From Octopus bimaculoides (taxonomy: Eukaryota), in the NCBI RefSeq assembly GCF_001194135.2, contig NC_068982.1, forward strand, positions 137,342,001 through 137,392,798: 50,798 nucleotides of DNA, given 5' to 3'. A program made the position numbers and the translations under genes. A model generated the notes under the pieces. That model was not told the origin of the DNA, did not search any database, and saw nothing but the letters and a program-made list of their open reading frames with translations. Shown in pieces: positions 1 to 50,798 of the stretch (its first letter is position 1; each line of letters opens with the position of its first letter).

Positions 1-49
1 CAAGCTGTTCTTGGTGAAACTCTGAAGTCACAGTCACTCTATGTTTCTG

Positions 50-52
<3 letters not shown>

Positions 53-96
<44 letters not shown>

Positions 97-100
97 ATAT
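53..100. repeat. (TA)n microsatellite
   Basis: Visible dinucleotide run. Many others occur, e.g. (TG)n at 32880-32922, (CA)n at 12287-12322, (TA)n at 48873-48900 and 50758-50798. Confidence 0.95.
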
Positions 101-2532
101 AGATGTGTAGGGACATATGTGTAGTTTAGCTCTTGAAGCTATCACTACCTCTGAATGTGACATTTGAAATGAATCAGTTTTATTTATTTCATGATATTAG
201 AGTAACAGTACTTTTTACATTTGTTATGTTTTCTAATTATGAAACATAAGCTACATAAAAGACATTAGAAGAAATTGCTTGCCAAATTCTGAATTATGCT
301 CTAAATTTCTCTGTGTAATCATATTTGATATAGTGGCAGTGCCTTCATAGATTTCCAGCCGATTTCTTTTGCAAGATTTCAAATACTGAGGCCTGACATC
401 ATCTTTAAAAGCTCTGTGCTTACGAAAATTTTCTTTTTAATCTTTTGCTGGATTTCAAAGGTCCCCTGCTATGACGTGTTTCTTTATTGTATGCACTTGA
501 TAGTAAAAATGTTCAATCAGTCATTGATTTTCTGGAAGATGGTCATAGATCTGTCGTTAATGGAAATATTACAAAGAAACCATAACAAACATGTCTTAAA
601 GAAGCACTTCCGTAGTCCAAGTAGTGTTCAAAGTCTTCACTTAACTTCTATTTAACTTTTTGCTTTATTCTCAATGTTCAGTTCTTTGTTCACCTAGATT
701 CTAAATGGTGTGTGTGGGTGTGTGGGTGTGTGGGTGGGTGTGTGTGTGCGCGTGTGCGTGCATGCAAATGTAGCTTATAGTTTTCAATCTAAAATGTGGA
801 TTTTGGGAATTAAAATTAACGCACAAGTAGTAAAGGTGGTTGTGTTAATAAACTTGAAATTTCTACTTAAATACACACACATTGTCCCTGCCCCACTTCA
901 CTCTCTTTCTCTCCCTCTCTCCCCCTCCCCATCTCTCTTTCTTCCACTCTCGTGCTCTCTCTCACACACTTTTTCCTATTCCTATTCACTCTCTCTTCTC
1001 CACTTGCACTCTCTTACTCAAATTATAGTCATCCAATTTAGAGCTTTTTAGTGATAACATCTTTGTTTTTTTTAATGTCTATTATTCTTATTGAGAACAT
1101 TACCATTTGTTTTGAAACAATCTACTAGAGAGCATGTGACATAATTAAGATGCAAAAATTATTTTTTCATATCAAAGTAGTTTATTTCTATTTTTTGTGT
1201 TATACTTATTTATTTATTTTTCTATTTTTATCTATTAATAAACTTTTTTTTCTATGCCAGTATGCTGGCAAGTTTTAGCAATGATTGTAGATATGATGTA
1301 TCATATATTCTGTGTTTATACAGGTGAAGTTAAAAAAACAAAACAATATGTATTGGCTTTTAGCTGTAGCTCTAGATTTCTTTTTCTCTCATGTGTGGAA
1401 AAACGTTTTTGTTTTTTTTATTTTTGCTTCTTTGTCATTATTACGAATAATTATTCTTTCATAATAAACTGTAATATGTTATAATATTTAGGATATTCTA
1501 ATGTGATGTTTTATTCAACAAAACAAGACACCTACTAAGCTCATGCATTCAGTAATTCAGTAACTGATGGTGGACAGCTCTACTGGTTGATGAGATTCAC
1601 TAATAAGTACGGTTGGCTTGTGCCGACCACATTTAAGCTTTAGGCATGAGGAAACAATCCTGTTTACTAACCTTATAATTATAAGCAGACTCTCCATCCT
1701 TATAACAAGTGCGTACTAAACACACACACACACACACACACACACATTTGTATATAATGTACTGTCACAAAAGAAAGAAAAAATTCCTTCAGTGGGGTGT
1801 AAAACATCCAATTCACTGGTACGTCGGTTGAATGCCACAGAAATATGGGTATAAATACAAAATACGAACAATAAATTAGAGAAATACAATTGACAATCTA
1901 ACAACTTATTTATATTATAACATACATACACACACACACACACTTACATACATGTATGCAAGAATAACAATTTGCAGATGAAAATATATTTTATTTTAAT
2001 GTTAATTTGTGTTTGTTTGTTTATTTATTTATTTATTGATATATTTATTTATTTATATATGTATGTGCATATGTATGTATGTATGTCTGTATGTGATGAG
2101 CTGTGTGGTTAGATATTTGCAGTGGTTTGTATATGTGAATATGTGGTTATGAAATTCACTCTGTGGTCAAGCGTTTCTAGATTCAGTCTCACTGCACAGC
2201 ACCATAAGCTCAAGTTGGCCAAAGCTTTCTAAAAGAGACTAACTTGATGGAGAACTGTGCAGAAGCCAGTAATTGTGTGTATGTGTGCGCGCATGTGTGT
2301 GTGTGTAGAATGGAAGAAATTGTGTGAGGAAACTAAAAATTTCTTGTATTTCATTCCTCTCCAATTACACCCATGGTGGCTTAAACTTTCTCTGAATGAA
2401 GCCTATAAAATAAATATTGAGAACGTACTAGAGTTGATGCGGCAGAAATAAGTACCAGGTGATATACTGGGGTTGATATAAACAATTGAAAGCAGTGCTC
2501 CAGCATAGTCGTGGTCCACTGACTGAAATCAG

Positions 2533-2747
2533 TTGCATTTCAATCAGCTATATCAGGCCAAATATTCTATCACTTTTGTGTTCAAACCAGCCAGATCTGG
2601 CCTCCCACACCTACCTGACAATGCCATTCTAAAACTGAACAATCATACCTTTGAAATCTCAAAGCTATTCGATAAAGCATAATTAATTCAAAACAATGTG
2701 AATGAATAAGCATTACATTTGATTAGAGTAACCTGAATGCTAAACGG
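2533..2747 (-). mobile_element. piggyBac-type MITE, second family (reverse copy)
   Basis: Reverse complement aligns to 5351-5570 (ccagatctggcc, gacaatg.cattcta, attaattcaaaacaat). Confidence 0.65.
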
Positions 2748-5350
2748 TTAAAGAAGCTGTATGAATGACTCCAAATATCTCTCTGTAGAATTCATGGTTA
2801 ACATTCTCAACTTCATGCTTCTTTACTTTTCATTGAATTAAGAGCAAATACAATTCAGAATCAATCAAATTAAATTCTTTCCCCTCCAGTTTAAACCTTT
2901 GTCCGTAAACAGCCAAACATAAATATTATTTGGTTACAATTTTTTGTTTTAATTTTCAAACAAAATATATTTCTTTACTACATATTTCATGCAACAACCA
3001 CTGGATTATTGTCTTTAACTGTAGCCACACAATCTACCCATTAGAATATCTATTTCCAAACCACAGTTATCACTACACCTCATTAGAATGCTGCCTTCAC
3101 TAGTCTGCTTCTGTCATTATTATGCACCATAACAACGAAAGCAGCATTGTCTTTGTATTTCACTCTTTCTCTCTCTGAACTCCTATTAGTTGAGAGATTG
3201 GAGTCTATCATTAATATAGCTGCAACAAACAGTATGGCATTACTGCTTCTAAGCACTGTGTTTGGTATAAATTAGTTGTAGATTCTTGTAGTCTCTTAAA
3301 TTTCAAAACGGTCTTGCATTTAACTATTTTTAATTTTAATAAATGCCACATTTCCTTATTTTTCTTTTCTCTTATTAAATATAATGTTCTTGCGGAATTT
3401 ATTATGTTTCAGTTGCTTTCTCTATTTCAAGTTAAATTTATTTGAATTCATTTCAGTATTTCTCATGTTTTAGTCTCTCTCTGTGTACCTGTGTGCATGC
3501 ACACATTTGCGTGTGCATGCACACATTTGCGTATGCATGCATGTGTGTATGCATCATTTTGTCAGTTCATGTTAAATTTATTTTGATATTTTTTCAGTAA
3601 AACATACACACACAAAAAAAGCAATACAGCTTTAAATAAAGTTGAATGATCATTTTATTGATTAACCTTCATGTATTGGTTCCATATTGTCCTTCAAACT
3701 CAATATATTTTGTTTTGTTTTATGCATGTATTTTTGGCTATCATTGCTGCCCTTTTTTTTACCTGACTTCCTGTCCCCCTTTTACCCATTTTCAATGAGT
3801 TGTAGTGCGCCTGTGCATTATAAACAATGATCTCATTATGCTTATATATTATGTAAATATTTATATTTCACTGTTAAAGACATGTATTAGGACACCATAA
3901 AGCCTTATAGCATTTAGGTCCATCGTTTTACACTTTTTCTTTGTTTTTTTTTATTTCTCTTGAGACTTGATAAAATAAGTTCTTATACCACAATGGATAT
4001 TCAATTGAATATAGCATTCCTTAGCAACAAAAATTAACTTTGTGACTCATCATAATCACTTTATGCCTGCTTTCTCTGCTGACAGGGTTTGGTTGGGTCA
4101 TTATGATCCATCCTATTTATCATTGAGAGCAACTGACGCCATAGACCCATGCTACTTTCCGTCCCCCCATTGCCAACCACTTTACACAGAACTGGGTGTA
4201 TTTTCTCATAGCGCCAGCACTGTCGACCTTGTCTTGACCTGTAGAAGGATTACAGGAGGGAAGTGGATGAGGGTGCCTGGTATATTTAGATGTGTAGATC
4301 ATGGGGTGAAATAGTGAAAGGAGCATTGGCAGAAAGGCCGAAAATAGGTAGCTGAGAGGAGGGGCAAGAGTTTGAGTATAAATTAGGATTTGTACATTTA
4401 CTCTGGTGACCTAGGAAGGGAATAGGAGAGAGAGAGAGAGAGATGACATTTGAGAGACCAGAATGAGTGTGTGAAAGGAGCAAGAATGTAATAGAAAAAG
4501 CAAGGTTATTTGGAGTGGAGTAAGGGAGGGAAGTGGTTGGCAATAACAGGTGCACAAAGGTGAGGATGGATGATGACATAAAGACAAGTGTAGATGATAA
4601 GCAGCAATGCAAATGGTCCATGAGAGAGAGACAGAATGATGGTAGGTGTTGGGTGAAGTTTGTGTATTTAGTATTTAAAGTGGCTCTTTAAAGACTATTT
4701 CTTTCTCTCTTGGAAATACTCATCTGTTTTTAATGTTAGTTACAATTCTATTTACAAACACACACACACACACACACACAGCAATAGCTTTTGTTTTGTA
4801 GAGAGTGTTTAATATAATGTAGTAGACCGTATTTATATATCAAATGGAGAAACTTTATATCTATCAGTAAAAAAAAGACCTTCATTTGAAGACCACTTCC
4901 ATCAACTCAGAATATTAAATACATAATGTTGAATTTTTCGAAACAGATCACAAGAGCCTTCCAAATGATTTCTCTCTCAGCATATACTAATTTTACAATG
5001 GTGAAAATATAATGAGTTCAATTCACTCCATTACATTGTATATTACATATTATAACAATATGGTATATTGTATTATTTTTTTTTTCATTTACCCTTAAAG
5101 TCAGTAATAGTCAATAAGTTGTTAAATCCTCTGTTTGAAAGCTTATGTCTGCATGGATAGATACATTCAAATGACATCCTCATGCCTACTGCAATGTTAT
5201 AAGTAAGCTCTCTTGTACAATATCAGCTAAACAGAGCCTTTTGTTGATTGTAAGACACTTATACACAGCAAGGTGAGCTCAACCGTTGACTGTAAAATAC
5301 CCAGTCTAGAGCTACAGTATGGCATTGGTGACAAGCTGCTGATCATTAAA

Positions 5351-5570
5351 CCCTTTTGTATTCAGATTATTCTGTCAAATGTAATGGTTGTTTATCTATA
5401 TTGTTTTGAATTAATCATGCATTATCTTGTAGGATAGAGATTTTGATGATGTGATTGTTTAGTTTTAGAATGACATTGTAGGGTTGAGGTGAGAGGCCAG
5501 ATCTGGTCAGTTTCAATATAAAGCAGGTTAAATATTTTGGCTGGATATGGCTAGTTTGAAAGCTAAAGGG
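5351..5570 (+). mobile_element. piggyBac-type MITE, second family
   Basis: ttaa(a)cccttt...ctaaaggg|ttaa. A reverse-oriented copy lies at about 2533-2747. Confidence 0.7.
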
Positions 5571-8500
5571 TTAAACCTTCAGTTGATAAATTAGATTTTG
5601 GTGCAGACACAAAATGGCCCAAGATTCAAAATAAATTCAGAATCAGTGCCAGTATTTTAAATATTGTAGCAGTACACCTAAATCTATTTCATTTCAGTTA
5701 ATGTAGCATTCCAGATCCTTCTTAGGAAGATAATCTGACATTGCTTATCCATTTAACGTCATAAAAACCAGAGCTGAACTCGGGGTTTTAAAATTCCCTT
5801 GTGTATCAGAAGATATTTGCATTTATCTTTATCAGTTCAGTCAATGAAAATGTTCAAAGTAGAAGAATCTGCTTCTCACAGATATAATAGATAAACTTCT
5901 AGCTTGTGTATGATTATATCTTATGTAACACTACAGACATGTATTACTACTAAAAATATCTCCATCTCTGCAGATTTTGTTAGGTATGTTAACAGTATCA
6001 GGAAAATGATGTGAGTCGTGGGGTTGATTGTTGATCTTTCAAAGGCTTTCTTTTTAAGTGCAATACAACAGCAATTCACTGGACTTTTTGTTGAATTTAG
6101 TTGAATTCAAAAGCTTCGTTAGTGTTGTTTTTTGTTTTTTTCTGTTTTTTTTCCCCAATTATGTCAATACAATCAGTGCGTATAGCTTTTCTTCAATAAA
6201 ATGATTAGAAATGCGGAAACCTTTGTTAGTCATGAATTTGCTTCTAGTTTAGATCAGAGACAACCTATTTGTTTGTTTGTTTTTTTAAATTCATGAATGG
6301 TCAACAGTAGACTAAGGTTGCATGTTTACAAAATAATTTGGAAGTAGGATAAAAATGTCAAAGAAACCCTGATCACTGACTACAAAATTCTTATTTGATC
6401 CAGTTATCAATATTAACAAAACAATTTCAATATAGTCATTATAATCATGTCCATCACTTAGATAATATAGCATATTAGTTAATTATTATTTGGATAATCA
6501 TCTCTTCTTTACTCTATCTTCTTCCTTTGATATCTTTACCTAGGATACCTGAATAGGTTTCTGGTGATTTTATAGAAATATGTTCACATTGGAATCATTT
6601 GTTTCCTTATTTATTTCATTCTCATTAATCCTTTCTGCATCATTATAAATGATTTACATTTTGTATTTTTTTTTCTTCTGCTTCTATAGATATTTATACA
6701 TTGTTTCATATCTTTATTTATCTTAATTATCAAAAATGCATTTTATCAATTACGAAAGCTTGTGGTCTAGTGGTTTAGGTATTGACCTCACAATAAGGTT
6801 GTGGGTTCAATTCCTGGAACTGGCAGTGCATTGAGATTTCAAGCCAGGTATATCATTTCATGTTGCTCAGTCTCTTCAGCTGCAAAATGAGGACTGGCTG
6901 AGCAGGTTCAACTCTCTCTCTCTCTCCCTTAGTACTTGCTACATCCTTGATGTTTCACCGGATCGAGGTTAGTAGAGCCAAGACACTGTTTGTGTTTGCT
7001 TGTGACTACTCAGGCACTTAAAACAATTAGTGAAAGAATGACACTTGCTACCATGTCCTACTCATTTGCAAATAACCATTTTGCTTACTTTTGTCATATT
7101 ATCACATGAGAATTTCCTCTCTTTCTAATGCTTTTGACCCTCAAAATGGTTATGTTTATTGTTAATTATTTTCAACAAGGAATTCAAAACTGTGATTAGG
7201 AAGCAAGCTGCTTATCACACAGCCATGTCTCTGCCTATGATTTATCCAAAGAAGTCTCAAACAGGAAGGATTTAGTTTGGGTCACAGGTTGTTTGGATTA
7301 CTCATCTGATCTGATCTTCAAAATAAGGCAACCATATGAAATATAATTATGTAAAAAAAAAAGAAAAAAGGACATACTTGTTTACAGTGTTTGTATGAGT
7401 TTTTCAATATAATTTTCATGTGCAGTCTTTGATGTCTTTTGTTCTTGTTTGATTGTCAATGGTATTTGCTTCTTCTTCTTCACAGACATGCTAACAGTAA
7501 CAAAATTGATTTTAAAATTTTTTTTTTTTTTTGTAGCAGATAGCATTCATTCATACAAAAGTCATACAGAGTGAATAGACATCATGTGATTCTGCCATGC
7601 TTTTAAATCCCTTGGCCTGTCAGTCATTTTTGTGTGTTAAAACTATTTTAACATTTTTAAAGTGAATGACGGCGATAAAATAACCTGACTGACACAGAGT
7701 ACTTTTGATAACTGCAGACAAAAGATGCAATCACTGCACCAGCTTCACTAAACACCTTCGGTGTGGTGTTTCTCATCTTCTTCTTTTATTTGAATTCACT
7801 TTTCATTATTGTCAACAAAAGAGAAAATGATAGCACTGGTATTATTTTAACATTCAGTTTACACATATTACGGCTGGTTAAATAGTCATGAAACTATGGG
7901 ATCTTGTTTGGTTAATTGATGTTCAGATAATTGTTTGACTGTAATTGGGTTCGTGATTACAGTTAATGATTTAATTGTCGTCATCTCAACAAATCATTCT
8001 ACCACAGACCATTATCCTTATTAAGCATTCATTAAACAATAATCCTCTTTATGTGTGAAACTTCCCAAAGTTTATGAAATACCATGTCATTTCATTCTTT
8101 GAAATCTAAATCTGAACATTTCATCTCCTCATAAATTTGTCTTTCAATGAAAAATAAAAAAAAGACACTCCACACCATACAATATTTTATACAGTAATAA
8201 AATTTATATCCTTTTTCTCAGATCTCTTCTTTCATTGCCCATCTCTCTCTCTTTCTCATTATTATTACATTGTTATATCCAATTAACTTCACCTTTGAAT
8301 CTTCCCAATGTTTTATTATAATATTCAAAATATTATTTTATTGATTCTTCTACGAAAGATTTTACCTCCAAATATACTGACATAAATAATTCATGAATGT
8401 GTAAAATATTTTGAAACATAATAGAATTAGACATTATAGTAAATTAGGAAGTTTTATTCATCTTTTTGTAAACAGTATGAAAAATTTAGCTAACATCCAG

Positions 8501-9276
8501 TCGTTTAGTGGTTTTTAATCACCAAGATTTTGTTCTCTGGCTTAGTATGAGATCTAAAGGTCATTCTTTTTGTTTAATATTTGGAGTATGAAATAGAACC
8601 TTATCTTGTTAGTTGCTCAGTCTGTTTGCTTTCCAAAAGTGTTTCAAATCCTGTACAATACACTAATCATTCATGGTTTGGTCACTCGAACAATTATTTA
8701 CTGTTTCATTGAAAATTTAGAATTTTTTTTTTTTTTTTCAACCTTTAACTTCTGTTATAGCTTATAACCAAAACTTTTTAAAGGATTCCTGTTTTAAGAT
8801 AAACAATGACCCTTCTATCTGTCTCCTCGTTATTATATGTTTTGAATAACAAAAACCGAGTCTGATTTTTGTTTTTGTTTTTGTTTTTTTTTTTTGTGTG
8901 TAATTCAAAAATGTGGAACTGATTTAACTATTACTAACTAAAAGTACTACTAGTTTGTTTACTTGTTTTGTATTGGTTGAATAATATTTATTGTTTCATT
9001 CCTGTCCCCCCCCCCACACACACACACACACAACCTCTGTAATCTTACCTTAATCTATTATCAGTTATTAATGTCCGATAGCAAAAGCAGTCCCTGCAGC
9101 AATAGAAATTGTCTTTCCAAAGAAATTATGCAATATTTACATTTTAAAATATTAATATTTTAATATTAATATAATATTATAATATTGTATTTAATATTAT
9201 AATTATACCATAATATTAAAATAATAGTAATATTAAAAAGAAAGAATGCAGATGCAAACATTTTATTGAAACTTCA

Positions 9277-9314
<38 letters not shown>

Positions 9315-10129
9315 GTTCTGTGTCTTTAGCCCAGTTTCAACAACCTCAAGAAATAATACAAAAAAAAATGCATTCAATTTCTGGTAAAATCTGAAAATAC
9401 AGAGTGTAGCAAAAAAACTCTCATGTTAGCTGTATGAAAATACTATTACCACCTGCACTAGCTTCATTCATGTCACACCATTGGGTGTATAAAATATTGG
9501 CAGAAAAGCTTGTTATATTTTATTCAACCATTTGTGCAGCACCAGTGAAGACAGCCAAGTTGGTTAACAGTGTCTTTTTGTAGTTGACGTGCGAGTGTTT
9601 CTTGCCACAATCTGCATCTTTTGTAAAATGTATAAAACATCAAAATAAATCTATCAGAACTCAAATCTGCAACTACTATAGTTACATATATCTGTTTGTG
9701 TGTAAATGTGTGTCTCTTTTGGGTTTTCAGAATTGCTGTTTCATTCCTTTCAATTCTTTTCTTTTTCTCTCTCTCTCTCTCTCACTCTTTTCTTTCTTTT
9801 CTTTTTTTTTTAACCATTTTGTTTCTTCATTAAAAAACGAAAAAGCTTATTACTCATTATTTTCATTATTTCCTAACTAGAAAAACAATTTCATGCTTGT
9901 GTGGTACAACTTAGATTAATGTAGCTAAGCTTTTACTTGCCGCTTAGTAAACTAGCTTTAAATGCTTGCTCATCAAGTTAACTGCTGACGATGCATTAAT
10001 AACATGGTCCTGCGGACTCCTTCGACTATCTCAGCGGTGTTAATGTTGCTTATAAATTGTAGTCCAGATTAGAAGGACAAAGGCTTCATGCTTTCTAATC
10101 GGAAGTCTTCTTCCTGTGTCCATTTGCAG

Positions 10130-10376
10130 CTTATCATCATTTATCAGTTGTGCACCACGTAGTATTTTTGCTCCATCAGCCACAGAACTGGGGAACAATT
10201 CCAATGCTGGTGCACAGCCCCAACTAGCTAGTCTCAGCACATTTTACCCCAATCCATCAGCCCCTCCAGCCATTGAGGTGACTGCGCCATCTCCCAATGT
10301 TGAAAAAAAATATGCCAGAGTCCTTTATGATTACGCAGCAGCAGATTTAACAGAAATCTCTTTAACAGCTGATGAG
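10130..10376 (+). CDS. SH3GLB1: Endophilin-B (SH3GLB) penultimate coding exon: linker plus N-terminal half of SH3
   Basis: tttgcag|C...GATGAG|gtat. Encodes ...VEKKYARVLYDYAAADLTEISLTADE, matching endophilin-B RKARVLYDYDAANSTELSLLADE (recalled). Entry phase 2, exit phase 0. B1 versus B2 cannot be resolved (probably a single invertebrate endoB). Confidence 0.9.
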
Positions 10377-10624
10377 GTATATTATAAACCTTAACATTTA
10401 TTTCATTGTCAAATATGTTGTTTTTTTTTTTTTTTTTTTTTGTATGATTTTATTTACCCCACTGCTGCTATGTTCAGAAATATTGAAATAGGAATGACTG
10501 TTGTGCTGCTTTCTGTGTTTTCATTTTTCTAACTTTCTTTTTGTTTCAATTCTGATCTGTGGTTGGTGATGGTTGTGTGTGATTTTCTTTTTTTAATTTT
10601 AATTAAATACTCAGTATAACTTTT

Positions 10625-10656
<32 letters not shown>

Positions 10657-11459
10657 GTTTATTTTCTTTTATTTTTGTATTTTTGAACGTGAGATAGTTT
10701 TTGGTTTGCAATGTGTTTTTTTTTTTTTTCATCTTATTTTAAAATCATGCATCAATCGTACATACTTCGATTAACATCAAATACCATTTCTTGTTACGAT
10801 GGTTTAAAGAAATTCATGTTTTCACTATCACCACCACCACAAGAAAAAAGGGAAGAAATTCTAACCTCTGTTATAAACACAAGTGATAAGGAGAGCATAT
10901 TAATTGAAACGTTGCTCCAATAAAAAAAAAAAAATTACCAATTAAGATAAATTTGCAAACAAAACCATTAATAATTCTCATTATCAAAGGTACATTTAGT
11001 TTTATTATATTTCTAATGAAATATTATTATTGCACTGTTTCAACCTTAGTGTTAGGAATAATCACCGAGCTGTTTACCTTTTCAAGTATTTTAAATTTAA
11101 TTTCTTAATTATACATATAAGGCTTTTAGTTTAATGAATCAACATTAGCCTAATACTAATGAATGAATTTATTGCATTTAAAAGGATGGGAAATGATGTT
11201 GAATTTGGTGAGATTGAGACTAATGTTAGGTATTGAATTCAACACAGCTTGTTTCAGCCTTCATCACTGCTGTCACTAATGCATGAGTGTCTGCATGCAC
11301 ATATATATATATATAATGTTAGTGAGTGTGTGTGTGTGTGTGTGTGATTTTAACATCCACTTTTCCATGCTTGCATGGGTTGGATGGACAGTATTGAAGC
11401 AGGCTCTCTACTGCAAGATACTCTTCTTGTTTTTATATATATATATTCTTTTATTTTAT

Positions 11460-11673
11460 TTTACTTGTTTCAGTCGTTTGACTGTGGCCATGCTGGAGTA
11501 CCGCTTTCCGTCACGCAAATCCCCCCCCCCATCGATTTAGTCTTTGTAAGCTTAGTACTTATTCTATCGGTCTCTTTTGCTGAACCGCTAAGTTACGGGA
11601 ACATAAACATACCAGCATCGATTGTCAAGTGATGTTGGGGGCAGGACAAACACGCACATACATACGTACGTAC

Positions 11674-11706
<33 letters not shown>

Positions 11707-11868
11707 CGACAGGTTTCTTTCAGTTTCCATCTACCAAATCCACTCACAAGGCTTTGGTCGGCCCGAGGCTATAGTAGAAGACACTTCCACAAGGTGCCAC
11801 GCAGTGAGACTGAACCTGGATCCATGTGGTTGGTAAGGTAAGCAAGCTACTTACCACACAGCCACTCC
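11460..11868 (-). mobile_element. tRNA-derived SINE family A (CORE-like)
   Basis: Head ggagtggctgtgtggtaag with B-box-like ggttcagtc, ccttgggcaag-like core, central (TA/CA)n, 3' ccagcatggccacagtc...tgaaacaagtaaa. Confidence 0.8.
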
Positions 11869-12283
11869 AGCACCTATGTATAGGTGCTGGATATAGGAGG
11901 TAGTGTCCTGATTGCTAACAACGGATGCAAGTCGTTTATTCCTTCCTCCAGGAATTGTGAACATGACAAAATGTTTCCAAAAGTCATGGGTAGTGTTGTT
12001 TTTGCAAGGTCATAGTTCCCCATGTCCAAACATGTTTGCACAGAATATTGAATATGAACGACTCACTTGCTATTATCATGAGACTTTTCCGTAGCTGCAT
12101 TTTTTTTACGGGGAGCATGCCCCTGCTTACCTCCAACCTCACTTTCTAGGAAGGAGTGGTCCTGAGACCCCTTTCGGAGCCACCACCACCACCACCATAA
12201 TGACATTGCTTATATGATTGAAATACTTGCAACTATTGTGTGATGTTAAGACAAGGAGACACAAACATTCAGTCACATACCTG

Positions 12284-12326
<43 letters not shown>

Positions 12327-13162
12327 GAGACAAGCTACTTTCAGTATTCATCTCCCAAATCCACTCACCAAGCTTTGGTTTGCAAAGGTTTCATGGTTGG
12401 ACCGACTTGCCCCCCCACCCCCACCCCGGCCCCAACCTACCGACTGTGTGGCACTTTGGGCAAGTGTCTTCTGTTATAGCCTTGGGCCAACCAAAGCTCT
12501 GTGAGTTGAGTGGATTTAGCTGACAGAAATTGAAAGAATCAGATTTTATACATACGTGTGTGCGTGTGTGTTTAGCATTACTGCATGACTACTGGTATTG
12601 GTGTGTTTTTACGTCCCCCATAACTTAGTGGTTCAGCAAAAGAAACTGATAACATAAGTACCAGGCTTAAAAAGAAATGTTCTGGGGTTGGTGCATTTGA
12701 CTAAAAATTCTTCCATGTGGTGCCCCAGCATGGCCACAGTCTAATGACTGAATCAAGTAAAGGATAAAAAAAAGTTGCATGAAGAGGGACTGAACCCAAG
12801 ATGACATGGTTGAGAAACAAGCTCCCTGACCATACATTTGTGCCTGCATCTCACTGCCACAGTTGCACTCACAAAGGCACATCTGTGGCTAAACTATAAA
12901 AGAAAACACAGTTTTCTGTTCAGTCTCTCTTTTAAAAGACATAAGTGTGCACACTTTGAGCCACGAAGATGCAAAGACAAACAAGTCCTTGTTGAGAGTC
13001 AAGTATTCTTGTGTTCTTTCCTTATCACAAGCTAAAACCATCTGAGCCATCAAACAGAAAGCCCAATGCTCTCAAACTTTTGGTGTAGTTTGAATTGAAA
13101 ACCACATGAGCTGATCAATTCTGTTCTGAATGTCATCCAATGTAATTTTTGTGTACTATGAA

Positions 13163-13380
13163 GTGGTAAGCTGGCAGAATTGTAAGTGTGTCAGGCAAAA
13201 TGCCTCGTGGCATTTCGTCTGTCTTTACATTCTGAGTAACAATTGCACTGTGGTCGACTTTGCCTTTCATCCTTTTCGGATACAATAAAATGAGTACCAG
13301 TTGATCACTGGAGTCAATATTATCAACTTACACCCATCCCCGAAATTGATGGCCTTGTGCCAAAATGTGAAACCAATATT
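13163..13380 (+). mobile_element. SINE family B
   Basis: agctggcagaa...cgactttgcctttcatcc...gagtaccag...ggccttgtgccaaaa. Confidence 0.75.
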
Positions 13381-15173
13381 TTGGTATTATGTCTGTAATA
13401 ACAATCTCTTAACCCAAGCAAAGGCATATCATTTATGGTGAATGATTTGAGTATCTCGATGGTCCAGTGCTCAGTATATTACTGGTAAATATAGTTCTAT
13501 TGAAGCCCCCTCCACACACACACTTGTATCTCCAAGGGAATGACAAATTTAATCCTTCAAACTAAGATTTCAGCACCATAATTCCAATACTTTAATAATG
13601 TATTTTGCCTAATGTTTCACAGTTGTGTAATTATATCATCAGAATATAAGTACTAACATAATTAAGTGATACAATTAGCAGGTTCATTAAGGTTGAAAGA
13701 GTTAACATATTTGTAAAATACTAACTCCCAAAATGGTAAATCTCTACATAAATGCAATTTGTTCAAAAATACAGACATGGTTTAAATTTGACCAGGAACA
13801 CCCCACCACCAAACTCCTTTTCTCCTATTTTACATATATTAAAAATACTGTCTTAATATTTTATATCAGCATAATTTAAGTTAAGTTTAGAAAGTGTTAG
13901 TTCTTTGGGCCTTTTTTTCCCTTTTGTGTAAGCATAGCACTAAGATAAAAGTGTATAGCTCAGTAGTTAGGGGGGGTTGCATTCTTGATCGTAAGGTCAT
14001 GGTTTCAATTCTTGGACCTAGCATTGTGTTGTGTTTTATAGCAAAACATTTCATTTTGCATTGCTCCAGTCCATTCAGCCACAAATGAATTGTAGCAACA
14101 GCTGAGAAGTTAACTCTACAATGGACCAACAGCCCAATGGGGTGGGGTTTATAATCTGTCACTTAACTTGGTTTCCACAGCATATAAGTCCCCAGAACTC
14201 ATCACAAACCCAAGTGTACAGCAAAGTAGATCAGTTTCCTTTTCACTGTTTGTGTATTTTGTCCTTGGTCAAATTTAAACCAGTTCTGTTCTTTTCACGT
14301 ATGTCATAACTAATCACAACTATTCACATCTTTCAACAAGTCAAACTCTTTCCCAAAAGGCAAAAAGCAAAAGCATATTCATACTCGATGTTATCTATTA
14401 TTTGTTTATTTTTGTTTAAGCATGTTTCACATTTACATTTGCTGTCTGTAGCTTGCACATTAAAAAAATACTCAATATGCTTTCAAAAAAATTGGTATGG
14501 CAGGTAGGCAATTAGTAATACTTTGTTTTTATATCATATGCTGATTAAGAATATCAAAATATTTGTGTAACTGAAGGGAAGTTGAAGATTATGACAGCTT
14601 TTAAGATAATGCCATTTGCAGAGACATTTCTACCACTTAATATATCTGGGTTTATTAAATTATCAGTTGTTAATTATCTTCTAACAAAAATTAATTTTAA
14701 AAAATGTTTTAATAATGCATAGAAAAAGAGTCATAAATATATTTAAGTTTTTATCAATGAATGAAATATTGAATATTTTTGTAACTTCAACATATTTCCT
14801 GTACATGTTCCTATACATTGATTTGTTTTCCACACATGAGAACAAGAGACTTATTCTCTTACACTAAGTGCAAATTTTTCTTAGACTTAACTTTAATTGG
14901 TGATCTTGGCTCAATATATATTAGTAAACCACAGCTTCACCTTTTCACATTTATTAGGATTTAATGTTTATTTTAAGTCCAATCTTTAAATCACTAAAAT
15001 ATTTTCAGCTGTATTCATAAGTAAAATACCGTAGATTATATTTTAATTGCATATATATATATATAGATATGTATGTATGTATAATTACTATAGGTTATTA
15101 GGTTAAATTCTTTTAGCCTGATTAAATTTACTTGTTTCTTTTTAACTGTCTCACATTTTCTTTCTCTTTTCAG

Positions 15174-15281
15174 CTCATAACTGTTCATAGCCTTCCTAGT
15201 TTGGGAGATGATTATGTGATGGCTGAGAAAGGCCACGATCGTGGCAAAGTTCCTGTTAATTATTTGCAAATCCTAAATTAA
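15174..15281 (+). CDS. SH3GLB1: Endophilin-B terminal coding exon (C-terminal half of SH3, stop)
   Basis: Long pyrimidine tract then ttttcag|CTC. LITVHSLPSLGDDYVMAEKGHDRGKVPVNYLQILN* aligns to the endophilin-B end VITVFSVVGMDSDWLMGERGNQKGKVPITYLELLN*. Phase 0 fits the previous exon. Confidence 0.92.
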   Translation, partial: LITVHSLPSLGDDYVMAEKGHDRGKVPVNYLQILN

Positions 15282-15815
15282 TTATTTTTTTTCTAATTAC
15301 TGTTAGTCTCTTTCTCTCTCTTCTGAAATCCAATGGTTAAACAATGGCTTCGAAGACATTTTGTAAACTTCTATTGGGGATCAATATGCAATACTATCTT
15401 CCTTTTTTTTTTTTTTAAACCCTTTTGTTTAATTCCATGGCTGTTATGCAAGTATTTTTCTTCAACATAAAATTGTTTTGTTATATTTTGGTGCTTTAAC
15501 TCCATGCTCACTGTCTAATAATAGTGTACTTCTCAGTCATCCCATCTAAGTAGATTTTCAACAACTGCTATCAGGAGAGATTTCACTTTTGTATTTCTCC
15601 TCCTCCTTAGCAAATATGGACTTCAACAATTGGACATATAATATTTCAACTAACTTTGGGCATTGTTGCCTTTTTGGGGAATTTTTTTTTTTTTTTCCTG
15701 GTATCATTCATTGTTATTAAAATTTAGCTTGTGAAAAATTAAATTTGGTCAATTCTTGCAGAATGTCAGTTTAAAATTTTAACAAAATGAGCATTTGATT
15801 TAAAACTCCATCTTG

Positions 15816-15869
<54 letters not shown>

Positions 15870-16920
15870 GCTTTTTTTTTTTCGAAGTTCTTAGCACAAA
15901 AAAAAAATTAAAAAGTGAAATTAGACTTTATGGAGAAAAAAAATTATCTTCATCCATTACAAATGTCTTTTCTCATATATATTGACTTGATTATTGACTT
16001 GATTCAAGCAATAAAAATGTTACTCAGAAATTTTAAAGCAATAAGGATTGTTATTTCAATTTATTCATAGATATCTTACATTATGCATAGATTTTACATA
16101 TACACACATAGATACATACAGACACACACTTATATGCAATAATTCTATCTTCTTAGACTTACAGATTTAGACATGTAATAGCCAAGTAAACAAAGAAAAA
16201 AAAAGAAAGAAAAAATATTGTTAGCCATTGTAAAAGTTTCTTTTTATAGACTTCATCTGAAGGTTTCAAGGTTTTTAAATAAAGATACAATTTATTCATG
16301 TAACTTTCCATGTGTTTTTAATCATTCTTTCAAGAGTCAATGTGTCGCATACAAATTTAACAAGCCACTCATGCCACTCACTGCTTGATGATGAACAAAG
16401 GCTGATAGCATGTGGTTATGCTTTAATATTCGTTTAATTGTTCAGAACAGCTAACACATAATAGAAACAAACTGTTTCTTTTCCATTGTGGATGTTATTT
16501 ACTTTGCAAACCTGAATCTAAATGGCTGTTTTGCTGAACCGGCATCTTAGAGCTAGGCTTGAAATGGGGTTTTTGTGTGGAGGCATGGCTGTGTGGTTAT
16601 GAAGTTCACTTTGCAAACCACAAGTCTTCGGGTTCAATCACACTACACAGCATCTTGGGCATGTCATCTTCTACTATAATAACCCCAAGCCAACAAATAC
16701 CTTGAGTGAATTTGGTAGATGGAAGTTGTGTGAAAGCCCAGCATGCACATCTCTCTCTTTATACACACACATTTACATTGTACATGGTATCTGTGTGATT
16801 GTATAGTAAACATTTAATTAATCTTTGCATCTTATTTGCAATTGTTTGGTTGTTCCCTATTTTATTTTTTTCTTATTTTTGTTTCGTGTCTATTTCAAAC
16901 CAAATAATGTCATTGGAATT

Positions 16921-16993
16921 TTAAGTGGAAGAATTCATAGAGAAAATCTTGGCTGTTTTGTCTTGAGATACACTTCCTATTAGGGAGCCATCA
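16921..16993 (-). CDS. AAMP: AAMP-like exon 11 (terminal, stop)
   Basis: ttctttcag|T. (S)DGSLIGSVSQDKTAKIFSMNSST* versus AAMP DASLVVTTSGDHKAKVF. Entry phase 2 matches exon 10. Confidence 0.9.
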
Positions 16994-17073
16994 CTGAAAG
17001 AATAGAAAAAAAAACGATACACAATCTCAGTTAATTATAAACACAGTTCATATGTAATTACCAATGTTTAAAG

Positions 17074-17380
17074 TGGTGGTTCTCAACCAGGGTCTATATA
17101 ACCTTTGGGGGTCCATGTAAGATAAATTGTTTATACTTCTATAAAACACAAAATATTTCAATTTTTTTTTAACACAATTCCTAATAAAATTTACTTATAA
17201 AAATATGATAGGATTATTAAAACATCGAAATAGCTATGAGTGCCCATCCAAACAAAATGGGAGTTAAAACAGCTGGGGGTCCATCCCAGCAAAACGGGAG
17301 TCAAAATAGCTACAGGGTTCCATCCGAGCAAAATAGGAAACAAAGGGATTCACAGGTACAAAAATGGTTGAGAACCATTG
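17074..17380. mobile_element. hAT-type MITE
   Basis: TGGTGGTTCTCAACC...GGTTGAGAACCATTG, with TSD GTTTAAAG/GTTTAAAC. Confidence 0.8.
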
Positions 17381-17993
17381 GTTTAAACATCCACTCTTTC
17401 ATGCTTGCACGCATCAGATGGAATCTGCTGAGGCACATTTTCTCAGGCCAGATGCTCTTCCTGTTGCCAACCTTCACCAGTCTCCAGGCAAGGTAATATT
17501 TCCCCTCTGGCCAGACATATTTTTGCAGAAGATTGGAAGGTTGTTTACAACTATTATGCAATCTGAAGATGAGGCCACACACACACACGTTTATTCACAG
17601 GGTTTTGGTTGGCCTCTAGTCATCGCTAACACCATCACGATATGGCCCTATTGGGTCTCTAGTAGAGTCTGTAAACAGCCAGGTGGCACTGGCATCGACC
17701 ATGCTAATAATAAAGTGTTCTGGTGGTTAAGATATGAAAACTTAACATACGTTTCTAGAAACAATCTTTAAGTCATTACCATAGCATTTCTGCCATTGGG
17801 GTTTCTGGCCTTTTTCCCCACCTATCTTGCATTTGGGCAAGCACACCCTGACCAGACTAGTATAGGACATAATGAGAGCATAAGAAGTGAGAAGGAACAA
17901 ACAGGGAAAGGAAGAAATTTCTATCATTTCCTGAACACAGATGGAGACCAACAATGATAATATTTTTGAAAAAAAATTACCAAATTTCTTTAC

Positions 17994-18148
17994 CTTGATA
18001 TTTCAAAATCCATGATGGCAGCTCTGTGTCCATGCCACTGTTTACTCAGTAAACCGTCTCTGGTATCCCACAGTCGTATGATACCATCAAGGCCTGCAGT
18101 GAATAACTGTGGGCTGTTCTCTAACCATTTTAATTTCACTAAAGATCC
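17994..18148 (-). CDS. AAMP: AAMP-like exon 10
   Basis: cttcag|GGA...AG|gtaaag. GSLVKLKWLENSPQLFTAGLDGIIRLWDTRDGLLSKQWHGHRAAIMDFEIS. Phase 0-2. Confidence 0.92.
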
Positions 18149-19196
18149 CTGAAGTAAGAACAGTTGCATGAAAAAAACGACAATGATAATATGACAGCAA
18201 CATAGTACTTTGCTACGTAATCAATACAATATCAGGGCTGCAATCAATAAATGTTATATTATGAATTGATTAACAATTGCAGAACAAGATAAGTTCATGG
18301 TGATGCTTTGATGGGGCTAGATTGATTCACTCTTAGTGTTACATAACTATACACTCAATACTGGTTATATAATATATATGACAATATAGGCACTGCATAA
18401 TATATAATCTACTAATAATATAATAATACTCTTGTGTTTTTCTCTGTCACAAAGTATGAAATGAGAAAGGAAGAGGTAATGGAAATTCTACAGTGAAAAG
18501 CAAAAATTCAAAACAGCGTTTCAACTCTATGTGAGTATATGTAAAAGGGAGGTATGTGAATGTTTGTATATGTGTGCAATAGAAGTGGGATGGTTAACAT
18601 TCAACACTGAAAAGGAAAACCAAACAGCGTTTCAACTCTGTGTGAGTACATGTGTGTGTGTATACAAGGGAAGTATGTGAACTAGCATTCTTTCAGTAAC
18701 AAACGATGATCAATGTCACATCTCAAAAGACAACCACCAGATAACATTGACAAGTGTATTACTTTGATTTACCATCCACATTTATATATTTTGTCTTTAT
18801 TTATACTACAATTAGCTGTCATTTTTGATGGCACGGGGCCAGCTAGTGTTGATAACAATGGTTTTAAATTATGATACAAGGCCAGTAATTTTAAGGAAGG
18901 GGGTTTAGTAAATTACATTGACCCTCAGTGTTCAACAGGTGAGATTTAAATACCAGAAGAAATACTAAGCATTTTGATGGACATGCTGACACTTCTGTCA
19001 GTTTGTCACCCTAATATTATTACAATGATAATCCTTTCTACTAAAGGCACAAGGGCCGAAATTTTGGGAAAGCAGGATAGTCGATTACATTGATCCCTCC
19101 AGTGTTTCACTGGTACTTAATTTATTGACGCCGAAAGGATGAAATGCAAAAGTCAACCTCAGTGGAATCTGAACTCAGAATCGAAATCATGATTGA

Positions 19197-19612
19197 ACCA
19201 AATTTGATGACTGGCACCTGTGCCAATGGAATGCTAACAACACCGTCCGAGTGTGATCATTGCCAGAGCAGCTGTCTGGTTTCCGTGCCAGTGGCACATA
19301 AATAGCACCATTTGAGCGTGATCGTTACCTGCGTCGCCTTACTGGCACTTGTGCAGGTGGCATGTAAAAACACCATTTTGAGCATGGCCATGGCCATTGC
19401 CAGTACCGCCAGACAGGCCCTCATGCCGGTGGCACATAAAAGCATCCACTACACTCTCGGAGTGGTTGGCGTTAGGAAGGGCATCCAGCCGTAGAAACTC
19501 TGCCAAATCAGATTGGAGCCTGATGCAGCCTTCTGCTTTGCCAGCCCTCAGTCAAACTGTCCAACCCATGCCAGCATGGAAAGCAGAGATTAAACAAGGA
19601 TGATGATGATAT
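19197..19612 (+). mobile_element. RTE 3'UTR/tail fragment
   Basis: Modules plus the ggaagggcatccagc core plus a (GAT)n tail. Confidence 0.82.
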
Positions 19613-19855
19613 ATATACATAGAGAGAGAGTTGGCAGAAACTCAGTACCATGCAATGCAAATAATAAGTGTACACGAAGGTCCAAACGAATCACTGACAG
19701 AGAAGCAGAAGGTTAGATGAAGCGAGAATAATCAGAAGTAATCGTGACACAGCCTTCCAGCGTGACAGCTCAGTCAAATGGTCCAACCCAGGCCAGCATG
19801 GACAACAGACGTTAAATGATGATGACATATTTATAATTAATTGATGGAAACTCAC

Positions 19856-19946
19856 ATCAAATTGCCATTTATTCCTTAGTTTTCCAGCCTGGACGTCCCA
19901 CAAGTATATGGTTCCATCGAGTGTACCAACAGCAGCCCAAGGATGT
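19856..19946 (-). CDS. AAMP: AAMP-like exon 9
   Basis: cttgtag|A...GAT|gtgagt. (T)HPWAAVGTLDGTIYLWDVQAGKLRNKWQFD. Phase 2-0. Confidence 0.92.
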
Positions 19947-20482
19947 CTACAAGACCAAAAATGGAAAGAATTATCACAACACAACATTACAAGCCAAAGT
20001 AGACAAATAAATATTGGTTTCAAATTTTGGCACAAGGCCAGTAATTTGGGGGGGGGGACATAAATTGATTATTCAACACCAGTTCTTAAGTGGTACTTAT
20101 TCTATCAACCTTGAAAGGATCAACAGCAAAGTCAACCTTGAAAAAGTTTGGACTCAGAATGTAAAGCTGGACAAAATGCTGAGCAGCATTTTATTCAGTG
20201 TGCCAACGGTTCTGCAAGTTTGCAGCCTTTGGTAATAATTTATTCTTTCATTAGCCACAAGGGCTCACATGCAATAACATTAAAGGACATACAACAGCAT
20301 AAAAGACAAAAACATGACGATACAATGGGTTTTCCACTTATAAACAAAGCATAACAATAAAAATTAAACAAATTAAAACTCCTAACAGGGGAGACACTTT
20401 GAGGTCCTCGTGGAAAAACTGACCTTATTACATAATATGTAAACAAACATAAGTTTGTTAGTGAAGCGTTGAAATGTATTGT

Positions 20483-20676
20483 TAGAACAAGTAGAAAAAT
20501 ATATTTTTTCAACGCATAAATACTGACAGAACAGCATATAATATGGGATAAAACCCTTTCTAGAACAGGGACGGTTGCTGACAAGCTTTTCTGCTCTAAA
20601 AAGGATTTTGTCCTATATTATATGCTGTTTTGTCAGTATTTACGCGTTGAATAATATATCTTTCTACTTGTTCTAG
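20483..20676. repeat. Fold-back inverted repeat (86-bp arms, 22-nt spacer)
   Basis: Arms 20483-20568 and 20591-20676 differ by 9 substitutions and 1 indel (manual alignment). Confidence 0.85.
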
Positions 20677-22000
20677 TAACCTTATTGTATACAGTGTTCA
20701 GGTGCACTACAACTCATCTCAAACTGTTAAAAGAGGGGGCAGAAAGTAAAGAAAGACAGTTATGAAGGTTGGAATACATGCACAGTACACAGAATAAAAC
20801 ACCAATAAAAAAAAAAGGGAACATTAAGTGCCATAAAAGGTGCCCTGAATTTAAGGGATCATGGATTACAGGGGCTGGTGATTTATTCTATGCTTCAAAA
20901 GACCAATTCGTTTTGAAGCTGATGTGTTAGTCCATCCCGCGTCTGGTGGCGCATGGGCAGACAACAATTTCCACTGATCTCTATTGGCAGCTGCTCTCTC
21001 GATGTTTTCCTATTTTCTGTTTATTACTGCTATGTCTTCTTTAAACGATCTGCACCATGTTGTTTTTGGTCTTCCTCTCTTTTTACCAGGCGGTTCTCAT
21101 CTAAATGTTGTTAGTATAATGTGTTAGTATCAATCAACAAATCTTTAAAAAGCTCTGAGTGAAGCCTCTTCTCCAAACACATTAACCCTTTTACTGTGGA
21201 AAGCTGATATATAGCCCCTAGAAATTTCATTGCCCTTAACTGCACAAATCAGTTTTATATACCAATTTATCTTTCATTGACAAATGTCATGTTTGAAATT
21301 ATTTTTTGTTGAGATACAGTAAAGTTTATTGACGACGACGTCATCATCAAACCCCTGTGACATTGTCTGGGGTCATTTTCAGTGCCTTCAGTGCCACAGG
21401 ATTTGCTGATCACATATGGGTCTTGCCAGCCACATTTGCTCCCATGAGAAACAATGTGTTGGAGACAAAGGAGAATGAATGTCTTGGATCAACGTTGTCA
21501 TAAACAGAAAGCATTGAGGCAACATGACATACAGACAACACCAATTCTAATTTCTTTGGCAGATGTTTAACATCATTACTGGAATAATCATGAAATTTAA
21601 TTTCGCAGTTTAATTAATTAGGGCTTAAAATATTAATCATTGATCCAAGAGACAAAACTCCAGAGTTTTACATTTACGTTGCCTCCCCTTTTTTTTTCTT
21701 TTCCTTTTTTTCTTATTTGCAATTTAGTCAAAAAGGGAACAGCAGCCCCTTTGAAGCTTTTCAGTACCTCTAACACTGGTAGCAGGAAATAAGGAAGTTC
21801 TCCCCAAACCAGAAACCTGGCACAAATAATCGCAAGAGAAATGGACACTGCTAAAAGCAGCCAAGGACCAACAGATAGTATTGACCAAATGTAAGGGGAG
21901 ACTGTGTGAGTGGTGAATAAAGAATAAAGATACTGTGTGAATGGTGAATAAAGAAAATGAGACAAACATAAGACAATAAACAGAATTGATTGGTATTTAC

Positions 22001-22083
22001 GTTTTGGAGAAAGCCACTGATTCTACCGAGTTATCCATGTTGGTATTGTTAGAATTGTTATCACAGATCACAGAAGATACAAC
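22001..22083 (-). CDS. AAMP: AAMP-like exon 8
   Basis: gaacag|GTT...AC|gtaaat. VVSSVICDNNSNNTNMDNSVESVAFSK versus AAMP ...SNSVESLGFC. Phase 0-2. Confidence 0.88.
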
Positions 22084-22343
22084 CTGTTCAACAAAAATAT
22101 ATCACATTACATTCAAGACAAAAATATCTGTTGATATAAATTATTTTTCCTCATTTTATTACCAGAATTTTTATTGGTTTTAGTCAGTGTACTATGTCCA
22201 GGCAGGGACACTGTCTTTAATGATTTTTTTTTTTCAATGATTAAATTCTGCTGACTTGACCGTTTAGTCTGATATTTATTTTACTGGATTTTTCAAGGAG
22301 CAAAGTGCAAACTGTCTTTAGCATAAAGGGACAAAACTAAATA

Positions 22344-22470
22344 CAGGGTGTCCACAAAGTCTGGGTACATGGGGATAAACATATACTTTAAGAAATTATT
22401 ATTTCTTATATTTAATTGTTTACGTTATGATTTTATTTACTCCAGATACCCAGACTTTGTGGACACCCTG
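22344..22470. mobile_element. Tc1/mariner-type MITE
   Basis: TA flanks and perfect 24-bp TIRs CAGGGTGTCCACAAAGTCTGGGTA around an AT-rich core. Confidence 0.9.
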
Positions 22471-22489
22471 TACAGCAAGTATTTTTATG

Positions 22490-22680
22490 ACACTTGTGCC
22501 AGTGGCACGTAAAAAGCATCCACTACACTCTCAGAGTGGTTGGCATTAGGAAGGGCATCCAGCTGTAGAAACTCTGACAGATCAGATTGGAGTCTGGTGC
22601 AGCCATCTGGTTCGCCAGTCTCCAGTCAAATCGTCCAACCCATGCTAGCATGGAAAGCAGACGTTAAATGATGATGATCA
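22490..22680 (+). mobile_element. RTE tail fragment
   Basis: gtggcacgtaaaaagcatccactacactctc...gttaaatgatgatgat. Confidence 0.8.
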
Positions 22681-23191
22681 TCATCTTTTTCTCCACCCAT
22701 GCACATACGCTTACTCTGTACTTTAAGATAACACTCCACCACTATTTATCACTTTGTAGCTAATACTGATTCATTCTTACTCTCCCCTCTAAATGTCAGT
22801 AAGCCATGAACCTCTTGCACAACAAAAGCCTGCTCTGATACCAAGCCCTTTTCTTTTGTATCTCAGCTCCTTGTATAAACACACCAACACAAGTTGTCAA
22901 GTAATGACGGGAGACAAGCATAAACACAAGGGCACACACATAGATATATACATATATACGACAGGCTTCGTTCAGTTGCCATCTACCAAATCCACTCATA
23001 AGGCTTTGGTCAGTCCAAGGATATAGAAGACATTTGTGCAAGGTGCCTCACAGTGGGATTTTGAACCCGGAACCATGTGGTTAGGAAGCAAGCTTCTTAC
23101 CACATAGCCACATCTATGCCTATGATATTTTTTTTTAGGTAGAAAAAGAAAACAAGAATTAAACAAAGTTTGTAAAGAAAACAGAACTTAC

Positions 23192-23298
23192 CTTGCCATT
23201 GTTGATATTTGTAATGTGACAGGTTAAATCAGAAGAACCACTGATGACCAGATTATTGTCACTGTAACAGTCTAAACAGGTGACACATTCAGAATGAA
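23192..23298 (-). CDS. AAMP: AAMP-like exon 7
   Basis: ctttacag|TT...AAG|gtaagt. (V)HSECVTCLDCYSDNNLVISGSSDLTCHITNINNGK. Phase 1-0. Confidence 0.9.
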
Positions 23299-23559
23299 CT
23301 GTAAAGGAAATTAGACATGTTAATTAAGACAATTATCAAGGTGCAGGTGTGGCTGTTGCGGTTACAAAATTCACTTTGGTATTATATGATTAGGGGTTCA
23401 GTCCCCATTGCAGGAATGTTGTCAGCTAACATTCTATAATATAACCCAGGGTCAATCAATATGCTGTGAATGTACTGGGCAGGAAGAAACTAAAGCGGCA
23501 TGTAATGCTTGTGTGTGTGCGTGTGATTTCTCAGGGCTTTAATGATTGGCTTTCTCGTT

Positions 23560-23826
23560 CATTGTTTAACGTCTGCTTTCCATGCTAGCATGAGTTGGAC
23601 GATTTGACTGAGGACTGGTGGACCAGGAGGCGACACCAGGCTCCAATCTGATTTGGCAGAGTTTCTACAGCTGGATGCCCTTCCTAACACCAACTACTCC
23701 GAGAGTGTAGTGGGTGTTTTACATGTCACCGGCACGAGGGCCAGTCAGGCGGAACTGGTGACGGCCACACTCGAAATGGTGTATTTTACATGCCACCTGC
23801 ACAGGAGCCAGTCCATCGGCACTGGC
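23560..23826 (-). mobile_element. RTE tail fragment
   Basis: Reverse complement of the tail family (gtttaacgtctgctttccatgctagc...). Confidence 0.8.
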
Positions 23827-24321
23827 GTACAAAAAAAAAACAAAAAAACTTTAAAACAGCCCAGCTATCAAATATAGCTGATGTCATACTCTTACAATCA
23901 AATATCAAAATATGGCTGGGCTTTTTGACACGGGACATTTGTGATTTTTGTAAAGAAAATAGCTCATAACTCTGTCCAGGCTGAAGTAGTTGCATGCTGT
24001 CAACATAATGTGAGTCCCCTGAAGGGAATAATACTACTGTTGGTTAGACCTAGGAAGCTGTACTGCTTCCTGTCGGCCTTGACACATTTCCTGTGTCCTT
24101 ATGTTTACAAGGAGGAGACAAGCACCTTCACCCAGCTAAGCTTGCATCCAGAAAGACTCTCAGTGGACTGTCACATTAAGTTGACAGCATACAACTACTT
24201 CAATGGAAAAACCTTTCAACAGATTTGATCTCTAAACCCACTGGTCCACAATGTTAAAACACTAACCCACCCAACCATTTCACTACTACTATTATAAGAG
24301 CATCAACAAAAAGTTACTTAC

Positions 24322-24405
24322 CATTCAAAGAGTGCAAACTTGTCTGGTCTTTCAATTCAATAACCTTCATCATTCCATTCTCAAAACCAGCACACAATCG
24401 TTTAC
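24322..24405 (-). CDS. AAMP: AAMP-like exon 6
   Basis: ttacag|GT...G|gtaagt. (G)KRLCAGFENGMMKVIELKDQTSLHSLN. Phase 1-1. Confidence 0.9.
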
Positions 24406-24427
24406 CTGTAAATATAGTTATGAAGTT

Positions 24428-24655
24428 CATCATCATCATCATCGTTTAATGTCCGCTTTCCATGCTAGCATGGGTTGGACGATTTGACTGAGGATTGGCG
24501 AACCAGATGGCTACACCAGGCTCCAATCTGATTTGGCAGAGTTTCTACAGCTGGATGCCCTTCCTGACGCCAATCACTCCAAGAGTGTAGTGGGTGCTTT
24601 TACATGTCACCTGCACAGGAGCCAGTCCAGAAGCACTGGCAATGACCTTGCTCAA
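24428..24655 (-). mobile_element. RTE tail fragment
   Basis: catcatcatcatcatcgtttaatgtccgctttccatgctagc... Confidence 0.8.
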
Positions 24656-25039
24656 ATGCAGTTGCCACCAAATTATTATTTTCGACCCTGCCATCTTTAG
24701 ACAATGGATGAGGATTCCATGACTTCTTTGCCCAACAACCACAGTTGATGATTTGTTTATAAGTTCACTCCCTCCATCAAATCAACATCACCTGTACAGG
24801 TGCACTAGTGTACCACACTTGAAATGCTGAAATGATTGCAGAGCGACATGAATTGCCACCTGGTCTGGGAATCAAAGTCGTGATTTAGCAATCAAGAGTG
24901 CAACACCTTGACCACCAGGTAGTGCTTTCACATTATCATATATGGACACAAAAGCATTTTTTTAAAAAATAAATTAGTAATAAGAATAAGTAAAAATCAC
25001 ACACACACTCACAAGGCTTTGGTCGGCTATTATTTCTAG

Positions 25040-25444
25040 GCTTAGGAGTGGCTGTGTGGTAAGTAGTTTACTTCCCAACCACATGGTTCCAGGTTCAGTC
25101 CCACTGTGTGGCACCTTAGGCAAGTGTCTTCTACTATAGCCTTGGGCCGACAAAAGCCTTGTGAGTGAATTTGGTAGACAGAAACTGAAAGAACCCTGTC
25201 ATATATATGTATATATATGTATGTGTGTGTGTATATGTTTGTGTGTCTGTGTTTGTCCACCCAACATCGCTTGACAACCGATGCTGGTGTGTTTATGTCC
25301 CCGTAACTTAGTGATTCGGTAAAGAGACCGATAGAATAAGTACTAGGCTTACAAAGAATAAGTCCTGGGGTCGATTTGCTCGACTATAAAGGCAGTGCTC
25401 CAGCATGGCCGCAGTCAAATGACTGAAACAGGTAAAAGAGTAAA
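25040..25444 (+). mobile_element. SINE family A, full length
   Basis: ggagtggctgtgtggtaagtag...ggttcagtcccactg...ccttaggcaagtgtc...gactgaaacaggtaaaagagtaaa. Confidence 0.85.
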
Positions 25445-25529
25445 CATAAAATGAATTCAAATATATTTGAAAGATGTTTGAACCGCTTAAGACTTGTTAC
25501 TGTAGTTTGTCATGAACAATAAATTCTTG

Positions 25530-25770
25530 CAATTGCGGCGTGGGAGATGTTTGTAAGCCATTCAAGAACACACAAAAACCGTTAGTTTCACTTCAGCATT
25601 TCAATTTTATTTGTGTCAAAATATTTTCATTGCTTTGAAACCACGACCTGTTCAATGACCAAATATCGTGCGGCATGAAGTTTTGTCAAATAAAATTTAA
25701 ATGTTGAAGTGAATCTAATAGTTTTTGTGTGTTCTTAAATGGCTTACAAACATCTTCCACACTGCAATTG
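25530..25770. repeat. Fold-back repeat with about 85-bp imperfect arms
   Basis: caattgcggcgtgggagatgtttgtaagccattcaagaacacacaaaaac... pairs with ...gtttttgtgtgttcttaaatggcttacaaacatcttccacactgcaattg. Confidence 0.8.
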
Positions 25771-26024
25771 TTTTTGTTTCGGTTCATGATCTCAGATCCA
25801 AGTCACTTGCTATGCAAGTACATCTCCGTAATAAATTCTTGCTGAAGACAGAAAAAAGTCCACTATTGGACTTATGAATATATCCTAGACATTATATTTA
25901 TTAACAGCTAAAGGGACTTGGCCAGCATGATTTCAAACTTATCCACAAAATCACTTCTATAACCAGTAAGTAGATAAAGCAACTTTAACACAGAGGTCAA
26001 GGGTTCAAACTAAACGGTACACAC

Positions 26025-26169
26025 CATCAGGTAATATTCTTCCACATGTTACTGTACTGTTGAGGCCAGTGAAAGTCTTACAGTCTCCAGATGGTATCTT
26101 CCACATCCAAATTTGGCCAGTTGCAGTTCCAGCGAGCAACACATGAGCATGGGAATGCCATTGGATCCA
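26025..26169 (-). CDS. AAMP: AAMP-like exon 5
   Basis: ttcttcag|TGG...G|gtgtgt. [48 protein letters not shown] versus AAMP [35 protein letters not shown]. Phase 0-1. Confidence 0.93.
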
Positions 26170-26371
26170 CTGAAGAAAAAAAAAAAAAAAATGAAATATA
26201 TAACATCATCATCATCATAATCATCATCATCATCACTATCCTTTAACATCCATGTTCCATGTTGGCATGAACCAAATTTGATGACTAGCACCCATGCCAA
26301 CCTTCCTTCATTTGACACTAAACTCAGCTTGCGAAGACCTGTTGGGGCAAGTGAGATCAAAAATAAACCAA

Positions 26372-26808
26372 ATTTGATGACTGGCACTTGTGCCAGTGGA
26401 GCACTAACAGCACCATCCAAGCAGGATCATTGCCAGAGCAGTGGTCTCGCTCCCGTGCTGGTGGCACGTAAAAAGCACCATTTGAGTGCGATCGTTTTGA
26501 GCTTCGCCTTACTGGCACTTGTGCCGGTAGAAAGTGAACAAAACATTGGACTGACTCCTGTGCAGGTGGCACGTAAAAAACACCATTCGAGCATGTCCGT
26601 TGTCAGTACTGCCGGACAGGCCCTCATGCCGGTGGCACATAAAAAGCACCCATTACACTCTTGGAGTGGTTGGTGTTAGGAAGGGCATCCAGCTGTAGAA
26701 ACTCTGCCAGATCAGATTGGAGTCTGGTGTAGCCATCTGGCTTACCAGTCCTCAGTCAAACCGTCCAACCCATGCTAGCATGGAAAGCGGACGTTAAATG
26801 ATGATGAT
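26372..26808 (+). mobile_element. RTE 3'UTR/tail fragment (five internal modules)
   Basis: Same sequence family as the 3'UTR of the 39571-41370 LINE; ends ggaaagcggacgttaaatgatgatgatg. Confidence 0.85.
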
Positions 26809-27468
26809 GTTGGCATGAGTTGCACAAGATCTGATGAGGATCTGCATTATGCCCCAATGTATGCTTGGTATAGTTTCTTTTCAATCATCTTTTGATACCC
26901 AACCTGCCTTAGAGTGCCCCTGGTTCTATGCCACAAACTCCATTTTAAAATTATCTAAATTGAAATCATCCACCAAGATTTGAAGATAATTTACATTCCA
27001 AAACATCACCTTAAGAATAAGAGTTATTTTCTAAAATTCATTATTTTCAAAATTAACAAATGAGAGTCAATGTGTTTCAACAGAAATATGGTAACAAAAA
27101 CTTGAAAGATCTAGGATAGACTTGATTAAGTGATATATTCATTCATTGAACACTGTATCAAACTGCAGAAAGTAGAATATTATAAATTCATGCCTGGGAA
27201 ATTTAATAAAATACTTCATAATTATATTTTAGATTTATGTCAAAAATATTACATGTGGTGTACAAGCTACAAAATAAAGAAGAAAAGTGAAAACACACGT
27301 CTTGAAATGTCATAACAAAAAGGAAATAGAGTTCAGCTAACCCTTCTATTGTAATACATTACTTTTATTTTAATTAAGTTAGTAAAATAAATATGTCATT
27401 ATTAAGCTGGAGTTTGGAACATAGTTGACATGAAATTTTTGATGAAAGGTTGGTTAGATTGCTTTTAA

Positions 27469-27689
27469 TCCTTTTGTTACCATATTTCTATTGAGATGCT
27501 CTGTGTTTCTTTCAATTATTTTAAATATAACAAAGAATTTAGTAAAATAACTTCGTTATCATTAAGTTAGTGTTAGGAAAATAAATTGTGACTAAGGTTT
27601 GGTGGAAAATATTAATTCAGAACTTTTGAAAACATGACATTTGTATTACAGAGCCAGAGCTGGTTTCAGGCAGGTTGGTATCAAAAGAG
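27469..27689. mobile_element. piggyBac-type MITE (older copy)
   Basis: Colinear with 30964-31185 (gagccagagctggtttcag motif), TTAA-flanked, with degenerate TIRs. Confidence 0.75.
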
Positions 27690-27988
27690 TTAAAATACTA
27701 GGGAAGGAAGAACTCACGTGGGTTGGCATCAAAAGGGTTAACAGAAATGCATAGATATAGATTTTGAAACTACCAAGTGATGGTACAATTCACATACTTA
27801 TAACATTCAAATATCTGTAAGAAATGATCAGTGTAATATGCATATGGTATACAAAGGGAAGTAATTAAACTCTTACTGATGACACAGGATAACAGAAAAT
27901 ATTTGTAATTAATGAATCCGAAGGAAGGAAACAATAATTACTAATTAATGGATAAGAAGAGGGAAAGGAAAATAACATTATTTTCTTA

Positions 27989-28374
27989 AGCGCAGGAGTT
28001 GCTGTGTGGTAAGTAGCTTGCTTACCAACCACATGGTTCTGGGTTCAGTCCCACTGCGTGGCACTTTGGGCAAGTGTCTTCCAACCAAAGCCTTGTGAGT
28101 GGATTTGGTAGACGGAAACTGAAAGAAGCCCGTCGTATATATGTAATATATGTGTGTGTGCGTGTGTGTTTGTGTTGTGTGTGTTTGTCCCCCCCAACAT
28201 CGCTTGACAACCGATCTTGGTGTGTTTACGTCCCTGTTACTTAGCAGTTCGGCAAAAGACGCCAATAGAATAAGTACTAGGCTTACAAAGAATAAGTCCT
28301 AGGGTCGATTTGCTCAACTAAAGGCGGTGCTCCAGCATGGCCACAGTCAAGTGACTGAAACAAGCAAAAGAGTA
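27989..28374 (+). mobile_element. SINE family A, full length
   Basis: Colinear with 25040-25444. Confidence 0.85.
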
Positions 28375-28613
28375 TCATATCGGTCTCATTTGTTACAGTG
28401 CTAAATTATGGGCATGAAAACAAAACCAATACAGTAGTGAAGTAGGAGGAGAGGTGGCAAACAGAGACAAAGAAACACACACATAGTAAACAGGCTTCCA
28501 CACAGTTTCCATCTACCAAATTCATTCACAAAGCATTGTTCAGCCAAGAGTGAGGGTAGAAGACACCTGTCCAAGGTGCTGCACAACAGGACTAAACCCA
28601 AAACTATGTAGAT

Positions 28614-29292
28614 CAGTGGTTCTCAACCGGGATCCATATGGCCGTTGAGGTCCACATCAGATCTTTCGTGGGAGCCACACAACAAAATATTAAATTGGGG
28701 ATCCACAACAATATTTTAAGGGCCCCAGAAAAAATTCACTTTAGATATATGTATTGGTATATATTGCAAGAAACAGCCAGGTCTCTTTCTCTAACATTTT
28801 ACATAGTTCAACCTACACAAATTAACGTGTGTAAACATTGGCACCTGTGCCCAGCGTCGCCTTCCTGGCACTTGTGCCGGTGGCACGTGTAAAGACATTC
28901 AAGCGAGAACGTTGCCAGTGCCGCTGGACTGGCTCCTGTGCAGGTGGCACGTAAAATACACCATTTTGAGCGTGGCCGTTGCCAGTACTGCCGGACTGGC
29001 CCTCATGCCGGTGGCATGTAAATCGCGCCCACTACACTCTCAGAGTGGTTGGTGTTAGCAAGGGCATCCAGCTGTAGAAACTCTGCCAGATCAGATTGGA
29101 GCCTGGTGTAGCCATCTGGTTCACCAGTCCTCAGTCAAATCGTCCAACCTATGCTAACATGGAAAGCAGACGTTAAACGATGATGATGATTCTATAAAAC
29201 TAGTTTTTAAACACTGAATGGCTACGGGGGTCCACCAGAATAAATTAGCAATCAAAGGGGGTCCATCGATAAAAAATGGTTGAGAACCCCTG
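28614..29292. mobile_element. hAT-type MITE with nested RTE fragment
   Basis: CAGTGGTTCTCAACC...GGTTGAGAACCCCTG, with 8-bp TSD ATGTAGAT/ATGTGGAT. Confidence 0.85.
28835..29190 (+). mobile_element. RTE 3'UTR/tail fragment nested in a hAT MITE
   Basis: Three modules plus tail, interrupting the element at 28614-29292. Confidence 0.8.
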
Positions 29293-29402
29293 ATGTGGAT
29301 AGAGCAAAGCAAGCTTCTGAACCACATAGCCACGCCTGTATAACAGACACAAACAAAACCTGGTCCAGAAGATGGAGATGCTCTTCTGATAGTAATACCT
29401 AC

Positions 29403-29542
29403 CTCAATATCATCACATTCAAAAGACCACACTTCTTCTCTGCTGCTGACTTTCCAGACTTTGAGAAAACCACTCAGGTCAGCTGTAGCAACATAAGTAC
29501 CATCAAAGCTAAAGGCAACGCTTGTCACTGAGTCTTTATGTC
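29403..29542 (-). CDS. AAMP: AAMP-like exon 4 (WD repeat)
   Basis: tttcag|GA...GAG|gtaggt. (G)[46 protein letters not shown]. Phase 1-0. Confidence 0.93.
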
Positions 29543-29686
29543 CTGAAATATAACAGAAATAAATATGGTTAGACTTTTATCATCTTTAAGATGCTTTGTG
29601 AATCTTTGATTGGTTTTGGTCACAGGACTCTGGTCATGCTGGGGCACAACTATCCACAGATTTAATCAACTATATCGATTCCAATA

Positions 29687-30070
29687 ATTACCTTCGCCTT
29701 AGCGAAGGTGGAGGTATTGTTTTCAGTCGCGTTTGTTTGTTTGTTTGTCCTTGGACATGATATCTCAAGAACCACTGGATGGATTCGGATGAAACTTTCA
29801 GGGATGTTTGACCTCGTGACTACCACGAACTGATTAAACTTTGGGATCGATCTGGTACTGGACAAGGATTCTGGATTATTTTTCCTGTTTCTTTCTTTTT
29901 TTTTTTTTATTAATTTTTGAGAGCAGTCAGGTTCATTTTTAATATTCTCGTTTGTGAGAGCAGTCGAGTTTATTTCAGATATTCTCATTTTAAAAATCAT
30001 CTCCAGCTAATCGTTGAGAGGACGTTGGTGTTGCCTTGGCAGAGGTTTGCACTCTCTGAGTAACTCTTGT
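29687..30070 (+). mobile_element. Non-autonomous Helentron/HINE-like element
   Basis: 5' attaccttcgccttagcgaaggtggaggt hairpin, (GTTT)n, 3' ccttggcagaggt...ctctgagt..ctcttgtt. The architecture is typical of Helentron-associated elements (family assignment from recall). Confidence 0.7.
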
Positions 30071-30963
30071 TTGTCTGTTATTAATGAATTAATAACAAAA
30101 CCTCGGAAGACGACGAATGACAGGCCACCAGGTGTAAAGGGAGATAACTACGATGGAATATAATCACGGTTTCTAATTTAGGCATAAAATCAACAGTTTT
30201 GAGGGAGTGTTAGTCAATGGCGTCATCGATCCCAATAAACAACTGGTACTTTATTTTATCGACCACATAAAGATGAAAAACAAGGTTGACTTCAGCGAGA
30301 TTTGAAAGATGGAATATAATAATATGAGATATTTTCATTCAGCACACCAATAGTCTACTATTAACGGTTGCACTCATACGTATGCATATCTGATGTGCTT
30401 CTGCATAGTTTTATCATGTAACATCCACTTTCCAGGCTACCATGGGCTGAACGGATCTGACAAGTCATAGGACTACGACATGTTGCAATGTCTAATTCGA
30501 CATGGTTTCTATGACTGTATGCTATTCCTAATGCCAACCATTTTACAGAATGTGCAGAGTGCATTTCTTTGTGGCACCAGCACTGGTGAGGATCGGCTTG
30601 TAACGTATACGTAACAATAACTGAAAGGGAATAGAAGATGGTGAGTGATGATTGAAGATGGAAGGATGAAGGAGAGTACGAGATGAGTACGGGGGTGGTG
30701 AGTGTGGTAGGAAACTGGGGAGAGGGGAGGGATTAATGATAATGAAATGATTGTGTATAGTGCTCAGGTGCACTACAACTCATCAAAGGTGCATGTACAG
30801 TACATAGAATTATGTACAAAAGTCAGGAAAGTGAACAGTGTATGAGTCATGATATATATGTGCGCATGCATATGGAGGGGGGATATCAAGTGTAGTGTTG
30901 TAATCAGAGCCAGAGCTGGTTTCAGCCGGGTTGGTAACGAAAGCGTTAATGTCCACTCTTTAA

Positions 30964-31185
30964 CCCTTTCATTACTGTATTTATTTTGAGATGTTCTATG
31001 TTTCTTTCAATTGATTTTGAATATAACAATGAATTTAGTAAAATAATTCAGTTATCATTCAGCTAGTGTTAGGAACATACATTGTGACTAAGGTTTGGTG
31101 GAAGATTTTAATTCAAAACTTATGTAAACAAGACATTTGTACTACAGAGCCAGAGCTGGTTTCAGCCAGGTTGGTAATGAAAGGG
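30964..31185. mobile_element. piggyBac-type MITE
   Basis: TTAA|CCCTTTCATTAC ... GTAATGAAAGGG|TTAA. A diverged copy of the same family is at 27469-27689. Confidence 0.85.
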
Positions 31186-31661
31186 TTAAACACAAAATAA
31201 GACTATTGGTGAACATAAAGATATATAATATAAAGACAGTGTAGCAAAAAGAACTGAACCCAAATATGAAACACTGGATTATATCAGTAGCATTGATTAT
31301 AAATAATTTTAGAATGTTTCTTGTCTTCATTGAAAATAGTGTAAACTTCTAACAGTATTTTATTAATGTGATTCTATTTTTCAAACTTACTTTGGTTTTT
31401 TTCCATGTATATATGGAGTACGTTTAATATTAATAAATCTGAATTATTATGCAGCATCTGCATGGGCATATTTATGTACCATTGCCACCTAAATGCACCC
31501 ATGTTGGGGCTACATAAAGGCATCCAGTATACCCTGTGAAGTGGTTGGTGTTAAGAAGGGCATCAAGCCATAGAAAAAAAGAGCCTGGGCAACTCTTCAG
31601 CTGGTTAGCTCCTGTCAAACCGTCCAACCCATGCCAGCATGAAACACGGATGTTAAATAAG

Positions 31662-31835
31662 GCAGCAAGCTGGCAGAAACGTTAGTTTGCCAGGTAAACT
31701 GCTTAGCAGTATTTTGTCTGTCTTTACGTTCTGAGTTCAAATTCCGCCAAGTTCGACTTTGCCTTTTATCCTTTATGGGTCGATGAATTAAGTACCAGTT
31801 GCATACTGGGGTCATTCTAATTTTGGGCCTTGTGC
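31662..31835 (+). mobile_element. SINE family B
   Basis: gcaagctggcagaaacgttag...gagttcaaattccgcc...gggccttgtgccta. Other copies lie near 19045, 20011, 30170 and 47890. Confidence 0.78.
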
Positions 31836-32310
31836 CTAAATAAATCTGAATTATTTACATCTATGTACCACCTAAATGCAGCCTTGCCAGTGCTGTGCAA
31901 AATCACCCAGGACACTCTGTGAAGTGGTTGGCATTAGGAAGGGCATCGAACCATAGAAACTATGTCGAAACAGACAGGGAGCCTGGTCAGCTGTTCAGCT
32001 CCTGTCAAAACAGTCCAACCTATGCCAGCAGGGAAAACAGACATCAAATGATGATGTTGATGATGAAAATAGGTGCAGGTGTGGCTGTGCGGTTAAGAAA
32101 TTTGCTTCCCTACCACCAGATTTCTGGGTTCAATCCCATTGCATCGCATTTTAGTGTCTTCTACTATAGCCCTGATCCAACCAAAGCCTGGTAAATGGAA
32201 ACTGAAAGAAGCCCATCATGTATACATATATGTGTGTGAATTAATGTTCGTTTTTATGTTCAGTTATAATAAAAACAATTTTACATTAATCTGTAGAGTA
32301 CAGATTTTAC

Positions 32311-32460
32311 AGGAAGGGCATCCAGCTGTAGAAACTCCGCCAGATCAGATTGGAGCGTAGTGCAGCCATCTGGTTTGCCAGTCCTCGGTCAAATCGTCTA
32401 ACCCATGCTAGCATGGAAAGCGGATGTTAAATAATGATGAAGATGATGATGATGATGATG
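32311..32460 (+). mobile_element. Short RTE tail insertion with target-site duplication
   Basis: Direct repeat TAGAGTACAGATTT at 32294-32307 and 32461-32474 flanks the 5'-truncated copy with its (GAT)n tail. Confidence 0.88.
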
Positions 32461-32877
32461 TAGAGTACAGATTTATCATCATCACTTAATGTACGCTTTC
32501 CATGCTGGCATGGGTTGGATGGTTTGACTGAAAACTGGCAAGCAGGGGAGCTACACCAGGTTCCAATCTGATATGGCTGGATGCCCTTCCTAATGCCAAC
32601 CACTTCGAGAGTGTAGTGGGTGCTTTTTACGTACCACTGGCATGGGTGTCATTAACCTAACACTGGCATCGGCCACAACTATTCACTTATATCACCAAGA
32701 GTCCATGAGGCTCAATGCTCAAATGGTGCTTTTTACATGCCACTGGCACAGGTGCCAGTCAGACGGCACTGGCATCAGCTACAACTATGATTTCACTCAG
32801 CTCAACAGGTCTTCAAGAATGCAATCCAATGATGGCTTAGCTGGTCAAAACTTCAAAGTCAGTCAACAACATTCTTG

Positions 32878-32924
<47 letters not shown>

Positions 32925-33136
32925 TGCATATGCTAGTGTCTCCTTGTCTTGACATTGCTTAATTGTTGTAAACGAATGCCCTTTGCTTCCGGTCATCCAT
33001 AACAAACACGTCTGGCTGTGAGGAGATATCAACTCGCTTGGAAACAGGTGAGGATTGGTGTCAGGAAGGGCATCCAACCATAAAAAATCTGCTGCAATAA
33101 ACTCCATCCGACCCATACAAGCATGGGAAAGTGATC

Positions 33137-33543
33137 ATCATCACCATTTGACATCTGTCTAACATGTTGACCCCTAAGGATCATATGGACCCCAGTTGAG
33201 AGCCATTGGTTTAGATTCTTGTTGTTCTGTGTGTATTCTTATGAATTATAAACCATTTTAATGTTTAATTACTCCTTTTATCTCTGTAGATGAATGGTTT
33301 GACAGGAGCAGTCAAACCTGAGGACTGCACCCAGTACTATTGTCTGCCTGGCATGGTTTTTGCAACTGGATGCCCTTCCTAACACCGACATCATCATTAT
33401 AATCAACATCATCGTTTAACGTCCGCTTTCCATGCTGGCATGGGTTCAACGGTTTGACTGAGGACTGGCGAGCCAGAAGGCTGCACCACGCTCCAATCTG
33501 ATCTGGCAGAGTTTCTACAGCTGGATGCCCTTCCTAACACCAA

Positions 33544-33574
<31 letters not shown>

Positions 33575-33850
33575 GTTTAACGTCCGCTTTCCATGCTGGC
33601 ATGGGTTGGACGGTTTGACTGAGGACTGGCGAACCAGATGGTTGCACCAGGCTCAAATCTGATCTGGCAGAGTTTCTACAGCCGGATACCCTTCCTAACG
33701 CTGACCAACAACTTTACAAAATGGATTGGATGCTTTTTTTACATGGCACCAACGCCAGAATGTTGAAGTCATCATCATCATCAACATCATCATTATCATT
33801 TAACGTCTGTCGTCTATGCTGGTATGGGTTTGACGGTTTGACTGGGCTGG
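33137..33850 (-). mobile_element. Cluster of head-to-tail RTE tail fragments
   Basis: At least four (CAT)n-gtttaacgtccgctttccatgc units in the same orientation. Confidence 0.8.
33164..33292. repeat. Perfect 129-bp inverted duplicate of 36003-36131
   Basis: Base-by-base identical to the reverse complement of 36003-36131. Confidence 0.95.
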
Positions 33851-34349
33851 CATGCTGAAAGGCTGAAACCAGACACCAGTCTGATTTGGTATTACAGCTG
33901 GAGGCCCACAATGATCACAATGATGATGAAAAGACATGATCGAAACAACAGGCTTATCTAAAATATCTAGACGGCAACAGATATACCTTTGATACTAGAC
34001 AATCATTCTTAAACTGGTTAATTATTATTTTTTCACTTACCACCCATTTCGGTATCAATAAAAAAGACACAACTGCTACCACTACAGCCTAATATGTAAC
34101 TGATACCGCATCTGATATCGTAATGATATGTAAAACTGTAAAATAATAGCATACAAGGCAAAGGTAACAGGACTGAAACAGATAATAATTTGTTTTCTTT
34201 ATAATCACAGCTATATAACAAAACAAATTATTATCAGTAAAAGCGGACGTTAAACGATGATGATGATGATGATGATCTAGTTCAGAACTGTTATCTTTGT
34301 CTTGTTGGTGTATTATTTTACAGTTATGCATGTCATTTCTCCCTTTTAT

Positions 34350-35085
34350 CATCATCATCATCGTTTAACGTCCGCTTTCCATGCTAGCATGGGTTGGACG
34401 ATTTGATTGAGGACTGGCGAACCAGATGGCTACACCAGGCTCCAATCTGATCTGGCAGAGTTTCTACAGCTGGATGCCCTTCCTAACGCCAACCACTCCA
34501 AGAGTGTGGTGGGTGCTTTTTATGTGCCACCGGCACAAGGGCCAGTCAGGCAGTACTGGCAATGACCACGCTCAAAATGGTGTTTTTTACGTGCCACCTG
34601 CACAGGAGCCTGTCCAGCGGCACTAGCAACGATCTCATTCGGATGTTTTTTTTCACCTGCCACGGGCACAAGTGCCAGTAAGGCAATGCTGGTAACGATC
34701 ACGCTCAAATGGTGCTATTTACGTGCCACCGGCACGGAAGCCAGACAGCTGCTCTGGCAATGATCACGCTCGGACGGTGATTTCTGTAGTGATTCCTGAA
34801 GGGCCAGAGGCTTTCCCTGTCTTCATACCTTTAATTGCTTTATCTACCAAGGTACTTTCAATTCAGATAGCTGGTCTCTCAGTTGGGTTGACATTTGGCA
34901 GACTCTCTTTCTCCCATTCATTCTCTTCGTTAAGCAACCTTTCATAGTGGCGTCTCCAAGTCTCTCTCCTTGCAGCCTCATTAAATGCAAGTGAGCCATC
35001 ATCTATGCAGGCACATTTCTCTCTTATGACATCACAATTCTCTCTCATATGTAAATTAACTGTTAGGGACATTAGCAGTGTTTGC
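34350..35085 (-). mobile_element. Internally deleted RTE LINE: pre-RT ORF2 fragment joined directly to 3'UTR modules and tail
   Basis: DDGSLAFNEAARRETWRRHYERLLNEENEWEKESLPNV...KAIKGMKTGKASGPSGIT joins at about 34778 to the same 3'UTR as 39571-40110. Confidence 0.85.
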
Positions 35086-35354
35086 ATGGAATAATAATTA
35101 GCACATCTAACACAAACCTTATGTATTATTTAGATCACCTTAAACAAAAGAAATTGTACCTTTAGACATTTACAACTGTTTAAGGCAATCTAAACAGATC
35201 TAATTTAGCCTAGAGGCAGCTTATCCTGTTCAGGCTATATTATTAGCATTATCCTGCGTTGGAGAATTTAAAATCACTTCTTTAACTTTCTAAAACATCT
35301 CAACGCTTCTAAAGCAAACTTCTGTTTGTTTACATTCATCGTAATTTGAATTTA

Positions 35355-35389
<35 letters not shown>

Positions 35390-35393
<4 letters not shown>

Positions 35394-35625
35394 CACCATT
35401 TGAGCGTGGCCGATGCCAGTGCCACCTGACTGGCTCCTATGCCAGTGGCACATAAAAAGCACCCACTACACTCTTGGAGTGGTTGGTGTTAGGAAGGGCA
35501 TCCAGCTGTAGAAACCTTGCCAGGTCAGATTGGAGCCCGGTGCAGCCTCCTGGCTCGCCAGTCCTCAGTCAAACCGTCCATCCCATGCCAGCATGGAAAA
35601 CAGATGTTAAACGACGACGACGATG
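35390..35625 (+). mobile_element. RTE tail fragment
   Basis: aaagcaccatttgagcgtgg...gttaaacgacgacgacgatgat. Confidence 0.78.
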
Positions 35626-35885
35626 ATATATACACACACAAACAGACTTTCACACTTATATTTGTGTGTATGTCTTTGTTTGTTCCCCCAACAGCTTGGT
35701 AGTATCGGTTTGGTTATGTCCCCATAACATAATGGTTTATCAAAGAGACCAGTAGAATAAGTAAGAGTGTCAAAGCAAATCAAGTGCTGGGGTTAGTTTG
35801 TTCAGCTAAACTCTTCAAAGCAGTGCCCCAGCCTGGCCACAGTGTGATGACTGAAACAAACAAAAGATATGTAGAAATGTCATAC

Positions 35886-36005
35886 CATTACATTCCAAAA
35901 CCACGTTTCCAGTTTCAGTGTCCCACAGATAAGCTTTGTCATCTTGTCCCCCGGTGACTGCCATCTTCAGGCCAGAGGGATGCAGAGATATGCAGTAGAC
36001 AACAT
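35886..36005 (-). CDS. AAMP: AAMP-like exon 3 (WD repeat)
   Basis: ctctgtag|AT...G|gtatga. (D)VVYCISLHPSGLKMAVTGGQDDKAYLWDTETGNVVLECN versus AAMP [27 protein letters not shown]. 120 nt, phase 1-1. Confidence 0.92.
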
Positions 36006-36086
36006 CTACAGAGATAAAAGGAGTAATTAAACATTAAAATGGTTTATAATTCATAAGAATACACACAGAACAACAAGAATCTAAAC

Positions 36087-36965
36087 CAATGGCTCTCAAC
36101 TGGGGTCCATATGATCCTTAGGGGTCAACATATTTATTTTTATATAATTCCCAACAAGAGCACTCAGAGAGTGCAAACCTCCACCAACATCCCTTCAACA
36201 ATTAACCAGAGATGATTTTGAAAATGAGAATATCTGAAACAAACTCAACTGCTCTCACAAACAAGAATACTAATAATGAACCTGATTGCTCTCAAAAATT
36301 AACCCATTACCTACCAGTGATCTCATATGAGATCACTTAAAAATTACAAATTTCGTAATTATCTGTCAATATTTACACATATCTAACCTTTTTGCTATAT
36401 CTACTAGGTATATTTCTCTGATATTCAAATGAGGTTTGCTAATTTTTCACCCAATATCTCGCTTATTTTTATTTAAAATGTTATTTTGAAATGTTATTTT
36501 GATCATTCCAATGTGTATCTAAGGCTGTTTTATGCTAGAAATCAAAGTTTCATAAAAAAATTCCAGTTAATAGAATTATGGGAGGTAATGGGTTAAGTAA
36601 AAAAAACAAGAAAATAAACCAGAATCTTTGTCCGGTAGCGGATCGATCCCCAAATCTAATCAATTTGTGCCAGTCATGAGGCCAAACATCCCTGAAAGTT
36701 TCATCTGAATCCATCCAGTGGTTCTTGAGATATCTTGTCCNNNNNNNNNNAATCCATCCAGTGGTTCTTGAGATATCTTGTCCACAGACAAACAAACAAA
36801 CACGACTGAAAAAACAATACCTCCGCCTTCGCTAAGGCGGAGGTAATAATATTTAAATATAAAAATAAATGGGATTTTTTTAAGCATTGAATGGTTATGA
36901 AGGGTCCGGTACAATAAAATAGGAATCAAAGGGATCCATAGTCAAAAAATGGTCAAGAACCACTG
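36087..36965. mobile_element. hAT-type MITE with nested Helentron-like element
   Basis: Perfect 8-bp TSD ATCTAAAC (36079-36086, 36966-36973). Termini CAATGGCTCTCAAC and GGTCAAGAACCACTG. Confidence 0.85.
36153..36848 (-). mobile_element. Non-autonomous Helentron/HINE-like element (nested in hAT MITE)
   Basis: Reverse complement of the 29687-30070 family, with a perfect hairpin acctccgccttcgctaaggcggaggt at about 36819-36844. Confidence 0.72.
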
Positions 36966-37607
36966 ATCTAAACAATAGCATATGCATTTATTTGCAATAC
37001 ATTCGAGTAGATTTTAATGTAAATACACTGGTCACTGACTGTTGCCTCAAGGTCTCTTTACATCAATGAATCTTGTGTCTTATGAAGATTTATCAACTAA
37101 AAGGATGTGATGGTCTCCAATGATAGAAAACAAGTGATCAGCATCTTCATATTTGAGCAAGAATATATTGAGAAAGAACAGATATGCTGTTGCTTAAACA
37201 ATAAAAATGAAACAAAAGGTTGTTGTGCCAATAAACGGACACACACACACATTGGCTTTATTTCACTTCATTATTTATTGTCCAGTTGGTTAACCATTTA
37301 ACTATTGTTCAATCAATCAATCAATCGGCTAGGTTCGTCAAAGCCATTTGCAACTTCATCAATGACATGCCTTCTCTGCTCCAAGCCCCATTTGATTTCA
37401 TCCCCTATCCCCACCTTTTCAGTTTTGGGGGTTTGAAATCAGAACCCAGTGGAATAAGGACTGAATCAAAAAGATTTGAAAATGAATGAAATTTCAAAAT
37501 TCAAGTTAAAACTCAAAAATTCTTTAAAAGTTGAAATCTGGATTAAAAGTGTTGACAAATTTAATCATTTTAATTACCGTAACATCAAAACTTGAATAAC
37601 ATTTTAA

Positions 37608-38635
37608 CCCTTTCGTTACTAACCAGGCCGTAGCCGGCCGAAAATTTGTTTGGTTCATAAGACTAACCCGGCCGTTGTTATTTAAATGTATATTTGAACC
37701 CAAATTTCGTTAGTACATTCGTTCAAACACCTGATTTCACTTTGCAAACAGTTGAGTTATTGTCTCTGACATTATTTGGCGTGATATTTGAACTCAGTGA
37801 ATTTTGGAAGATTTTTTTCCACATTTTTTGCGGCGTTAATAATTTTCAACTTTGAAGATGGAGAGGAGTTTCATGCTATCAAGCAGTGATTCCGAATTTG
37901 AAGGTTTTTCAACAGAAGATATGGAGATATCGAAGAAAAGAATGAATGAGCTACAAAAGTACGTAGTGAACGATAATGAATCAGATATTTCTGTATCTGA
38001 AACTGAAATCAGCGACGGCGACAGCGAGGATGATTTTACACCAGAAAAAGATTTTTAAAATATTTTTATTAACAATTTTGCTGGGGAAACAGGGTCTACC
38101 CATAGTCTTTCTCAGGAAGCGAAACCTTTAGACTTATTTTTCATGCTTGTTTGAAATGATTACCACGGAAACAAACCGTTACACAGATTGTAAACAAACC
38201 GGAAAAAAAAAAGATAGCTTGTAGTTTCCTGCAACTGTAGATGAAATACGGGCATTTTTTGCCATAAATATTATTATGGGTATTAGACAATTACCCAGAA
38301 TAACAAATTACTGGAGCGATCAGGAACCTTTTGGAGATGAATATATTTCCAGTATTATGAACGAGTACGATTCGTGAAGCTGAACCAATATTTACATGTG
38401 AGAGACACTAGCAGTACCCCCCACCCAGTACGTGGAGAACGTAGAGACAAAAATTATGCAATAGAATTGATTAAGAACCCTTTCTTTAATTATGCTCCAA
38501 ATATCACATTAATATGTTGATAAATAAAAAAGTTACAGGTTTTTAATGAGACTAGTCTAAATTCATGATTATTTTAGAATTTAATTGAAACTCATGAGGG
38601 GTGTATTTTGGCCAGAAATATAGTAACGAAAGGGT
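37608..38635 (+). mobile_element. Internally deleted piggyBac DNA transposon
   Basis: TTAA at 37604-37607 and 38636-38639, with 14-bp perfect TIRs CCCTTTCGTTACTA. Decayed transposase N-terminus: acidic SSSDSEFEGF stretch, then KPLDLFF, ETNRY, DEIRAFFAINIIMGI.QLP..TNYWS. Confidence 0.9.
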
Positions 38636-39570
38636 TAAAAGGAACAAAACAGAAACAAAATGAGGAGAAAAAAGAGAAAAAGTTAGAAAGAGGAAGAGAA
38701 AAAGAAGGGGATGAAAAAAAAAGAGTTCATTTCTGCCCTACATTTTGTCATCTAAGCACTGATTCAAAGATCTCAATTAAGTCAACCCATTTTTGTAAAT
38801 GGCAAGGTGGGGAAGGTACCAATGGTACATATCCCAAGCGCTTACATTTCATTCAGTCTAGATCTTCATACGAGTGAGTATTTGTGTGTGTATGCATGTT
38901 ATGAAAACTATTTTGTTCTTTGGTATTTTATTGTAATACGATTCTTATCATGATTCTCATCATTATTCAAATCACCTCAGCATATTTATACTGTTCACTG
39001 CTTTGCATTTAGCCATGTACTTTTGTATTGTACTTATGTATAACACTACTTCAGTAATTTAAAGCTATTTTCTTTTAACCTAAATCTCTTTCAGTATGGG
39101 AATATACACATGTGCATGTGTATACATACAGATATACATCTAAACATATATATTCTTCCCTATGCCTGCCATCTCTTATGTCCCTGCTGTAAGGCTTCAC
39201 TTCCACACGCACCAGCTTAATTTAATTCATCCTTAGTTGAAAGACACCTGCAGTTAATGTCCTTTATTTGCACTTGCATTTGTGTATCAATTCTCCATTA
39301 TTTTTTCTGTCCTTGTTTTCATAGACATTCGCTGCTTCCTTCCAAGGAATCTAGTGCTCTTAGCTTAGTTTTCCCTTGGGGCTGGCCAGATTGGCACAAT
39401 CTCAAGTATAATCAGCCGAAATTGCAAAGATAATTTGGAACTCGACTGAAGAAAGAAAACTCGTCCTTGTTTTTTTGTATCGTCTGTCTGGATGTTTTGT
39501 TGTCCCTTTTTTGTATCCTCTAACTGTCTGGATGTTTTGCATTCTTCTCCCATTTTTGGTATTCCTTTAT

Positions 39571-41370
39571 ATCATCATCATTGTTTAACGTCCGCTTTCC
39601 ATGCTAGCATGGGTTTGACAATTTGACTGAGGATTGGCAAACCAGATGGCTGCACCAGGCTCCAATATGATCTGCCAAAGTTTCTACAGTTGGATGCCCT
39701 TCCTAACACCAACCACTCCGAGAGTGTAGTGGGTGCTTTTACATGCCACTGGCATGAGGGTCAGTTAGGCAGTACTGGCAACGACCACACTCAAATGGTG
39801 TTTTTTACATGCCACCTGCACAGGAGCTAGTCCAGCAGCACTGGCAACGACCTTGCTCAAATGTTTATTCACATACCACTGGCATAAGTGCCAGTAAGGT
39901 GACGCTGGTAATGATCACGCTCAAATGATGCTTTTTACGTGCCACCGGCATGGAAGCCAGACGGCTGCTCTGGCAATGAACATGCTCGGATGGTGCTCTT
40001 AGCGCTCCACTGGTACGAATGCCAGTCATCGAATTTGATTCGATTTCGATTTCACTTGCCTCAACAGGTCTTCATAAGCAGAGTTTAGTGTCTAATGAAG
40101 GAAAGGTACGCATATGTGGGCTGGTTACACCCCTGGCAGAGGCCATAGGTTATGGTCTCACTTGGCTTGCCGGGTCTTCTCAAGCACAGCATATTTCCAA
40201 AGGTCTTGGTCACTAGTCACTGCCTCAGTGAGGCCTAATGTTCGAAGGTCGTGCTCCACCACCTCATCTCAGGACTTCCTAGGTCTACCTCTTCCACAGG
40301 TTCCCCCAACCGCTAGGGTGTGGCACTTTTTCACACAGCTATCGTCATCCATTCTCGCCACATGACCATACCAGCGCAATTGTCTCTCTTGCACACCACA
40401 ACTGATGCTTCTTAGATCCAACTTTTCTCTCAAGGTACTTACACTCTGTCAAGTATGCACACTAACATTACACATCCATTGGCGCATACTAGCTTCATTC
40501 CTTGCGAGCTTACGCATGTCCTCAGCAGTCAAGGCCCATGTTTCACTGCCATGTAGCATGGCTGTTCGTACACATGCGTCATACAGTCTGCCTTTTACTC
40601 TGAGCGAGAGGCCTTTTGTCACCAGCAGAGGTAAGAGCTCTCTGAACTTTGCCCAGACTATTNNNNNNNNNNACTCTGAGCGAGAGGCCTTTTGTCACCA
40701 GCAGAGGTAAGAGCTCTCTGAACTTTGCCCAGACTATTCTTATTCTAGCAGCTACACTTTCAGTGCACCCTCCTCCACTACTGACTTGGTCACCTAGGTA
40801 ACAGAAGCTATCAACTACTTCTAGTTTTTCTCCCCGGAATGTGACAGAAGTTCTTCTCTGCACATTTTCAGTGTTTATTGCTCCTGAACATCTGCCACAT
40901 ACAAAAACTATCTTCCCAGTTAGCCTTCCTTTGATATTGCTGCACTTCTTATGTGTCCATAGCTTACACTGGGTACATCTTATAGAGTTTCTACCTACGC
41001 CTTTTCTACAGATTGAGCAGGGCCATCTACCTGAAGGGGTTTGTGTTTTGTCTACCTTCCTACTTATTAGGACTTTCGTTTTAGCTAGGTTGATTCTAAG
41101 GCCCTTCGATTCTAATCCTTGCTTGCACACCTGAAACTCCTCCTCTAGTTCTCATAGTGACTCAGCAATCTGAGCAAGGTCATCAGCATAGAGGAGCTAG
41201 CTCCCAGGGGCATCTTGTCTTGAATTTCTGTGTTATTGCCTGGAGGACTATGATAAATAGGAGGGAGCTAAGGACTGAACTTTGGTGGACCCCTACCGCT
41301 ACCTGGAATTCTTCACTGTTCTCATTGCCAACCCTCACCTTACTGACAGCATCCCTGTACATGGCTTTTC
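39571..41370 (-). mobile_element. 5'-truncated RTE-clade LINE (RT C-terminal half, PHD-like finger, modular 3'UTR, (GAT)n tail)
   Basis: Minus-strand GVHQSSVLS..LLFIIVLQ, YADD at 41179-41190, RINLAKTK, FCYLGD, LRWYGHV..M, GRGRPRK, stop at 40158-40160. The 3'UTR ends gcggacgttaaacaatgatgatgat. An N-gap lies inside. Confidence 0.92.
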
Positions 41371-42049
41371 AACTAATCACATCCAACCCATTTGAGCATA
41401 CTAAAAGGTTGGTGGGGGAAGTGTGACTCTCTCTTTGCATCTTTGACATTTGATCTCTGCCTCTTGAAGTCTGCTCCCTCAACAATGACATGCTGCATTT
41501 TGAGTTGTCTTTGGCAAGTGTCACCCAGATATTTGGGTCAATGGAGTAGTGGTGGGGGAGTAGCCTTGAGTTGGTCTTGGAAACAGAATTTGGAGGCTCC
41601 ATGTGGGGTTGGTGCCTGAGGCCAATCCACAAAGAGGAGTTGATGGGGAAGATATATTTGAAGCATACATACGATGTGTACTGAGACTAGTGGAGGTTGT
41701 GTTGTGCCATGGTTGCTTGAATGCTGGCAGTCCAACCCAGAGCAGAACCTCTTCATTGGTAATGAAGTCCTTCCATCATATCTTCGTGTCTGGTTTTATT
41801 GGTGTATAATGTGTTCTTTTATGTTAAAAGCTTAATCTATCCTTTCAATAGAAGTCAGTGAAATAATTCACCAAATTAAAATAAAACTGAATGCCCTTGA
41901 AAGCATTGCTCCAGAAGAGCCACAATCCAATGACTAAGATTAGTAAAAGATATAAAAGAGTAATTTAGATAAACAACTGCTTAATTATATAATTAATCTA
42001 ACAAACAACAAATCATGAATTAATGAATGTATCACTTCTTGTAATTATC

Positions 42050-43750
42050 TTGAATAGAAATGTGGTGGGTGAGAATTGTGTGCGAACAGATAATGGTATG
42101 CTTGCACTTAGTGACTCAGAGAAGAAAGTTGCATGGAAGTATCACTATAAAAGGTTACTAAATGTAGAAAATGAATGGGAGGAGAGTCTACCAAATATCA
42201 AACAAATTGAGGGACCAGCCATCACAGTTGAAAACAATATAAGAGATAAGGCAATCAAGGATATGAAGACATGGAATGCCCCTGGACCACCAGGAATCAC
42301 TGCCAAGATGATTAAAATATCTGGTGATGTAGGATACAGCCTAGACACCCGTATAGCTAATCAGGTTACTCAGGACGGTGCCATCCCCAATGACTGGTGT
42401 AGTAGTATTGTAATTAGTTGCTTAAAGGGTAAAGGTGATGCCTTAGATAGAAACAACTACAGAAGTATCAAACTACTGAACCAGGTCATGAAAATTGCAG
42501 TCATAGCTCAATTAATTAGGAATAGAATTAAACAAGATGCAGTTTGGTTTTGTACCAGGGAAGAGTACCACAGATGGCATTTTCCTAATGAGACAGTTGT
42601 AGGAAAAGTATTTGGCCAAAAGTAAGCCAATGCACTTAGCTTTTGTCAACCTAGAGAAAGCTATCGACAGAGTTCCTCGCTCTATTATCTGGTGGCCTCT
42701 AAGGAAATTAGAAGTAGAGTGGCTTGTTAGAGCTCTACAAGCCATGTACATTGGTGCTGTCAGTAAGGTGACAGTTGGCCACAAATACAGTGATGAATTT
42801 AATGTACAAGTAGGGGTTCACCAAGGTTCAGTTCTCAGACCACTTTTCTTCATGATAGTCCTCCAGGCCATAACAGAGCAATTCAAAACTGAGTACTCAT
42901 GGGAACTACTATATACGATGACGTTGCCCTTATTGTAGAATTTGTAGCCAAATTTGAGAAGGAATCCTTGCTCCCCTATCCTGTCCTCATGGCCCTGCTA
43001 ACTGTATCATTGCTATCACATCGTCCCCACCCCATCCACTTCACTACTTTTGGCCATTCTGCTTCTTTGGCAATACCCCACCACTTATATTATGACCTTT
43101 ATACTTGCCACCCTCTTTCCCTCTCTTCCTTCACCCTACCATCCCATTTATATTCTGATCCCCATTCCTTGTGAGTATCCCCTGGCACCTCCCACTCCCT
43201 CTCCCTTGCTCTTCCCTTGGGCTGGAGAGCCATGTATCCCCTTTACAGTAGCACACCCGTTTCTTCCCTTATTCCTGACCATTCTCTCTTTCTCTCTAGC
43301 TGGGTAACCATGTACCTCCTCTACAGCAAGACACCCGTTTCTGCTTTTCTGTCACACTTGAACCTTTCATTTTTCATCATCTCACACAAGATCACCTCCT
43401 CCAATGCCCTCCTCTCTCCTCAAAGGATCTTTATCTTGCATGTTACTTGGTGACCCTGCCAGGTTCTGGTGCTACACAAAAAGCATCCAGTCCACACTGT
43501 AAAGTGACCAGCATTTGGAAGAGCATCCAGCTGCAAAAACCATGCCAAAACTGACCTCATCTGTGCTGGTGCCACATAAAAATCACTCTGTGCACCCTGC
43601 TGGACGGTTGGTGTTAGGAAGGGCATCCAGTTGTAACAACCATGCCAAAACAGACACAGAAGTCTGGTGTAGGCTCCTGCCTAGCTAGCTTCTGTCAAAC
43701 CATCCAACTCATGCCATCTTGGAAGGCAGATGATGACAATGATGATGACA
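42050..43750 (+). mobile_element. Decayed RTE-clade LINE (second subfamily), RT region with frameshifts, pyrimidine-rich 3'UTR and tail
   Basis: KAIKDMKTWNAPGPPGI, KGKGDALDRNNYRSIKLL, LAFVNLEKAIDRVPR, VGVHQGSVLRPLFF, YDDD (degraded YADD). Stops and frameshifts are present. The tail motif ggaagggcatccag...gatgatgac is at 43610-43750. Confidence 0.88.
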
Positions 43751-44392
43751 ATAGTGTTTACGTAAAAAAAAAAAAACCACTTAGGTCAAGGCTGATATAA
43801 ATGTTGACTAGTTTTTACTAAATTAACCTGTATTATATATTAGATAATGAATTGCATATCACAATTTTCTCAATTATCTGATATACTACTACAACTACTA
43901 CTTGAAAATCATTTTACAACTATTGCACAATGTTTAAACATGGAGACACAAATATGCACACACACACACGTATATTATATTGTGTCTGGAGAAAGCCATT
44001 TTGTTTTAATGCCTTATTAATTAACACACTCTCTGGTTCGATTTCCACTCGTTTACTTATTTAATCATGGAAAGCAGACGTTAAATGATGATGATGATGA
44101 TGATGATGATGGAAGTGACAAATCTCATCTAAGTATGTGGATAGTTGTGTGCACACACTACTGACAGGGCTCAACAAGACCAAAAAGCATTTAACATTCT
44201 CACTAGCTGCTGCTCTCTTTTCCAACCATTCTATATACTCTTCTGGTCTCTCCCTATTCTCATTTTATTTATCTAGCAAGCTATCAGACCCCTTCTCTCC
44301 TCCAGTCTTCCTTGTTATTGCTCCGTCTTTCAACCTATTTTTGTTAATCACACACACAGACAGACAAACACACAGAAAAAAATGAACAAATG

Positions 44393-44948
44393 TGCAGGCA
44401 TGGCTGTGTGGTAAGAAGCTTGCTTCTCAACCACATCGTTCCAGGTTCAGTCCCACTGCATGGCACCTTGGGCAAGTGTCTTCTACAATAGCCTAACACA
44501 ACAATACCTTGTGAGTGGATTTAGTAGACAGAAACTGAAAGAAGCCCATCGTGTGTGTGCGTGTATGTATGTATATATATATATATATATTTATATAGGC
44601 ACAGGTGTGACTGTGGTAAGAAGCTTGCTTCTCAACCACATCGTTCCAGGTTCAGTCCCACTGCATGGCACCTTGGGCAAGTGTCTTCTACAATAGCCTA
44701 ACACAACAATGCCTTGTGAGTGGATTTGGTAGACAGAAACTGAAAGAAGCCCATCGTGTGTGCGTGTGTGTATATTTCCCCCACCACTGCTTGACAGCCA
44801 ATGTTGGTTTGTTTACATCCCTGTAACTGAGTGGTTTGGCAAAACAGACCAATAGAATAAGTACCAGGCTCAACAGAAAAAAAGTACCAGGGTTGACTCA
44901 TTCAACTAAAGGTTCTTCAAGGCGGTGCCCCAGCATGGCCGCAGTCTA
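44393..44948 (+). mobile_element. SINE family A with tandemly duplicated head
   Basis: Two heads offset by 205 bp, followed by one 3' half. Confidence 0.8.
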
Positions 44949-44976
44949 AAAAACAAATGCACCAATTAACACTTAC

Positions 44977-45075
44977 CTGTGTGCTTCTCAAATGTCAGTT
45001 TTGATGAGTCTGAGACTGGTTCGAACATTTCCACATCTTCAGTTTCACCCTCAGCCCCTGCATCTTCTGCGATAT
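44977..45075 (-). CDS. AAMP: AAMP-like exon 2
   Basis: poly-T caag|AT...G|gtaagt. (D)IAEDAGAEGETEDVEMFEPVSDSSKLTFEKHT; the DSxxTFxxH motif precedes the first WD repeat. Phase 1-1. Confidence 0.88.
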
Positions 45076-45153
45076 CTTGAAAAAAAAAAAGACGAGGAAT
45101 TGGTAAACAAACAAACAAACAAACAGCAGTGTAAATCAAATACCACCAAAAAC

Positions 45154-45547
45154 GCAGGTGTAGCTAGGTGGTAAGAAGTTTGTTTTTCAACCATATGGTT
45201 CCAAGTTCAGTCCCACTGCTTGACACTTTGGGCAAGTGTCTTCTACTATAGCCTCGGGCCAACCAAAGCCTTGTGAACAGATATGGTAAGATGGAAATTG
45301 AAAGAAGCCTGCCATGTGTGTGTCTGTCTGTCTTTGTGTCCATGTTTGTTTCTTTCCACTCCTTGACAGCCAGTGTTGGTGTGTTTACATCCGCATAACT
45401 TAGTGGTTTGGCAAAACGGACTGATAGAACATGTATCAGACTTTAAAAAAAAAATTTTTTAAACTGGGGTCAATTCATTTGACTAAAAATTCTTCAAGGT
45501 GGTGGTGCCCCAGCACGGCCGGGATCTAATGACTGAAACAAGATAAA
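45154..45547 (+). mobile_element. SINE family A
   Basis: Colinear with 25040-25444. Further partial copies lie near 2090, 12440, 16580, 22900, 28430, 32075 and 35640. Confidence 0.8.
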
Positions 45548-46141
45548 GGGCCACCACTACTTGTATGACCCCTGCTTGGATACAGTCCCAATCTATCAAC
45601 AATAAACACAAAAGCAAAACATTTCCCACCATCATAGGATGCACAACTATGATTACTGCTACTACCACCACTACTACTACTACAACTACTACTACTACTG
45701 ATGTCATTGCTACAGCCACAATTCCATCACCACCACAGTAATCACCCGTCTATTATTGCTTCTGTGAATGTGGAGTAAATGTCAGGGATCAAGTCAAAAT
45801 TGCTGAATCTTCATAAATGTTTTTCGAATGACGCGCACTCGCGCTAGGTAGTCGTAGGATCGACTAGTCACGACTAGCTAGCGCGGATGCGCGAGTGTGC
45901 ACACCGGGACCACCCTAAACACTGGGTGCCTTTATTCTTTACTTTCGCCATTCATTTTCTTTTACACTGGCACAATGTCCAAAGTTAATAAGGTAACGGT
46001 TAGTTGTTAACATATTTCTTTAAAAAGCACAAATAACTTGAAACAAACTTTGAATGGCAACACGTGTCCTGAAACACGTTAAACTTATAAAATAAACATA
46101 AGACAAAATCGACTGAACTGATAACAAAAATAATGGTGTAC

Positions 46142-46259
46142 CATTGAAGTCTTCTTCATTATCGTCGACATCGATGACTCGATCGATGTCTTCTTCGTTT
46201 ATATTTACAATTTCGTCTTCAATTTGTTCTAATCCTTCGTTCACATGGTTATTCTCCAT
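46142..46259 (-). CDS. AAMP: AAMP-like WD40 protein, exon 1 (acidic N-terminus)
   Basis: MENNHVNEGLEQIEDEIVNINEEDIDRVIDVDDNEEDFN, then G|gtacac donor (phase 1). An acidic N-terminus is typical of AAMP/Sqt1. An upstream in-frame ATG at 46313 is an alternative start. Confidence 0.78.
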
Positions 46260-46971
46260 ATCTGTTTGGTACGGTGTGGACTCAAATATAGTTCCGATAT
46301 TAAAAAAAGACAAAACAATCTATTGTATTAGTCTAATAAAATTTAAAGACGTTTTCAAATCTTTTTTTTTTTTTTTTTTCATATTTTATTCAATTTTTAT
46401 GCTTATAATCGATCTGTATCAACAAAAAAAATGTTAATGTTTATTCAGTTGTTATTAATTTTGTTTTTATTGTTATTGGTGGTGGTGGAGCAGGCGACGG
46501 TCTTCGTCATCTCCGATCAAGTAGACCCATGATCCAGAAATTCCTGATATAACGATCTTGAATTTTTCTTTTCTTTTTCAAATACAGTGTATCTAGATTT
46601 TGCGATCATAATATGGTATTGTGTAATTTTAGAGAGATTTAGCTGCTATTTCTAGCAGAGCCAGAGACCACGTAGAAGCCTCATCGTTGATTAGAGGACG
46701 TTGTGGTCTGTGAACTCTTTACGTAACTCTCCACAACCGGTGCCCGCCACGCTGTCTTATTTATTTTTCATTGATTGGAGGTATCTTCTATTACTTTCGC
46801 AAGTACCACCCATGAATTTAATCAACGTCAAGCGAATCATCCTGATTACGAAAATCAGTTAGTCAACAGTTCTCTTCATCTTATCAAAGTTAAGCGTTAC
46901 AAAGTTGAAGGCGGATTGGGAAAGTGCAGAGACTATAAACACAAGCAATTAAAAGGCGACCAGAACTTAAG
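46260..46971. promoter_or_regulatory. Putative bidirectional promoter AAMP/FOXRED1
   Basis: Divergent start codons about 710 bp apart in a repeat-free, relatively CpG-rich interval. Inverted CCAAT (ATTGG) at 46774 and 46915. TSS positions are not determinable from sequence alone. Confidence 0.6.
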
Positions 46972-47262
46972 ATGTTCGCTCGAAAATTACTTGTAAGGTG
47001 TTATTGCAGCACTAAAAACGGCAACAAGCCTCCAGTACCACATTTTACTGCTGCCGGAAGTCATAGATCGCCGTGGAAGATCTTGAAGGACGAATTTAAA
47101 TCGATTAAAGATGGTAATTTGGAAATGCCAGAGCAGAAAGTACCCCGAGAATCTGATATTGTTATCATTGGGGGTGGGCTTATGGGATCGTCTGTGGCTT
47201 ATTGGCTCAAACAAAGAAATCCGAAAGCCTATGAAATTACTGTTGTTGAAAGAGATCCATCG
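46972..47262 (+). CDS. FOXRED1: FAD-dependent oxidoreductase domain-containing protein 1 (complex I assembly factor), exon 1
   Basis: MFARKLLVRCYCSTK... resembles a mitochondrial presequence. SDIVIIGGGLMGSSVAYWLKQ...ITVVERDPS is a GxGxxG FAD motif matching FOXRED1 DVVIVGGGVLGLSVAYWLK...VVERD. Donor TCG|gtaaga. No further exon was found in the window. Confidence 0.88.
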
Positions 47263-48864
47263 GTAAGAATTGTTTTGTTTTCTTTCTTTTTTTTTTCTGA
47301 TATGTTGGGTAAATTGGGATTATGTAACTAGTTTTTTTTAAAGAATCGACAGCTAAGGTGTCGGTTATAGAGGGGTATTTACTAGGTGGCCCATCACCAT
47401 TTAAACCATTTAAAAAATTAAAACACTGAATTACAGAAAGCAGAACATTATACTATAAGTAATGTATGTATGTATGTAACAGAGTTATCTAATGCACCTG
47501 TCAACGAAAACAGCCTCCCGTCTCCAGCGAATTTTGTGATGCTTGATACTGTAGTATTTTATGTATATATTACCAGGGGAACCGACTTGGATATCTATGT
47601 AAGGGTCCGGTAAAAGTGAAGTGGAAATTTTACGACCAAATCGAAATTGTTCATTATTATTTATTGTATATAGGAGAGAAAGATATGGCATAGGAAACTG
47701 ACTTTCCATCCCCACGAGCAAGTGAGATGGCGATCTTTCGGTACTGTGAGATCTAACTAATAACCGAATCCAGACTACTAACTCAGCCCGACTGGAGCTT
47801 GCCTCATTCAGTTGCACTCTAAGGACAAATGTGCTCAATTACTGATGCGTTTGTACAAGACAGTGCTCAATGTAGCGATTATAGAGAACAACGTACTGGG
47901 TCGACTCCGAAAGAATGAAAGGCAAAGTTGACCTCGGCGGAATTTGAACTCAGAACGTGAAGACGGGCGAAATACCCCCAAGCATTTATCCCGGCGTGTT
48001 AACGATTCTAATGATAATAATAATGATGATGATCTAATAATGAGAATCTTCAAGAAATGAAGGAAATATTGTTCATGTATAGCAAGAATTTTTGGTCAGT
48101 GCTCGACCACTGCCTGGCTCATGTATTTAGTTGGGGGCAAAACTAAATGCTTTAGATCATTGAAAAACATCAGCAAAAACGAAACCGACTGAATTATTTG
48201 ATAGAAAGTCCTCTGTAAAAGTAAAAACCATACTTTATACGTCGTATTAAATCACAAATTTATAATGAAAACATACTCTGTTAACCTTGTTCTTATCCCA
48301 CTTCCATGTTAAAAACACGTATTCAGGACTCTTAGTTTCATTTTTTCTTTGATTGTCCGTAAAACACTTACACGCATTCTTGTTAATAATTGAAATTATT
48401 ACAGAAAACGAATTATTAATATTTCGAATCCTTCATTTACACATTCATTTCAATTATTTTATATTCATAAAACCATCAAATCAGTAAAAGTTACTGAAAT
48501 ATTTCCAACGAAATGGTTTTATAAATGAAAGTATAGAAACAAATGTACATGTGAAGGTTAAGTGTGAAATATCTAAACAGGAGTTTAACGTAGCATAGAT
48601 ATTTAATCTTAATAACATTGGTCATGGGTTATGCATTTTAAGCTCATCAAAATATTTTCGTGTCTGCACATAACACATATGCATGTATATATGTCTGTGT
48701 ACGTGCGCGCATATATATATATATATATATACAGAAGTGTGACGAAAGAACTCTGGCCGAAATAAGATTAAGATTAATGTAATATAAAGCTGAAGCAAAT
48801 TAACACCAAATATACAGTGCGTGTGTTTTTATTGGCTAAACTGGCAATATGACCATCCCCAAGT

Positions 48865-48903
<39 letters not shown>

Positions 48904-48914
48904 TGCACACGTAC

Positions 48915-50035
48915 CTTAAAGAGAGGCTCCTATCAGTCCTCTTTGGTCAGTACAGAGATGACGCTTAGACTATCTCTATAGGAGCTAATAAACATACCCT
49001 CGATAGGCTTAGGAAGGATCTAATTAGCATCCTTAGCTCCATGGGACTCAAGATTTCAATCGAGACCAACCTTACCATTGTGAACTTTTTAAATGTTACG
49101 TTGGACCTACAGCAAACCAAACCTCCTGCCACCCCGCTATCGTGTTCAAAAACCAAGTGTAGGGTGTCAGCAAGAGGATTTCGAATCTATCCTCCAATCA
49201 AGAGATTTCCGATGCTGCTGCCCCCAATTACAATGAGGTTCTGGCGTCCAGAGGGATTAAGGACTGCATCTCCCATATGCCTGGCCCTAGCACTTGCAAA
49301 GGAAAGCAGCACTGTAAAGTCATTTGATTTGGCCCATCCTTTTCACTCAACATCAAGATTTGTGTGGGAAGAATATTCCTTAGATTGGTGGACAAACACT
49401 TCACACAGTCACGTAGATACGGATGTTTGTTTAATAGACACAACTGAAGGGTCTCTTTAGTTGCATGCCCAGTATTAAGAAAATATTAGTGAGCACCCTC
49501 AAACCACAAGCAGAAGCAGGATGTTGATGCAGGGTATACAGTGACTGCTTGGTTGGTGGGGATGATACAAAGCTGAGGGGGTCATGTATGAGGCTGAGGT
49601 GGTGAGCAGCTCTGGCAACCAGAACAGCAGCATAGGTAGTAATGGCACCAATGACATGTCCACCGAAAACAACAGCAATGGCAGCAGTGTTTCAAGCAGC
49701 AAAGGCAGCAATACCCACAGCAACAACAACACCAACAATGCCGTTGGCAATGGTGGCTTCACTAGTGGCAATGACAGCACCAGGGATCACATCCAGGAAT
49801 AACAGCAATGGCAATGACTCCAGTAACAACACCTGTAACAACAGTAACAACAAGCCCAGTGTTAAAGAAAGAGACAACAGCAGCTGTAACACATCTAATG
49901 CACAGACATGGAAATATGTCGGTTCCACAGGTGGTCCCTTTGAGCAGTGTCTGAGCAGCCACGGGTTCTCTTTTAGGATACCCGAGAGGCACATCACATC
50001 CCTGGCCAACCACTTATGGTATTTAAAAGAGGAGA
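48915..50035 (+). mobile_element. Decayed Penelope-like retroelement (RT C-terminal part plus GIY-YIG endonuclease)
   Basis: YRDD at 48951-48962, GLKISIETNLTIVNFL.VTLDL, SKRISNLSSNQEI.DAAAPNYNEVL, FGPSFSLN.K..VGRIFLRLVDKHF, VSFSCMPS, VMYEAEV ... KYVGST.GPF.Q..SSH..SF..LANHLWYLKE. Stops and frameshifts throughout. Confidence 0.85.
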
Positions 50036-50050
50036 GCCACCATGCATTCT

Positions 50051-50263
50051 TTTCTACTCTAGGCACAAGGCCCAAAATTTTTGGGGAGGGGGCCAGTCGA
50101 TTAGATCAGACCCCCAGTACGTAACAGGTACTTAATTTATCGATCGCGAAAGGATGAAAAGGTAAAGTCAACCTCGGCGGAATTTGAACTCAGAATGTAA
50201 AGACAGACAAAATACTGCTTAGCATTTCGCCTGGCGTGCTAACGTTTCTGCCAGCTCGCCACC
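50051..50263 (-). mobile_element. tRNA-derived SINE family B
   Basis: Minus strand ggcgagctggcagaaacgttagcac...gagttcaaattccgccgaggttgactttaccttttcatcc...aggcacaaggcc-derived 3' end. Confidence 0.82.
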
Positions 50264-50753
50264 ATACATTATTAAATGGAAGCTCCTTGAACAACTAGGG
50301 TCATATATCGGCAGGAGTAAACAATGTAAGCTTAACTGGTGACAGAAAGCAAGAATCCTGAAAATCTCACTTGACCCAAGGAGCTTTTTAAACTCCAAGA
50401 AAGTAGGTAATGTCCTCATTTGAGGCATTTCTTGTTACAAGCTTGGCACTTCTCATTCATCTAATAGGACCACATCATCAACTTAGTGAGCCACCATGGC
50501 TGGAACCAATGTAAGGGGCACAACCCCATCCTGCCTGAAACCCTAACTGTAGGGTCACTCTTGGTGTATTTTTTTGTTTAAAAAACTAACTGACCATGAT
50601 GTTTTCCTCCCTGCAGTTGTAGAGAGGTTATGTACCTCTGACCATTTGAGTCAGATGAGTCACTTATAAAGCTAAGTGTCTAATGGGTGTGAAACCTGTG
50701 GTCACTCTTTGACTGACCATAACAATCAACCTTCTAAAAATATGTTATGTATG

Positions 50754-50798
<45 letters not shown>

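What the first reader, a model, noticed from the sequence alone, without database searches (positions are those of the whole stretch)
33164..36131. Perfect 129-bp inverted copy of the AAMP exon-3 splice acceptor in the next intron
Seen: 33164-33292 is 100% identical to the reverse complement of 36003-36131. That segment holds the branch region, pyrimidine tract, AG and first 3 nt of AAMP exon 3, plus the left end of a hAT MITE and its TSD. The copy is unique sequence rather than a dispersed repeat. It interrupts an older RTE tail, with ATG microhomology at both junctions (aac|atg ... gatg|aatggtttgac), as expected for a templated insertion during break repair. Inference: in the AAMP pre-mRNA the two arms can form a 129-bp perfect duplex looping out exon 3 and masking its 3' splice site. 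Exon 3 is 120 nt and phase 1-1, so skipping would delete one WD repeat in frame. The duplex is also an ideal ADAR substrate, and editing of the acceptor AG would destroy it (coleoid cephalopods edit RNA extensively). This could be a young, RNA-structure-based splicing switch.
Basis: partly seen in the sequence, partly recalled or inferred. Interest (0 to 1): 0.75.

Follow-up and report, generated by a model that had tools for sequence, protein, structure and literature searches.

The report
Young inverted copy of a splice acceptor
A 129-base piece holding the acceptor splice site of one exon of the AAMP gene was copied, perfectly and backwards, into the next intron, most likely as a scar of DNA break repair; the gene's RNA can now fold into a long perfect double strand around that exon, but nothing yet shows that this regulates anything.

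Summary
33164-33292 is 129/129 identical to the reverse complement of 36003-36131, and it is the longest exact repeat in the window. The source arm carries the first 3 nt of a 120-nt AAMP/SQT1 exon (36005-35886, minus strand). It also carries 73 nt of unique intron, an 8-bp target-site duplication and 45 nt of a hAT-type MITE. It is therefore a copy of this locus, not a transposon insertion. The copy sits in an old SINE-like element and replaces its 13-nt palindromic core, with ATG microhomology at both joints. A cis fold-back synthesis model reproduces the sequence exactly. Best reading: a young templated insertion from microhomology-mediated break repair. The predicted arm duplex is -228.8 kcal/mol and loops out the exon. 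That makes it a new example of the known loop-out exon-skipping or circRNA inverted-repeat architecture, and a likely ADAR substrate. The "splicing switch" is untested. There is no evolutionary depth and no RNA data. The exon is already flanked by 24 imperfect inverted repeats. Skipping would remove the first WD40 repeat, which is probably harmful. No independent reads or related genomes could be reached, so an assembly artefact (about 10%) remains open.

The parts
33164..33292 (+). Inserted copy. It reads as the acceptor module on the + strand, so it is antisense to AAMP. It forms the downstream arm of the RNA duplex, inside intron 3.
   Evidence: 129/129 identical to the reverse complement of 36003-36131. 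It interrupts a SINE-like element.
36003..36131 (-). Source arm: last 126 nt of intron 2 (branch region, pyrimidine tract, AG at 36007-36006) plus the first 3 nt of exon 3.
   Evidence: It is contiguous with exon 3 and with the rest of the MITE, so it is the original.
35886..36005 (-). AAMP exon 3: 120 nt, phase 1/1, encodes DVVYCISLHPSGLKMAVTGGQDDKAYLWDTETGNVVLECN, the first WD40 repeat.
   Evidence: tblastn to AAMP proteins, splice sites, Pfam WD40.
36087..36965 (.). hAT-type MITE (TIR CAATGGCTCTCAAC / CAGTGGTTCTTGAC) carrying a nested second TE and a 10-N gap. Its left 45 nt lie in the source arm.
   Evidence: TIRs and a perfect 8-bp TSD. Sister elements at 28614-29292 and 17074-17380. Nested TE related to 29720-30095.
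36079..36086 (.). Left target-site duplication ATCTAAAC of the MITE, included in the copied segment. The right TSD is at 36966-36973.
33134..33163 (+). Left half of the interrupted old SINE-like element: (ATC)n-CCATTTGACATCTGTCTAAC.
   Evidence: Aligns to the family members' ATCATCGTTTAACGTCCGCTTTCC (D7).
33293..33392 (+). Right half of the interrupted SINE-like element: AATGGTTTGACAGGAGC...CCTTCCTAACACCGAC.
   Evidence: The element is 60-69% identical to its relatives and lacks their 13-nt core ctggcatgggttg.
44977..45075 (-). AAMP exon 2 (99 nt), ending CACACAG|gtaagt. It is the upstream partner if exon 3 is skipped.
29403..29542 (-). AAMP exon 4 (140 nt). It is the downstream partner if exon 3 is skipped.

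Best explanation
The copy is a real, evolutionarily young templated insertion made during microhomology-mediated repair of a break (or stalled fork) inside an old SINE-like element in AAMP intron 3.

Proposed mechanism, all inferred:
1. The resected 3' tail of the right-hand broken end (minus strand, ...CCATTCAT-3') folded back about 2.7 kb along its own strand.
2. It primed on the ATG that opens exon 3 and copied 126 nt of intron 2.
3. It dissociated and annealed through its new ...CAT-3' to the ...TAACATG-3' left end.

The net result is 126 nt gained and about 13 nt of the SINE's palindromic core lost.

As a by-product, the AAMP pre-mRNA now carries a perfect 129-bp inverted repeat. One arm is the branch site, pyrimidine tract and AG of exon 3. 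The other lies 2.7 kb downstream in intron 3. When they pair they loop out exon 3 and bury its 3' splice site.

The expected consequences are inferred, not shown. I expect promiscuous A-to-I editing of both arms and some increase in exon-3 skipping or unproductive RNA. I do not see evidence for a selected regulatory switch.
For: - Exact identity and coordinates.
- The copy spans exon, unique intron, TSD and MITE end, so it is a copy of this locus and the direction of copying is clear.
- The copy has no 8-bp TSD, no poly(A) and no TE termini at its ends.
- The target is an old repeat, 60-69% identical to relatives that are 81-93% identical to one another, and it is missing exactly the 13-nt core.
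- ATG is present at both ends of the template and at both junctions.
- An in-silico fold-back synthesis gives a product identical to the window.
- Fold-back inverted templated insertions at breaks, and Pol theta stem-loop extension primed by as few as two terminal base pairs, are documented (abstracts of PMC11724301 and PMC11292364; MMBIR templated insertions in PMC8421209).
- Duplex of -228.8 kcal/mol, with 129/129 pairs present in the MFE.
- Inverted intronic repeats flanking an exon promote loop-out skipping: deleting one Alu arm reduced skipping in 7 of 8 minigenes, with PSI changes from about 1 to more than 40% (PMC13019944; PMC13019027).
Against: - Documented fold-back and MMBIR inserts are usually much shorter and closer to their template: about 5-34 bp in yeast, and templates within 100 bp in MMBSearch. 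Here 126 nt were copied from 2.7 kb away, which is at the extreme.
- The insert size fits RNA-derived class 2 templated sequence insertions better (73-414 bp).
- The priming site happens to be the ATG at the exon start, 1 of 120 ATGs within 5 kb of that tail. That is a roughly 1% coincidence that the DNA model does not explain.
- Only one assembly was seen. It shows unmerged duplicates at two 10-N gaps.
- No reads, individuals or sister species were available.
- No RNA evidence exists for pairing, editing or skipping.
Confidence: 0.62

Rival explanations
1. The template was RNA. In this reading the patch was reverse-transcribed from the 3'-terminal 126 nt of excised intron 2 (or from unspliced AAMP RNA at the transcription site). 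It was then captured at the break by end joining, as in class 2 templated sequence insertions. The downstream consequences would be the same.
For: If the flanking ATG belongs to the target, the templated part (36128-36006) ends exactly at the last base of intron 2, the AG. The SINE consensus does have ..gcATGgg.. at that place. Under a DNA model that coincidence has about 1% probability. The 126-129 nt size, the microdeletion, the microhomology, and the absence of TSD and poly(A) all match class 2 TSIPs. Those are 73-414 bp, are attributed to reverse-transcribed RNA, and include intronic donors (PMC5110952).
Against: Reported TSI donors are scattered over the genome. Here the donor lies 2.7 kb away in cis and inverted, which is exactly what cis fold-back DNA synthesis predicts. 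The ownership of the right-hand ATG cannot be decided. An alternative alignment of the old SINE (..TG|AATGG versus ..TTGGACGG) assigns at least the A to the template. A single event cannot discriminate between the two models.
Confidence: 0.12
2. Assembly artefact: the 129-bp inverted segment is not in the animal's genome and was introduced by the assembler, gap filler or polisher.
For: The window contains two 10-N gaps, each flanked by exact direct duplicates (36708-36740 = 36751-36783; 40597-40662 = 40673-40738). Local assembly errors therefore exist, and one lies 600 bp from the source arm. Perfect identity is also what an artefact would give.
Against: Both junctions are clean. The event also removed 13 nt of the target and uses 3-nt microhomology at each side, which is the signature of a biological repair event and not of a known assembler error. 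Mis-threading an inverted repeat in an assembly graph would invert the 2.7-kb spacer, yet exon 3 has the same orientation as the other exons. The copy is not next to a gap or a contig end.
Confidence: 0.1
3. One reading: the duplex is a functional RNA-structure splicing switch. Pairing masks the exon-3 acceptor and gives an in-frame isoform lacking one WD repeat, and ADAR editing tunes or destroys the acceptor AG.
For: The duplex is thermodynamically overwhelming. Skipping is in frame. Loop-out skipping by flanking inverted repeats is established, and weak acceptors are especially prone to it. The acceptor A sits in a UAG triplet, the context ADARs prefer (established knowledge, not tested here).
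Against: Zero divergence between the arms gives no sign of selection. A brand-new insertion is neutral or deleterious by default. Skipping removes the first blade-forming WD40 repeat of a beta-propeller chaperone. The exon is already spanned by 24 imperfect inverted repeats. The acceptor is made about 2.7 kb before its complement, so exon definition can precede pairing. No RNA-seq was available, and the taxon, and hence 'extensive editing', is unverified.
Confidence: 0.05
4. The main RNA-level outcome is not linear skipping. Instead the outcome would be back-splicing of exon 3 into a 120-nt circular RNA, or nuclear retention, degradation or Dicer processing of the hyper-edited dsRNA. That would lower AAMP output.
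For: Inverted repeats of only 30-40 nt flanking an exon are sufficient for circularisation (PMC4201285, abstract). The arms flank exon 3 directly.
Against: Back-splicing needs the same 3' splice site that the duplex buries, because the arm reaches 3 nt into the exon. A 120-nt single-exon circle is small. Nothing was tested.
Confidence: 0.08

Closest known systems
Fold-back (snap-back) templated inverted insertions in microhomology-mediated end joining, and MMBIR templated insertions (MMB-TI)
   Same: The copy is inverted and comes from a nearby cis template. There are 3-nt microhomologies at both junctions and a small target deletion, and the donor is intact (PMC11724301, PMC11292364, PMC8421209).
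   Different: Here 126 nt were copied from 2.7 kb away. Described events are mostly 5-50 bp with templates within about 100 bp.
Class 2 templated sequence insertion polymorphisms (Onozawa/Aplan)
   Same: The size falls in the 73-414 bp range. There is microdeletion plus microhomology, and no TSD or poly(A). Intronic donors are known.
   Different: Those donors are usually distant or on other chromosomes and are thought to be RNA-derived. Here the donor is local, and its inverted geometry is explained by DNA fold-back.
Loop-out exon skipping and circRNA formation by inverted intronic repeats (inverted Alu pairs, e.g. TBXT; Liang and Wilusz minigenes)
   Same: Reverse-complementary arms lie in the two introns flanking one exon, and a stable stem is predicted that loops out the exon.
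   Different: The arms are not transposons but a unique-sequence copy. They are perfect rather than about 80-90% matched. One arm is itself the branch site, pyrimidine tract and AG, so looping and direct splice-site sequestration coincide. No splicing data exist.
Splice-site sequestration in local RNA stems, and long-range structures such as those described in Drosophila (PMC2724269)
   Same: A core splicing signal would be base-paired and inaccessible.
   Different: Known cases are conserved and often supported by covariation. This one has no evolutionary depth, and its partner lies 2.7 kb downstream.

Membership tests
Microhomology-mediated templated insertion (fold-back TMEJ / MMBIR type) | The insert is an exact copy of a nearby sequence and the donor remains intact | tested here: met
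   129/129 identity; the donor is contiguous with exon 3 and the MITE
Microhomology-mediated templated insertion (fold-back TMEJ / MMBIR type) | Microhomology at both junctions between template ends and target | tested here: met
   ATG at 33164-33166 and 33290-33292. The template starts and ends with ATG, and the target family has ccATGctggcATGgg.
Microhomology-mediated templated insertion (fold-back TMEJ / MMBIR type) | Inverted orientation consistent with cis fold-back of a resected 3' tail | tested here: met
   The simulated fold-back product equals the window sequence
Microhomology-mediated templated insertion (fold-back TMEJ / MMBIR type) | Typical scale: tens of bp, with the template within about 100 bp | tested here: not met
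   126 nt copied from 2.7 kb away, against 5-34 bp and within 100 bp. The mechanism may still apply, but this is an outlier in scale.
Microhomology-mediated templated insertion (fold-back TMEJ / MMBIR type) | Dependence on Pol theta or another specific polymerase | not testable with these tools
   This needs genetics.
Class 2 templated sequence insertion (RNA-derived patch) | No TSD and no poly(A); microdeletion and microhomology; 73-414 bp | tested here: met
   searches compared
Class 2 templated sequence insertion (RNA-derived patch) | Donor is an RNA (for example a spliced or processed end) | tested here: inconclusive
   The donor end coincides with the intron-2 3' terminus only if the ATG is assigned to the target
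Transposon insertion (hAT MITE, or SINE/LINE retrotransposition) | Element termini at the insert ends and a target-site duplication (8 bp for hAT; variable TSD plus tail for LINE-mediated insertion) | tested here: not met
   The MITE terminus and its TSD lie inside the copy. The copy ends 45 nt into the MITE and 3 nt into the exon. The target lost 13 nt instead of being duplicated, and there is no poly(A).
hAT-superfamily MITE (element 36087-36965) | Terminal inverted repeats plus an 8-bp TSD | tested here: met
   CAATGGCTCTCAAC / CAGTGGTTCTTGAC and the TSD ATCTAAAC on both sides. Two sister copies also have 8-bp TSDs. All three TSDs fit nTnnnnAn, a consensus recalled from memory.
Loop-out exon-skipping inverted repeat pair | Reverse-complementary arms in the upstream and downstream introns of one exon, predicted to pair stably | tested here: met
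Loop-out exon-skipping inverted repeat pair | The exon is actually skipped more often when the pair is present | not testable with these tools
   No RNA-seq, no transcript database hit for this species, and no minigene.
AAMP / Sqt1 WD40 protein (the host gene) | Sequence similarity across several exons to named AAMP/SQT1 proteins; WD40 repeats | tested here: met
   E = 8.6e-68 and 54% identity to AAMP proteins; a JGI hit is named SQT1. Exon map. Pfam WD40 E = 5e-25.

The most novel reading that the evidence does not exclude
The newborn duplex is already a working, editing-sensitive modulator of AAMP. In this reading, pairing with the intron-3 copy masks the exon-3 acceptor in a tissue- or temperature-dependent way. 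ADAR editing of the UAG acceptor makes skipping irreversible, and the insertion is rising in frequency or fixed because of that effect. It would be a directly observable birth of a long-range RNA-structure splicing switch from a DNA-repair scar. A weaker variant is not excluded either: the scar may have been templated by the excised intron-2 RNA.
Probability: 0.05. Interest if true: 0.75.

Novelty: new member of a known kind. Interest (0 to 1): 0.33.

Why it matters
If real, this is a clean natural example of how a single break-repair event can create a perfect long-range RNA duplex around an exon in one step. The result is the same architecture that inverted Alu pairs provide in primates, but made from unique sequence and including the splice acceptor itself. 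If the insertion is polymorphic, the two alleles in a heterozygote form a built-in controlled experiment. That experiment could measure how far a 129-bp perfect stem 2.7 kb downstream can compete with co-transcriptional recognition of a 3' splice site, and how ADAR treats such a stem. It is also an unusually long and distant fold-back templated insertion. Its donor end coincides with an intron terminus, which bears on whether local RNA can template germline repair. As a single untested locus it is a candidate, not a discovery.

Tried and rejected
1. Independent copies of the locus. A protein search with the exon-3 peptide found nothing. A 199-aa AAMP query found only relatives at 62% identity or less, none from a close species. 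Exact look-ups of the two small ORFs crossing the junctions found no contigs. Exact-pattern scans of the metagenome collection for the arm and for exon 4 gave 0 hits. Presence or absence in other individuals or species could therefore not be tested.

2. TE origin of the copy. Rejected, because the MITE end and its TSD are internal to the copy and the target shows no TSD and no tail.

3. Dispersed-repeat status of the arm. Only weak matches (75-78%) were found, and they are limited to the MITE TIR of sister elements.

4. MAFFT aligned the insert's tail (aatGTTTAAttac..) with the SINE 5' part. I judged this a chance AT-rich similarity, because the true SINE 5' part lies to the left of the insert.

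5. Rfam scan of the whole window. No family reached threshold, so there is no intronic snoRNA, miRNA or other known RNA to explain the segment.

6. Literature search for the SINE core sequence. No hits. The species and repeat family names remain unverified.

7. PDB search. It returned only generic WD40 propellers, so blade-level modelling of the skipped isoform was not pursued.
Full report
**Observation**

The repeat is real and exact. Window 33164-33292 equals the reverse complement of 36003-36131 at all 129 positions. The repeat finder reports it as 132 nt at 99% (I3), because two of the next three outward bases also match. It is the longest exact repeat of either orientation in the 50.8-kb window. 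The runners-up are a 99-nt direct SINE pair and the 66- and 33-nt duplicates that flank two 10-N gaps. A 22-mer from the arm occurs only at these two places, with 0 expected in shuffles.

**Gene context**

A WD40 gene lies on the minus strand. Its translated exons match AAMP (angio-associated migratory cell protein; yeast Sqt1) proteins. The evidence:
- tblastn with a human AAMP sequence that I wrote from memory, used only as a probe;
- a database search with the joined exons: best E = 8.6e-68, 54% identity, hits named AAMP and "ribosome assembly protein SQT1";
- tblastn of those hits back onto the window.

The exons I could place are:
- exon 2: 45075-44977;
- exon 3: 36005-35886;
- exon 4: 29542-29403;
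- exon 5: 26169-26025;
- exon 6: 24405-24322;
- exon 7: 23298-23192;
- later exons near 19945, 18148 and 16993.

Exon 3 is 120 nt and phase 1 at both ends. Its acceptor is ...ttactccttttatctctgtag|ATG and its donor is AATG|gtatga. It encodes the first WD40 repeat. Joining exon 2 to exon 4 keeps the reading frame. Intron 2 is about 9 kb and intron 3 about 6.3 kb. The copy lies in intron 3, 2,710 nt from the source arm.

No close relative of this protein was in the protein collection. The cephalopod attribution is therefore not verified by any tool result.

**What the 129 nt are**

Read in the sense of the gene, the source arm has four parts:
- 45 nt of the left end of a MITE;
- the MITE's 8-bp target-site duplication;
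- 73 nt of unique intron, including the branch region, pyrimidine tract and AG;
- the first 3 nt (ATG) of exon 3.

The MITE spans 36087-36965. Its terminal inverted repeats are CAATGGCTCTCAAC and CAGTGGTTCTTGAC, and the TSD ATCTAAAC is perfect on both sides. Two sister elements (28614-29292 and 17074-17380) also have 8-bp TSDs. This fits the hAT superfamily.

The copy carries a TE terminus and its TSD in its interior, and it ends at arbitrary points, 45 nt into the MITE and 3 nt into the exon. It therefore cannot be an independent TE insertion. It is a copy of this particular locus. The source arm is contiguous with its exon and with the rest of the MITE, so the direction of copying is 36003-36131 to 33164-33292.

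**Where it landed**

The flanks of the copy are the two halves of a SINE-like element, (ATC)n-GTTTAACGTCCGCTTTCCATGCTGGCATGGGTTGGACGGTTTGAC.... The window holds more than 20 copies of this element in both orientations. The interrupted copy is only 60-69% identical to its relatives, while those relatives are 81-93% identical to one another. It is therefore old.

With one ATG kept, the interrupted copy lacks exactly the 13 nt ctggcatgggttg that all the others have. That stretch is the centre of the small palindrome CCATGC-TG-GCATGG. The event thus added 126 nt and removed about 13 nt. ATG is shared between template and target at both joints. There is no TSD and no poly(A) tail.

**Mechanism of origin (inferred)**

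I wrote out a cis fold-back model and tested it.
1. A break occurs in the SINE core.
2. The right-hand end is resected, leaving a minus-strand 3' tail ending ...GTCAAACCATTCAT-3'.
3. The terminal CAT pairs with the ATG at 36005-36003 on the same strand, 2.7 kb away.
4. 126 nt are copied.
5. The new ...GTCAACAT-3' end pairs with the left end ...CTGTCTAACATG-3'.

The predicted product is identical to the window. The model accounts for the inversion, the cis position, the two 3-nt microhomologies and the small deletion.

Fold-back templated inverted insertions at breaks are documented. So is Pol theta stem-loop extension primed by two terminal base pairs, and so are MMBIR templated insertions (abstracts of PMC11724301 and PMC11292364; PMC8421209). 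Those events are usually far shorter and closer to their template: about 5-34 bp, or templates within 100 bp. This one would be an outlier in scale.

**A rival origin: an RNA template**

In size and junction features the insert resembles the class 2 templated sequence insertions of Onozawa and Aplan. Those are 73-414 bp, show microdeletion and microhomology, lack TSD and poly(A), are attributed to reverse-transcribed RNA, and include intronic donors (PMC5110952).

One detail favours RNA. If the right-hand ATG belongs to the target, the templated part ends exactly at the last base of intron 2, as the 3' end of an excised intron would. Under the DNA model the priming ATG is 1 of 120 within 5 kb, so this is a roughly 1% coincidence.

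Against RNA, reported donors of that class are scattered over the genome. Here the donor is local, and it is inverted exactly as fold-back predicts. The ownership of the ATG cannot be settled from this old, diverged SINE copy. I put the RNA-template variant at about 12%.

**Artefact?**

The assembly is imperfect. Both 10-N gaps are flanked by exact duplicates, which look like unmerged contig ends. One gap lies 600 bp from the source arm.

The copy itself is not at a gap. It has two clean junctions with microhomology and a target microdeletion, which is a biological signature. Mis-threading an inverted repeat in an assembly graph would invert the spacer, yet exon 3 is co-oriented with the other exons. 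I could not reach any reads or an independent assembly. I leave about 10% for an artefact.

**RNA-level consequences**

What is shown: the two arms give a duplex of -228.8 kcal/mol, against -16 and -21 kcal/mol for each arm folded alone. In the minimum-free-energy fold of the 3.2-kb pre-mRNA segment, all 129 positions pair with the expected partner.

The rest is inferred from established knowledge.
- A perfect duplex longer than 100 bp is a promiscuous ADAR substrate, and the acceptor A lies in a UAG triplet, the preferred context.
- Exon-flanking inverted repeats promote loop-out skipping and circularisation (PMC13019027; PMC13019944, where deleting one Alu arm reduced skipping in 7 of 8 minigenes, with PSI changes of about 1 to more than 40%; PMC4201285).

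Several points argue against a "switch".
- The arms have zero differences, so there is no evidence of constraint, only of youth.
- Exon 3 is already spanned by 24 imperfect inverted TE matches between introns 2 and 3, including a 236-nt pair at 83% identity, and intron 3 is full of competing intra-intron pairs.
- The acceptor is transcribed about 2.7 kb before its complement, so U2AF/U2 binding and exon definition can come first.
- Skipping deletes the first WD40 repeat of a beta-propeller, which is more likely to disable the protein than to diversify it.
- The duplex buries the same 3' splice site that back-splicing would need.

**Verdict**

The origin as a microhomology-mediated templated insertion is well supported. 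The dsRNA potential is real. The proposed regulatory function is untested and, on priors, unlikely.

The feature is a new example of two known kinds: a templated repair insertion, and an exon-flanking intronic inverted repeat. It is notable for its length, its perfection, its inclusion of the splice acceptor, and the coincidence of its end with an intron terminus.

The decisive experiments are junction-spanning reads or PCR, genotyping of individuals and sister species, allele-specific RNA-seq for skipping, back-splicing and A-to-G clusters, and a minigene.

Noticed in passing
window 36708-36783 and 40597-40738: Both 10-N gaps (36741-36750, 40663-40672) are flanked by exact direct duplicates of 33 and 66 bp. 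These look like contig ends that overlap but were not merged, so the true sequence is probably shorter and gap-free. The first gap lies inside the MITE in intron 2.
   Followed up: partly
window 36006-36128 versus 33167-33289: If the shared ATGs are assigned to the target, the copied segment ends exactly at the last nucleotide (AG) of intron 2. That is a roughly 1% coincidence under DNA fold-back (1 of 120 ATG sites in 5 kb). It hints at an excised-intron RNA template.
   Followed up: partly
window 33163-33293 (target) and family copies such as 33428-33444: The 13 nt lost at the insertion site are the centre of a small palindrome (CCATGC-TG-GCATGG) present in every other copy of this SINE-like family. 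It may be a fragile or hairpin-forming site that started the break.
   Followed up: no
window 36150-36870 and 29720-30095: A second, unclassified TE is nested inside the hAT MITE in intron 2. It ends in the palindromic CCTCCGCCTTCGCTAAGGCGGAGG. An inverted relative (83-87% identity) lies in intron 3, forming another inverted pair that spans exon 3.
   Followed up: partly
window 44407-44505 and 44612-44710: A 99-bp exact direct repeat: two adjacent copies of another SINE-like repeat (GGCTGTGTGGTAAGAAGCTTGCTTCTCAACCACATCG...) separated by a (TG)n/(TA)n microsatellite, in intron 2 close to exon 2. It could be a recent tandem duplication or a collapse or expansion artefact.
   Followed up: no
window 28614-29292 and 17074-17380: Two further members of the same hAT-type MITE family lie inside AAMP introns, each with an 8-bp TSD (ATGTAGAT/ATGTGGAT and GTTTAAAG/GTTTAAAC). 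All three TSDs fit nTnnnnAn.
   Followed up: partly
window 33164-33292, + strand: On the + strand the copy is a complete 3' splice-site module (branch region, pyrimidine tract, AG) antisense to AAMP. It could serve as a cryptic acceptor for any antisense transcript through intron 3.
   Followed up: no
window 32300-35630: Intron 3 is packed with the SINE-like element in both orientations, for example arms 34347-34589 and 35386-35628 (243 nt, 85%). The pre-mRNA therefore already contains many long imperfect dsRNA stems that would compete with the new duplex and attract ADAR.
   Followed up: partly
window 32880-32923 and 50758-50798: Simple repeats: a (GT)n run just upstream of the interrupted SINE, and a (TA)n run at the window end that scores as a perfect palindrome.
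   Followed up: no
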